Assembly: GCA_963703285.1 (NCBI GenBank)
Contig: OY969807.1
Location: 832,001-896,000, forward strand
Length of the DNA: 64,000 nucleotides
DNA from: an uncultured Nitrososphaerota archaeon
Lineage (GTDB): Archaea; Thermoproteota; Nitrososphaeria; Nitrososphaerales; Gagatemarchaeaceae
Direction: 5' to 3'
Shown: positions 1-64,000 of the stretch, piece by piece
Numbering within the stretch: the first letter of the stretch is position 1
How the letters are laid out: every line of letters begins with the position of its first letter
Notes under the pieces: model-generated
Database searches by the model: none
Seen by the model: the letters and a program-made list of their open reading frames with translations, nothing else
Told to the model about the DNA's origin: nothing
Made by a program: the position numbers and the translations under genes

Positions 1-256
1 GGCGGGAGACGAGCTCCAGGACGTCGGCTGGCCTCGTCCTCGATGCCAACGCTCTGACGGCGGCCTCCTGGATGGACCTGCCGTCGGCGATGGGGTCTGA
101 GAAGGGTATCCCGAGCTCGATGATGTCCGCGCCCCCGGCCACCAGCGCAGAGACGACCCTCTCGGTGGTCTCGATGTCGGGGTCCCCCGCCATCGTGTAG
201 GCCACCAGGGCGCCCTCCCCCTTCAGGGAGCGGAAGGTCTCGGCGATTCTGCTCAT
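1..256 (-). CDS. trpA: tryptophan synthase alpha subunit (5' part; runs off window)
   Basis: ATG at 256 overlapping trpB stop; reads MSRIAETF...[12 protein letters not shown]...[19 protein letters not shown]. Confidence 0.95.
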
Positions 257-1440
257 AGTTCTAGCCCGGACCTCTTCGCGATTATCTGGACGTCCTTGTC
301 GCCGCGTCCCGAGAGGGTGACGACTACCGACTCGTCCTTCTTCATCCTTGCGGCGAGCTTCACGGCATAAGCTATGGCGTGGGACGATTCCAGCGCGGGG
401 ATTATCCCCTCCTTCGTCGAGAGCAGGTGGAACGCCTTCACCGCACCTTCGTCCGAGATGGAGACGTACTCGGCCCTCCCGCTGTCCCTCAGGAAGGAGT
501 GCTCGGGACCGACCCCCGGATAGTCCAACCCAGCCGAGATGCTCTCAGTAGGGAGGATCTGTCCGTCGTCGTCCTGCAGGAGGTAGGTGAGCATCCCGTG
601 GAGTACGCCCGGCCGCCCCTCGACCAGCGTTGCCGCGCTCTTCCCCCGCCCGGTCCCCCCTGCCTCGACGCCATAGAGCTTCACCGATTGGTCGTGGACG
701 AAGGGGTGGAAGCTTCCCATGGCGTTGGACCCGCCGCCGACGCAGGCCACGATCGCGTCGGGTAGACCGCCCTCCTTTCTCCGAAACTGGCTCTTGACCT
801 CCCTTCCTATGACGCTCTGGAAGTCCCTCACGATGATGGGGTACGGGTGCGGTCCGACCACCGAGCCGATGAGGTAGTAGGTCTCCTTCAGGTTGGTCAC
901 CCAGTCCCTCATCGCCTCATTGATCGCGTCCTTGAGCGTCCGGGACCCGCTGTCGACGCTATGGACCTCTGCTCCCAGCAGTCGCATCCGGAAGACGTTG
1001 AGCTTCTGGCGTTCGACGTCCTCCGAACCCATGTAGACCTCAGCCTTCAGGCCGAGCATCGCGCAAGCCATAGCGGTGGCAACCCCATGCTGGCCGGCGC
1101 CCGTCTCGGCAATCACCCTTTGCTTGCCCATCCGCTTCGCGAGAAGGGCCTGGCCGAGCGTGTTGTTGATCTTGTGCGCGCCGCTGTGGAGGAGGTCCTC
1201 GCGCTTCAGGTATATCCTAGCGCCCCCGGCGTGGGCGGTCAGATTCTCCGCCAGGTACAGCGGGGTTGGCCTGCCGGCGTAGTCAGCCAGCAGGTGCGAG
1301 AGCTCCTTCTTGAAGGCGGGGTCATCGCGCAGCGAGAGGTAGGAACGTTCGAGCTCCTTCACGGCGGGCACTAGCGTCTCCGGTATGAACTGCCCGCCGT
1401 AGGCTCCGAACCGTCCCCTTCTTGGGTAGTCCCCTCTCAT
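253..1440 (-). CDS. trpB: tryptophan synthase beta subunit
   Basis: [47 protein letters not shown]; start taken at ATG 1440. Confidence 0.97.
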
Positions 1441-2078
1441 CAGGGACCGGCCCCGCGCGCGCGACGGATGAACTCGGCAATCTTCTCGGTGTCCTTGACG
1501 CCCGGAGAGCTCTCGACCCCCGAGGAGACGTCCACGGCGAAGGGCCGCACGGTCTTGATGCCCTCGCCGACGTTGTCCGGGTTGAGCCCACCCGATAGGA
1601 TGAAGGGTATCGGCGCGACCTCGTCCCTGACACGACGGCAAGCGCTCCAGTCTGAGGTCATCCCCGTCCCTCCTTGAGACCCCTTCCTGTAGGTATCGGC
1701 GAGGAGCGCATCGAAGCCGAGGGCCGCTTCTTTCGCGGGCCGCGTCTCGCCAGAGCCGAGGAGCATGGGCCGAATGAGACTTACTCCGAGGGAGTGACGG
1801 ATGGCCTCTGGGTCGAGCCCTTCCCCGTAGAGTTGGAGGGTCCTGATGCCGGACTCCCGGACCGCGGATTCTTGATCCCTGACGTTCGTCGAGGTCGTGA
1901 CGAGGACGGACGAGACGAATGGGGGGACGCGTCGGGAGAGATCCGCAGCCCGCCGGATGGAGATGTTTCGCGGAGAAGAAGGGAACCCGCTGATGAAGCC
2001 CACCGCGTCGGCCCCCGCTGAGACGGCGGAGTCGACGTCCTCCTCGCGGGTGATGCCGCAGATCTTGACCCTGACCAC
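1440..2078 (-). CDS. trpF: phosphoribosylanthranilate isomerase
   Basis: [29 protein letters not shown]. Confidence 0.96.
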
Positions 2079-2828
2079 CTACTGCCCACCCACCAGGCCG
2101 CGGACGGCGGCCTCGGCGTCGCCGGACCTCATGAGGGCGGATCCGACTAGGAACCCGTCCGCCCCGAGAGACCTGAGCTCCTCCAGCTCCGCCCTCTTCG
2201 TGAGGCCGCTCTCGCAGACGACGGTCTTCGGGTGCCCGTGCCTCGCCAGCAGCGTCCGGGAAGTATCGAGCGACACGTCGAGGGTCCTGAGGTCCCGGTT
2301 GTTGATCCCCACCACGTCGGCCTGCGTCTGGAGCGACTCGACGTACTCGAGCTCCGTGTGGGCCTCGAGGAGCACCTCGAGGCCTCGCGAATGGGCGTGC
2401 TCGATCATGCGGTCGAGGGAGAAACCAGAGAGGCGCGCTCTGTAGATGATGTCCATCAGCAGAACGGCGTCCGCGCCCGCCCTCTCCGCGGCGTCTATCT
2501 GGACGGGGTCGATCACGATGTCCTTCATCAGGACCGGGATTCCGACGTTCCTCTTCACGGCGGTGAGATACTCCAGCCTCCCCTCGAAGTGCTTGGGCTC
2601 GGTCAGCACCGAGATAGCCGCGGCTCCCCCGCGCTGATATCTGAGAGCGAGATCGAGCAGGTCGCCTCCCCGCCTTAGCTGACCCTCCGAGGGAGAGCGG
2701 AACTTCACCTCTGCGATCAGCGGGAGCCCCCTCGCGCTCAGGATGGAGTCGCGGAGGCTCCTGCGGGGAAGATTGGACGTCTCGGCTTTGTAGTATCCCT
2801 CCGATATGGTCTGACGCGCTGACTCCAC
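2079..2828 (-). CDS. trpC: indole-3-glycerol phosphate synthase
   Basis: [27 protein letters not shown]; exact start uncertain. Confidence 0.95.
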
Positions 2829-2847
2829 GAGAGTTCCGACGAAGTCT

Positions 2848-3903
2848 TCACTGCCCCTGTGCGTAGACGCTCGCCTCCCTCAGCTCTCCCCCGCTGAAGC
2901 GAATAAGGCCTTCCAACTTCTTGTACGCGGCCCCGCTCTCGATGGATTCTCGAGCGAGCGGGACGGCCTCGCGGAACCCACTCGCCCTCCCGGAGACCAC
3001 GATCGCGGCCGCCGCGTTCACAAGCACCATGTCCAGCCTTGCCGACGGCTTGCTGGAGCCTCCGAGGATCTCGAGCGCGGCCCGAGCGCCCTCCTCGACG
3101 GACTCGACCGTCAGCGTCCCGTCCTTCTGCGTGCGCACTCCGAAGTCCGCCGGGGAGAGGTCGCCCGAGATAATCTCGCCGTCCTTCAGCCAGGCCACCG
3201 AGGTCTTACCCGTCACGGAGATCTCGTCCATGCCTTCAAGGGCGTGGATGACCATCGCCTCCTTCGTCCCGAGCTTCGCCAGCGCGCGGGCGACCTTCAT
3301 TGTGAGCGGGAGCGAGTAGACCCCGATTACCTGCGCGTCGGCGCCCGCCGGATTCATCAGCGGACCGAGCAGGTTGAAGATGGTCCTGATGCCCAGCTCC
3401 TTCCTGACGGGGGCCACGTTCTTCATCGCCGGATGGAACGCGGGCGCGAACATGAATCCGATGCCCACCTGCTCGATCGACGCCCTGACCTCCTCGTGGT
3501 CCATGGCCAGGTTGAAGCCGAGCCTCTCGAGCACGTCGGCGCTCCCGCATTTGCTCGTGACCGAACGGTTCCCGTGCTTGGCGACGGTCACGCCCGCGCC
3601 TGCCGCGACGATCGCCGAGAGGGTGCTCACGTTGAACGTCTTGACGCCGTCGCCACCAGTCCCGCACGTGTCGACGAGCCGGCCTCCCACCCTCGGACGG
3701 ATCTTCACCCCGTGGCTCCTGAAGGCCGAGGCGAACGACGCAATCTCCTCGGGGCTTTCTCCCTTGCCGCGCAGGGCAACGAGCAGCCCGGAGATCTGGG
3801 CGGGCGACGCCTGGGCGGTCACGATCTCCTCGAGCGCGCCGTGGATTTCGTGGGGGGCAAGGTCCCGCCCCTCGACGAGGCTCGCGATTGCCTGCTGGAT
3901 CAG
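2848..3903 (-). CDS. trpD: anthranilate phosphoribosyltransferase
   Basis: DTCGTGGDG, NVST, KHGNRSVTSKCGSADVLE; frame is open to CTG 3903 and encodes the expected N-terminal helix IQQAIASLVEGRDL. Confidence 0.95.
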   Translation of the reverse strand: MIQQAIASLVEGRDLAPHEIHGALEEIVTAQASPAQISGLLVALRGKGESPEEIASFASAFRSHGVKIRPRVGGRLVDTCGTGGDGVKTFNVSTLSAIVAAGAGVTVAKHGNRSVTSKCGSADVLERLGFNLAMDHEEVRASIEQVGIGFMFAPAFHPAMKNVAPVRKELGIRTIFNLLGPLMNPAGADAQVIGVYSLPLTMKVARALAKLGTKEAMVIHALEGMDEISVTGKTSVAWLKDGEIISGDLSPADFGVRTQKDGTLTVESVEEGARAALEILGGSSKPSARLDMVLVNAAAAIVVSGRASGFREAVPLARESIESGAAYKKLEGLIRFSGGELREASVYAQGQ

Positions 3904-4490
3904 TGCTCTACACCCCTCTCCAGGAAGTTAGAGACGATCTTCTTGCCCTCGGGCGTCATTATCGATTCCGGGTGGTACTGGACCCCCTCGATCGGGTACT
4001 CGACGTGCCTGACGCCCATGACCTCCCCGTCGTCCATCGACAGGGCAGTGACCTTGAGGCAGTCCGGCACGTCCTGCTTCGCTATGACGAGCGAGTGGTA
4101 CCTGGTGGCCTCGAGCGGGTTGGCGACTCCTCGGAGGACGCCCCTCCCGTCGTGAACTATCCTGCTGGTCTTGCCGTGCATGAGGCGCGAGGCCCTCACG
4201 ACCCTCCCTCCGAAGGCCGCGCCTATGCCCTGATGGCCCAGGCAGACACCCAGCGTGGGCGTCTTCTTGCTCATGGATTTCAGCACGGACTGGCAGACGC
4301 CGAAGTAGTGCTCGTCCTCGGGGTTCCCGGGACCCGGAGAGATGATAATGCGGTCGGGCTCCAGGGCCTCGGCCTGCTCGAGCGTGATCCTGTCGTTCCT
4401 GTAGACGAGGGGGGACGCCCCCAGCTCGCCGACGTACTGGGCGAGGTTGTAGACGAAGGAGTCGTAGTTGTCGATGACGAGGACCCTCAT
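3900..4490 (-). CDS. trpG: anthranilate synthase component II (glutamine amidotransferase)
   Basis: MRVLVIDNYDSF, SPGPG, GVCLGHQ, RYHSL, QYHPES. Confidence 0.96.
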   Translation of the reverse strand: MRVLVIDNYDSFVYNLAQYVGELGASPLVYRNDRITLEQAEALEPDRIIISPGPGNPEDEHYFGVCQSVLKSMSKKTPTLGVCLGHQGIGAAFGGRVVRASRLMHGKTSRIVHDGRGVLRGVANPLEATRYHSLVIAKQDVPDCLKVTALSMDDGEVMGVRHVEYPIEGVQYHPESIMTPEGKKIVSNFLERGVEH

Positions 4491-5884
4491 CTCGGACCAC
4501 CCGATGACTCGACGGCACGGAAGAGGGCCGCGGCCTTGTTCTCCGTCTCCTGCCATTCCTTCGACGGGTCGGAGTCGGCAACCACCCCGCCTCCCGCCTG
4601 GATGCTGCACCTCGTGCCGTTGGCCACGAGCGTCCGAATGGTTATGGCGAAGTCGGCGTTCCCGTTGAAGGAGATGTAACCGAGCGCGCCCCCGTAGGGG
4701 CCCCTGCGCGTGGGCTCGAGCTCCTCGATTATCTCCATCGCCCTGGGCTTGGGCGCGCCGGAGAGCGTCCCGGCCGGGAAGAGGGCGCGGAGCGCGTCGA
4801 ACGAGTCGTACTCCTCCCTGAGGTCGCCCGCGACCTTCGAGACGATGTGCTGGACGTGGCTGTACTGCTGGATCGTGAGGAGTTCCGGGACTTTCACGCT
4901 TCCGTATTTCGCGACCTTCCCGACGTCGTTCCTCCCAAGGTCGACGAGCATGACGTGCTCCGCCCTCTCCTTGGGGTCAGCAAGCAGCTCCCTGGTGAGG
5001 CGCTCGTTCTCCACCGGGTCTTCCGACCTTGGGGCGGTGCCCGCGATGGGGAAGCTCTCTATGCGCCTGTCCTCGATCCTGAGGAGCATCTCCGGGCTAG
5101 ACCCGATTATCCGCCTTTCGCCGAACCTCAGGAAGTACATGTACGGTGAGGGGTTGATGCGGCTGAGCTCGGAGTAGAACCTCATGAGGTCGCCGCTCGC
5201 CCGGAAGTCGTGGCGCTTGGACGGCACGACCTGGAAGATGTCCCCCGCGGCGATGTACTCCTTCGCCCGTGTGACGATGCCCTCGTAGTCTGCCTTCTCT
5301 ATGTTCGGCGTCCTCGGCCCGTGGTCGAGGCTCCCCATCTTCGCGCTTCGACCCAGGAGGCCCTTGACCGTCTCGGACCTGTCCTCCCCGAGCGTGCAGT
5401 AGCGCACCTCGCCTCGTGCGTGGTCGAAGGCGACCCCGTCGGTGTAGACGCCGAACTCCATGTCCGGGAGAAGGAGGTCGTCATTGGCCGCGCTCGGGAG
5501 CTCCTCCCAGTAGCGGACCGAGTCATAGGAGACGTAACCCACCGCTCCGCCGATGAACCGGTACGGGCCCCTCACCTTCGTTGGGCCCAGGGCGGCCCGA
5601 AGGTCCTCGAGCGGGTCTGAGGTCCTCCTTCGCTCGCGGCCTCCGCCGACCCTGTCGGTGATCTCGAGGTCTCCGTCCTTGACGCGGAAGGTCATCGCCG
5701 GCTCGAAGCCGATGAAGGAGTACTCGGCGAGCCTCGTCGCGCCCTTCGCGGACTCGAGCAGGAAGGCTTCCTCGAATTCCTCTTGGACCTTCAGGAAGAG
5801 CTGTTGGGGGGAGTCGGAAGTGTCGAGCCTATCGGTCCTCAGACCGGACGACTGTAGAGTCACCGGAGCGCCAAAGATAGCCAC
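4487..5884 (-). CDS. trpE: anthranilate synthase component I
   Basis: LLES, GDIFQVV, NPSPYMY, EHVMLVDLGRND, PAGTLSGAPK; start approximate. Confidence 0.96.
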   Translation of the reverse strand: MAIFGAPVTLQSSGLRTDRLDTSDSPQQLFLKVQEEFEEAFLLESAKGATRLAEYSFIGFEPAMTFRVKDGDLEITDRVGGGRERRRTSDPLEDLRAALGPTKVRGPYRFIGGAVGYVSYDSVRYWEELPSAANDDLLLPDMEFGVYTDGVAFDHARGEVRYCTLGEDRSETVKGLLGRSAKMGSLDHGPRTPNIEKADYEGIVTRAKEYIAAGDIFQVVPSKRHDFRASGDLMRFYSELSRINPSPYMYFLRFGERRIIGSSPEMLLRIEDRRIESFPIAGTAPRSEDPVENERLTRELLADPKERAEHVMLVDLGRNDVGKVAKYGSVKVPELLTIQQYSHVQHIVSKVAGDLREEYDSFDALRALFPAGTLSGAPKPRAMEIIEELEPTRRGPYGGALGYISFNGNADFAITIRTLVANGTRCSIQAGGGVVADSDPSKEWQETENKAAALFRAVESSGGPR

Positions 5885-6255
5885 CCATGCTTTTCGCCAA
5901 GGACAGTTGCCCGGATAGCCGTATTTATAGATGTTGTCGGTCATGCATAACAGTCCTAATACGTACATCCATCCGTCATAACTCAGGCCACCGAAGGACC
6001 CAGTTCGGTTGACGGTTTACGCGCGTCACAAAAGCTGAGCTACTGAGAGGTAGCTTAGGCCATCTGTAAGGAGCAATGCCCGAAGGACTGTAGTGAAGCA
6101 TGTCGAGTCATGCTCACATAACTCAGACACACATCAGAATGGCCGTCCTAGACAATAGGACTATCTACCTTCAGCGACTATAAGCACCCACGACAATCAG
6201 CGTCATTCGGACAAACGTACTAATGACGACTGTCCACTCTGAATGCCGACCTGAC

Positions 6256-6741
6256 GTGATAACGCAAAGACGGGCAATTGGAAAAGCAGTTATTGCCATA
6301 ATTGCGCTCACAGTCGTTATAGTCGGCGCAATAAGCGTCATCGCACTTACATCGCGTACAACTACTGGTACAATCATTGCCATTGGAACCTGCACACTTG
6401 GATCAGCATCCGCAGGGCCTCAAAGCCAGAGCACGGGCAACTACTACATCCAAGTCAATTACGCTGGACAGTGGAATTCACAGATACAGGGCTTCTCCTC
6501 ATTAAAGGAGAGTCTTGGCACCCTCACAGTGAATCAGTGCTTACCTAGCAGTGGAAACGCTACATTCGTCGTTCCAAACTGGAATCCAACCGGCGAGTCA
6601 TACCTGTGCGCTTGGGCGAGCAAATTCGACTCCAGCAACGGTATTTTGACCGTCTCGGTCAGTTATGGAGCCGCAACCCAATCGAAGAGCACTGGTGCGC
6701 CATATGGCAGCGCGATAGCCTGTCTCAGTGTCGCACCCTAA
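6256..6741 (+). CDS. secreted/surface protein with class III (type IV pilin-like) signal peptide
   Basis: MITQRRA|IGKAVIAIIALTVVIVG followed by a Ser/Thr-rich beta-type domain with 4 Cys. Confidence 0.6.
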   Translation: MITQRRAIGKAVIAIIALTVVIVGAISVIALTSRTTTGTIIAIGTCTLGSASAGPQSQSTGNYYIQVNYAGQWNSQIQGFSSLKESLGTLTVNQCLPSSGNATFVVPNWNPTGESYLCAWASKFDSSNGILTVSVSYGAATQSKSTGAPYGSAIACLSVAP

Positions 6742-6916
6742 GTTCGGAGAGAATGAGATGGCCACTCTACACTACGGTATGTAGGGCTGGGCGTCCACAG
6801 CCGTAAGGTTTGGACTCCCGAAGGTGAAAGTCGTCTGGCGTGTTCGACTCCGAGCAGGGTCCAGTCGGGGCGAGTTAGAGGCGGTTCCGAAGCCAGACAG
6901 AAGCAGAACTGACTTC

Positions 6917-7123
6917 TCACCGTCTGGCTCTATTGACCAACAAGTACACAGCTAGACCTACAAGCATAAGGAGAACAAAGAACCCAATACCAAAGATGAT
7001 TGTCAAGCCTAGACCCATCACACCCAGATAGGCAGAACTTGAAGTCAATGCGAGCAATACAAAGACAACTGCCAACGCTCCAACAAATGCTGCAAAATAC
7101 CTTATGTCTCTAATCACATTCAT
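6917..7123 (-). CDS. small two-TM membrane protein
   Basis: ATG 7123; two hydrophobic stretches and a basic tail. Confidence 0.55.
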   Translation of the reverse strand: MNVIRDIRYFAAFVGALAVVFVLLALTSSSAYLGVMGLGLTIIFGIGFFVLLMLVGLAVYLLVNRARR

Positions 7124-7384
7124 TGGAATCCTTCTGTACTGGATACCCGCGACGTATATACGAATTACGACACGGAATTCATGCATCTGACGCACAAGAA
7201 GAGGACGGAGGACGTAGGGGTTAAAGCCCGGTGATGCGAAAGTATCACGCCGGGTTGGGAGGGAGGGTGCGTGCTTCCTGCCCGAAGTGATTTGGGCGTG
7301 GCAGCGCACTCTTACCTCAGGACAGAAACAAGAAGGTCCTAGACCTGATCTACGAGCCCGACCGAGCCCCGATTGCGGATATAA

Positions 7385-7422
7385 TTCATATCCACCTCTC
7401 TTCTTTTTTTAATCGATTTTTG
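7385..7422. repeat. ~38-bp direct repeat, copy 1 (copy 2 at 8032-8069)
   Basis: ttcatatcc(a/g)cctctcttctttttt...cgattttt occurs at both sites. Confidence 0.8.
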
Positions 7423-7671
7423 AGCCCCTTCTTCCGGGTGTAAGTTTTGCAGGAAGCATCCCGAAGCCCAAGCAACCTTGCAACAGGATTAAGCAACGAA
7501 AGGATGGAGGCGCAGCGAAGTTACTCGCTTGTGCCGAGCCAGCCACGTCTCCCTTGGACGAATCCTTAAGAAACGCCTTTCCATTTTGAACTTCATCATT
7601 GACAACGGCAAACTTGACTATCATGCGCCAAAATCAATCCCCCTCCATGCAAAGGTTGGTGTGACAAAAGA

Positions 7672-7887
7672 GTGGGCATCTGGTATCCCGGTCCGTTCGG
7701 ACATGAGAGCATCGGGAGATGCAGAGGGTGTGGAAAGATAACTAAAAACGTACATGAATGTGAGAAATGCAATGCCGTGTACTGCGATGATTGCGCGCAC
7801 AAGCTAAACGACCGGTGTGCTGTCATAGCGGGCCCCGACTCGAGATGCAACGGCAGAATATACGATCTTTCAAGGCGAATGATCTAG
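7672..7887 (+). CDS. small Cys-rich zinc-finger-like protein
   Basis: CRGC, CEKC, CDDC and C-x9-C in 71 aa. Confidence 0.55.
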   Translation: MGIWYPGPFGHESIGRCRGCGKITKNVHECEKCNAVYCDDCAHKLNDRCAVIAGPDSRCNGRIYDLSRRMI

Positions 7888-8031
7888 ACATTCTACGCTC
7901 CATCCGTCTTCGTGGCGAGCTATCAGTGGAGCAGTCGTCTGCCGATTCCACGGCCGCAAGATGAAGCCTCGCGCCTCAAAAAGCCGCACGGGCAGATATG
8001 CTACGCGCAGTGGTTTTATTCTTCATTTCTC

Positions 8032-8069
8032 TTCATATCCGCCTCTCTTCTTTTTTGAACGATTTTTTG
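8032..8069. repeat. ~38-bp direct repeat, copy 2
   Basis: matches 7385-7422. Confidence 0.8.
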
Positions 8070-8224
8070 GCTCTCTGAAGAACTATTGGAATGTCATATG
8101 AGCTAGCCAAGAACCTTGAAACCCTCTTCCAGATCAAAATTATATCCTATCGCCTCCCAGAAACCGGCAGACTTGGTGTCGGTTGCCCAGATTCTATCAA
8201 ATCCGCAATCACACAGATACTCTT

Positions 8225-8389
8225 CTATGTCTTCAACCAACCTTCGGCCGACGCTCCTCCCGGCTTCTGGACCACGTAGGCCAGATGGATTTCGGCATCC
8301 CCGTCGTGAGCTGCGATCGCGATCGCAAAGTCTAGGGCGCGGACCGACTCCTCAGAGCCGTCGTATCCCACGAGGATCCTACGCACCAT
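8225..8389 (-). pseudogene. universal stress protein (UspA family) N-terminal fragment
   Basis: manual translation MVRRILVGYDGSEESVRALDFAIAIAAHDGDAEIHLAYVV, stop after 54 aa; not in the ORF track. Confidence 0.75.
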
Positions 8390-8522
8390 TCTGCTCGCAC
8401 TTCCTCAAATCACACCGTCAGCCTCAATTTCTCTGTAGATTGGACTGGAAGAATCAACTCACTCTTCACCTAGGAGAGGACGTGAAGCGACATCTCCTTC
8501 ATTGTCTCGCACGAGCGTTATT

Positions 8523-8605
8523 AACGTAACGCTAGTTACACTTTCTGATTGCGTCCGATCTCCTTCTTCTACCGCATCTATGGCTTCTCCGGTCGTGTCT
8601 GCGTT
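8523..8605. repeat. ~80-bp direct repeat, copy 1 (copy 2 at 11330-11409), containing the palindrome GTAAC-N4-GTTAC
   Basis: first 37 nt identical (aacgtaacgctagttacactttctgattgcgtccgat); last 30 nt have 2 mismatches. Confidence 0.9.
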
Positions 8606-8847
8606 CTTCAGATTCATTTACCGAAAGTGTACGGGTTGAAGCTAACCGGCTTCGAACCCAAAACGCCGCAAGTGGTAAGAATTTCTTACTGTGCGTTTCG
8701 AACCCAAATGGGGCTGGACCCTCCGGGCCCGCTAACAATTAGCGCAGAATTGACGCCGATTAGCTTAAAGAGTCAAATTCTGGCGATTCTATCGCCAATT
8801 CAACTCCGCAAGTCTCGAATTGGAACACCAATGGTCAAAGGAAGACG

Positions 8848-9096
8848 ATGCGAAAAAGGGTCGAGCTTCAGCTCAAGCTACTCTGGTACGAACAGGGAAT
8901 CGACGGGATGAGTGATGGAGAAATAGGGCTAATGGCTAAGAGATTTGCCGTCAAGGACTATAGGGTCGCTCTTCGAGACAGGGGCGTTCTCTATGACCAG
9001 AAGGAAGACCTTTGGAAATATCTGCTGTTAGAGCCGAAGACGAACGTTAAGAGGAGGAAGCAATACGAGAGTCGGTATGTCAGCAAAGAACAGTAA
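8848..9096 (+). CDS. hypothetical basic protein
   Basis: 82-aa ORF with ATG and protein-like composition. Confidence 0.4.
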   Translation: MRKRVELQLKLLWYEQGIDGMSDGEIGLMAKRFAVKDYRVALRDRGVLYDQKEDLWKYLLLEPKTNVKRRKQYESRYVSKEQ

Positions 9097-9412
9097 GGAG
9101 GCGCTGCGACTAGACCTTTCCAGCTCTCATTTGGTTCAACAGTTCGAGAACCGCAAGGTGGCATGGTCCGCGTCCTCAAGGAAGATTGCGCCAGGACGCC
9201 CCGTATCTTCTCCGGTTCGGCCAGGTCGCTTACCCCGGTCTTGCCGGGCCTGCCGGGACGAGGCATCATCTCGGGCTAACTTAGTCTGACGCCCGGTTCC
9301 TGCAGCAAACCAGAGACGAGCGTTCCGATTGCTCGAGACGCGGAACCGCGAGGCTGAGTGTGGACTGATAGCCATATAATAAGGCCTGTTTGGCGGACCG
9401 GCCAGGCTTGAA

Positions 9413-10039
9413 TTGAGGCTCGGGAGCTGGCTTGTTCCGCAGGACAAGATCTTCTTCGACATGCTCGAGGAGGAGTCCGGCAACGTCGCAGAAGGGGCGC
9501 AGGAACTCGAGGAGATGATCACAAAGTTCGACAGACTGGAGGAGAGAAGGTCCGAGATAAGACGAATAGAGCACCGCGGCGACGAGATTGTGCACCAAAT
9601 CTACGAGAAAGTCAATTCGGCGTTCATCACGCCGATAGACCAGGACGACATCACGAAGCTCGCGTCGCTCTACGACGATGTGCTGGATTATACGGAGGCG
9701 GTCGCCAACAGGATAGTGCTGTACGAGCTTCGGGAGGCGACCGAACCCATGAAAGAGATGGCTAGGATCGTGGGGCAGTCGGTCGGGGAGATACATGCAG
9801 CGTTCGTCGCCATGAGGCACAACAACGGCGAAGAAATCGACAAGAGATGCATAGCGGTCGACACCCTAGAGAACGAGGCGGACGTCGTACTCAACATCGG
9901 CGTCGCCCAGCTGTTCAAGGGGAACGACGTGATACAGATAATGAAGCTCAAGGAGATCTACGAGGAGCTCGAGATCGTCACGGACAAGTGCGAAGACGTG
10001 AGCCAAGAGCTGCGCGACATAGTGAGACGCTACTCGTAG
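9413..10039 (+). CDS. DUF47 / PhoU-like phosphate transport regulator
   Basis: EHRGDEI, FITPIDQDDI, ENEAD, DKCEDV; upstream of PiT. Confidence 0.92.
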   Translation: MRLGSWLVPQDKIFFDMLEEESGNVAEGAQELEEMITKFDRLEERRSEIRRIEHRGDEIVHQIYEKVNSAFITPIDQDDITKLASLYDDVLDYTEAVANRIVLYELREATEPMKEMARIVGQSVGEIHAAFVAMRHNNGEEIDKRCIAVDTLENEADVVLNIGVAQLFKGNDVIQIMKLKEIYEELEIVTDKCEDVSQELRDIVRRYS

Positions 10040-10057
10040 ATCAGTCGTGAGCGCTCA

Positions 10058-11047
10058 ATGTTCACTCCACTGGTCATCGGGATCATAGGAATCGCCTACT
10101 CTTTCGATTTCGTCAACGGCTTCCACGACTCCGCCGACGCTATCTCGACGGTCGTTTCCACGCGTGCGCTCTCCCCGCTAGCGGCCGTGGGAATGGCTGC
10201 GACATTCAACTTCGTCGCGTTCCTAGTCTTCGGATTCGCGGTGGCAGCCACGATTGGGTCCGGAATAGTCTCCCCTCTGGCCATCAACGCGTACGTCATA
10301 CTGGCCGCCCTACTGGGGGCAATCAGTTGGGACGTGATCACCTGGTATTTCGGCCTCCCCACGAGCTCATCGCACGCACTAATCGGGGGGCTGATCGGTG
10401 CCGGAGTCACAGAGGGGGGCGTGGGCGTCCTCGTCTGGTCCAGCCTCGACAAGACGCTCACCTTCCTCGTCCTATCCCCTATCTTCGGGTTTGTCGTCGC
10501 CTTCGTCCTGATGACGGCCCTGCTCAACGCGTTCCACCGGTATTCCGCTCACACCATCAACGGCTACTTCAAGAGACTGCAGATCGTTTCTTCGAGCCTC
10601 GTGAGCCTGGCCCACGGCAGCAACGACGCGCAGAAGACGATGGGTGTGGTAACGGCGCTGCTCGTGACGACCGGTTATCTCTCGAAGTTCAGCGTCCCGC
10701 TGTGGGTGGCCGTCTTGGCTAACTCCTCGATCGCCCTCGGGACTCTCTTCGGAGGTTGGAGGATCGTGCGCACCATGGGCTTCAGGGTCACGAAGCTGGA
10801 CCCGGTGCACGGCTTTGCTGCAGAGACGACCGCGGCCGGGGTCATCATGAGCGCCTCGTTGCTCGGGATTCCGGTGAGCACGACCCACGTCGTGACCGGC
10901 TCGATTATGGGCGTAGGCGCCACAAGGCGGTTCTCGGCGGTGAGATGGAGCGTCGCAAGGCGCATAGTGTGGACATGGTTGATAACGATCCCTCTCTCTG
11001 CCGTAATCGCTTGTCTGGCGTACCTCGTGATCAGCGTTCTCAGGTAG
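10058..11047 (+). CDS. PiT-family inorganic phosphate transporter
   Basis: NGFHDSAD, GLPTSSSHAL, AHGSNDAQK, PVSTTH. Confidence 0.95.
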   Translation: MFTPLVIGIIGIAYSFDFVNGFHDSADAISTVVSTRALSPLAAVGMAATFNFVAFLVFGFAVAATIGSGIVSPLAINAYVILAALLGAISWDVITWYFGLPTSSSHALIGGLIGAGVTEGGVGVLVWSSLDKTLTFLVLSPIFGFVVAFVLMTALLNAFHRYSAHTINGYFKRLQIVSSSLVSLAHGSNDAQKTMGVVTALLVTTGYLSKFSVPLWVAVLANSSIALGTLFGGWRIVRTMGFRVTKLDPVHGFAAETTAAGVIMSASLLGIPVSTTHVVTGSIMGVGATRRFSAVRWSVARRIVWTWLITIPLSAVIACLAYLVISVLR

Positions 11048-11329
11048 CCTATGCGTGGCCCTCGTACAGATCAAGCCATTCCTCCACAGGTCTCCTCATG
11101 GTCGGAGCGCATAACTCGGGCGCTGAGCTCATGCCCGCGGCCTCGATATCAGAGAGCATGCCGCTTTGAGTTTGGTGGCCCCTGGCCCTCCGCGCCGCTC
11201 ATCCCAGGGGTCCTGTCGACCGGGCTGCTAGGACAAATCGAACTAAAACGCGACAATCCTGGTCGGGCTACCTTTTCCTCGGAATCCATTTTCAGAACCC
11301 GTTTGGGGGCCGGTCCTGCCGCAGGTAGA

Positions 11330-11409
11330 AACGTAACGCTAGTTACACTTTCTGATTGCGTCCGATACTTCCTCTATCTATCGATGGCTTCTCCGGTCCT
11401 GTCTGCGTT
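11330..11409. repeat. ~80-bp direct repeat, copy 2
   Basis: matches 8523-8605; overlaps the 3' end of the MFS ORF. Confidence 0.9.
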
Positions 11410-12632
11410 GGTTTCCGGCCCCTTGTTAGAACCATCAGCACCACTGCCGCCGAGACCGCCGTGGCAGCAAAGAGCGTGAACCCGAGCCTGCCGGTGGCGA
11501 AGGTGAGCATGACCCCTATCAGGGTGCTCGAAGTGAAGTCACCGATTCCGTTGACCGTCTGCAAGACTCCGAATCCTGACCCTCTCTGTGATTCGCCGAG
11601 CAGGTCGGCTGCGTAGGCGCCCTCCACCGTGTCGACGATTGCCACCTGCAGACCTGCGAGGACGAAGATGGTCGCGAGTATCGGAAGGTACGGGCTTTCG
11701 AAGATTGATGCGATGCACGCGAGAGCAAAGATTACGTTCCCTGAGGCCAACAGCACCCTCTTCGAGACCCTATCCGCCAGATGACCCACAGGAAACGACG
11801 CAACAGCGTAGACCAGGTTCAAGAGCACGTACAACAGCACAGCGAACTCGGACGCCTCCTTGGGCCCGAGAGAGGGCTGGAGTACCTGCTCGGCCCTCAG
11901 CGTGAAGATCACGTTCGAGAAGTTTACGATTCCGAACAGCCCCACCCCCACGAGGAACAGCTTGAAGGTCCTCGGGAGGTTGCCTATGGACGAACGGAAG
12001 CTCCTCTGCTCGAACTTCTTTCGGCCTCTTACCTCTCTGACGAGCGTGACGACGACGAGGACGCAGACCGCGCCCGGTATGAACGAGACAAAGAAGATGG
12101 AAGAGTATGGGAGATATGGTATGAGTAGGAGGGCGATGGCGGGGCCGATAACTGCCCCGGCAGTGTCCATTCCACGCTGAAAGCCGAATGCCCTTCCGAC
12201 GGACTTCGCGGGCACAGATTCGGTCAGCAGTGCGTCCCTCGGCGGCCCTCTTGCTCCCCTCCCCATCCATGCGCCAACGCGGAGTGCTAGGACCTGAAGC
12301 CATGACGTACAGAAGCCGATCATGGGTATCAGGGCCGCCGTAAGGGCGTACCCCAGCTACATGATCGAAGTCCGCTTCCCTACCTTGTCGGAGAAGTAGC
12401 CCGAATACGCCTTTACCGCGCTCGACGCACCATCCGAAGCACCTTCGACCAGCCCCACTATCGCGGCGGTCCCGCCGAGGTCGAACAGTATGAAGAATGG
12501 AAGAATCGCGGTCGCCATCTCGTGGCTCATGTCAGAGAAAAGACTCGTGAGACTGATTCCGAGCACGTTCCTGTTCAGCCAATCTCTGTCCGGGTTGGGC
12601 GTCCCGCTGCTGGCACCATCGGTCTTCACCAA
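11343..12632 (-). pseudogene. MFS transporter interrupted by an in-frame TAG (12357-12359)
   Basis: the two ORF-track pieces are in the same frame: ...SDKVGKRTSIM*LGYALTAALIPMIG...; motifs GRGARGPPRDALL and GRAFGFQRGMDTAGA. Confidence 0.85.
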
Positions 12633-13432
12633 TCTCTCACGAACGGTCTGAGAGGGTGCCCAACTATTTTGGATGTAATAACAGTTACATCGCGACAGAG
12701 GATTTGAGGTCAGGCTTCGGCGAAGGCACCTCGGGCCTCAAAATCGAAGGCTCAGTATGGATAATGTGTGAGGTCCTCTCGAGAGGCGTCGTCGCAGTCA
12801 AGGAGGGCGGGATCAAGGCATTTCGTATCCGCTTTGAGCAGCGTTTTCGCAGCGAATACCCCTCGGTCCAGACCCTTGACCTCGCCGGAAGGAAAAAGGA
12901 CCAGGCGCTTTCCTTCGTGGGGGATAAATACCGACCCACCATCCAACGCTTGCAATGACCGACATACCTTACTCGAAAACGACGGGAAAATGGGGTAAGG
13001 TCTCTCGGCGGAGAGGGCAGACTAGGCTACGTCCTCTACGGTTCCCTGGCTTGAATGTGACCATCCACGCAAGTATAAAGTCAAGCAAGTGCGTCTTTCT
13101 CCCCTGTGGAGGACTACTACAGAAAGAGGGCACTCGAGTACGAGGAGGTCTACCACAGGGACGACCCCAAGCGCAAGGAGGAACTGGAGAAGATTTCCGC
13201 CGCAATGCAGGGGAAGCCCGCCGTCGCTGAGATTGAACGCCTCCTTGAGGACCCTGTGAACTTCTGGGCGCAGCCGAACATAGCGAACAGGATCACTAAG
13301 ATAGAGGGCTACCGGGTGCAGGTCGAGGGGTTGACCTACTCGAAGAGGAATCGCCTTCATACAGTCCTCGAGCCGCACGAAGCATACCCTCATAAACCAT
13401 TATTCCGTGGAATCACACCGGCGATTGATGCA

Positions 13433-13879
13433 ATGGTCGAAGTGAAGTACGAGCCGTACAAAGAACTGATAATTCACGAAATCAGGAAGATGACCCTCCC
13501 AAACTTCCTACTGATGGTGGCATCCCAGGTCGAAGCGCAGAAACAAGGAGCGATGCCCTCAATCGATTGGATCGATGGAATCGTCTTCGTCAAGGGAGAT
13601 TACGCGCCACCCGTTCCTCCGCTAGTGACCGAAGACCAGTTCAAGGGACGACTCCATTATCCAATGGTGTTTTTCGCCGAGACAAGCTACGAACCCCAAA
13701 AGCGGGTGACCCTAAACGGAAGAGATGTCCTGATCAGACTCAACAAGGCTGACAGCAATCCCGTCTTCGTGGACATGGTCAAGTTCCTGAAGGCCTTCAA
13801 GCCGTCGCCCGACGAAAGTCTACAGGTGAACACCGAGGAGAAATCCGAGCAAGAGATTCATTCGGACAAAAGCACTTAG
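13433..13879 (+). CDS. conserved-looking archaeal hypothetical protein
   Basis: MVEVKYEPYKELIIHE...WIDGIVF; the 13106-13432 extension looks like fused debris (MEDYYRKRALEYEEVY resembles a methyltransferase N-terminus). Confidence 0.6.
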   Translation: MVEVKYEPYKELIIHEIRKMTLPNFLLMVASQVEAQKQGAMPSIDWIDGIVFVKGDYAPPVPPLVTEDQFKGRLHYPMVFFAETSYEPQKRVTLNGRDVLIRLNKADSNPVFVDMVKFLKAFKPSPDESLQVNTEEKSEQEIHSDKST

Positions 13880-13912
13880 CACGAACGGCCCCCGCAGCGC
13901 CGGCGGTGCACG

Positions 13913-14137
13913 ATGGCAAGACTTACCATCTTGGGACTGGCAGTCGCTCTAGCCATCATAGGGTTGATTTTCGTCGTCGAAGGTGCCACCGCGACTGGTT
14001 TCTGTAATCCCGGCGGGAACGGGTGCACCTCGGCGAACTACACGCTGGGGTACGCAGGAATTGTTATTCTTGTGGTCTCCGCCGGAATAGCCGTTGCCTC
14101 GCTTTCGTCCTCGTGGTCCCGGTGTTGCCGGCCATGA
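13913..14137 (+). CDS. small membrane protein with a Cys pair in the loop
   Basis: two TM segments around CNPGGNGC; may continue by frameshift into 14134-14307. Confidence 0.5.
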   Translation: MARLTILGLAVALAIIGLIFVVEGATATGFCNPGGNGCTSANYTLGYAGIVILVVSAGIAVASLSSSWSRCCRP

Positions 14138-14344
14138 TTCCTGCTCCCATAGACCCTTGCGCGGTGAGCCCTTCCTGCGCCCCTGTGTACGTGCACTTCG
14201 GCGAGTCGTTCAGCTGCTACCTCGAAGGAGGAGGGATCAGAGGATGGCTCGGCTTCTACTACTACAACGGGGAACTTGATTTCGGCTGCACACCCCTCCT
14301 TCTTTGATTCGGCGTGAGAGCTTGGACCTGACAGAGAACGCTCT

Positions 14345-14932
14345 TCATCCCGGAGCCCGGGGTGTCAATCTCCTGGTGTGGCCGATTTGACTCAGCGCGC
14401 TTCCGATTACGACCACGGCGGCGACGACAAGTACGACCCCCGAGAGGGCCATCGGGATGTCCCTCCCCGATCCGAAGACGTGCAGCAGCATCAGCGCGAC
14501 CGCTATCAGAGACACGAGTCCGTGATAGAAAAGAGACCCCCGAAGGCCCTCCATGAAAATCAAGCCAGAGAGCCAGACCACGAAGGCCGCGTAGGTTGCT
14601 ATGTACCCGTAGAAGACGGGCAGCGAGACCGGCCAGAGGATCAGCAGCTCAACGTGGATGAAGATGAACACGCCGCCCCCGAACGCCAGCCAGACGTGGA
14701 TCGAATTGAAGAGCTCGGCCGACTTGAATCGGAGGATGAACGACCGCCGAAAGACGATTATCGCGCCGCTCGCGACGAACAGGATGAGCCCCAGGAACCC
14801 CGAGACGTTGGCTAGCAGGGCGTTGGTGTAGAGGAGAGACGACGGGAGGACGTTGGTGAGCGACAGGAAGACGGACGCAAGAACCATGACGCACGCCCCG
14901 ACCGTCGAGTAGTACACGAGTCTGTTCTGCAA
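14345..14932 (-). CDS. multi-TM membrane protein with His residues in TM helices
   Basis: TTG start; about 6 TM segments; IHVW, IHVE, YHG, LHV. Confidence 0.65.
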   Translation of the reverse strand: MQNRLVYYSTVGACVMVLASVFLSLTNVLPSSLLYTNALLANVSGFLGLILFVASGAIIVFRRSFILRFKSAELFNSIHVWLAFGGGVFIFIHVELLILWPVSLPVFYGYIATYAAFVVWLSGLIFMEGLRGSLFYHGLVSLIAVALMLLHVFGSGRDIPMALSGVVLVVAAVVVIGSALSQIGHTRRLTPRAPG

Positions 14933-14955
14933 GATACCCCAGTTCCTTCTCGGCG

Positions 14956-15387
14956 CTATCCCTTGAGGTATGAGCGGCCCGTCCTGAGGTAGAGGTCCTC
15001 GCCCGTGAGCCAATCCTGGCGAAGCGGCGAGAAGCAATCGAAGTCGTCCGTGTCTTCGAGCGCGACAGCCTCGTGCACAACGTTGGGTGGGATCACGAGG
15101 ACCTCCCCCGACCTGACCGTGTAGTCCTCGCCGGCTATGGTGAACTTGAGCGCGCCCTTCGTGATAAACGTGATCTGTTCGCTGAGGTGCTTGTGCGCTG
15201 GGACTATGGCGCCTTTCTTCATGCATACGTAGCCAAGCATCTCCCTCTCTCCTACGGCGAGGCGTCTCGAGATGGATGGGTTCAGCCACTCCGGCTCCAT
15301 CTCGGCCCACCGCAGATGCTTGGGCCGCCTGTCGGTCCGGCTCGCCGATGGGTCGGTCTTGGTGCGCGCTTTACCAGATCGGGGCAT
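14956..15387 (-). CDS. cupin domain protein
   Basis: PAHKHLSEQ...GEVLVIPPNVVHEA...DCFSPLRQDW. Confidence 0.9.
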   Translation of the reverse strand: MPRSGKARTKTDPSASRTDRRPKHLRWAEMEPEWLNPSISRRLAVGEREMLGYVCMKKGAIVPAHKHLSEQITFITKGALKFTIAGEDYTVRSGEVLVIPPNVVHEAVALEDTDDFDCFSPLRQDWLTGEDLYLRTGRSYLKG

Positions 15388-15464
15388 TTGGAATTGACCG
15401 GCCGACGTCATGACACTTGATTTATTCTTTGTTACGAATCAAGAAACGGAAAGCCTGCCCCGCG

Positions 15465-16028
15465 TCACATGGTCGCCAGCGAAGCAGCGCGGCGCACGTA
15501 GGTCCAGAACGCGTCCCAGGTCGTGGCTCTCCAGGCGTCTCCGCCTTCGGGCGTCTTGTACCACTCGATCAGTATCTTGTGCTTCCCCAGCCGTGAGCTC
15601 AGCAACGGTATCGTCTTTGATATCTCGACGTCAATCTCGAACCAGGTCTTACCTATCTTGCAGGACGTTCCGGAGGGGAGGCTCGGGTTGAAGCGCTTGC
15701 GAATCTCCTGCTCGAAGAGCCGGGGCGAGACCGAGTGGACTACCTCTTTGTCGGTGAATATCGTGAAGCTGAGCTTCCCGCCGGTCCCCCCGAACTCCTT
15801 CTCGGGCGCGTCCTTCGGGGGTTCGACGCGGGTGCCAATCGGGACGCCGTGCGAGCTCATTATTGTGCTGTAGGCCTCCGTGATCTGGTTGAACTTCTCC
15901 TCCGCGCCCGGGGCCTTGTTTTTGTCCGGATGGTATTCCCTGGCAAGGCGACGGAAGGCGCTCTTGATCTCTAGGAGATTGGCGTCAGCGCGCACTCCCA
16001 GTACCCTGTAGCACGCTTCAAGCTCCAG
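15465..16028 (-). CDS. J-domain (DnaJ-like) protein
   Basis: CYRVLGV...IKSAFRRLAREYHPDKN; start inferred at CTG 16028. Confidence 0.88.
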   Translation of the reverse strand: MELEACYRVLGVRADANLLEIKSAFRRLAREYHPDKNKAPGAEEKFNQITEAYSTIMSSHGVPIGTRVEPPKDAPEKEFGGTGGKLSFTIFTDKEVVHSVSPRLFEQEIRKRFNPSLPSGTSCKIGKTWFEIDVEISKTIPLLSSRLGKHKILIEWYKTPEGGDAWRATTWDAFWTYVRRAASLATM

Positions 16029-16137
16029 CTACCGTACCCCCCGGAAACAATGGAAGAGAGGATGACGACGAGGATAATTTCTTAAGGGTTTCGAGAGGCC
16101 CTCAAAAGTTATAGTCGGCGGCCAATCCGCAAGGGCG

Positions 16138-16737
16138 TTGCTCGCTGTCTGGCAGGTCTTCCTGAGCGGCGTGATTCTGGGAATCTCCATAGCGGCGCCG
16201 CCCGGCCCGGTCAACGCGGCGGCCGCGTATCAGGCGACGAGGTCGTGGCTGGCAGGCTGGACGACCCTCCTCGGTGCCACGACGGCGGATGGGGTCTTCT
16301 TCTTGCTCACCTACTTCGGGATCACGGCGCTCCTGGCGTCGGGCGAGGCCCGGGACGTGCTCTTCGGCGTCGGTGGGGTGTTCATGTTCTACCTTGCGTT
16401 CTCCACCCTGAGGAACGCCAAGCACGCACCGTCGGTGCGTCCGCAGAGGTCTGGCAGGTTGCCCTACTTCCTGGGGCTCACCATCGGTCTGTCCAACCCC
16501 TTCCAACTGGCTTGGTGGATCGCCGTGGGTGTCGGCATGATCACGAGGTTCGGGCCGAGCATCGTGGTCGGGTTCTTCGCCGGCATAGTCGCCTGGACGC
16601 TGTTCTTCGCCACCCTGGTGCACGAGGGCGTGAGGAGGTACGCGAGGATCTACCCTTTCCTGGTCGGCGTGTCGGGGGTCATACTGCTGGCCTTCGGGGC
16701 CTGGTTCCTCTACTCGGCTATCTCTTCCTTGACCTGA
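16138..16737 (+). CDS. LysE-family translocator
   Basis: GISIAAPPGPVN, GATTAD, LSNPFQLAWW. Confidence 0.9.
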   Translation: MLAVWQVFLSGVILGISIAAPPGPVNAAAAYQATRSWLAGWTTLLGATTADGVFFLLTYFGITALLASGEARDVLFGVGGVFMFYLAFSTLRNAKHAPSVRPQRSGRLPYFLGLTIGLSNPFQLAWWIAVGVGMITRFGPSIVVGFFAGIVAWTLFFATLVHEGVRRYARIYPFLVGVSGVILLAFGAWFLYSAISSLT

Positions 16738-17224
16738 CCCTGCGCTCGTACTCTCTGACTGCCGACTCCTGGGCTCCCTCGACAGACCCGGGCCTTATCT
16801 CCCGCAGGTGGGCGATGGCCTGGTCGGCCGTCTTCCCGTCGTACTCTATGAAATAGGCTGCAATCACCGACCCCGTCCTGCCGACTCCGGCCAGGCAGTG
16901 CACCAGGACCTTTCGGCCCTCGCCCAGCTGGGAGGCTATGAACCTGGTCCCCTCCTCGAGACCCTCCTGGGAGGGCGGCGCGTGGTCGAGCATGCGGACG
17001 TGCTTAGCGTGGAGTCCCGTCCCCTTCAGCCAGTCGGGGGGAAGGGGCGACTCGGTCAGCGTTAGGATGGAGTCCACCCCCTGGCCCTCGAGCCACCTGA
17101 GCTGCCCCGCCGAGGAGGGAAGTCCAGAGGCGGCCAGTTCTCCCTCTATGACCCAGCTGAATGCTGTGGGCCTGCTCGTGAACCTCGACCGGACTCTCCT
17201 GTATACCCTGCCTGTTCTTCCCAA
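16718..17224 (-). CDS. dual-specificity protein phosphatase
   Basis: VHCLAGVGRTG P-loop; DHAPP; IRPGSVE. Confidence 0.92.
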   Translation of the reverse strand: MGRTGRVYRRVRSRFTSRPTAFSWVIEGELAASGLPSSAGQLRWLEGQGVDSILTLTESPLPPDWLKGTGLHAKHVRMLDHAPPSQEGLEEGTRFIASQLGEGRKVLVHCLAGVGRTGSVIAAYFIEYDGKTADQAIAHLREIRPGSVEGAQESAVREYERRVRSRKR

Positions 17225-17303
17225 GACGGAGAACTCGCCGGAGCGGGACCGCTAGCTGAGATAGGCCTTTCGGTATGAAAGTGAAGACGGCTAGAGGGTC
17301 TGG

Positions 17304-17597
17304 TCAGCTCTCGAGGATGTCGAGCTTCCCGTATCGCCCGATGTTGAGCTGTCGCTCTCCCCTGAACGTGTTGATGTATCCGTTGGAGACCTTGACCTTG
17401 GCGCCCTTGGTCACGGCATCGATCTGGGCGTCCCAGAGCGAAAGCTTGATCGTGCCGCTCTCGTCGCGCAACGTAGCGTCCGCAACGCGCGCCTGACCTC
17501 CCGTCCGCAGGCTGACCTCTCGTGGCGAAGAAATGTCCACTACCTCGCCCTCGACCTCAACGGTCCGCATCCCGTCACGTAGATCCTTGATATTCAT
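17304..17597 (-). CDS. ssb: single OB-fold single-stranded DNA-binding protein
   Basis: DESGTIKLSLW, NGYINTFRGERQLNIGRYG. Confidence 0.88.
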   Translation of the reverse strand: MNIKDLRDGMRTVEVEGEVVDISSPREVSLRTGGQARVADATLRDESGTIKLSLWDAQIDAVTKGAKVKVSNGYINTFRGERQLNIGRYGKLDILES

Positions 17598-17712
17598 CGG
17601 AAGCTAATCCGCTGACACCCATCCCGTGGATATATTTAATCATTGATAAGGGGGGCTCGACCTTCTGGTGGCGCAGCTTGGCAATCGGTGGGTCGGTCGC
17701 TAGTCCCGCAGC

Positions 17713-18747
17713 GTGGGCCGCCTGCTCGGGGAGCGCTTGAGGCAGTTGGGCGCTGGGCGGTACTTCGCCGAGCTCTCCCCGTCCGGGCTCAAGCTGGTCA
17801 TCATGGCCTTTGGGACGCTCATCGCGATCAACCTCGTCACGCTGGCTCTCGGAAGGTCTCAGGTCCTGACGGACCTGAACGAGGGCCCGGCCGGGGCCCT
17901 TCTCGCACCCTTGGTCTTCGACTCCTGGGGGACGCTTGCCGGGCTCGGGGGCATCGTGCTCCTCTTCTCACCCGTCTTGTTCGGGACGCCCGTCTCTCAG
18001 CGAAGGGTGCTGTCGGTCTTCTTCCTGACGTCGAGCATCGTGATCGGAGTTCTCGCCGCCCTAATCTGGGACGCGTTCTACGACAATACGGGCCTCTACG
18101 GCTCGGGAGCATCGTCGATAGCGATCACCGCGCAGGCGGTGATCTTCGCCCTCGCCATAGTAGGCCTGGTGAGGCTTGCTAGGCAGGACACGAGGCGCCT
18201 CGGTGCCCTGAGCAGCCACTGGTGGTACTCCTTCCTTGTGATCTACATCACGCTCATACTTACGACGCTGTGGTTCATACTTTCGCTGGAGCCGATATTC
18301 ATCCCGACACTGCTCTACAACTGGAGGGCCCACGAGATCGGGTTCTTCCTTGGCGCGGGCGTAACGTTCGTCTACGCGGGCGCCCGGTGGCGCGACCTCG
18401 GCCTCGACGGCGTCCTCCGAATCGACGAGATGGTGATGAACTTCCACTACGACGACCTCTGCGCCAGGTTCAGCGTGAGGCTTCCGAAGTACCACGTCGA
18501 GTTCGACGGCGCGCTTCCACCCCGGACCGCCGAGTTCGACCCCGTTCACTCGTCGATCAGGGTCAGCGGGGAGTTCAGGGGGAAGGACTACAGCGTCGAC
18601 GGTCCCGACCTCGAGAGGACACTCCTGCACGCCATGGTCCACGCCGAGCTCCTCGAGGAGGGAAAGCCCTGGGCCCACGGCGAGCCCGGGGTGAGGGCGA
18701 GCTTCGACGAGATTGCAAAGCGGGTCGGCGCGTCGCCCGAGCCGTGA
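17713..18747 (+). CDS. rhomboid-like membrane protein with C-terminal SprT-like domain
   Basis: GSGASS and WRAHEIGFFLG in TM region; C-terminal LLHAMVH...WAHG...F. Confidence 0.6.
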   Translation: MGRLLGERLRQLGAGRYFAELSPSGLKLVIMAFGTLIAINLVTLALGRSQVLTDLNEGPAGALLAPLVFDSWGTLAGLGGIVLLFSPVLFGTPVSQRRVLSVFFLTSSIVIGVLAALIWDAFYDNTGLYGSGASSIAITAQAVIFALAIVGLVRLARQDTRRLGALSSHWWYSFLVIYITLILTTLWFILSLEPIFIPTLLYNWRAHEIGFFLGAGVTFVYAGARWRDLGLDGVLRIDEMVMNFHYDDLCARFSVRLPKYHVEFDGALPPRTAEFDPVHSSIRVSGEFRGKDYSVDGPDLERTLLHAMVHAELLEEGKPWAHGEPGVRASFDEIAKRVGASPEP

Positions 18748-18812
18748 GGTGGAGCCCCGGACCCTGCCGCCCTTGGAATCTTTAAGTCGAGGAATCCGAC
18801 GGCGGGTAGAGA

Positions 18813-19847
18813 TTGGTTCCGTCCGCCGAAGACGTGCTCATCTTCGCCGTTGCCTTCGCAGTCCCATGCATAATCATCTTCGCGCTCATGCCGCCCTACA
18901 TTCGATTCCTTACCGCGAGGGGGTCCGTGACCAACGACGCGGCCAAGACTGACGGGAAGAAGGTCCCCACGCCCGCGGGACCGCTGCTCATGCTCGCCGT
19001 AGTCTTCGGCGAGGGGTGCATTTACTTGCTGAACGGATCGTCTATTCCCCTGGCCGCCATCGCGGTCGTCCTGGTCGCCGGGGTCGTGGGCTTCTACGAC
19101 GACTTCCGGGGTCTGGGCGGGATAGCGAACCCCGTCCTGATGATGCTCGCCGCAGCGCCTCTGATCTTCCTGGAGGGGATTCACGAGAGCCTGTACAGCG
19201 CGGTTCTCTACTTCCCCCTCTTCGGTGCCACGGGAACACACTACATCATCTTCGCGATCCTGATCGTCGCCGCCATGCCCGTCTCCTCGCACGCCTTCAA
19301 CATGCTCGACTCGTTCAACGGTGAGCTCTCAGGGTTCGCGACCCTGACCAGCGTGGCGCTGATAGTCGCGATACTCTTCAGCGGGTTGAGCTTCTCCTCC
19401 TACGACTACATCAGGCTCGCGGCCGTCCTCCCCCTCACGGCGACGGCGCTCTGCTTCTACTTCTTCAACAGATTCCCTTCCAGGGCCTTCGATGGCAACA
19501 GCGGCAGTCTGATGCTGGGGGCGCTCTTCGCGGCCCTCGCCATAATGGGAGGCGTTGAGATAGCGGCGCTCGTCGCGGTGATACCTGCTGTCATCAACTC
19601 GTACTACACGCTCTACAGCGTCAGGGGTCTCGTGGAGCACAAGAGGATGACTGCGAGGCCAACCTACCTCGGGGAAGACGGGAAGCTCCATGCATCGTCA
19701 CAGCCGGGCGCCCCCGCGACTCTCGTCAGGATGGTCCTGGCGGGCGGGCCGATGGGGGAGAAGGAACTCGTGAGGAACATCCTTCTCCTCACGGCCTTCG
19801 CCTGCCTCCTCTCGGTACTCACCTCTGCTATGACGTGGTTCACATGA
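18813..19847 (+). CDS. UDP-GlcNAc:polyprenyl-phosphate GlcNAc-1-phosphate transferase (MraY/GPT, GT4 family)
   Basis: GFYDD, FNMLDSFNGE, FNRFPSRAFDGNSGS. Confidence 0.88.
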   Translation: MVPSAEDVLIFAVAFAVPCIIIFALMPPYIRFLTARGSVTNDAAKTDGKKVPTPAGPLLMLAVVFGEGCIYLLNGSSIPLAAIAVVLVAGVVGFYDDFRGLGGIANPVLMMLAAAPLIFLEGIHESLYSAVLYFPLFGATGTHYIIFAILIVAAMPVSSHAFNMLDSFNGELSGFATLTSVALIVAILFSGLSFSSYDYIRLAAVLPLTATALCFYFFNRFPSRAFDGNSGSLMLGALFAALAIMGGVEIAALVAVIPAVINSYYTLYSVRGLVEHKRMTARPTYLGEDGKLHASSQPGAPATLVRMVLAGGPMGEKELVRNILLLTAFACLLSVLTSAMTWFT

Positions 19848-20092
19848 CCCCAAAAAATCTGTACGGTCTCATGGTCATCGCCCTGGTCGCCTGGCTCTTG
19901 ATAATCGGGGAGAGCTACTTCTTCATCGCCGTGATACGGCCGCTCGGCCCGCCCATACGAACCGGACCCCTGCCTTCGACGGTGACGAAGATCATCCTCA
20001 CGGCGGGGCTTGGCGTCCTCTGGATCGGACTGATGTTCGTCATGGACTCCCTCTACGGGCGGTTTACGAGGTCTCCCACTTCAGCTTCCTAG
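19844..20092 (+). CDS. small membrane protein
   Basis: ATGA overlap with the upstream stop; two TM segments. Confidence 0.65.
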   Translation: MTPKNLYGLMVIALVAWLLIIGESYFFIAVIRPLGPPIRTGPLPSTVTKIILTAGLGVLWIGLMFVMDSLYGRFTRSPTSAS

Positions 20093-20555
20093 AATCGTAC
20101 TCCTTCCTCGTGTAGGCGAACCTGGCCGGAACTCCCTTCACCACGGTATCCGGGGGTACATCCCTCGTTACGACGGCCCCCATGGCGACTACGCTGTTCT
20201 TCCCCACCGTCACTCCTGCCTTGATGACAGAGCCACCGCAGACTATCGCTCCATCCTCTATCGTGACTCCGACCATCTTCTTTCCCATCGGGTAGGGGTC
20301 GTTTGTGAGTGTAACCCCTGGCCCTATGAAGACGTTCCTGCCTATCCTCGTGAGAGGGGGGATGTAGGCTGACCCCTCGATCCTCGTCCCAGAGCCGATG
20401 GTAACGTTATAGTCGACGTGCGACAGCGAGCCAATCATCACGTCGTCGCCGATTCTGGTTCGGGAACCGACGTATGCGTAGTGCCAAATCTTCACGTTCT
20501 TGCCGACCTTCGCATCATCGGCGATGAAGTTGACGGGCTTGCGGCGGTCAGGCAT
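20064..20555 (-). CDS. hexapeptide-repeat N-acetyltransferase (WbpD/WxcM-like)
   Basis: IWHYAYV, FIGPGVTLTNDPYP, VTRDVP, GVPAR. Confidence 0.9.
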   Translation of the reverse strand: MPDRRKPVNFIADDAKVGKNVKIWHYAYVGSRTRIGDDVMIGSLSHVDYNVTIGSGTRIEGSAYIPPLTRIGRNVFIGPGVTLTNDPYPMGKKMVGVTIEDGAIVCGGSVIKAGVTVGKNSVVAMGAVVTRDVPPDTVVKGVPARFAYTRKEYDSRKLKWETS

Positions 20556-20720
20556 CTGTCGAGCGACTCGCCCTGCCGAGAGCTAGATAAACAGTTGTCC
20601 AAGCCCGGAGAGGGGTTCAGGAGATGGTCTGTTTGCTCACTTTCAGGTTACCCCGCTGTCGAAAGAATTGTCCCGTTATCATACTCTTAAATACAAACTA
20701 TTCGGGCATTACGTGTTCAA

Positions 20721-29773: not shown

Positions 29774-30598
29774 GTGGCGAGCGTGAGCGCCCGCCTAGGA
29801 AAGCGTGCGAGGGTCGACATCTACGCGGCGATACTCGAAGTGGTTCGCCGATACCCCGGAGGGGGAAGGATATCGAGGATATCCTACGGCGTCGGCGTTC
29901 CCATAGACAGGCTCAGGTCGATGCTCGAAGAGCTTAGCGACTTCGGCCTGATCAAGAAATCTACGATGGACGGAGAGGTGAGGTATCTCAGCTCCGTGAG
30001 GGGGCTGGACTTCCTGGAGACCTACTGGAAGATGAACGCATTCCTAGAGACGTTCGAAGGCGTTCAGACCCGCGAGCTGGCAGCCGTTATGTTCACGGAC
30101 ATCCACGCTTACTCCGCGATGGTGCAGAGGGACGAGAAGAACGCGCTCAGGCTCGTGCAGGAGCACGAGAAAGTTGTCAGAGGCCTGCTTCCCCGATTCG
30201 GTGGTCGCGAGGTCAAGACGATTGGCGACTCCTTCCTGATAGAGTTTACAAGTGCCCTCGAGGCGTGTCATTGCGCCATCGAGCTCCAAAACACAATGCA
30301 GCGCAGGAACCTCGGAGTCGACGCGACCGAGAGGGTGGAGCTGCGCGTGGGGATTCACGTAGGCGATGTGGAAAGGAGGGGTTCGGACATAGTGGGAGAT
30401 TCGGTCAACATCTCCTCGCGAATCCAAGAATCGGCGGGAGCAGGGGAGATCTACATGTCTCGCCAGGTGTTCGACCAGGTCTGGAACAAGCTCGAGAACC
30501 ACATCACGGAGATTGGTCCGGTTGAGCTCAAGAACCTACAGTCTCCGGTGGAGCTATTCAGGATTGACCTCGATTCCGTTGGACGGCCTCCAGACTGA
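29774..30598 (+). CDS. winged-HTH - class III nucleotidyl cyclase fusion
   Basis: N-terminal RARVDIYAAIL...ISRISYG; C-terminal FTDI, VKTIGD, RVGIHVG, DIVGDSVNISSRI. Confidence 0.85.
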   Translation: MASVSARLGKRARVDIYAAILEVVRRYPGGGRISRISYGVGVPIDRLRSMLEELSDFGLIKKSTMDGEVRYLSSVRGLDFLETYWKMNAFLETFEGVQTRELAAVMFTDIHAYSAMVQRDEKNALRLVQEHEKVVRGLLPRFGGREVKTIGDSFLIEFTSALEACHCAIELQNTMQRRNLGVDATERVELRVGIHVGDVERRGSDIVGDSVNISSRIQESAGAGEIYMSRQVFDQVWNKLENHITEIGPVELKNLQSPVELFRIDLDSVGRPPD

Positions 30599-30647
30599 GG
30601 CCGATCGCGCGACTCCCGACCCAAAGGGACCAGCCAAACCGATTTCC

Positions 30648-31874
30648 CTAAACGGGTAGCTCGGCCTGCGTGGGGTTCTCCTCCGGGAAGGACCTCCTTG
30701 CGTACCTGGCCAGTAGGAACCCCTGCAGAGTAATCGAGATGAAGGCCACCGCCAGGACGACCGTCACTATCAGCTCCTTCTGGGGAAGCGTCGCCGGGAG
30801 GGAGGTTGCTAGGACGATTGAGAGCGCGCCCCTCATGCCTCCCAGCGTCGCCGTCCTCTTCCAAGAATCGGGAATCCTCTGTCTTCCCACCCTGGCTAGC
30901 CCCAGGATAGAGTAGACAGAGGTCAGCCTGGCCACCATGACGGCGAGATAGGCTATCAGGATCGGGGCGAGGAAGTTGTAGAACTGACCGATGTCCGTCC
31001 CCAGGCCGATGAAGAGGAACGCGACCGTGTTGGCGAAGAAGGAGAGGACGGACCAGAAGTTCTTGACGTACGCCTTGCGCTCCGGGAGGTCCCTCCTCGA
31101 GGAGGCGAACGCGTAGCCCATCCCCGTCGTCGCCACCGCGATAAGACCGGAGACCCCCAGCGAGCTGGCGAGAGAGTAGGAGCCGTAGACGGCCACGAGG
31201 GTCAGGATCGACTCCGTTATCGAGTCCCTCACCAACCTGAGGAGCCTGTCCGCTGCGAATGCGACGCCAAGCCCGATGATGACGCCCCCTGCGAAGACGT
31301 AGAGGAACTGGGCTAATGCGGAGAAAAGGCTGAAGCCCGCCGCGCCGAGCGAGGTCAGCAAGAGGGTGAAGACTACTAGCCCCGTGGCGTCGTTGAAGAC
31401 CGCTTCGGTGTCCATCATCGCGGATAGCCTCACGGGGACCTTGACCCTCCTAAAGATCTCAAGGACGGTCGCGGTGTCGGTGGGCGAGATTATAGCCGCG
31501 AAGAGGAACGCCGGATATGGTGGCACTCGGGCGATGGCCCAGAGGAGCAGTCCCGTGATGACGGTCGCCACGGCGACCCCCACCGTGGCGAGGGTGAGCG
31601 CCGGTCTCAGGACAGGCCTCAGCTCCTCGGGCTTCACGTTCATCATCGTCTCGAATAGGAGCGGAGGGAGCACCAGTCCGACGAAGAGGCCGCCGGCCGA
31701 TAGCTGGTTGTAGATCACGTCGACGCCCGTCAAGGACGAGATGGAGAGGGCGGCGAACGCCACGCCGGCGAGGACGAGGACGACGGTGTAGGGGATCTTC
31801 GACCTCGAGGAGATCAGGGACGCCGCGAGCGCCGTCGCGAGGAATGCGGTGATGATGATCTCGGTCGGGGGCAC
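30648..31874 (-). CDS. CPA1-family Na+/H+ antiporter
   Basis: LPPLLFE, ISPTD, EAVFNDATG, GGMRGALS. Confidence 0.92.
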   Translation of the reverse strand: MPPTEIIITAFLATALAASLISSRSKIPYTVVLVLAGVAFAALSISSLTGVDVIYNQLSAGGLFVGLVLPPLLFETMMNVKPEELRPVLRPALTLATVGVAVATVITGLLLWAIARVPPYPAFLFAAIISPTDTATVLEIFRRVKVPVRLSAMMDTEAVFNDATGLVVFTLLLTSLGAAGFSLFSALAQFLYVFAGGVIIGLGVAFAADRLLRLVRDSITESILTLVAVYGSYSLASSLGVSGLIAVATTGMGYAFASSRRDLPERKAYVKNFWSVLSFFANTVAFLFIGLGTDIGQFYNFLAPILIAYLAVMVARLTSVYSILGLARVGRQRIPDSWKRTATLGGMRGALSIVLATSLPATLPQKELIVTVVLAVAFISITLQGFLLARYARRSFPEENPTQAELPV

Positions 31875-31927
31875 GACGGACGTGAGTATGGCGGCGGCAC
31901 TCTTTCTGTTTTTGGGTGCGCGGAGAT

Positions 31928-32977
31928 TCAGCGGGCCGACGTGAGGTAGCCCGCGATCTTCTCGACGGGATCCTCCATCGAGTCGAGCAGCCGCTTGGCC
32001 TTCCTCTTGCAGTGATCCTGATACTTCCTCGTGAGGGACTTCCTGACGAGCCTAGCCAGCGCGTCGAGGTGGTGCGTCTTGAGCAGGAGGCCCATGGAGA
32101 GGAGGTACCTCTCGGTGTACAGGCCCGACCCCTGATAGGCCGAGACCGTCGGGACACCGATCAGCGCGGCCTCCGTCGTCATGGTCCCTCCCATGCCGAT
32201 GAAGACGTCTGACTGTCTGATCAGTCCGGCCCCGTCGACGACCTTCTCGGGGACGTAGAAGGTGTCGCCGAACGTGCTCTTCACCATCTCGAGCTGATCC
32301 TGGTACCGGCACAGGGCTATGAGGTTGCAATCCTTGAATTCATCCGAGAGGCGCTGGAGGACCTTGCCCGTCCACCCCTGGTCGGTCCCGATCATGTAGG
32401 GGGCGTACGACTCCTCCAGCCGGACGAGGATGGTCGGCTTTCCCGGCTCCACCTTGATCTCGGGCCCCTTGGACCTCGCCTCCCTCTTCAGCCAGGCGGC
32501 AGGGTCCAGGGCGTGGTACTTGGTTATCTCGCTCCTCTGGAGCCCGAAGCGGTACCAGGCGATGTACGGGATGACCCAGGGCGTGAGGAGGTGCTGCGAG
32601 AACGGGAGCGACAGCTTGCCGGCTATGACCGAGTGAGGGGAGTCGCTGACCGCGACGTGCTTTACCCTTATGCCGAACGAGATCCGGGCGCAGTCGGCAG
32701 AGGCGACGGAGACCGAGGCGTCCGGCTGGAAATCGGCCACGAGGGGTAGCATGGAGTTCATTCGTTCGAGGCTCGCCCTGAGCTGGTCGTAGGTCCCCTT
32801 CCCCCCGCGCGACCCGACGAACTTCAGCTCCACCCCGAGCATCGCTGCGAGCTGCTCGACCTCCCGATAGTGCCGCGAGGTGGCGAGCACCTGGTGGTCC
32901 CTGGCCTTCAGCTCTTGGATGACAGGGTTGAAGAGCAGGAGCTGCTTCGGAGTCAGGACGTCGAACCAGAAACGCAA
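31928..32977 (-). CDS. DUF354 GT-B-like protein
   Basis: WFDVLTPKQ, GGTMTTEAALIGVP. Confidence 0.85.
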   Translation of the reverse strand: MRFWFDVLTPKQLLLFNPVIQELKARDHQVLATSRHYREVEQLAAMLGVELKFVGSRGGKGTYDQLRASLERMNSMLPLVADFQPDASVSVASADCARISFGIRVKHVAVSDSPHSVIAGKLSLPFSQHLLTPWVIPYIAWYRFGLQRSEITKYHALDPAAWLKREARSKGPEIKVEPGKPTILVRLEESYAPYMIGTDQGWTGKVLQRLSDEFKDCNLIALCRYQDQLEMVKSTFGDTFYVPEKVVDGAGLIRQSDVFIGMGGTMTTEAALIGVPTVSAYQGSGLYTERYLLSMGLLLKTHHLDALARLVRKSLTRKYQDHCKRKAKRLLDSMEDPVEKIAGYLTSAR

Positions 32978-33103
32978 GGGAGGCTTGTTGCACCTCGAGG
33001 CTTAAAAATCGTTCCGAATTGCCTCCCATGAGTTCGTCGCGCGCCACGTGAGGTTGAAAGCTATATCACCTTCGGGCCGTGATGGTGCGCCGAGCTCATA
33101 GAG

Positions 33104-34228
33104 TTGCAGAAGATCAAGGTCGCGGTCTACGGTCTCACCACCGAGGGGTACAACATCGCGTCTCAGGTGGTCGAGAGGGCCTCGGTCACGATCGTCGACG
33201 ATACGCTGCAGATGGCGATGGACCTCAACGCCCAGACGGTGAGGGACAACCCCACGCTCCAGGAGCTCGTGGGAGGGGAGTCGCTCATGGGCCTGAAGCC
33301 GGTGTCTCAGGTCCTCACTGAGGCGAGCGTCATCTTCTTCACGCCCAAGCTCAGGAAGACGGGCGACGAGTCAGTCATAGAGGCCAACGCCAAGATGCGC
33401 GAGGTCGCAAAGAATGTGACGAAGGGCGCGACCGTCGTGAACGCCCTCCCGGTCGGGATAGGAGGGAACGACGACAACATCGCTCTGATCGAGAAGCAGA
33501 CGGGGCTGAAGATAGGCGAGGGACTGAACTACGGCTACTCCCCCATGAGGCCGGGGGGCGCGGCGACGACGGTCGCCGTCTCGGCAATGACGAGGAGTCA
33601 GGGCGGAGTCGAGGACCTGGGCCTGCGGGCCACCTACGGGAACATCACCTCAGCCGAGCTCGAGTACGCGTCGCTCGTCCTGAACGAGAGCACCTCGGTG
33701 GCGACCGAGATCGAGCTCATGAGGAAGGCCAAGGGCCTGAAGCCCATAGGAGGAAAGACGGCGGAGAGGTACATCGACGACCTGGCCGCCCACGTCTACG
33801 ACCTCACAGCCATACAGTCGAGCGAGGACGTGGGGGAGCCCCTCACCTACCTGGCGGGCGCCGCGATAAAGAGCCTCGAGAACCACGTCCGCTACATCGT
33901 GGACGAGACCAGGGAGCTCCTGAGGGAGCTCCAGCTCAAGGCTAGCAGGACCAGGGTACTGGTTGCGTGGACCGTCGACAGGTACGAGATGCGGGCGGAC
34001 AGAATGAAGACGGCCGAGTCGCTGGTGGAGAGGCTGAGAGACTACGTCACGGACGTAAAGCAGGCGCAGATGGGAGTAGGTCGTGAGGAGGTAGTCGACT
34101 CGTACAAGCACAACATCGCCATTGTCTGCTCCGCGGCGGACCTCGAGTGGATGAAGAGCCTGAGGACGGGTTCAAGGTCGTCCGAGCTCTCGCTGCTGAG
34201 GGCGACGGCGGCGCTCCAGAGAGGATAA
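33104..34228 (+). CDS. degenerate nucleotide-sugar dehydrogenase-like protein
   Basis: Rossmann-like VAVYGL; PVGIG...IEKQTGLKIGE segment; catalytic GxC motif not seen. Confidence 0.6.
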   Translation: MQKIKVAVYGLTTEGYNIASQVVERASVTIVDDTLQMAMDLNAQTVRDNPTLQELVGGESLMGLKPVSQVLTEASVIFFTPKLRKTGDESVIEANAKMREVAKNVTKGATVVNALPVGIGGNDDNIALIEKQTGLKIGEGLNYGYSPMRPGGAATTVAVSAMTRSQGGVEDLGLRATYGNITSAELEYASLVLNESTSVATEIELMRKAKGLKPIGGKTAERYIDDLAAHVYDLTAIQSSEDVGEPLTYLAGAAIKSLENHVRYIVDETRELLRELQLKASRTRVLVAWTVDRYEMRADRMKTAESLVERLRDYVTDVKQAQMGVGREEVVDSYKHNIAIVCSAADLEWMKSLRTGSRSSELSLLRATAALQRG

Positions 34229-34286
34229 ATTTCTAAATCGTTAAGAGGGCTCGAACGGGGAGGGCGGTCAGGTTCGTGAGGAACAG

Positions 34287-35222
34287 TTGACAAGCATAGC
34301 CGTCATCGGGACTGGAGGCTGGGGGAAGAACCACGTCAGGGTGCTTAGCGAGCTAGGTGTGCTCTCGGCAGTCTGCGACATCGACAGGTCCAGGGCCGAA
34401 TCTTACGCCAGGAAGCACGGCGTCACAGCCTACGGCGACGTCGACGAGATGATCCAGAACGAGAGGCTGGACGGGGTCACGATAGCGACCCCGGCTACCA
34501 CCCACTTTGCTGTCGCCTCGAAGACCCTGCGGGCCGGCATCAACTCCTTCGTCGAGAAGCCGATGACGAGCTCTCTGAAGGAGGGCGAGGAGCTCATCGA
34601 GGTCGCAAAACAATCCGGGAAGATCCTCACGGTGGGGTTCATCGAGAGGTTCAACCCCGCGATATCCGAGCTGAAGAAGATAATCAACGAGGGGAAGCTC
34701 GGAAGCCCGATACTCTTCCAGTACCACAGGGAGAACAGGCGCGGCGACAACATCACGGACGTCGGGGTGGTGAAGGACGCCTCGGTCCACGACATCGATA
34801 CCGCCCGGTGGCTCTTCGGGGAGGAGCCGAAGACGGTCTACGCACGCGTCGGCTCCGTGATGGGGAAGAACGAGGACATCGCGACGATCCTGCTCGGTTT
34901 CGGCGGCGAGAGGACCGCCTTCATCACCACCAACTGGGTCACTCCGATGCGAGTCAGGGAGCTCAACGCCGTCTTCACGAAGGGAGAGGTTACGGTCGAT
35001 TTCATAACCCAGGAGATGCAGATCCACGAGGAGGAGGAAACGCGGGTCCCGAAGCACGTCTTCACGGAGCCCCTGGTCCTCGAGCTCAAGGAGTTCATCT
35101 CGGCGATCGAGGAGAAGAGGCAGCCTCTCGTGACGGGAAGGGACGGACTGAGCGTGATCAGGATCGCTGAGGCGGTGCTCGCATCGAGCAAGAGCGGAAG
35201 CCCGATCTACCTGCCCCCGTAG
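34287..35222 (+). CDS. Gfo/Idh/MocA oxidoreductase
   Basis: GTGGWGKNH, VEKPM, GFIERFNP, VHDID. Confidence 0.92.
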   Translation: MTSIAVIGTGGWGKNHVRVLSELGVLSAVCDIDRSRAESYARKHGVTAYGDVDEMIQNERLDGVTIATPATTHFAVASKTLRAGINSFVEKPMTSSLKEGEELIEVAKQSGKILTVGFIERFNPAISELKKIINEGKLGSPILFQYHRENRRGDNITDVGVVKDASVHDIDTARWLFGEEPKTVYARVGSVMGKNEDIATILLGFGGERTAFITTNWVTPMRVRELNAVFTKGEVTVDFITQEMQIHEEEETRVPKHVFTEPLVLELKEFISAIEEKRQPLVTGRDGLSVIRIAEAVLASSKSGSPIYLPP

Positions 35223-35380
35223 TCCGTCTCGGGGCTGGGCGCGTCCGAACTGGCACCGCTAACTCGTCGGGACTTGTACTCGTTTCCGGGTCGAAGTCTC
35301 GTCTTGAGCTCTGAGTGAGGAGCTGACGGGCTAACGGTTCCTCCGGCTCCCGGAAAGGGTTAAAGCGGAGAAGCACCTCT

Positions 35381-36484
35381 TTGCGATTCATGCCAGAGCT
35401 GAGATCCAGGCTGGAGGTCGCCTCGGGAAAGCCTGCGGATCTCTACTCGACGCTACCGAACGGACGGGTCCAGTGCACAGCCTGCGCCAGGAGGTGCCAG
35501 ATAGGGGAGGGCCAGATCGGTCTGTGCGGGATAAGGGGCGTGGTGGGCGGACGGCTGTACCTCCTCAACTATGGAAGGATCATAGCCGGGCACGTCGACC
35601 CCATAGAGAAGAAGCCGGTAATCCACTATCACCCGGGGTCAAAGATCTTCTCGATCGCGACGACGGGATGTTCCTGGCTCTGCCGATTCTGCCAGAACTC
35701 TGACATAAGCCAGAGGAGGAAGATAGAGGGCGTAGAGACCACCCCCAGGCGCGTGGTCGAGCTCGCGGTCGAGAACGGGTGTGAGGGCATCGCCTACACC
35801 TACAACGAGCCGTCGATATTCATCGAGTACGCCCGCGACGTCGGGAAGTTGGCGCACAGCAAGGGCATCTTCAACATTTTCGTCTCGAACGGATACGATA
35901 CCCCCGAGACCGTGGGGGCGATGAGCGAGTTCCTGGATTGCCTGACGGTGGACTTCAAGGGGAGCGGTGAGACGGGCTTCGTCAGGAGCGTGATACACAT
36001 ACCAGACGCCGAGCCGATCTTCCAGACCCTCCTCGAGGTGAAGCAGAGGACGAAGATACACCTGGAGGTGACCGACCTCATCGTCCCGGGCATCGGTGAC
36101 AACCTGGACAGCGCGCGCAAGCTCGCCAGGTGGATCTACGACAACCTCGGGCCGGACACCCCGATCCACTTTCTGAGGTTCCATCCCGACTACAACATGA
36201 TGGACACGCCCATCACCCCGGTCAGAACCCTCGAGAAACACTACGAGGTCGCCAAGAAGGAGGGCCTCAGGTACGTCTACATCGGTAACGTCCCGGGCCA
36301 CCCCGCGGAGAACACCTACTGCCCTGGCTGCAACGCTCTACTCATCGAGCGGACGGGCTACGACATAGGAGCGTACACGCTGGACGATGAGGGGAGGTGC
36401 CGGTCCTGCGGATACCAGACGCCGATCGTGGGTCCCCTTTCCAAGTCCGCCGGCGAGTTCAGGTTCCTGCCTGTAATCGGATAG
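35381..36484 (+). CDS. amrS: AmmeMemoRadiSam system radical SAM enzyme
   Basis: DPIEKKP, CSWLCRFCQN, YTYNEP, RFHPDY, YIGNVPG, CPGC. Confidence 0.9.
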   Translation: MRFMPELRSRLEVASGKPADLYSTLPNGRVQCTACARRCQIGEGQIGLCGIRGVVGGRLYLLNYGRIIAGHVDPIEKKPVIHYHPGSKIFSIATTGCSWLCRFCQNSDISQRRKIEGVETTPRRVVELAVENGCEGIAYTYNEPSIFIEYARDVGKLAHSKGIFNIFVSNGYDTPETVGAMSEFLDCLTVDFKGSGETGFVRSVIHIPDAEPIFQTLLEVKQRTKIHLEVTDLIVPGIGDNLDSARKLARWIYDNLGPDTPIHFLRFHPDYNMMDTPITPVRTLEKHYEVAKKEGLRYVYIGNVPGHPAENTYCPGCNALLIERTGYDIGAYTLDDEGRCRSCGYQTPIVGPLSKSAGEFRFLPVIG

Positions 36485-37412
36485 GCACTTGGGATTCCTT
36501 TAGGAACCGGTCCGCGTCGAGAGCGGCCTTGCACCCGTCGGCGGCGGCGGTGACGGCCTGCCGATAGCGGAAGTCGCGGACGTCTCCCGCCACGAAGACA
36601 CCCTTGATGTTCGTCTCGGTCTCGCGCCTTGCGACGATGTACCCGTTGCCGTCCATGTCCAGCTGCCCCTTGAAGATCGCCGTGTTCGGGTCGTAGCCTA
36701 TCGCGACGAAGAGGCCGTCGAACTGCTGCCAGCTCTCCGCCCCCGTCTTGACGTTCCTGATTCTCAGCCCGTCGACCCTCTTCTCGCCCGTGACCTCGAT
36801 TACCGTGGAGTCCCAGAGGAAGCTGAGCTTCGGATCGGAGAAGGCCTCCTTCTGGAGGGCGTCCGAAGCCCGGAGGGCGTCCCTCCGGTGAATCACCGTC
36901 ACGCTGCTCGCCAGCGGACTCAGATAGGTCGCCTCCTCCAGAGCAGTATCTCCTCCGCCTACCACGGCCAGCTTCTTCCCCTTGAAGAAGAACCCGTCGC
37001 AGACGGCGCAGTTTGAGACGCCCTTCCCCATCAGCCGCGCCTCCGACTCGAGGTTGAGTCTCCGGGGGTTCGCTCCGCTCGCAACTATGACGCTGAGGGC
37101 GCGCCTCTCCTCCTGCGGCGTCTTGACGACGAAGGGGTAGGTCAGGAGATTCACCTCGATGACGTCATCCTGTATGAGCTCCGCCCCCACCCTCTCGGCC
37201 TGGGCCCGCATCTGGTCCATGAGGTCGGGGCCCGTGATGGGTTCCTTGAAGCCCGGATAGTTCTCTACGTCGCTCGTCACCATGAGCTGGCCCCCGTACT
37301 TCGACCCCATGTAGAGGACGGGGGACAGTCCGGCCCTCGCCGCGTAAATCGCCGCGGTCAGGCCCGCCGGGCCCGAACCAATTATCACTACCTTGCTATC
37401 TCCGCTCTCCAT
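36459..37412 (-). CDS. trxB: thioredoxin-disulfide reductase
   Basis: GSGPAG, CAVCDG, GGGD, AGDV. Confidence 0.95.
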   Translation of the reverse strand: MESGDSKVVIIGSGPAGLTAAIYAARAGLSPVLYMGSKYGGQLMVTSDVENYPGFKEPITGPDLMDQMRAQAERVGAELIQDDVIEVNLLTYPFVVKTPQEERRALSVIVASGANPRRLNLESEARLMGKGVSNCAVCDGFFFKGKKLAVVGGGDTALEEATYLSPLASSVTVIHRRDALRASDALQKEAFSDPKLSFLWDSTVIEVTGEKRVDGLRIRNVKTGAESWQQFDGLFVAIGYDPNTAIFKGQLDMDGNGYIVARRETETNIKGVFVAGDVRDFRYRQAVTAAADGCKAALDADRFLKESQVPIRLQAGT

Positions 37413-37489
37413 AGAAGACGCCTTGAACTCGGCAACCCACCGTAGGTCTTGATAAACCTATTCGGACAGCCGCGACGGCGTCCGCCCTG

Positions 37490-39172
37490 CTAGGCCTGCT
37501 TCCCTTCCCTCTGCGCGACGTTCAGCAGGTCGGAGAGGTGGTTGGTGGCACCGTCCCACCGCTTCCTGTAGTTAGGAAGGAGCCTGCGGAAGGTCTCCTC
37601 TCTCATCCTCCTGCTGTGGTACTGGTCGTAGAGGTTGAGCAGATCCTTGGCAGACCTGTCCTCTTCCCTCTCGGCGTCCTGGATCTGGCTCATCAGGTCG
37701 ACGAACCGCTTGCTCCCCGCAGACTGTCTCAGCTCGTTCAGCCTGTTTGTCGACCGCGACTTCAGGGCGTCTATCTCGTTGCGTATCTTCGCGAAATCGG
37801 CCCTCGTCACGGTTCCCTGCGACTTGGCGGCCGACTGCGTCAGGAACTGCCCGAAGACGCCCACCTTGTCCTCGAGGCCCTTGATGAGGTCGGGGAGCAT
37901 TTCGGTGACCTTCCCCTCCTCTTCCTCACCCTCCTCCTTCTGTTCTCTCTTGGGCCGCCTCAGGGCAAGAACGACGAACGAGGCGACGAAGAGGAGCGCG
38001 GCGAGCGGGACCGCGCCACCGGCCGCCCACCCAACGCTGACGGAGTAGCTCAGGTCAACCGTTCCCTGGTTGAATGGCGTCGCGTTGGTGACTCTCGTCT
38101 CACCCTGCCCGACGGAGTGCATGCCGGGGGGTAGCTGGGTCGTCACGACGTAGCTCCCGACGACCGCCTGGATTGGGAGGGTGTAGGGGAGCGAGACGGA
38201 GACCGTGCTCCCTGAGGTCTTGACCAGCGAGCTGGGGGCGTTGTAAAGCATCGCGAAGGTGAAGTTGGCCCCCGCCGGTATCGATTCCGAGAAGGGCGGG
38301 TTCGTCAAGGTCAGGGAACCGTCGGTCAGGGAGACGATCGTCGGATCGACCAACGGTGGGTTGCTCCACGGGACTATTGTGATGGTGCCGATGCTGCTAG
38401 AGAGGAGCGTTAGAGGGAGGTCGCTGACGGTGTAGGATGCGAGGTTCCTCAGGCTGACCAGGTCCTCGACCTGGGGGTAGCCGTTCCCGCTCGGGACAAT
38501 CGTTCTTGTGACGCTGAACACCTGGACGGGGAGGAAGGTGGCCTCGTCCGTCGCGTTGAGGACCTCGGTCTTGGTCAGGATCGCGGAAGTCACGTTGCTC
38601 TTTACCTCCGAGTAGCTCGGTGGCGAGCTGGTCGGAGAGGAGACCCACCCGCTCGGGAGCGAGGGCGTGAGCGTTCCACCCGACGGGACCTCGACTATCA
38701 GGTTCAGTGTGTTGACCACGATGTTGACGGATGGGCTGAGGAGGACGACAGCCCCGAACTTCTTCGTGGATCCCGCTGTTATGTTAAGAACGTTGTTCAG
38801 GTAGGCCTCCACAGAAACCTTGGTCGTGGTCCCCGCGGAGAGAGAGGGCGAACTCGGGGTGACCGTGATAGTCGTAACGGTCCCGTTGTCCGAAGGCGAC
38901 CCGGTGAACCCGGACTGGGGGACGACGAACGAGACTGCGTGCGAGGCGACGCTGTCGGGAATCCCGAGCTGGAACGAAGGTATCTGGACGGTCGACGTCC
39001 CGTTGTTGTGGAAGGTGACCGTGTCGTTCAGAACCCCGAAGCCGAACTCGTTGATCTGGTACGTGTGCGTCAGCGTGATGATGGGTGACCCGCTCGACTG
39101 GGCCGCTGCTGGGGCTGCGAGGGGCAGGAGGAGCAGGATTGCCACGCACACCAGCAGAAGTCTCCTAATCAA
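37490..39172 (-). CDS. secreted single-pass membrane protein with cytoplasmic helical tail (ribophorin-I-like architecture)
   Basis: signal peptide, long beta-rich region, TM segment, coiled-coil C-terminus. Confidence 0.7.
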   Translation of the reverse strand: MIRRLLLVCVAILLLLPLAAPAAAQSSGSPIITLTHTYQINEFGFGVLNDTVTFHNNGTSTVQIPSFQLGIPDSVASHAVSFVVPQSGFTGSPSDNGTVTTITVTPSSPSLSAGTTTKVSVEAYLNNVLNITAGSTKKFGAVVLLSPSVNIVVNTLNLIVEVPSGGTLTPSLPSGWVSSPTSSPPSYSEVKSNVTSAILTKTEVLNATDEATFLPVQVFSVTRTIVPSGNGYPQVEDLVSLRNLASYTVSDLPLTLLSSSIGTITIVPWSNPPLVDPTIVSLTDGSLTLTNPPFSESIPAGANFTFAMLYNAPSSLVKTSGSTVSVSLPYTLPIQAVVGSYVVTTQLPPGMHSVGQGETRVTNATPFNQGTVDLSYSVSVGWAAGGAVPLAALLFVASFVVLALRRPKREQKEEGEEEEGKVTEMLPDLIKGLEDKVGVFGQFLTQSAAKSQGTVTRADFAKIRNEIDALKSRSTNRLNELRQSAGSKRFVDLMSQIQDAEREEDRSAKDLLNLYDQYHSRRMREETFRRLLPNYRKRWDGATNHLSDLLNVAQREGKQA

Positions 39173-39228
39173 CGGGGTTCATAGCCCCAGTGAATACGTA
39201 TTTTAACCATTTTTCTCGGAGCGGGGAC

Positions 39229-40611
39229 ATGCCCTCGCAGGTACGGCACCCCTTCCTCCCCAACCTCGATGACGAAATCGTGAAGGACATGCTGAGGCGG
39301 GTAGGGGCCTCATCAGTCTCTGAGCTCTTCTCCGACATCCCGCCCGAGCTCGCCCTCAAGCGCCGACTGGCGATACCCGAGGGCCAGCCAGAGGCTTCCG
39401 TCAGGAGAGAGGTGACCAGGAGGCTGGCGGCGGACGTCACCCCGCCCGATGCTCTCTGCTTTCTGGGCGGAGGAGTCTGGCCGCACTACATACCTGCAGC
39501 GGTCGAGTCGATCATCTCGAGGCAGGAGTTTTACACGAGCTACACGCCGTACCAGCCCGAGATAAGCCAGGGAATCCTGCAGGCGCTCTTCGAGTACCAG
39601 AGCCTGATGTGCGACCTCCTGGGCATGCAGGCGTGCAACAGCTCGATGTACGACTGGGCGTCGGGCGCCGCGGAGGCGGTGAGGATGGCCGCGAGGGCGA
39701 GGAACCGGTCCACCTTCCTGATAGCTGAGAGCGTTGGGCCGCAGAGGAGGGAGGTCATCAGGACCTACGTCGAGCCGATGGGGCTCGCGCTGAGGACGGT
39801 CGGGTTCGACCGCACGACGGGCGAGCTGGACCAGAAGTCGCTCGAGGGGAGCCTCGGGCCGGACGTCGCCGGAATCTACTTCGAGAACCCGAACTTCTTC
39901 GGTGTCATCGAAGAGGAGGCGGAGCAGACCGTCGAGAAGGTCCACCGGGCGGGAGGCCTCGGAGTGGTGGGGGTCGACCCTGTCTCGCTCTCGGTGCTCA
40001 AGGAGCCGGGGAGCTACGGGGCCGACGTCGTCGTGGGTGAGGGGCAGCCCCTCGGAATCCCGATGAACTTCGGGGGACCCCACCTTGGGATATTCGCGGT
40101 GCGCGACATGAGCCTCGCGAGGTCGATGCCCGGCAGGATGATAGGGATGACGACGACGAAGGACGAGGGCGAGAGGGCGTTCTGCATGGTGCTCCAGACG
40201 AGGGAGCAGCACATCAGGAGGGAGCGTGCGTCCTCCAACATATGCACCAACCAGGCCCTGCTGGCCCTCGCGGCCGCGAGCTACCTCTCCCTCCTGGGGA
40301 AGAACGGCTTCGCACAGCTCGGCGAGGTCGTCGCCGGAAACTCTCACTACGCCGCCGAGATGATAGGAAGGATCGAGGGGGTCGATTCGCCCCTCTTCGA
40401 AGGTCCCTTCTTCAAGGAGTTCGCCGTCGGTTACAGGGAGGCGAAGGCCGAGGACGTGTACAGCGGGCTCTCCCGCAAGGGCATACTGGGCGGGTACCCC
40501 CTGACCCGTGACTTCACTGGGATAGGCGAAGCCGGCGGCTACTGCGTCACCGAGGTCCACTCCTCGGACGACGTTTCGAGGCTGGTCGACGCCCTGGGGG
40601 AGGTGCTCTGA
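39229..40611 (+). CDS. gcvPA: glycine dehydrogenase subunit 1
   Basis: YTPYQPEISQG, FGGPHLG, QTREQHIRRERASSNICTN. Confidence 0.96.
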   Translation: MPSQVRHPFLPNLDDEIVKDMLRRVGASSVSELFSDIPPELALKRRLAIPEGQPEASVRREVTRRLAADVTPPDALCFLGGGVWPHYIPAAVESIISRQEFYTSYTPYQPEISQGILQALFEYQSLMCDLLGMQACNSSMYDWASGAAEAVRMAARARNRSTFLIAESVGPQRREVIRTYVEPMGLALRTVGFDRTTGELDQKSLEGSLGPDVAGIYFENPNFFGVIEEEAEQTVEKVHRAGGLGVVGVDPVSLSVLKEPGSYGADVVVGEGQPLGIPMNFGGPHLGIFAVRDMSLARSMPGRMIGMTTTKDEGERAFCMVLQTREQHIRRERASSNICTNQALLALAAASYLSLLGKNGFAQLGEVVAGNSHYAAEMIGRIEGVDSPLFEGPFFKEFAVGYREAKAEDVYSGLSRKGILGGYPLTRDFTGIGEAGGYCVTEVHSSDDVSRLVDALGEVL

Positions 40612-42087
40612 TTGCCGAGGAAGTACAGGCAGGCGCGATGGGACGAGCCCCTGATATCGGAGCTCAGCCGTAGGGGGAGGACGGGGTTCATCCCTCCAAC
40701 GGACCCCAAGATCGAGTCCTGGAAGGAGGGGAGGGAGATAATCCCGCCCGGCCTCAGGAGGGGCGAGCTGAGACTGCCCGAGGTGGCCGAGCTGCAGGTC
40801 CTGAGGCACTTCAACAGGCTCTCGCAGATGAACTTCTCGGTGGAGACGGGGACCTACCCGCTCGGGAGCTGCACCATGAAGTACAACCCGAAGGTATCCG
40901 AGTACATCGCCGCGAGCCCCGGCATGAGGGAGGCACACCCCCTCCAGCCCGATGACACCGTGCAGGGACTCCTCGGGATATTCTACGACCTTTCCCAGAT
41001 GCTCTGCGAGATAACAGGGATGGAGAGCTTCTCGCTGACCCCGGCCGCCGGCGCGCAGGGCGAGTTCGCGGGGGTGCTGATGATCGGAAGCTACCTCCGG
41101 AACAACGGCGGGGCGCAGAGGGACGAGATACTCGTCCCGGACTCCGCGCACGGGACAAACCCGGCGAGCGCGGCGATGGGGGGCTTCAGGGTCGTCAACG
41201 TCGCTTCGGACGAGAGAGGTCTCGTCAGGGCCAGCGAGGTCTCGAAGCTCGTCTCGGGCAGAACCGCCGGCATGATGCTCACGGTCCCCAACACGCTCGG
41301 GCTCTTCGAGAGCGAGGTGAGCGACGTCTCTAGGGTCGTCCACGACGCCGGTGGGCTGATGTACTACGATGGGGCCAACATGAACGCCCTCCTCGGGAAG
41401 GCACGCCCCGGCGACATGGGGTTCGACGTTGTCCACCTCAACCTCCACAAGACGTTCGCGACTCCGCACGGGGGCGGAGGGCCGGGCGCCGGGCCGGTCG
41501 GCGTCAACGCCCGCCTGCGCGACTACCTGCCCGTCCCCGTGGTGACAAAGGGACAGGGTGGCTATCGTCTGGACTACGGGGTCCCGCGCTCCATCGGGAG
41601 GCTCAAGGGGAGCTTCGCAAACTCGGCGATACTCCTCAGGGCCTACTGCTACATCAGGCTCCTGGGCGCGGGTGGCCTCGACGACGTCTCGAGCATGTCC
41701 GTGCTGGCGGCAAACTACCTCCTCTCCAGGCTCGATCCGAACGCCTACGTCCTGCTTCAGGGCAAGGGGCTGAGGAGGAAGCACGAGGCGATAGTCTCTG
41801 TGAACGGGAGCCTCTCCGGAGGCGCGATGAAGGTGGCGAAGGCGCTTCTGGACTACGGGGTACACTCCCCGACGGTGTACTTCCCTCTCACCGTCGAGGA
41901 GGCGCTCATGATAGAGCCCACCGAGACGGAGGCTGTCGAGGCTCTCGACGAGTACGCCGACCTGCTCAACGACCTCTACGTGAAGCTCGAGCGGGGCGAA
42001 CTCGAGCACGAGCCCAAGAACACGAGCGTGGGGAGAATCGACGAGGTGAAAGCGTCGCATCCCTTATCCCTTAAGGTTAAGTGGTGA
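40612..42087 (+). CDS. gcvPB: glycine dehydrogenase subunit 2
   Basis: YPLGSCTMKYNP, AHGTNPASA, HLNLHKTFATPHGGGGPG. Confidence 0.96.
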   Translation: MPRKYRQARWDEPLISELSRRGRTGFIPPTDPKIESWKEGREIIPPGLRRGELRLPEVAELQVLRHFNRLSQMNFSVETGTYPLGSCTMKYNPKVSEYIAASPGMREAHPLQPDDTVQGLLGIFYDLSQMLCEITGMESFSLTPAAGAQGEFAGVLMIGSYLRNNGGAQRDEILVPDSAHGTNPASAAMGGFRVVNVASDERGLVRASEVSKLVSGRTAGMMLTVPNTLGLFESEVSDVSRVVHDAGGLMYYDGANMNALLGKARPGDMGFDVVHLNLHKTFATPHGGGGPGAGPVGVNARLRDYLPVPVVTKGQGGYRLDYGVPRSIGRLKGSFANSAILLRAYCYIRLLGAGGLDDVSSMSVLAANYLLSRLDPNAYVLLQGKGLRRKHEAIVSVNGSLSGGAMKVAKALLDYGVHSPTVYFPLTVEEALMIEPTETEAVEALDEYADLLNDLYVKLERGELEHEPKNTSVGRIDEVKASHPLSLKVKW

Positions 42088-42106
42088 GACCGAGGCAAGA
42101 GTGCGC

Positions 42107-42406
42107 ATGTCCGAAGATCTGGGGACCGCGGCGAAAGGAGCCATCTACGGGCTCGTCGAGGAGGAGACGGGAAGGAAGCTCGGGGAGCTCACCGTCGTGA
42201 CCGAGGTCGCAGAGGTCACGCCGGGAGTGATCAAGGTAAGGTTTACGCCCCTCTCGGCCTACAGCCCGACGGCCGTCGACCTGGGGAAGAGAATCAGGGA
42301 CGCCGCGGGGAAGGTGCAGGGGGTGACGAAGGTGGTGGTCGAATGCGACGGCCACATGCAGGACGACCTCGTCAACACGCTCGTGAATGGCCTCAAGGAA
42401 TCTTAG
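42107..42406 (+). CDS. DUF59 / FeS-assembly-like small protein
   Basis: VKFTP.S.YSP-like segment and fold-typical length. Confidence 0.55.
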   Translation: MSEDLGTAAKGAIYGLVEEETGRKLGELTVVTEVAEVTPGVIKVRFTPLSAYSPTAVDLGKRIRDAAGKVQGVTKVVVECDGHMQDDLVNTLVNGLKES

Positions 42407-42486
42407 TGAACATTCCTAAACCAATTGTGCAAGGTTTGGACTCCGAGGCTGATTAATCCGGAGGCCGTTGTAGAAAGGCTCGCAAG

Positions 42487-43503
42487 ATGTCAACCGATGG
42501 TTACGGTCAGGTTTTGGCTCTCGGCATAGGAAGCGCGGGAGCAAAGATTGTGTGCGCGCTAAGCAAGGAGACCACCCTTGTCGACAGGTTCGGTTATCTC
42601 TCCTGCGACCCCGCCGACCTGGATTCCGTGGAGGGCGGTCAGAAGATCCTCATCGACTGCCCAATCGACCAGAAGCTGACGCCTTCGATGGTGCGTGGCC
42701 TCTCGATTCCGTATCAGGACCAGATGCGCGCGATGGTGAGGGGAGCAAGGGTAGTGTTCATAGTGGCGGGCCTCGGGCGCGCCACCGGGAGCGGCCTGGC
42801 GCCCGTCGTGGCGGCGCTAGCGAGGGAGAGCGGTGCGGACACGGTGAGCATCGCGGTGATGCCGTTCGGGTTCGAGGAGAAGCTCAGGTTCTACGCGGGT
42901 CTGTCCCTCCGGAGGCTGAGGGGCGTCTCGAGGGGTGTCGTGGTCGTCGACAACGATGCGCTCCTGAAGAGCACCTCCGACGCAACACTGAAGGAGATCT
43001 ATGAGCTCGCCAACGCCGAGGCGGTCACCGCTCTGGGGTCGCTGCTCTCAAGCCGGAACGAGGACTCCATCCCGGTGGGGCTCAACAAGATCCTCGGGAC
43101 GGTCTTCCAGGACGGCTACTCCTTCCTCGGCTCGGCGACGTCCGGGTCGATCGACAAGACGGAGGAGGCCCTCTCGAGGGCCATCATCGGGATAAGCAAG
43201 AGGGCCGAGGCCAGCGAGGCGAACCACGCAGTGGTGGTCCTCACGGGAGACGCCAACCTCAAGGCGAGCGAGACGGCGATGGCGGTCAAGCGGTTGGGGT
43301 CCATGTTCGGCAACGACTCCATAGACGTGGAGTACAGCGTGAACTACGGCGGCGGGTCGCAGCTTCAGGTGAGCGTGCTCGCCTCGGGGTTCAAGGGAAC
43401 CAGGTACGATGAGTACGATCCGCTGGCGTCGCTGACGGCCATCGACGACAGCATGGACTACTCGCTCCCCTCGGGACTCGAGGGGCTGGCAACCTGCGAG
43501 TGA
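42487..43503 (+). CDS. divergent FtsZ/tubulin-family protein
   Basis: LGIGSAG, AGLGRATGSG, MPFGFE, VDND. Confidence 0.85.
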   Translation: MSTDGYGQVLALGIGSAGAKIVCALSKETTLVDRFGYLSCDPADLDSVEGGQKILIDCPIDQKLTPSMVRGLSIPYQDQMRAMVRGARVVFIVAGLGRATGSGLAPVVAALARESGADTVSIAVMPFGFEEKLRFYAGLSLRRLRGVSRGVVVVDNDALLKSTSDATLKEIYELANAEAVTALGSLLSSRNEDSIPVGLNKILGTVFQDGYSFLGSATSGSIDKTEEALSRAIIGISKRAEASEANHAVVVLTGDANLKASETAMAVKRLGSMFGNDSIDVEYSVNYGGGSQLQVSVLASGFKGTRYDEYDPLASLTAIDDSMDYSLPSGLEGLATCE

Positions 43504-43515
43504 GCCGTATCGCCG

Positions 43516-45213
43516 CTACCTGAAGTAGTCCTTCGCATCCGTACTGCGCGTAACTACCGACCTGATCCTCTCGATCTCGGGCTTCTCGAGCTTCCGGAAG
43601 AGGATCTCCGGCTTCTCTATCTGGACGCGGGGGAGGGGCGAGCGGATGGAATCCCAGGTGGGGGTCCCCGGGATCTTCAGGAAGGCGAGGATTCTCTGCG
43701 ACGCGGAGGGGAGGTAGGGGTTCAGGACGACGGCGAGGGTCCTGCAGACGCTCACGCAGGAGTAGATCACGCGCTTGCACCTTTCGGGGTCCTGCTTGAT
43801 CAGCACCCACGGCTGGGTGCGCTGGAAGTACTCGTTCCCGAGGGTCGATATCTGGAGGATGCTCTTCATGGCGTCGCGTAGCCTGACCTCCCGCAGCGCC
43901 TCGTCCGCCTTCTCGACCTCTGCGAGGACCTCCCGCTGGAGCTCGGTCTCCTCGTCCCCGAGGTCCGTTGGCTCGATGGTCCCGCCGAGGAAGTTCGCGG
44001 CGAAGGTGAGCGTCCTGTGGACGAAGTTCCCGATGTTGGCGACGAGTTCGTTGTTGACCCTGCTCTCGAACTCGTCCCACTTGAATTCTGTGTCCTTCGT
44101 CTCAGGGATGAGGTAGGTTAGGTAGTACCGCCAGATGTCGGGATCGAGTCCCGACTCGATGACCTTCTCGCAGAATATCCCCCAGTTCCTGGACTTTGAG
44201 ATCTTGTCGCCTTCGTAGTTGCAGTACTGGAGCCCGACGACGTCGTAGGGCAGGTTCAAGCCCCCGTGGGCCATCAGCATCCCCGGCCAGAAGATGGTGT
44301 GGAAGGGGATGTTGTCCTTCCCGAGGAAGTTGTAGACCTGCGTGTCCGGGTCGAGCCAGTAGGGCTTCCAGCCCTCTGAATCTCCAGACCTCTCCGCCCA
44401 CTCCTTCGTCGACGAGATGTAGCCGATCGGGGCGTCGAACCAGACGTAGAAGATCTTGTCCCTGTAGCCGTCGAGCGGGACGGGGACCCCCCACTTCAGG
44501 TCCCTCGTGATGGACCGCTTCCTGAGCCCCTCCTTGATCCACGCCAGAGCGAGCGAGGTGACCTGCCTCCTCCAGTACTCCTTGGAGGCGATCCAGCTCT
44601 CGAGGCCGCCCTCCAGCTTCTCCAGCTCGAGGAAGAGGTTCTCGCTGTCCCTGAAGACCGGCGTGCTCCCGTCGATCTTGCACCTGGGGTTGATGAGCTG
44701 GTTAGGTTCCAGGAGCGTCGCGCAGTTCTCGCACTGATCGCCGCGGGCGAACTCGTATCCGCAGACGGGGCAGGTCCCCACGACGTACCTGTCCGCGAGG
44801 AAGAGCTTGTCGTTCTCGCAGTAGGGGAGCCTCATCGTCCCGGACGTGATGAACCCCTTCTCGTAGATCTTCAGGAAGAAGTCCTGGGTCGTCCTGTGGT
44901 GGACCGGGAGGGAGGTCCTCGAGAAGTTGTCGTAGGATATCTCGAACCAGTCGTAGATGCGCTTGTGGACCGCGTAGAAGACGTCGGTGAGCCTCCTGGT
45001 CGAGACCTTCAGCTCCAGGGCCGCCACCTCCGTCGGGGTCCCGTTCTCGTCGGCGCCGCCTATAAGCAGGGTCTCGTAGTCCTTCAACCTGCAGTACCTT
45101 GCGAAGATGTCCGCCGGGAGGTGCGAACCGACTATGTTTCCGACGTGGGGCACCGCGTTGGTGTACGGCAGGGCGCAGAGGACAAGGACGCGCCTCCGCT
45201 TCTCGTCAGGCAA
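43516..45213 (-). CDS. metG: methionyl-tRNA synthetase
   Basis: ALPY...HVGN, Zn knuckles, YVWFDA, GKDN, KISKS. Confidence 0.96.
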   Translation of the reverse strand: MPDEKRRRVLVLCALPYTNAVPHVGNIVGSHLPADIFARYCRLKDYETLLIGGADENGTPTEVAALELKVSTRRLTDVFYAVHKRIYDWFEISYDNFSRTSLPVHHRTTQDFFLKIYEKGFITSGTMRLPYCENDKLFLADRYVVGTCPVCGYEFARGDQCENCATLLEPNQLINPRCKIDGSTPVFRDSENLFLELEKLEGGLESWIASKEYWRRQVTSLALAWIKEGLRKRSITRDLKWGVPVPLDGYRDKIFYVWFDAPIGYISSTKEWAERSGDSEGWKPYWLDPDTQVYNFLGKDNIPFHTIFWPGMLMAHGGLNLPYDVVGLQYCNYEGDKISKSRNWGIFCEKVIESGLDPDIWRYYLTYLIPETKDTEFKWDEFESRVNNELVANIGNFVHRTLTFAANFLGGTIEPTDLGDEETELQREVLAEVEKADEALREVRLRDAMKSILQISTLGNEYFQRTQPWVLIKQDPERCKRVIYSCVSVCRTLAVVLNPYLPSASQRILAFLKIPGTPTWDSIRSPLPRVQIEKPEILFRKLEKPEIERIRSVVTRSTDAKDYFR

Positions 45214-45228
45214 TCGTTATCCTCCGGC

Positions 45229-46491
45229 CTATATCTTCCAGCTCTCCGCATACTTGAGCTGCGCCCTCGTCTGCTTGTCAATCGTGATTCCGAGAGACTC
45301 TAGGGTCGCGGCGGCCACCTGCGCCTCGATCTCCGGAGGGACGTCCAGTACCCTGCTGGGAAGGCTCGAGTGGTTCTTCAGGACGTAGAGCGCGGACATG
45401 AACTGGTTGGCGAAGGACATCTGCATCACCTCAGGGGGGTGGCCTTCGGCCGCGACCAGGTTTACGATTCTGCCCTTGGCGAGGAGGTAGACCTTCCTTC
45501 CGCTGGGCAGGACCACTTCGTCAACGTTCGGCCTCACCTCCCGCACCGACTTGGCCATGCTCAGGAGCGTCTTCACGTCTATCTCCACGTCGAAGTGGCC
45601 GGCGTTGCAGAGTATCGCGCCTTCGTTCATGAGTTCGATCGAGGAGTACGGGATGACGTCCTTCATCCCCGTGCACGTCACGAAGATCTCGCCTCGTGCG
45701 GCGGCCTCGTGTATGGGAAGCACTTCGAAGCCGTCGAGGTGGGCCTCGAGCGCCTTTATGGGGTCCGTCTCGACGACGATGACCCGCCCGCCGAGTCCCG
45801 CCGCCCTCCTCGCGACGCCCTTGCCGACCCAGCCGTAGCCGACCACGACGATCTTCTTTCCCGCTATGAGCAGCGCCGTCGCCCTGAGTATCCCGTCGAA
45901 GGTGCTCTGCCCCGTCCCGTAGCGGTTGTCGAAGAGGTGCTTTGTCTTGGCGTTGTTGATGGCAATGATGGGATAGCCCAGCTTGCCCTCCTTCTCGAGC
46001 GCCATGATCCTCACAACGCCCGTGGTAGTCTCCTCGCATCCACCGAGGGCACCGTCGAACCCGGCGTTCATCGCCGCGACGTGGAGGTCTGCGCCGTCGT
46101 CGATCAGGATCTCTGGTTTCTTCGAGAGGACCTGCTTTATGCACCACTCGTACTCCTTGGCGGTCTCTCCCTTCCAGGCCCAGACCTCGGCCTCCCGCGA
46201 GAGGTAGGCGGCGATGTCATCCTGGGTGGAGAGAGGGTTGGCGGCCGCGAGTTTGACGTCGGCACCGGCCCTCACCAGCGCGTCAATCAGCACGGACGTC
46301 TCCTTCGTTACGTGGAGGCAGACGCCCAGGGTGATGCCCTGCAGCGGTCTTCCCCTGCCGTACTTTCCGGAGAGGGTCTCGAGAGCGACCATGTGGTCCC
46401 TCGCCCAGAGGAAGTTCTTCTCCCCCGCCTGGGCGAGTCTAGGGTCGGCGATTTTTCCCATTGCGATTCGGGCCTCCGGAGCGTCGACCAC
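45229..46491 (-). CDS. ahcY: adenosylhomocysteinase
   Basis: EETTTGV, KHLFDNRYGTGQS, GYGWVGKG, AGHFDVEI. Confidence 0.96.
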   Translation of the reverse strand: MVDAPEARIAMGKIADPRLAQAGEKNFLWARDHMVALETLSGKYGRGRPLQGITLGVCLHVTKETSVLIDALVRAGADVKLAAANPLSTQDDIAAYLSREAEVWAWKGETAKEYEWCIKQVLSKKPEILIDDGADLHVAAMNAGFDGALGGCEETTTGVVRIMALEKEGKLGYPIIAINNAKTKHLFDNRYGTGQSTFDGILRATALLIAGKKIVVVGYGWVGKGVARRAAGLGGRVIVVETDPIKALEAHLDGFEVLPIHEAAARGEIFVTCTGMKDVIPYSSIELMNEGAILCNAGHFDVEIDVKTLLSMAKSVREVRPNVDEVVLPSGRKVYLLAKGRIVNLVAAEGHPPEVMQMSFANQFMSALYVLKNHSSLPSRVLDVPPEIEAQVAAATLESLGITIDKQTRAQLKYAESWKI

Positions 46492-46493
46492 TA

Positions 46494-47243
46494 TTAAAAG
46501 CGATTAGACGCTACAGCACGCTCGATTATCCTCTCGACTCTCGGGGCGGCGAGCGCCATCAGGGCGACGACCTCTTCGTGGGATACCCTCTCCTGCATCC
46601 CGGCGGCCCAGTTGGTCGCGATGACGATGGACGCGTATCGGATCCCGAGCTCGTTGGCGAGTATCGCTTCTGGCGCTCCGGTCATGCCGACGACGTCTGC
46701 TCCAAGAAGGCCGAACATCCGTATCTCGGCTGCCGTCTCGTAGCGCGGACCGTCGACGGACGCGTAGACGAGGCCGGTCGTGAGCCGCTCCCCCACCTTG
46801 TCGGCTGCGGAGAGGATGGCGCGCTGCAGGCCGCCGTCGTAGGGGTTGGTCATGTCGACGTGCACCGGCCGCTCTTCGAAGAAGGTGACGTGGCGTTTCG
46901 AGAGGTCGATGAACTGGTCCAGCAGCCCCATCTCCCCAAGGATCAGCCTCCCGCTGATCGAGCCCACCGCTGAGGTGGCGATGATGGCGCCGACGCCGAG
47001 CGCCTTCAGAGCCTGGAGGTTGGCCTTGAAGTTGACGAGGTGAGGCGGGACGGAGTGGTCGGTGCCGTGCCGTGGCATGAAGAAGAACGTGCGGCCCTTC
47101 GTCGCGATTCCGTAGACGGTCGCCGAACCGTACGGTGTCGCGATGTCAGACTTCTCCTCGAGCGGAAAGAGGCGCTCCATGCCGCTGCCGGCGATGACTG
47201 CGATGGGAGCCTCTGGGCGCGCTCGAGCGCGACCGCCCTTCAG
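46494..47243 (-). CDS. MTAP-family purine nucleoside phosphorylase (paralog 2)
   Basis: IAVIAGSG, PRHG, GPRYETAAE, VGMT, TNWAAG; start inferred at CTG. Confidence 0.9.
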   Translation of the reverse strand: MKGGRARARPEAPIAVIAGSGMERLFPLEEKSDIATPYGSATVYGIATKGRTFFFMPRHGTDHSVPPHLVNFKANLQALKALGVGAIIATSAVGSISGRLILGEMGLLDQFIDLSKRHVTFFEERPVHVDMTNPYDGGLQRAILSAADKVGERLTTGLVYASVDGPRYETAAEIRMFGLLGADVVGMTGAPEAILANELGIRYASIVIATNWAAGMQERVSHEEVVALMALAAPRVERIIERAVASNRF

Positions 47244-47246
47244 GGT

Positions 47247-47792
47247 TCACTCAGCCTCGGAGGCGTACCGTACCAGCGAGAATACCTCGTGGCCGGCCAG
47301 CTTCTCCCGCCCATGAAGGAACTCGAGCTCGACGACGAAGGCGAGCCCCACGACCTTTCCGCCCAGCCTCTCGACCATCTTGGAGACGGCCAGCGCAGTC
47401 CCGGCGGTCGCCATCAGGTCGTCCACGATCAGGACCCGTTCCCCCGGGCTCACCGAGTCCTTGTGCATCTCCAGGCCGTCGGTTCGGTATTCGAGCAGGT
47501 ACTCCTCCGAGACCGTCTCCCCGGGCAGCTTGCCCAGCTTCCGCGCTGGTATGAAGCCGACCCCGAACCGCTCGGCCAAGAGCGCCCCGAAGACGAAGCC
47601 CCGGGCCTCGATTCCGAGGACCTTGTCGACCTGCCTGTCCTTGAAGTGGGCGTAGATGGCGTCGACGGACAATCTCAGGAGGACCGGGTCCTTCCACAGC
47701 GTCGTGATGTCGCGGAAGATTATGCCCTTGGTGGGGAAGTCCGGAATCCTCCGGATGGAGCTCTTCATCCTGCTCTCGAGGGCCTCGTCCAT
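47247..47792 (-). CDS. apt: adenine phosphoribosyltransferase
   Basis: IPDFPTKGIIFRDIT, EARGF, RKLGKLP, VDDLMATAGT. Confidence 0.95.
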   Translation of the reverse strand: MDEALESRMKSSIRRIPDFPTKGIIFRDITTLWKDPVLLRLSVDAIYAHFKDRQVDKVLGIEARGFVFGALLAERFGVGFIPARKLGKLPGETVSEEYLLEYRTDGLEMHKDSVSPGERVLIVDDLMATAGTALAVSKMVERLGGKVVGLAFVVELEFLHGREKLAGHEVFSLVRYASEAE

Positions 47793-48595
47793 CAGGCGCT
47801 CAGCCTCGCGTGCTCCAGCGACGACCCGCATCCGCACGAGCGCTTCTCGGGGATGCGGGGTATCATCTCCATTATGAGGCTCCTGAGGCTCTCCAGGTTC
47901 TGATTGAAGATCTTGATGACGTCCTCGTGGGAGACGGGCCTGACGCTCGGGTCGCCCTCCAGGCCCGAGTCGTAGTCCGTGACGAGGGAGATGTTGACGT
48001 AGCACATCTCGAGTTCCCTGGCGAGGACCACCTCCGGGTACTGCGTCATGTTGATGACGTCCCACCCCTGCTTCCTGAAGAACCGGCTCTCGGACCTGGT
48101 GGAGAAGCGAGGTCCCTGTATCACGACGACCGTCCCTCTGGGGTGGAAGGCAATCCCGAGCTTCTCGGCGGCCTCTATGGCTATGCTCCTGAGCTCCGGA
48201 CAGTAGGGGTCCGCCGCGCTGATGTGCGTCGTCTCGGGTCCGTCGTAGTAGGTGTCCCTCCTGCCAGTCGTGAAGTTCACGAACTGGTCGCAGATCACGA
48301 ACTCCCCCGGCTTCTTCTCGGGGTCGAGGCCCCCCACCGCGCAGGGGCCGATCACCCGCTCCACGCCCACCTGCTTGAAAGCCGCGAGGTTGGCCCTGTA
48401 GGGGACCATGTGGGGCGGGTACTGGTGGTTTTCACCGTGCCTCGGGATGAACGCGATACCCCGTGACCCGATCGTCGAGAACTTCAGGGAGGAGCTAGGA
48501 TTCCCGTAGGGTGTCTCCACCTCGATTTCCTCGTAATCCTTGAGGAATTTGTAGAATCCGGACCCTCCGAAGACACCCAGACTCGCCCGTCTCAC
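47792..48595 (-). CDS. mtnP: S-methyl-5'-thioadenosine phosphorylase
   Basis: GGSG, PRHG, GPRFSTRSES, NMT, VTDYD, C-terminal CGC. Confidence 0.92.
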   Translation of the reverse strand: MRRASLGVFGGSGFYKFLKDYEEIEVETPYGNPSSSLKFSTIGSRGIAFIPRHGENHQYPPHMVPYRANLAAFKQVGVERVIGPCAVGGLDPEKKPGEFVICDQFVNFTTGRRDTYYDGPETTHISAADPYCPELRSIAIEAAEKLGIAFHPRGTVVVIQGPRFSTRSESRFFRKQGWDVINMTQYPEVVLARELEMCYVNISLVTDYDSGLEGDPSVRPVSHEDVIKIFNQNLESLRSLIMEMIPRIPEKRSCGCGSSLEHARLSA

Positions 48596-48750
48596 AATCG
48601 GGCCTCCGAGAGCCAGTGCTTAAAATCTTTGAATGCCCGAGGCGGTCAGAGAAACCGAGCAATCCTACAGCAGAAGCCCCGAAGTCACCTCTCAGTCCAA
48701 CGGGGATGTAACAGAACTTTGAAATAGTCGCAGGGGAGGCGAAAAAACGG

Positions 48751-49167
48751 ATGAGCAGACAGTACGACGAGCTCCTTTCACGGGCGCAGGCCGGCTTGGA
48801 GAAGATCTCGACGAAGTCTTCGTTGAACAGGCTGGAACTCCCCGAGCCGCAGGTGATATGGGTGGGCAAGAAGACCATCCTAAGGAACTACTCGGAGTTC
48901 CCGAAGCTCTTCAGGAGGGACCCCGACAGGGTCCTGATGTACCTCGCGAAGGAGCTTGCGACCGCGGCGTCCATCGACGGGGAGAGGGCGATTTTCATCG
49001 GAAGGAAGGACAAGCAATCGTTCATGCAGCTCTTCCAGAAGTACATGTCCGACAACGTCACTTGCCCCGTCTGCGGCAGCCCGGACACCCGAATCGAGAC
49101 GGTCAGCAGGCTCCACTTCCGCGTCTGCGAGGCCTGCGGCGCAAGGTCTTCAGCCAAGGTAAACTAA
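48751..49167 (+). CDS. eif2b: translation initiation factor 2 beta subunit
   Basis: KELAT, CPVCGSPDT, CEACGA. Confidence 0.93.
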   Translation: MSRQYDELLSRAQAGLEKISTKSSLNRLELPEPQVIWVGKKTILRNYSEFPKLFRRDPDRVLMYLAKELATAASIDGERAIFIGRKDKQSFMQLFQKYMSDNVTCPVCGSPDTRIETVSRLHFRVCEACGARSSAKVN

Positions 49168-49168
49168 G

Positions 49169-49480
49169 ATGTCTGAGGGGGGCCTCTCGGTCAGGAGCAT
49201 AAGCTGGAAGGACACGACCCTGATCAACATCTGCGACGTCGACCTGATCGGGAAGACGCTGAGCGAGGGGAAGCTACAGATGCACATCTCCCGGGACTAC
49301 TTCGGCGGGCAGGTCGTCGACAGCGAGGAGGCGCTCCAGATGATGAAGCAGTCGTCGATAATCAGCCTGGCGGGCCAGAGGGCGGTGGAGATCGCGCTGG
49401 CCAACAAGCTCGGCGCGGAGCAGGCCGTGAGGCGCATAGCAGGCGTCCCCTTCCTTATGATCTACAAGTTCTCTTACTGA
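49169..49480 (+). CDS. DUF424 family protein
   Basis: [19 protein letters not shown]. Confidence 0.88.
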
Positions 49481-50568
49481 AGCTTGCCTTCCTGCTGGAC
49501 CTTCCGCAAGAGGTCCTTCTGCTTCCCGTTCAGGCTCTTGGGGACGAAGACGTCGGCGACCACGTACTCGTCGCCTGACCCGCGCTGCCCCAGCTTCGGC
49601 ATGCCCTTGCCCTTGATCCGGAAGGTCGCGCCTGGCTGGGTGCCTGAGGGCACCTCAAGATTGACGTCGCCGTAGAGGGTCGGCACCCGGACGCTCGTCC
49701 CGAGCATCGCGTCGACGGCGCTCAAGCGGGTACGTGTGTAGAGGTCGGCATCCCTCCTCTTGTAGACCGGGTGCTCCGGTATCTGGATCACGACGTAGAG
49801 GTCGCCGGGAGGCGTCCCCCTCGGGCCCGCTTCCCCCTCACCCCTGAGGCGGAGCGTGTGCCCGTCCTCCACCCCTGCGGGTATCTCGATGCGGAGCTTC
49901 CTCGTCCGGTTCACGATGCCCTTCCCCCTGCACTCCTTGCACGGGGAGTCGATTATCGACCCCCTTCCGCCGCACTTCCCGCAGGTCTCGAGGCGGATGA
50001 AGCGGGCGAAGCCCGCGTTCTGGGTCCGCTGAACCTGCCCGGATCCGCCGCACTGGGGGCAGGTTCGAGGCGAGGTCCCGGGGGAGGCCCCGCTCCCGCC
50101 GCAGACGGGACACACCTCGCTCCTGGGTATCTCGACCTCCCGGTAGGAATCCTTGACGGCGTCCTCGAGGCGCATCTGGACGCGGAGCGAGAGGTCGTTG
50201 CCCTTCCGTGGAGCTCGCCTGCCTCCGCCGCCGAAGAACTGACTGAAGATGTCGTCGAAACCGCCGAAGCCCGTTCCCCTGAACACGTCCGAGAAGTCGG
50301 TTCCCCTGAAGATGTCCTCCTCTGAGCCATACCGCTGGTAGACGCCCTCCTTGCCGTAGGCGTCGTACTGCTTCCGCTTGTCGTCGTCCGAGAGGACCGC
50401 GTAGGCCTCGGATATCTGCTTGAACCTCTCCTCGGCGCCCGGGTCCTTGTTCCTGTCCGGGTGGTACTGCAGGGCGAGCTTCCTGTAGGCGGCCTTGATC
50501 TCGTCCTTTGAGGAGCTCCTCTGGACCCCTAGGATCTGATAGAAATCCTGGGAGGAGGAGCTACTCAT
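49474..50568 (-). CDS. dnaJ: chaperone DnaJ
   Basis: HPD J-domain, G/F region, four CxxCxGxG repeats. Confidence 0.97.
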
Positions 50569-50580
50569 GCAGTCCGGCGC

Positions 50581-52458
50581 CTATTTCTTCTCTTCGTCGA
50601 CTACCTTGTACTGGGCGTCGGTGACGTTACCGTCGCCCGGTGGGCCCCCGGCCCCGCCGGAGGGCGCCCCTCCCTGTTGCGAGCCCTGGGACTGCTGTGA
50701 GGCCTGCTCGTAGACGGACGTGCCCACGTCCTGAAGGATCTTCCTCAGAGCCTCGGACTTGGACTTTATCTCGGCGGTGTCCTTGGTGTCGATGGCCTTC
50801 CTGAGGTCCCTGGCGGCCGAGTCTATCTTTCCGACGTCGTCCTGGCTGATCTTGCCTGCGAGGTCCGTCTTGGTCTTCTCGGTGGTGTAGAGTAGGGAGT
50901 CGGCTTCGTTGAGAAGCTGGGCCTCCTCCATCTTCTTCTTGTCCTGGTCGGCGTACTGCTCGGCGTCCTTGACCATCTTCTCCTTGGCTTCCTTGGAGAG
51001 CTTGGACGAGGCCGTGATCGTTATCTTCGCCTCCTTCCCGGTTCCCAGGTCCTTTGCGGAGACGTTCAGGATCCCGCTCGCGTCGATCTCGAAGGTCACC
51101 TCGACCTGGGGAACGCCCCTCGGCGCGGGGGGAATGCCCCCTAGGTTGAACATGCCGAGCGAGATGTTGTCGGACGCCATCGCGCGCTCGCCCTGGAGCA
51201 CGTGGATGGTGACCGCGGTCTGGAAGTCCGCCGCGGTGGAGAAGACCTGCGTCCTCTTGGTGGGGATGGTCGTGTTCTTCTCGACCACCTTTGTCATTAT
51301 CCCGCCCAGGGTCTCCACGCCCAGCGACAGTGGCGTCACGTCGAGCAGGAGGATGTCCTTCACCTCGCCGGCGAGGACCCCACCCTGGATCGCCGCGCCT
51401 ATGGCTACCGCCTCCATCGGGTCTACCCCCCTCTCGGCGGTCTTGCCCATCACGTCCTCGACCGTCTTCCTCACGAGGGGCATCCTTGTCATTCCGCCGA
51501 TGAGGATCACCTTCTGGATGTCCTTGATCTCGAGCTTCGCGTCCTGGACGACCCTCTTGATGGGCGACTCTATCTTCTCGACGATGGGGCGGGCGAGCTC
51601 CTCCAGCTTGGCCCGCGTGAGGGTGTAGTGCAGGTTCTTCGCGCCAGTCGAATCGCTGGCGATGAACGGGAGGTCGATGTCCGTCGTTATGACGTTGGAG
51701 AGCTCGATCTTGGCCCTCTCCGCGGCCTCCTTGAGCCGCGCCATCGCCGTGCTGTCCTTCCTCAGGTCGATGCCCATCTTCGCCTTGAAGTCGTCGACGA
51801 GGAGGTTCACTATGGCGTAGTCGATGTCCGCCCCTCCGGTCTGGGTATCGCCGCTGGTCGCCAGGACCTGGAAGACACCCCCGCCGAACTCCATCACGGT
51901 GACGTCGTGGGTACCGCCCCCGAAGCTGAAGACGAGCACCTTCATCTCCTTCTCCGCCTTGTCGAGGCCGAAGGCGAGGCACGCGGCGGTGGGCTCGTTG
52001 ATTATCCGGACCACCTCGAGACCCGCTATCTCGCCGGCGTCCTTCGTCGCCTGCCTCTGGTTGTCGTTGAAGTGCGCTGGGACGGTGATGACCGCCTTCT
52101 TCACCGGGTAGCCGAGGAACGTCTCGGAGTCCTTCTTGATCTTCTGGAGTATGAAGGAGCTTATTTGCTGCGGGTTGAAGACCTTCCCCTGCAGCCGGAT
52201 GGTGTAGTCCGTTCCCATCTTTCGCTTGATCTCGAAGACGGTGTTCTCAGGGTTGGCGACGACCTGCCTCTTTGCGGGCTCGCCCACAAGCAGGGTGCCG
52301 TCCGAGGTGAAAGCGACGACCGATGGGAACATCTTCCCCGCGGCCGTCGGTCCTTCGGCGCTCGGTATCACCACCGGGCGTCCTGCTTCCAAGACCGCGG
52401 CGGCCGAGTTGGTCGTCCCGAGGTCTATTCCTATTATCTTCTCTCGCGGTGTGCTCAT
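50581..52458 (-). CDS. dnaK: chaperone DnaK
   Basis: [35 protein letters not shown]. Confidence 0.98.
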
Positions 52459-53081
52459 TCTATTTCACCATTAGTCTTCACGGCTGACTCGACCTTCACC
52501 ATGCTGGGCCGAATCACCTTGTTCTTGAAGATGTAGCCCTTCCGTATCTCGCCCACGACTGTGTCCTCCTTGAGACCCGTCCCGTCGACCCTCTCGGCCG
52601 CCTCGTGGAAGACGGGGTTGAACGGCTTCCCCACAGCGTCGATGCTCCTGAGACCCACGCTCTGGAGGACGGAGACGAGGTTCTTGCGAACCATGCCGAC
52701 GCCCTCGAGCAGTCCCTTCGACTCCTCGTTGGTCTCGGCCGAGGCCACGGCCAGGTCGAGGTCGTCTAGGACGGGGAGGAGCCTCTTCATCAGGCCGCTG
52801 ATCGACAGGTCCTCCGCCTCGAGCATCTCCCTGTCCACGCGCTTCCTGTAGTTCTCGAAGTCCGCCTGGAGGTACTTCAGTCGCTTCAGGTAGTCCTCGC
52901 TTCTGCGATTCTCCTCCTCTATGAACTTCTGGGCCTCGTCCAGGTCGACCTTGAGCTCAGTCCCCTGCAGTGACTCGAGCTTCGCCTTCAGCTCGCGTAT
53001 CTCTTCGTCCCTCTCGTTCAGCTCACGCTTGCTCTTCTCGGCTCCGCCCTCTTCTTTCTCTGGAGGCCGCTCATCTTCCAA
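52455..53081 (-). CDS. grpE: nucleotide exchange factor GrpE
   Basis: [31 protein letters not shown] upstream of TTG. Confidence 0.95.
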
Positions 53082-53238
53082 GTGAGTCACCCTGGCCCGT
53101 CTTTCGGGGACCTGCGATAAAGCAGAAGGCATTCAACAAGTATACAACGCAACGTTGTATACTAATAAATTTTCTGCTAGCCGGAGCGACCCGGGTGTGC
53201 AGAAGCCTTAACCGCAGGTCCGGCCTCCGGCACCAGTC

Positions 53239-54000
53239 TTGAAGGAGGAACAGCTCAGAGAGAGGTTGCTCAGGTTCGAGCGGGAGGGCAGACACCTGAC
53301 CAAGGACTCGGACGAGAGGAAGGTCATAGAGGAGGTCTTCGACAGGGCGACGCTCTGGGCGCTGAACCGTCTGCTCAGCAACGGTCAGCTCGACTATCTG
53401 AACGGGGTGGTGAACGCCGGGAAGGAGGCGCGCGTCTACTGGGGCGTGGCCAGGGACGGCTCCCCCAGGGCCGTGAAGATCTACTTCACCGCCTCGGCCG
53501 AGTTCAAGAAGAGAATGAGGTACGTCGCCGGGGACAGGAGGTTCGAGAAGATCCCTGGCTCTACGAGGGGCATGATCGACCTCTGGGTGCAGAAGGAGTA
53601 CAAGAATCTGCAGCTCGCCGAGGCCGCCGGAATACGCGTCCCGAAGCCCTACTCGTTCTACGAGAACGTCCTGGTCACCGAGTACATCGGGACTCCCCCC
53701 GGCCACGCGCCATCCTTCGCCGAGGCCAAGGTGTACAAGTCAGACCTCGACTGGACCATCCGGACGGTGAGGAGGCTCTACGAGAGGGCCGGGCTGGTGC
53801 ACGCCGACCTCTCGGAGTACAACATCTTCAAGCTCGGGGGGTACAGGGTGCTCTTCGACATGGGATCGGCGGTCCTGACGACCCATCCCGAGTCCAGGGA
53901 GCTGCTGCAGAGGGACGTGGCCAACGTCGTCAGGTTCTTCGAGAGGCGGGGGATTTATGAGAAGGCCGCCGAGGAGATAGTGGGGTCGATTTTGGGTTGA
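53239..54000 (+). CDS. rio1: RIO1-family serine kinase
   Basis: GKEARVY, AVKIY, VHADLSEYN, FDMGSAV. Confidence 0.92.
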   Translation: MKEEQLRERLLRFEREGRHLTKDSDERKVIEEVFDRATLWALNRLLSNGQLDYLNGVVNAGKEARVYWGVARDGSPRAVKIYFTASAEFKKRMRYVAGDRRFEKIPGSTRGMIDLWVQKEYKNLQLAEAAGIRVPKPYSFYENVLVTEYIGTPPGHAPSFAEAKVYKSDLDWTIRTVRRLYERAGLVHADLSEYNIFKLGGYRVLFDMGSAVLTTHPESRELLQRDVANVVRFFERRGIYEKAAEEIVGSILG

Positions 54001-54575
54001 GCTTCGAACAGGTCCTGCGCGTGCCGCTGGACAGGGTAGCAGCCATCATAGGCAAGAAGGGCGAAACAAAGAAGCATCTCGAGGAGGCGCTCCACGTCGA
54101 ACTGGAGATCGACGGCCAGAGCGGCGAGGTGAAGGTCAAGAGCACCTCGATCGAGGAGGGTGACCCGTTCAGGGCGATGGCCATCGTTGAGGCGGTCGCG
54201 AGGGGCTTCTCCCCCCAGCGGGCGCTGAAGCTCATGGACCCCGAGACGGTGCTTGAGGTTCTGGACCTGAGGGAGTTCGCAGGGAAGAGCGAGAACAGCC
54301 TCGACAGGATAAGGGGGAGGATCATCGGCCTCAACGGCAAGTCGAGGAGGGTCATAGAGGAGCTGACGAAGTGCCAGATATCCGTCTACGGCCGGACGGT
54401 CGCAATCATCGGGGAGATCACGGAGGTCAAGCTGACGAAGGAGGCGATCGTGATGCTCGCCAAGGGAAGCCGCCACAGGTCCGTCTACAACATGCTCCAG
54501 CGCGCGAGGTCGAAGCGGAAGATGGACAGGGTGCTGCTCTGGGAGGACCAGTCGCCCGAGGCCGAGCCTCAGTAG
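53997..54575 (+). CDS. KH-domain rRNA processing protein (Dim2/Pno1)
   Basis: IIGKKG, ARGFSP, RIRGRIIG. Confidence 0.92.
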   Translation: MSFEQVLRVPLDRVAAIIGKKGETKKHLEEALHVELEIDGQSGEVKVKSTSIEEGDPFRAMAIVEAVARGFSPQRALKLMDPETVLEVLDLREFAGKSENSLDRIRGRIIGLNGKSRRVIEELTKCQISVYGRTVAIIGEITEVKLTKEAIVMLAKGSRHRSVYNMLQRARSKRKMDRVLLWEDQSPEAEPQ

Positions 54576-55666
54576 GACTTCAGGAGCTGCAGCTTCTCTG
54601 GCAGGTACGTGTCGACTATGTAGCTCAGGCCGTACCTCGAGAAGGCCTCCTGCTCCGACTTCTTCTTGATCCTCAGGAACGTGTCGAGCTCCTCGTGCCA
54701 CATCTTGTCCTTGTAGCGCGGGTCTGCCTTCAGCTCGTAGAGCCTCTTGATGTCGACCTCGGTCAGCGGGTCGGACGGCAGCTTGTACTTTATGATATCT
54801 GAGGCCCAAACGCCTAACCAGACCCCGTCAGGGGTGGTGAGGTCCCGCAGGTGGGCCGCGGCCGCCGAGCCTGATTTTATCACCATCGCGATGTGAGCCC
54901 CCCATGGGTCGGCGTCGCAGAGTATCCCGATGGGGAGCTTCAGCTCCTGGTGTAGCCTCCTGAGCAGATAGCGGGTCGAACGGGGAGGCTGCCCGGCGGT
55001 GTTGACGAGTATCGCCTTGTACTTCTCGTGGACCTTCTCCTCGATGAACCTGGTGAAGAGGCCCCCCTTCTCTATGGCCAGGACCATCTCGGCGTCGGTG
55101 TCCCTGAACTCAGCGGTGGTGAGCGCCGGCCCGATCATCATCCCGTCGGGGTGCGCCGAGAGGTCGAGGCGCTTCCCCTCGTACCCTCTGACGGTGTACT
55201 CCACGGTCAGATTGCCGAAGATCGCGCTCCTCTCTTCGGGGAAGACGTTGAACTCCTCCCTGGCGGACTCGAGGACGACCTCGAGGTCGGTGATGAGCTC
55301 GTCCGACTCGGCCTGGTCCATGAACTCGACGTTGAAGGCCTGGGCGGAGTAGTAGACGTCCCTCAGCGTGGAGGTCCTCCCCTCGGCGACGAGCTTGTTG
55401 GAGAAGTATGCGAGCCAGAGCAGCTGCGTGAAGGGTCGGATGTGCTTTATGTTGCCAGCCGACCGCTTGACGGAGCTCGAGCCGAGGATGAACTGCTGCA
55501 GCTTCTTGTCGTAGACGATGTTGCGCACCGACCTGCTGGCGAACGAGACGCTGGGGAACTTCCCGTTGTCGAGGTCCTGGTAGACGTTCTGGCCGAGGGT
55601 CTTCAGGGCCCTCTCGACCTTGTCCTTCCTCTGCTCAGCGGTAGTCTTCGATCGTGGTCTGCTCAA
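54569..55666 (-). CDS. top6A: DNA topoisomerase VI subunit A
   Basis: STLRDVYY, IEKGG, DADPWG, KSEQEA. Confidence 0.96.
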   Translation of the reverse strand: MSRPRSKTTAEQRKDKVERALKTLGQNVYQDLDNGKFPSVSFASRSVRNIVYDKKLQQFILGSSSVKRSAGNIKHIRPFTQLLWLAYFSNKLVAEGRTSTLRDVYYSAQAFNVEFMDQAESDELITDLEVVLESAREEFNVFPEERSAIFGNLTVEYTVRGYEGKRLDLSAHPDGMMIGPALTTAEFRDTDAEMVLAIEKGGLFTRFIEEKVHEKYKAILVNTAGQPPRSTRYLLRRLHQELKLPIGILCDADPWGAHIAMVIKSGSAAAAHLRDLTTPDGVWLGVWASDIIKYKLPSDPLTEVDIKRLYELKADPRYKDKMWHEELDTFLRIKKKSEQEAFSRYGLSYIVDTYLPEKLQLLKSY

Positions 55667-58600
55667 TTATCTTCTCACCGTCAGCCCCGGCGCCCGGCTC
55701 GCCTGACTCCTGGGCCATCTCCTCCTTGACCTGCTCGACCTCCGACTCCTCCTCCTTCAGCAGCTGGTGGTATCTCGGCTCCTTCTTCTGACCGGCGAGC
55801 TCGGTGGAGAAACGTGCAATGAGGGGAAGGTACTTCCCGTAGATGTTCATCTTCCGCTGCACGGCCGCCATCGAGCCCTTCTTCGAGAGGAAGAGGGACA
55901 GGCGCCTGAGGGCCTCCCTCACGGCGTTGCGGATCTCCGACTGGATCTCGGGCCTGTCCGCGATGTACTCCTTGCCCACCGTCTTGTACGGCACCTTGGT
56001 GGAGCAGATGTGGGTGATGATCCCGATGGGAGCGTCCTCGGGGACGTGGTAGCGCCTCCAATCGATCTCCTCGTTGAGGACCTCGAACGACACGTCGTTG
56101 CCCTCGTCGTACAACAGGGGAATGCGGTTCGCGAACCTGAAGAGCTTGCGCCCGGGCTCGAGGACCTTCCCCCCGTAGGCCAGGCCCACCTCGACCAGGA
56201 ACGGGAACCCGGAGTAGGAGGACGGGGGCCGCACCACGACCGTACAGAACTCGGGCTGGAGCTCCTTGGTGATCCCAGTCTGGAGGATCGACTCGCCGAC
56301 GGGCGAGAGGCAGGACGCGTCGGGCGGGAGGAACTCGGGGTACCTCTGGAGAGCGTCGACGATCTTGACGGTCTGCTCGTTGGAGAGCTTCTCGGGCGAG
56401 AGCTTCGGTTCTATCCCTGCGAAGTTGAGGAACTTCTTCGCGTTCGTCTCTCCCACGCGGTGGAAGTGCTTGTTGCCCATGAACTTCTCCATCGTCTTCT
56501 CGTCGGTCAGCTTAATCATCCGCTTCAGCGCCTCCACGTCCACCCCGTAGGGATGCGGGAGGGTCTCCTTCGGCGGCGGGGGCATGGATTCCGTCGCCCT
56601 CTCGAAGGTCGTTATCCTGCCGATCGGGTCGACGAAGGTGAGGTTGGCGTAGGACCCGACGAGGGCAGTCTGCTTGAAGTACTCGTTGATCTTCTGCGCC
56701 GCCCGGGTGAAGTCGCCCTCCAGGATGACGTCGACCCTCGTCCCCGTCTTCCCGGCGCCGTCCTCCGTGTCCTTGCGAAGTATGATGGGCTTGTTCTCGG
56801 AGATGTCTATCAGCATCTCGAAGATGTGACGGGACTTGCCGTCGGTCGAGGTCGTGATCTTCACCGGCTTGTTTGTGGTGATCTGCCCGTAGAGGATGGC
56901 CATCGTCCCCCCCATCCCGAACATCCCCCTCGACTGCCTGAGGACGTACTTGGAGCCGTAGAAGACCTTCCCGAAGGCCCTCGGCACGTGGTGGGGGTCG
57001 ACCCCCGGGCCGTTGTCTGCCACGGTCAGCCGGTAGGCCTTCGGCTCCTGGTTGGCGGTCTCTGCCGAAGGGTCGTCGGCGACTATGCGGACGTATACGT
57101 CGGGGAGCATCCCGGCGAGCTCGGTCGCGTCAAGGGAGTTGTGGAGGAGAGCTACCGCGCCACCGCCGATGAAGCGCTCAACATCTTGCACGGCTATGTC
57201 GTAGACCCACTCCTCCGACGACGGGAATTCCTCGACACTCCTGATGGCCAGTGCGCCCGCATCGGATTCCGTTATCATCCGGAGAGGACCTGGAAGTTGT
57301 TCGGGCGAGAAGTTGTCCCTCAGCCACCCCTTTTGGACGGATGACCGGTAAATGTTCGATTTACGACCCGGGAACGGCAGTAGCGCGCTCTTGAATTGTG
57401 ATATTGGGAGGGAGCACTCCTCCGGGGCTTTACCCTGTCTAATGTAGATTAGATAGGTACCTCTGAAGCGTGTGTCGACCCCTGAAACTACCCTCTCTTC
57501 GGCTTCTTGGAAGGAAGTCGTGTAGTGCCGACCTAGAGTCGTAAGAAGGAACTTGAGTTCAGTGAACATCCTCTCGCTAGATGTCGCGATCGTTATCTTC
57601 CGATTCCGTTTGGCTGTCTGTACATAACCGTCCCCGCGAATGTAGGCGTTCAGATACTCTTCCGCATGTTGCTTGCTTACGTTGAAGACGACCCAGGGTA
57701 CCCGCTTATCAGATGAGCACGTTCCAGTCTCCAGGATAGATTGCATGAATAGGGCGAGCACGGCATCATTCACCACCACGTTAACAGCTGACCTGTGCTC
57801 GATTGTGATTATCGGTTTGATGTCGAAGACCTTGTCCAAACAACGGACCAGGTCTGCCACATAGGTTTCCATCTCGTCCCTTGCAAATGAGAAGGTCACC
57901 TTGCAACCGGCATGAATCGACCCCTCGCTTGCGTAGTAACCAAGAATCCTCATGAACTCGGGTGTAATCTCTATTTTCCGCGGCAGCGACCTCTTCCCTT
58001 GCTTTACTGAGAATCTGATGTCTGCGCTCTCCAACCCCGGTGGGGGGCTCGAACGGATATGCCCAAGTGGAACAGCGTCACACCTCACCCAGTCTTTGGG
58101 AATGCTATACACGCGCTTGAACCCGTGCTTCTCTGCCGGTTTGTACTCACCCCTTGACTCCGTGGATAGGGCTCCTCGTCGGCGAAGAGAATGTAGGATA
58201 TTGTCAGGATTGTGGATTCCGATTCGGGAAGCAGCGGCATGCACTTCTCTCCGCGACATCGTGGAGCCGTCTGCGGCAAGCAGGAGGAGTTCGGACTTCG
58301 AGCGAACCAGTGGATAGAGCCCAGCAACGCCCCTAACAACTATTCTACTCATGTCTCGAGTGTCCAAACGCGAGAACTCAGACAGGAGGTCAATTTCTTC
58401 GCATCTTCCTGTCACGAACTCGCCTGACGGTACTACCACTCTATCTCCAGGTATGAGATGCCTCGTCTCTCTCCCCACAACCCGAAGGTCATCGCCCATC
58501 ACGAAGACGTTGTGAACGGATGTAGTGGTGACTTCTTTACCGCTTTGAAGCCGAATCTTCCACAACGTCTTAGGGCTGGGGTGCTTGAAGACAGCTGTTA

Positions 58601-58911
58601 CGCGCTTGAAGGAGAACTTGAGGTCCTGGTCAAGCGTTAAGACCTCCAGCTGGTCTTCTAGGTGTTTGTACCACCGGTTGTCTGCCGAGATTGCGCCACC
58701 TGTAGCCAGCCTCCGCTCAACCACCTCGCCTATCGTCGTAACTCTGATTCGTCCATCTTCCCGAATCAGTAAAGGCTCACCGTAAGGGAAGGAGTTCTCG
58801 ACGAGCTCGCGGACGGCCATGTAGAGCGCCCTCGCAGGGTTGGTGAACCCCGCCAGGTCTCTGTTACGATAGAAAGAATTCAGACGGACTTATCTCAGAG
58901 AAAGTAACCAA
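55635..58911 (-). CDS. top6B: DNA topoisomerase VI subunit B with intein; apparent +1 frameshift near 58873
   Basis: ISPSEFF(Y)RNRDLAGF...RELVEN[intein]SLDA, DNGPG, QSRGMFGMG, RFANRIPL. Confidence 0.95.
57138..58793 (-). mobile_element. 552-aa intein with LAGLIDADG endonuclease in Top6B
   Basis: starts SFPYGEP, block B TTTSVH, ILGYYASEG and LNAYIRGDG, VYDIAV, ends LLHN|S; removal restores ELVENSLDA. Confidence 0.95.
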
Positions 58912-59079
58912 TCTGGACTCTCACCTCCGCCCCAGGCCTAGACCCACATGAAGAGACGTCAAAGCGATACTCTTAGCCCCAATCATCTTCCCGCAGCAAG
59001 GGTTCTATTAAAACAGGATATAATCAGTCCTGTCAACTGTTCGGCCCACAGGGGCAGTTCGGGGCTTGGAGCGCTGCGC

Positions 59080-59460
59080 CTATTTGATGTTCGCCCTGTC
59101 GGCCAGCTTCACTATCAGGAAGATGACCAGCGCCACGATGATGAAAGTGATTACGTTGTTGATGAAGTCGCCGTATGCGAACGTCTGCCCGCGGAACACC
59201 GCCGTGGCCGTAGTCAGGTTACTGCTGGGGTTGACGAGTCCGATGATGGGTAGTATGAGGTCTCCTACGAGCGCCTTGACCAAGGCACCGAGGTAGACAC
59301 CGAGGATGAACGCGACGGCTAGTCCCAGAACCTTATAGGATTCCAGGAACCCCTTGAACTCATTCGCAAAGCCCTTCGGAGCTGGAGGAGTAGGAGCAGG
59401 GGTGAGCAGCTTCTTTATCTCACGGAGCTCGGCGAGAATCGGGTCATCGGTCGTTGACAT
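59080..59460 (-). CDS. mscL: large-conductance mechanosensitive channel
   Basis: EFKGFL, LAVAFILG, YGDFINNVITF. Confidence 0.9.
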   Translation of the reverse strand: MSTTDDPILAELREIKKLLTPAPTPPAPKGFANEFKGFLESYKVLGLAVAFILGVYLGALVKALVGDLILPIIGLVNPSSNLTTATAVFRGQTFAYGDFINNVITFIIVALVIFLIVKLADRANIK

Positions 59461-59572
59461 GCGCGGAGCGCCTTCCTAAATCTGATTTAAATCTAGGTCG
59501 TCGTTGCGCTCTGGGCCTCTTGAGGGCCAACAGACAACTTAATTACTCGCCGCAGTCGCGCCGGTCAGGAAA

Positions 59573-59782
59573 ATGACCCTCGACGCGCCTGGCTCCAGGG
59601 TGAGCATGATAATCCGCCTCGTCGGATTGATGTTGCTCGCTCTTGGGGTGGTCCTGACGTACGAGACCTACAGCACGGCTGCGGCGGCTGACCTGGTCCC
59701 CCAGATCGTTCCGGTGTTCTACCTCGGTGCGGCGCTGCTGATGATCGTCGGCTTCGTGGCCGTAATCGCGGACTACAAGTAG
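59573..59782 (+). CDS. small two-TM membrane protein
   Basis: ATG after a TTAATTA box; two hydrophobic helices. Confidence 0.65.
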   Translation: MTLDAPGSRVSMIIRLVGLMLLALGVVLTYETYSTAAAADLVPQIVPVFYLGAALLMIVGFVAVIADYK

Positions 59783-59933
59783 GACTTGCGTTAAACGGGG
59801 TCCGGCGTTGAGCCGCAGACCCTAGAGAACGCTGGGAGCGGTGCGGGTCGCGAAGATGTCTTGCGATTGGAAGCACTTCTGGGGGTTATATATCAGCACG
59901 TTGCGATCGACGCAGAAAAGGTGAAGCTTCGGA

Positions 59934-60431
59934 TTGGAATCGAAGCCAGTTCGTGACCAGGGAACGCACGCTATCAGAGGGGTCATCATCGTCACGATTG
60001 CGGTCCTGATAATCGCTGCGGGGATTGCGTTCGTCTACGCCAACCCGTCAACGGCCGCCTCCGTGTCGACCCTTCCTGCCCACCTCACCAGCAGCGGCAG
60101 CTCAGGTTCCGTAACCGCGGCCTCGACGTCCAGCGTCAATGACACCGGTGTGGTCTACGTGTACCTTCCATATGGGGGAGGGGAGAACTATGACGGAGCC
60201 ACCCAGCCCCAACCTCAGGTAATCACCGTCCTCATCGGGGTGAACAACACTGTGACCTGGATCAACCAGGACCTCATCACTCACGACGTCATCAGCACGA
60301 CGGGCACCTTCGCTTCGCCGGACCTGTCGCCGGGACAGAGCTACACCTTCACGTTCACGGAGGCGGGAACATATCCATACTACGATTCCTACACCCCCAT
60401 GCAGGGCTGGGTCATAGTCGAGAATCCGTAA
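59934..60431 (+). CDS. membrane-anchored cupredoxin-fold protein
   Basis: TVTWINQD...HDV...PGQSYTFTF..GTYPYY...MQG. Confidence 0.82.
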   Translation: MESKPVRDQGTHAIRGVIIVTIAVLIIAAGIAFVYANPSTAASVSTLPAHLTSSGSSGSVTAASTSSVNDTGVVYVYLPYGGGENYDGATQPQPQVITVLIGVNNTVTWINQDLITHDVISTTGTFASPDLSPGQSYTFTFTEAGTYPYYDSYTPMQGWVIVENP

Positions 60432-60485
60432 CGCTCAAGGGGAGCACGAAACGAAGGGATAGCCACTTGTTGGGATTGTGGTGGA

Positions 60486-60633
60486 CGGCGCCGGGCCGAC
60501 TCGAACGGCCGACCAACAGGTGTTTGCAGCGAGTTTTCGCTTTAACAGCCTGCTGCTTTCCGGGCCCCTTATCGGGGCTCTACCATGCTCCTCGGACGAG
60601 TCGATAGCGACACGGCCTCTGAGCTACGGCGCC
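60486..60633 (-). tRNA. tRNA-Asn(GUU) with three introns (60588-60618, 60558-60579, 60522-60542)
   Basis: removing 31+22+21 nt leaves a 74-nt cloverleaf GGCGCCG-TA-GCTC-AGCATGGTA-GAGC-A-GCAGG-CTGTTAA-CCTGT-TGGTC-GGCCG-TTCGAGT-CGGCC-CGGCGCC-G. Confidence 0.9.
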
Positions 60634-60827
60634 ATGCAGCGCCCGTCTCGATTTCTTCCTTATTTGGCCTTTGCTCTGAGCCCGTGCGCTTTCAGGCCGA
60701 GAGTTTTGACCAGGAATGCAAAAGGCAACCCGCGAGGGCCTAATCCGGCTTCAATCCCAAATGAACAGGCCAGGCTTCCAGTCCGATATGAGTGGGTGCT
60801 TAAGTTCCCAGAGCACCTCTAGATTCA

Positions 60828-61379
60828 TTGATAAAGAAGACCGCCCTTGTCGACTTGCTACAGCAACATCTGTCGACTGAAAGAATTGCGAAGAAACTCA
60901 ACTGCAGTCCCGGCAACGTCCTCTACTGGGAGCGGAAGTATGGACTTCGGCCGGCCTTCGCCTCCTTCGGAAACGGACGAAGAATGAGATCACCCGAAGA
61001 AATGGCCGCATATATGACTAGCAACCCAACACTTCGCCGCAGGAAATTGAAGGCAAAGGCAATCGCCTTCAAGGGTGGGAAATGCGTGTTGTGCGGGTAC
61101 GACAGATGCAACGCCGCTTTGGAGTTTCACCACGTTGATAGGAGAACGAAGACCTTCGGTCTTTCCAGAAAAGGCATCATCAGGTCATGGGATTCGATCA
61201 AGAAGGAAATCGACAAATGCCTGCTGGTCTGCTCGAATTGCCACCGGGAGGTGGAAGCAGGCGCCAGGCCCATCCTGAAGGAATTGCTTAATCCTTGGAC
61301 AAGATTTGAAAATGACCTCGCCTCTTCAGAAGATACAGTTTCGGTTACGGACGTTGTGAGCAGTCGGGAAGCGGGCTGA
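60828..61379 (+). CDS. HNH endonuclease with N-terminal HTH
   Basis: GGKCVLCGY...LEFHH...KCLLVCSNCHRE; IAKKLNCSPGNVLYW. Confidence 0.88.
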   Translation: MIKKTALVDLLQQHLSTERIAKKLNCSPGNVLYWERKYGLRPAFASFGNGRRMRSPEEMAAYMTSNPTLRRRKLKAKAIAFKGGKCVLCGYDRCNAALEFHHVDRRTKTFGLSRKGIIRSWDSIKKEIDKCLLVCSNCHREVEAGARPILKELLNPWTRFENDLASSEDTVSVTDVVSSREAG

Positions 61380-61439
61380 GTCGGGATTGGCAACGCCTGA
61401 ACAATCTTCCTCCGCACCAACAAGAACATCATGAATCGA

Positions 61440-61784
61440 CTCTGCTTGTGGGGAGCCCTGTTGCCCGTGATGGTGTAGGCGACCGACTCGCCCACGTCCT
61501 CAGCGTGGTCGGCTATCCTCTCCAGGTAGCGCAGGACCAGGGTTCCGGAGATGTAGCACTTCATGTCCCCGGTGTTATCCTTCGTGACCCTCCTGAGATA
61601 GCTCCGATATCTCGTCGACCGCGTTGTCCATTGTCTTCAGCTTCCCGGCGGAGAAGACGTCCCGCTCTGTGAATGCCTTGATGCTCAGGTGGATCATGTC
61701 CTGGGCCTGCTTCCCCGCCCTCTCTAGTGGGCTTTCGTGATTTGATCCTTCCTTCAAATTTCTCTCAGATTCTCTTTCGCACAC
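61440..61784 (-). pseudogene. PhoU remnant (truncated, frameshifted)
   Basis: AFTERDV...MDNAVDE and LRYLERIADHAEDVGE in different frames. Confidence 0.75.
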
Positions 61785-61921
61785 CGTGGGACCATGCGGT
61801 TCTCCCCGTTCTAGGAATTTCTCCGATTATCCTCGCGGTCGGCCCGAATGATTTGGGGGCAACACGTAAGAGATGCAAGACTTGGACCATTCCTTGAGGC
61901 GCCAAAACACCGGCGATTGAT

Positions 61922-62488
61922 ATGGCAAAGGAATCGGTCGCTCGAACGGTCGTCGTCTTCGGAGTCGTGATTCTGATAGCAGCGAGCTTGGGCGTCTACG
62001 GGATGGACATGAGAATCAGCGCTGCGACGTCGGCACCACCCACCACTTCCAGCATTCTCACCAGCTCCGCGACCGAGTCCACGACAACGACCAGCACAAG
62101 CGAGCCTAGCTCAACGTCGAGCACGACAGAGACTACGACAACGTCGAGCACTGCGGCGTCCAGCACAACGTCCACGGCGACGGGCGCGATAACGTTCTCG
62201 AGCCCCGCGTCGGGCGCATACATCATGCAGGGCCAGAGCCTCAACATCTCAGGAACCATCAACCCAACACCGACGTTACCTGATAGCGTCCTCATCCAGG
62301 TGCAGGAACAGAGCACCGTGGGCGACATCGACTCGGGGACGGCGGCCGTCCAAACTGGCGGTATGTTCTCCTACTCGATAGTGATAGGCTCCACCTGGGA
62401 CAACGCGATTTACATCATAACGGTCACCGACTCTTACGGCGCTTCCGGGAGCGAGAACATCGTGGTAAACTCGATGCCGTTTCCATGA
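61922..62488 (+). CDS. secreted Ser/Thr-rich protein with Ig-like C-terminal domain
   Basis: N-terminal TM, S/T linker, beta domain ending YIITVTDSYGASG. Confidence 0.7.
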   Translation: MAKESVARTVVVFGVVILIAASLGVYGMDMRISAATSAPPTTSSILTSSATESTTTTSTSEPSSTSSTTETTTTSSTAASSTTSTATGAITFSSPASGAYIMQGQSLNISGTINPTPTLPDSVLIQVQEQSTVGDIDSGTAAVQTGGMFSYSIVIGSTWDNAIYIITVTDSYGASGSENIVVNSMPFP

Positions 62489-63268
62489 GTTGAAAGAACG
62501 ACTGGACGATTTCGCTGCGGGACCAGCTCCCCTAACTCTTCAATGGCGCCGGTACACCCAACATGACCTTGGTAAACTCCTCGACCAAGTCCTCCGACCT
62601 GTCGGCGTCCCTGGTGAAAGGGCATTTGTTCCTGGTGAGGCCAACTCCCTTCGGAGTCCACCCCCTTCTCGTGAATCTCGATGCGGTCTGACCGCTTCTT
62701 TGGCTCTCTCTCGAGCTGATCTTTCTAATGCCGCACAACCTTGTTATCCTGTCTCCTCACAGAACGTTCTCGATTGCTTACGTGGTTCGTCCCCACGGTC
62801 TACAGGCCAGGAGCAAGACCCTAACTATCTTGCGCCAGAACGGGAGAGATTCCTCATGACTAGCGGGCTGCCGCTCGAATAGTCCTCGCCTGCCCCACTG
62901 GCACGGGACAATGCGATTCTTCAGCAACGTGAGGCAACTCAGCCGAGGTCGACGCGAGCCAGCGGCACATCGTCCACTGCCACAGGCGCGATAACGTTCT
63001 CGAGCCCAGGGGCGGGCACGACGTTCGTCGCGGTCAGACTTTGACCGTCTCGGGAGCCACAAACCCGTCTGAAAGACCGCGAGGCAGCAGACCGGCGAAA
63101 CTATGAGCTAGCGGTGCTCAAATCCCCAGTAGAACACCCGAACTCGGGCAATCGGGCGTGAAAGACGGTGCAGATCGACCGGATGCTCTGAAACAAGTTC
63201 GTTCAATGCAGATTCGACAGTGTTGACCGGGGCAATCAACTCTCGGCCCAGCAATTCTGGCTGAAGGG

Positions 63269-64000
63269 CTATAGGGGTATCAGCTTCAAGATCAACTGGA
63301 GCGCGAAGGCCCACATTACGAGTCCGAATCCCACTTTGACCCAGTTTGCGCGCGTCCGCACCATGAGTCTGGCGCCCAGAGTTCCGCCGACGGCTACGGC
63401 TAGGAGGGTTGGAAGGATTAGGGAGTAGTCTAGGTGCCCGAAAGCAGAATGGCCCAAGACGCCGAACAGGGATGAAAAGATCACGACAAACCCCGCAGTT
63501 CCTGCCGACAACTTCGTTGGAACCTTGTATGCGAATATCAGGAAGGGAACGATAAGGATTCCGCCGCCTACGCCCAAGAGTCCTGAGATAACTCCGACCC
63601 CAAGACTGAAGAGTACTATGATTGCGTAGGTCAGTCGCGATGGCCGCTTCTGACCAACTTCGGCCACTTGCGTCTTCTCCCAGTGCGTGTACACCATCCT
63701 GCTCCCTGCTCCTCCGAGGAAGACGACGAAAATCCACAATAGCAAGGTAGTACTGACGAAGTTTCCGGCCGCACCGCCGAGGAACGACCCCACTACAATT
63801 CCTGGAATGAAACGCGAGAGCAAGACGGAGGTCGACAAGCCTAGAGCGATAGTACACGATGGTAGCGAACAACGCCGTAATCAGGTTGAGGACGAGTGAC
63901 GCGGAGACGGATACGAGGGTCGCATAGCCCAGGATGAAGAGGATAGGAGTGTAGAGCGACCCTCCACCCTGACCGAACATGGAGAAGACAAACGAAACGA
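63269..64000 (-). CDS. TauE/SafE (TSUP) sulfite exporter family; frameshift near 63810; 5' end off window
   Basis: MFGQGGGSLYTP and SGLLGVGGGILIVP in different frames joined at gcgtttcattcc. Confidence 0.85.

Follow-up and report, generated by a model that had tools for sequence, protein, structure and literature searches.

The tRNA-Asn gene and its divergent neighbour

Near one end of the window (by which we mean the whole 64,000-nt stretch of archaeal DNA that was analysed) lie a tRNA-Asn gene with three introns and, divergent from it, an open reading frame (ORF) whose predicted product joins a helix-turn-helix (HTH) to an HNH nuclease domain. The features of the locus are as follows:

60486..60633, minus strand: tRNA-Asn(GUU) gene, 148 nt, from ARAGORN intron mode and a parse against relatives' intron-less alleles
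60633-60619, 60587-60577, 60554-60543 and 60521-60486, minus strand: tRNA-Asn exons, 74 nt in total
60588..60618, minus strand: intron 1, D-loop insert of 31 nt following tRNA nt 15; boundary slides by at most 2 nt
60555..60576, minus strand: intron 2, 22 nt, at position 25/26, the junction of D-stem and anticodon stem
60522..60542, minus strand: intron 3, 21 nt, at the canonical 37/38 position
60661..60674, minus strand: conserved GCAAAGGCCAAATA box, 28-41 nt upstream of tRNA-Asn, identical or nearly so in 14 of the loci shown
60828..61379, plus strand: HTH-HNH endonuclease gene (predicted), 183 aa, TTG start, intact
60837..60938, plus strand: N-terminal HTH, residues 4-37 (Pfam HTH_28, E 5.7e-4, below cut-off)
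61074..61262, plus strand: HNH beta-beta-alpha-metal core with CxxC...CxxC zinc site, residues 83-145
61442..61784, minus strand: PhoU-like flanking gene, read in two frames in this genome

The tRNA-Asn gene, the only one called in this genome, was missed by default ARAGORN and by Rfam at gathering score (the Rfam score is only 14.6 bits); it was recovered solely by ARAGORN in intron mode, which calls tRNA-Asn(gtt) at 892482-892634 of the genome (60482-60634 of the window), together with parsing by hand. The first-pass annotation of this DNA had described a multi-intron tRNA-Asn, and correctly so: the gene holds three inserts, whose boundaries are fixed because relatives lacking one, two or three of them break exactly there. 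The D-loop intron is missing at precisely this point in G009, G013 and L292; of the 25 distinct genus-type alleles tabulated, 12 have no position-26 intron at the exact site, nor has any of the 8 alleles from sister genera; and the 37/38 intron is missing at its exact site in G015, G017, G004, G008, G002 and L117. The 74-nt spliced form matches the relatives' intron-less alleles, and exact excision is predicted to restore a canonical tRNA. When the pre-tRNA was folded in silico, the D-loop intron formed its own hairpin; both it and the position-26 intron are predicted as hairpins with junctions at helix ends and no strict bulge-helix-bulge motif, while the 37/38 intron, on a hand reading of the fold, fits a relaxed bulge-helix-bulge with 3-nt bulges and a central helix of 3 pairs plus a C.A mismatch. 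The three are probably ordinary protein-spliced archaeal tRNA introns of the lineage. The GCAAAGGCCAAATA box is likely a BRE/TATA promoter.

The ORF starts 194 nt from the tRNA 5' end (60633 to 60828), in agreement with the roughly 195 bp given in the first-pass annotation, and its reading frame is intact. Residues 1-150 are conserved among homologues and residues 151-183 form a lineage-specific tail. The protein matches PHROG 2255 ('HNH endonuclease') over residues 61-157 with an E of 5.9e-28 and a further 8 PHROG HNH families at E < 1e-3; its Pfam PF01844 (HNH) score, 14.6 bits against a cut-off of 21.4, misses the Pfam threshold, and an NCBIfam search with the protein returned nothing meaningful. 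C86, C89, C135, C138 and H139 are invariant among 21 family sequences and all present in the window protein; H101, H102 and N137 are near-invariant in the same alignment, and the window protein has H101 and H102. This residue pattern agrees with that of the superfamily: a catalytic His on the first strand, a His/Asn on the helix that binds metal, and two CxxC pairs for zinc. An AlphaFold model (mean pLDDT 82.6) has three helices in the N-terminal domain (residues 4-37, pLDDT 85-93) and a beta-beta-alpha core at residues 98-144 (strands 98-102 and 131-135, helix 136-144; pLDDT of the block 82-97). Foldseek against the PDB gave no match at E <= 0.001; its weak matches are nearly all HNH nucleases, the best being Cap5, the Cas9 HNH domain, Gme HNH and T4 endonuclease VII (all E >= 0.1), and a search of PDB sequences with the family profile gave HTH-level or marginal matches only. 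By PHROG profile, conserved residues and modelled fold, the ORF is predicted to encode a nuclease of the HNH (beta-beta-alpha-metal) superfamily.

Nuclease genes beside tRNA genes in archaea, bacteria and phages

The pairing is not confined to this genome. A tRNA-Asn gene adjoins the HNH gene in the genomes G011, G017, G020, G015 and G004 and in 10 of 15 archaeal-type metagenome loci, while in the remaining five the flank on this side does not exceed 296 nt; every archaeal homologue with sufficient flank keeps the divergent tRNA-Asn. The labels Met and Gly that ARAGORN assigned at archaeal metagenome loci were rejected as misparses of multi-intron tRNA-Asn genes.

The bacterial relatives of the core domain reside in group I introns inserted between U35 and U36, in the anticodon loop of tRNA-Asn. 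Of 80 bacterial genome loci, 73 are either inside a group I intron of a tRNA anticodon loop (58) or at most 100 nt from a tRNA (15), one lies at 101-350 nt and six have no tRNA called; nearly all of the tRNAs at the 73 loci parse as tRNA-Asn(GUU), against a background in the outer flanks of the 80 loci of only 17 tRNAs per 326,282 nt. The Rfam group I intron model (RF00028) matched 7 of 10 scanned loci, or 7 of 8 tested bacterial loci when two from Solirubrobacteraceae are set aside. A parse as tRNA-Asn(GUU) interrupted at U35|U36 fits 82 of 90 intron hosts, and 89 of the 90 start with T. Here too the ARAGORN labels (Thr, His, Glu, Ser and Leu) were discarded as misparses; many intron-split bacterial tRNA-Asn genes are mislabelled tRNA-Thr by this program. 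Full-length HTH-HNH relatives in Actinomycetota, and likewise many phage relatives, are separated from tRNA-Asn by a few tens of bases; tRNA-Asn is the commonest neighbour among viral relatives (21 of 61 tRNA-proximal loci). In species-representative genomes, 581 of the 600 matched stretches encode a relative. We conclude that the pairing of this HNH family with tRNA-Asn is not due to chance.

Within the genome itself, an HNH paralogue lies 31 nt upstream of tRNA-Lys(CUU), and 5 of the 9 free-standing nuclease ORFs are less than 200 nt from a tRNA (binomial P ~1e-8). The second tRNA gene of the window had also been reported as paired with a nuclease, and this holds:

27505-27598, minus strand: tRNA-Gln(UUG)
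27605-28342, minus strand: LAGLIDADG ORF, 6 nt upstream of tRNA-Gln on the same strand

This pair recurs in all five relatives that carry the LAGLIDADG gene. The 23S rRNA of the same genome holds a group I intron and a LAGLIDADG ORF.

tRNA genes are common integration sites, and the first-pass annotation had itself cautioned that they are generic hotspots, so that the nuclease gene might be a chance neighbour or the cargo of an integrated element. Such an origin we consider extremely improbable: the variable block consists of one gene, located 5' of the tRNA where the promoter lies, and neither the recurrence of the pairing across domains nor the clustering of nuclease ORFs at tRNAs in this genome would be expected from it. 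Scans of the locus for att-like repeats, a duplicated tRNA segment or a tRNA relic found none, and no integrase-like ORF was noticed by eye among unannotated ORF translations in the 1.3 kb upstream. The integrated-element reading was accordingly rejected.

Presence, decay and loss of the nuclease gene

Of 22 other genomes in the genus, 9 yielded the HNH gene, although these metagenome-assembled genomes are 54-96% complete and some absences may reflect unassembled sequence; 74 other genomes of the family yielded three weak matches only. Within the genus the gene occurs intact (7 copies: G000, G011, L114, L115, L116, L117 and L128), frameshifted, truncated, as a remnant (about 17 aa in G006) and cleanly absent, and some 11 copies are broken or mutated at catalytic or zinc residues (G017, G020, G015, G004, G014, G012, L120, L119/L121, L122, L123 and L125). 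Empty sites, all read on contiguous DNA, occur in two genomic contexts: PhoU and the tRNA flank the nuclease gene in G000, G015 and G004 and adjoin each other directly in G009, G010 and G001, and QueE takes the place of PhoU in G017, L122 and L123, with the corresponding empty site in G007. The gene thus forms a presence/absence block of some 600-700 bp just beyond the tRNA promoter, the GCAAAGGCCAAATA box marking its tRNA-proximal boundary. Contigs from soil metagenomes aligned to 59500-62500 were short fragments without joints, none spanning the block; one 371-nt contig (run X6) touches 60617-60634 and 61124-61273, the first piece being just 18 nt and non-informative.

The intact copies are under strong purifying selection, with dN/dS of 0.07-0.15 in the 9 of 21 pairs whose dS is unsaturated. 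In a tree of the nuclease, G000, G017 and L114 group together (SH-aLRT 98), while by RpoB identity G017 (93%) belongs to a more distant group than G015 (97%) and G004 (96%), both of which carry other HNH lineages; this apparent discordance draws on a 98-column alignment and percent identities, and faster-evolving degenerate copies could mimic it. Host relatedness was taken from the RpoB domain, the RNase J-like gene having been dropped when a 41% paralogue was matched in several genomes. These states of presence, decay and loss fit the life cycle of a homing endonuclease, whose mobility we infer from its distribution.

One could also suppose that the protein has been domesticated as a host regulator or repair factor for tRNA-Asn, dispensable in some lineages. 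Purifying selection among intact copies, and a stable place beside one essential single-copy gene, would suit such a role; however, most genomes of the genus lack the gene or have only a broken copy of it, its relatives inhabit self-splicing introns and phage tRNA arrays, and the conserved part comprises the catalytic and zinc residues and not the HTH alone, so that we hold domestication to be very unlikely.

We therefore favour, with a probability of roughly 0.72, the reading that the window ORF is a free-standing homing endonuclease gene belonging to an HNH family specialised on tRNA-Asn genes. The HTH would dock the nuclease on DNA at or close to the tRNA-Asn gene in chromosomes without the nuclease gene, and the HNH site would nick or cut the DNA there. 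Recombinational repair from a copy-bearing chromosome would then install the nuclease gene and adjoining tRNA sequence in the cut chromosome and, once fixed, the gene would decay and be lost.

T4 SegB, a free-standing homing endonuclease encoded within the T4 tRNA cluster, drives preferential inheritance of the tRNA region (PMC2330249), and the analogy made with it in the first-pass annotation is apt: the window gene too is free-standing and beside a tRNA gene. SegB, however, is a GIY-YIG enzyme of a phage with activity shown by experiment, whereas the window gene is of HNH type, in an archaeal chromosome, and known from sequence. Homing endonucleases also reside in stable-RNA genes of archaea, and in one survey all 39 archaeal group I introns mapped to rRNA genes, with nuclease ORFs exclusively of LAGLIDADG type (PMC6125680); the parts of that survey covered report no tRNA-linked or HNH case. 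A known bacterial endonuclease of a tRNA group I intron targets the tRNA anticodon region, like the bacterial branch of the present family, but concerns a different tRNA, and the window gene is free-standing and archaeal. That bacterial enzyme belongs to another nuclease family. Our literature searches returned no account of free-standing homing endonucleases linked to tRNA genes on archaeal chromosomes, or of group I introns in tRNA-Asn that bear an HNH gene.

Introns and the nuclease

The first-pass annotation had gone further and proposed that tRNA introns immunise the site against the nuclease, which could explain their proliferation. When tRNA-Asn alleles within the genus are compared, the D-loop intron occurs in 15 of 15 HNH-linked and 8 of 10 HNH-free alleles (p 0.15), the position-26 intron in 10 and 3, respectively (p 0.11, uncorrected for shared ancestry), and the 37/38 intron in 11 and 8 (p 1); at least one of the latter two is found in 13 of 15 HNH-linked and 9 of 10 HNH-free alleles and in 5 of 8 alleles of sister genera, whose tRNA-Asn genes were located by BLAST and an anticodon-motif search. 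In those sister genera, a search of which gave no strong HNH match, the D-loop intron occurs in 7 of 8 tRNA-Asn genes and the position-26 intron in none of the 8. In the window's genome, introns are present in 4 of 5 nuclease-adjacent tRNAs versus about 31 of 37 others. Intron content is similar with and without the nuclease, and the three introns do not track it.

Moreover, in L117 an apparently intact HNH gene sits beside a tRNA-Asn with an uninterrupted anticodon arm (neither the position-26 nor the 37/38 intron), and the free-standing bacterial relatives adjoin intron-less tRNA-Asn. It follows that the enzyme either spares its own neighbour or has a target that is not simply the anticodon loop, and the tRNA-Asn introns are not required for residence of the nuclease at the locus.

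Immunity of this kind is known as 'collaborative homing', demonstrated for F-CphI and the psbA group I intron of cyanophage S-PM2, where the intron protects its host gene (Zeng et al. 2009, as described in PMC6083498). Applied here, the nuclease would cut intron-less tRNA-Asn, and introns that break the recognition site would protect the host and be selected for gain. The layout recalls that of F-CphI, a free-standing nuclease gene beside an intron-containing target in which the intron could block self-cleavage, and the D-loop intron on every HNH-linked allele, together with one or both of the others on most, could be read in the same way; given bacterial insertion at U35|U36, a homologous target would lie no more than about 10 bp from the introns at 37/38 and position 26. 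The psbA intron, however, is a self-splicing group I intron, whereas those of tRNA-Asn are of 21-31 nt, protein-spliced, and do not follow the nuclease. No intron is significantly commoner on HNH-linked alleles, the D-loop intron is present on most HNH-free and sister-genus alleles, as is at least one of the other two, and L117, the free-standing bacterial relatives and two LAGLIDADG-linked tRNA-Gln genes combine a nuclease with a tRNA lacking the expected introns (the tRNA-Gln genes and bacterial tRNAs are intron-less). We thus regard selection for protective introns as improbable. What stands of the earlier interpretation is the linkage of nuclease to tRNA, with its archaeal, bacterial and phage recurrence; immunity conferred by introns, and nucleases as the explanation of intron proliferation, find no support. 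The same logic, an interrupted tRNA gene as a lost target for mobile DNA, underlies the hypothesis of Randau and Soll that disrupted tRNA genes are kept as protection from integrating mobile elements (as summarised in PMC4390854), which concerns site-specific integration of plasmids and viruses and not homing endonucleases, and which is unsupported at this locus by the tests run.

Alternatively, and as an extension of the homing model, one could envision that homing of the nuclease co-converts the adjoining tRNA-Asn and so carries immobile introns between lineages. T4 mobE, a free-standing HNH endonuclease that promotes trans-homing of a defunct intron (PMC2790892), offers a precedent in which homing mobilises a neighbouring intron, albeit in a phage, with a protein-coding target and a group I intron, where ours would be an archaeal nuclease at a tRNA gene with protein-spliced introns. 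Among the alleles compared, the position-26 intron occurs only in the HNH-bearing genus and is commoner on HNH-linked alleles; two of its three HNH-free carriers (G007 and G006) have the HNH-type promoter box, G006 with the HNH remnant as well; and its 22-nt and 24-nt forms depart from the RpoB groups in G007 and G014. The position-26 intron and the nuclease haplotype are weakly linked in this way, which leaves room for hitch-hiking. A single gain on a single haplotype would, however, give an identical picture, the p value of 0.11 takes no account of shared ancestry, the metagenome loci were chosen by HNH presence, and the short tRNA-Asn sequences do not allow a reliable allele tree; we accordingly rate such hitch-hiking as rather unlikely. 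The broader proposition that tRNA-side homing endonucleases shape intron load, whether because introns shield the tRNA or because homing co-converts linked introns to new lineages, is doubtful, and is kept alive by the position-26 intron being seen only in the HNH-bearing genus, enriched on HNH haplotypes and at odds with the RpoB groups. If co-conversion is true, it would give non-canonical tRNA introns, themselves immobile, a route of spread at the DNA level.

With the window ORF read as a homing endonuclease gene specialised on tRNA-Asn, what had been a hunch from two cases becomes a documented rule, that of one HNH family devoted to tRNA-Asn across bacteria, phages and archaea, with two modes, as a rider of group I introns in the anticodon loop or standing free beside the tRNA. 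Free-standing nucleases of two unrelated families cluster at tRNA genes in this soil archaeon, and the natural allele series at the locus, which offers different sets of introns, empty sites and nuclease genes both intact and dead, makes the long-standing question of intron gain in archaeal tRNAs directly testable at the bench.

The tRNA-Asn gene and its divergent HNH neighbour

The first-pass annotation placed an HTH-HNH nuclease gene divergent from a multi-intron tRNA-Asn, and the intron parse of the tRNA, together with a PHROG match, conserved residues and a structural model for the protein, shows this to be correct in every particular, the distance included. The two features lie in a genome (G000) of 2.25 Mb in one contig, with 60.6% G+C:

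60486-60633, minus strand: tRNA-Asn(GUU), 74 nt once three inserts are removed (insert 1, 31 nt, D-loop; insert 2, 22 nt, position 25/26; insert 3, 21 nt, canonical 37/38 site)
60828-61379, plus strand: HTH-HNH ORF, 183 aa, divergent from tRNA-Asn across a 194-nt gap

The tRNA gene was missed by default ARAGORN and by Rfam at the gathering score; at a loose Rfam threshold it scores 14.6 bits, and with its intron mode switched on ARAGORN reports tRNA-Asn(gtt) here, the sole tRNA-Asn among 41 calls in the genome. Because one, two or all three inserts are missing from relatives at exactly these points, the intron boundaries are set independently of folding. The precursor folds well (z = -4.4); judged by hand on this fold, a relaxed bulge-helix-bulge fits the 37/38 intron, and the strict motif could not be shown for the D-loop and position-26 introns. 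The protein matches PHROG 2255 'HNH endonuclease' (E 5.9e-28) and has all the zinc and catalytic residues invariant in the family; Pfam HTH and HNH matches are weak and under cut-off. Its AlphaFold model (mean pLDDT 82.6) has a three-helix N-terminal domain and a beta-beta-alpha core; Foldseek returned weak matches only, HNH nucleases nearly throughout.

A nuclease family tied to tRNA-Asn

The HNH gene was detected in 9 of 22 other genomes of the genus (g1), while in the rest of the family 3 of 74 further genomes matched, all weakly; homologues in metagenomes share 49-87% identity and are mostly 150-160 aa long. Wherever the flank suffices, the archaeal gene has a divergent tRNA-Asn, which adjoins it in five other genomes (G011, G017, G020, G015 and G004) and in 10 of the 15 metagenome loci of archaeal type; at the remaining five, the flank on that side is ≤296 nt. 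Elsewhere, the match is interrupted by a contig end (G012, G003), the sole relative has 36% identity (G019), or an HNH remnant lies 1.4 kb from tRNA-Asn (G014). At this last locus (L019; G014:C8:545127-548280), a 402-aa ORF lies between remnant and tRNA and the PhoU-like gene on the tRNA's opposite side, which indicates a local rearrangement at the tRNA-Asn locus.

A family profile run against species-representative genomes found relatives encoded in 581 of 600 matched stretches.

Table. tRNA distance of HNH loci (best 80 loci per collection; 'inside' means within a tRNA intron of >300 nt)
Collection; inside intron; ≤100 nt; 101-350 nt; >350 nt; no tRNA called
genome_contigs; 58; 15; 1; 0; 6
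metagenome_contigs; 31; 21; 10; 1; 17 (12 with short flanks)
viral_contigs; 3; 42; 16; 4; 15

The proposed link between nuclease and tRNA is strongly supported, by the archaeal loci with sufficient flank and by the 73 of 80 genome_contigs loci inside an intron or ≤100 nt away, where the background is just 17 tRNAs per 326,282 nt of outer flank. For viral loci, proximity is less specific because they lie in dense tRNA arrays (216 tRNAs per 150,671 nt of outer flank); the commonest neighbour there is tRNA-Asn (21 of 61 tRNA-proximal loci). Of 10 loci scanned with Rfam, 7 proved to have a group I intron, and both Solirubrobacteraceae loci among the 10 have an intact tRNA adjoining the gene instead of an intron. 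Solirubrobacterales encode full-length HTH-HNH relatives (residues 2-149, 38-41% identity) as free-standing genes that are 17-80 nt away from a tRNA-Asn without introns. In a core-domain tree, the archaeal (SH-aLRT 85) and Solirubrobacterales (97) copies both fall outside a large intron-borne clade (95).

Many intron hosts carry the ARAGORN label Thr(UGU/CGU), His, Glu, Ser or Leu (bacterial loci L034-L193). We rejected these labels: two parses are possible owing to a repeat of 2 nt at the splice sites, and of 59 hosts with a label other than Asn, 53 are readable as Asn. Altogether, 82 of 90 hosts can be parsed as stem-CUGU|intron...G|UAA-stem, a tRNA-Asn(GUU) interrupted between U35 and U36. 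The first base is T in 89 of the 90; in bacteria, tRNA-Asn carries U1-A72 and G73. The HNH family as a whole is tied to tRNA-Asn.

Presence, absence and decay of the HNH block

The HNH block spans about 600-700 bp, its tRNA-side edge falling just past the conserved GCAAAGGCCAAATA box, which lies 28-41 nt upstream of tRNA-Asn. It is either present or cleanly absent in two genomic contexts, named for the gene on the side away from the tRNA: PhoU-[HNH]-tRNA (G000, G015, G004, L114) versus PhoU-tRNA (G009, G010, G001), and QueE-[HNH]-tRNA (G017, L122, L123) versus QueE-tRNA (G007). In G006, about 17 HNH codons are left as a remnant. Intact copies (G000, G011, L114, L115, L116, L117, L128) have dN/dS of 0.07-0.15, from the 9 of 21 pairs with dS unsaturated. 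Others are frameshifted (G017, G004, L123), carry a frameshift plus a premature stop (L125) or a premature stop only (G020), are truncated (G015, G014, G012, L122) or are mutated in a zinc or catalytic residue (C135Y in L119/L121; H139N in L120).

The G000 copy clusters with those of G017 and L114 (SH-aLRT 98). By RpoB domain, G017 belongs to a more distant group (93%), and G015 (97%) and G004 (96%) are closer, yet carry different HNH lineages; this disagreement is suggestive, but not proof, of horizontal movement. An integrated element as origin of the block is unlikely, since no duplicated tRNA segment was found at the locus and nothing resembling an integrase was noticed in translations of unannotated upstream ORFs. 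To judge from these sequences, the HNH gene behaves like a homing endonuclease gene.

Beside it, the PhoU-like gene (window 61127-61784, minus strand) is split over two frames in G000 (61575-61784 and 61127-61564) and is without the stop that ends the single frame in relatives. Either the gene has become a pseudogene or the assembly of this one-contig genome is at fault here. Two long overlapping minus-strand frames at window 63108-63998, one of 290 aa and a membrane-protein-like one of 189 aa, suggest a further frameshift or sequencing error.

Introns and tRNA-linked nucleases

It had also been proposed that such nucleases may favour or carry introns which immunise the site. Our comparison of 15 HNH-linked with 10 HNH-free alleles of the genus excluded duplicates (L118, L126), loci with no tRNA within reach (L115, L116, L119, L124, L127), and G012, G003 and G019.

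Table. Introns in tRNA-Asn alleles with and without the HNH gene
Intron; HNH-linked; HNH-free; p
D-loop; 15/15; 8/10; 0.15
Position 26; 10/15; 3/10; 0.11
37/38; 11/15; 8/10; 1
Mean introns per allele; 2.4; 1.9; 0.11

Enrichment of introns beside the nuclease was not borne out (p 0.11-1), nor was it in genus genomes alone (means 2.3 versus 1.9, p 0.32). The 37/38 intron occurs in 4 of 5 alleles with intact HNH and 7 of 10 with degenerate HNH. Two sister genera, in whose 58 genomes the HNH profile gave 2 weak matches only, carry the D-loop intron in 7 of their 8 tRNA-Asn genes and the 37/38 intron in 5; none of the 8 has the position-26 intron. Locus L117 combines an apparently intact HNH gene with an uninterrupted anticodon arm. 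In G000, if the 5 ARAGORN calls that are over-long but unflagged are counted as having introns, these occur in 4 of 5 nuclease-adjacent tRNAs versus about 31 of 37 others. We thus conclude that tRNA-Asn introns are neither required for nor enriched by nuclease presence, and immunisation is not supported.

The position-26 intron is seen solely in the HNH-bearing genus, where most of its carriers are HNH-linked alleles. Of the three carriers that are HNH-free, two show a probable promoter box of the HNH type, one of these with an HNH remnant as well, and the two length forms of the intron are at odds with RpoB groups. This pattern fits hitch-hiking by co-conversion, in which homing would move linked introns, and, equally, a single gain on one haplotype.

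Other nucleases of this genome also adjoin tRNAs:

27605-28342, minus strand: LAGLIDADG ORF, 245 aa, ending 6 nt upstream of tRNA-Gln(UUG), same strand
27505-27598, minus strand: tRNA-Gln(UUG)
G000:C1:1311309-1312184: free-standing LAGLIDADG ORF, convergent with tRNA-Ser (1312220-1312336), 36 nt from its 3' end
G000:C1:220660-221499: free-standing LAGLIDADG ORF, convergent with tRNA-Cys (221581-221652; no intron), 82 nt from its 3' end
G000:C1:2251631-2251981: core-only HNH paralogue (41% identity), ending 31 nt upstream of tRNA-Lys(CUU)
G000:C1, from about 2252013, running over the contig end and resuming at the contig start: tRNA-Lys(CUU), parsed by hand, with one intron at 37/38 and another in the T-arm

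That this tRNA-Lys spans the ends of the single contig fits a circular chromosome. Among 16 LAGLIDADG_3 matches, 8 lie within frames of 586-1681 aa and are presumably inteins, 1 is in 23S rRNA and 7 are free-standing, 3 of them 7-82 nt from tRNA-Gln, tRNA-Ser and tRNA-Cys. Five of 9 free-standing ORFs (7 LAGLIDADG, 2 HNH) lie ≤200 nt from a tRNA (binomial P about 1e-8, assuming 1% of the genome is that near a tRNA). All 5 relatives having the LAGLIDADG gene of this window (50-54% identity) also have it paired with tRNA-Gln, which in 2 of them is intron-less. The 23S rRNA gene (L195, G000:C1:1593200-1596000) contains a LAGLIDADG ORF (genome 1594287-1594844) as well as a group I intron (RF00028, 54.6 bits). 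A 1061-aa ORF (window 55635-58820, minus strand), whose ends are topoisomerase VI subunit B-like (named by eye), is split by an intein-like insert with a LAGLIDADG_3 match (genome 889516-889659). A group II intron domain matches at window 7222-7320, plus strand (Rfam RF00029, 45.5 bits), the surrounding stretch having a reduced G+C of 51-53%.

HNH nickases are found in the tRNA region of phage T5. The free-standing endonuclease SegB occupies that of phage T4 (PMC2330249), and related systems include collaborative homing, where an intron protects a neighbouring nuclease's target (PMC6083498), trans-homing of an intron by mobE (PMC2790892), and a cyanobacterial tRNA-fMet intron with an endonuclease for the tRNA anticodon region (reference within PMC3984707). 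Randau and Soll proposed that interruptions shield tRNA genes from mobile DNA (PMC4390854), and a published survey places archaeal group I introns in rRNA only, with LAGLIDADG ORFs (PMC6125680). Our literature search found no description of this HNH family or of archaeal tRNA-linked free-standing endonucleases. The HNH gene is real and intact, a predicted homing-type member of a tRNA-Asn-dedicated family, and in archaea it is a new addition to a known sort of selfish element.
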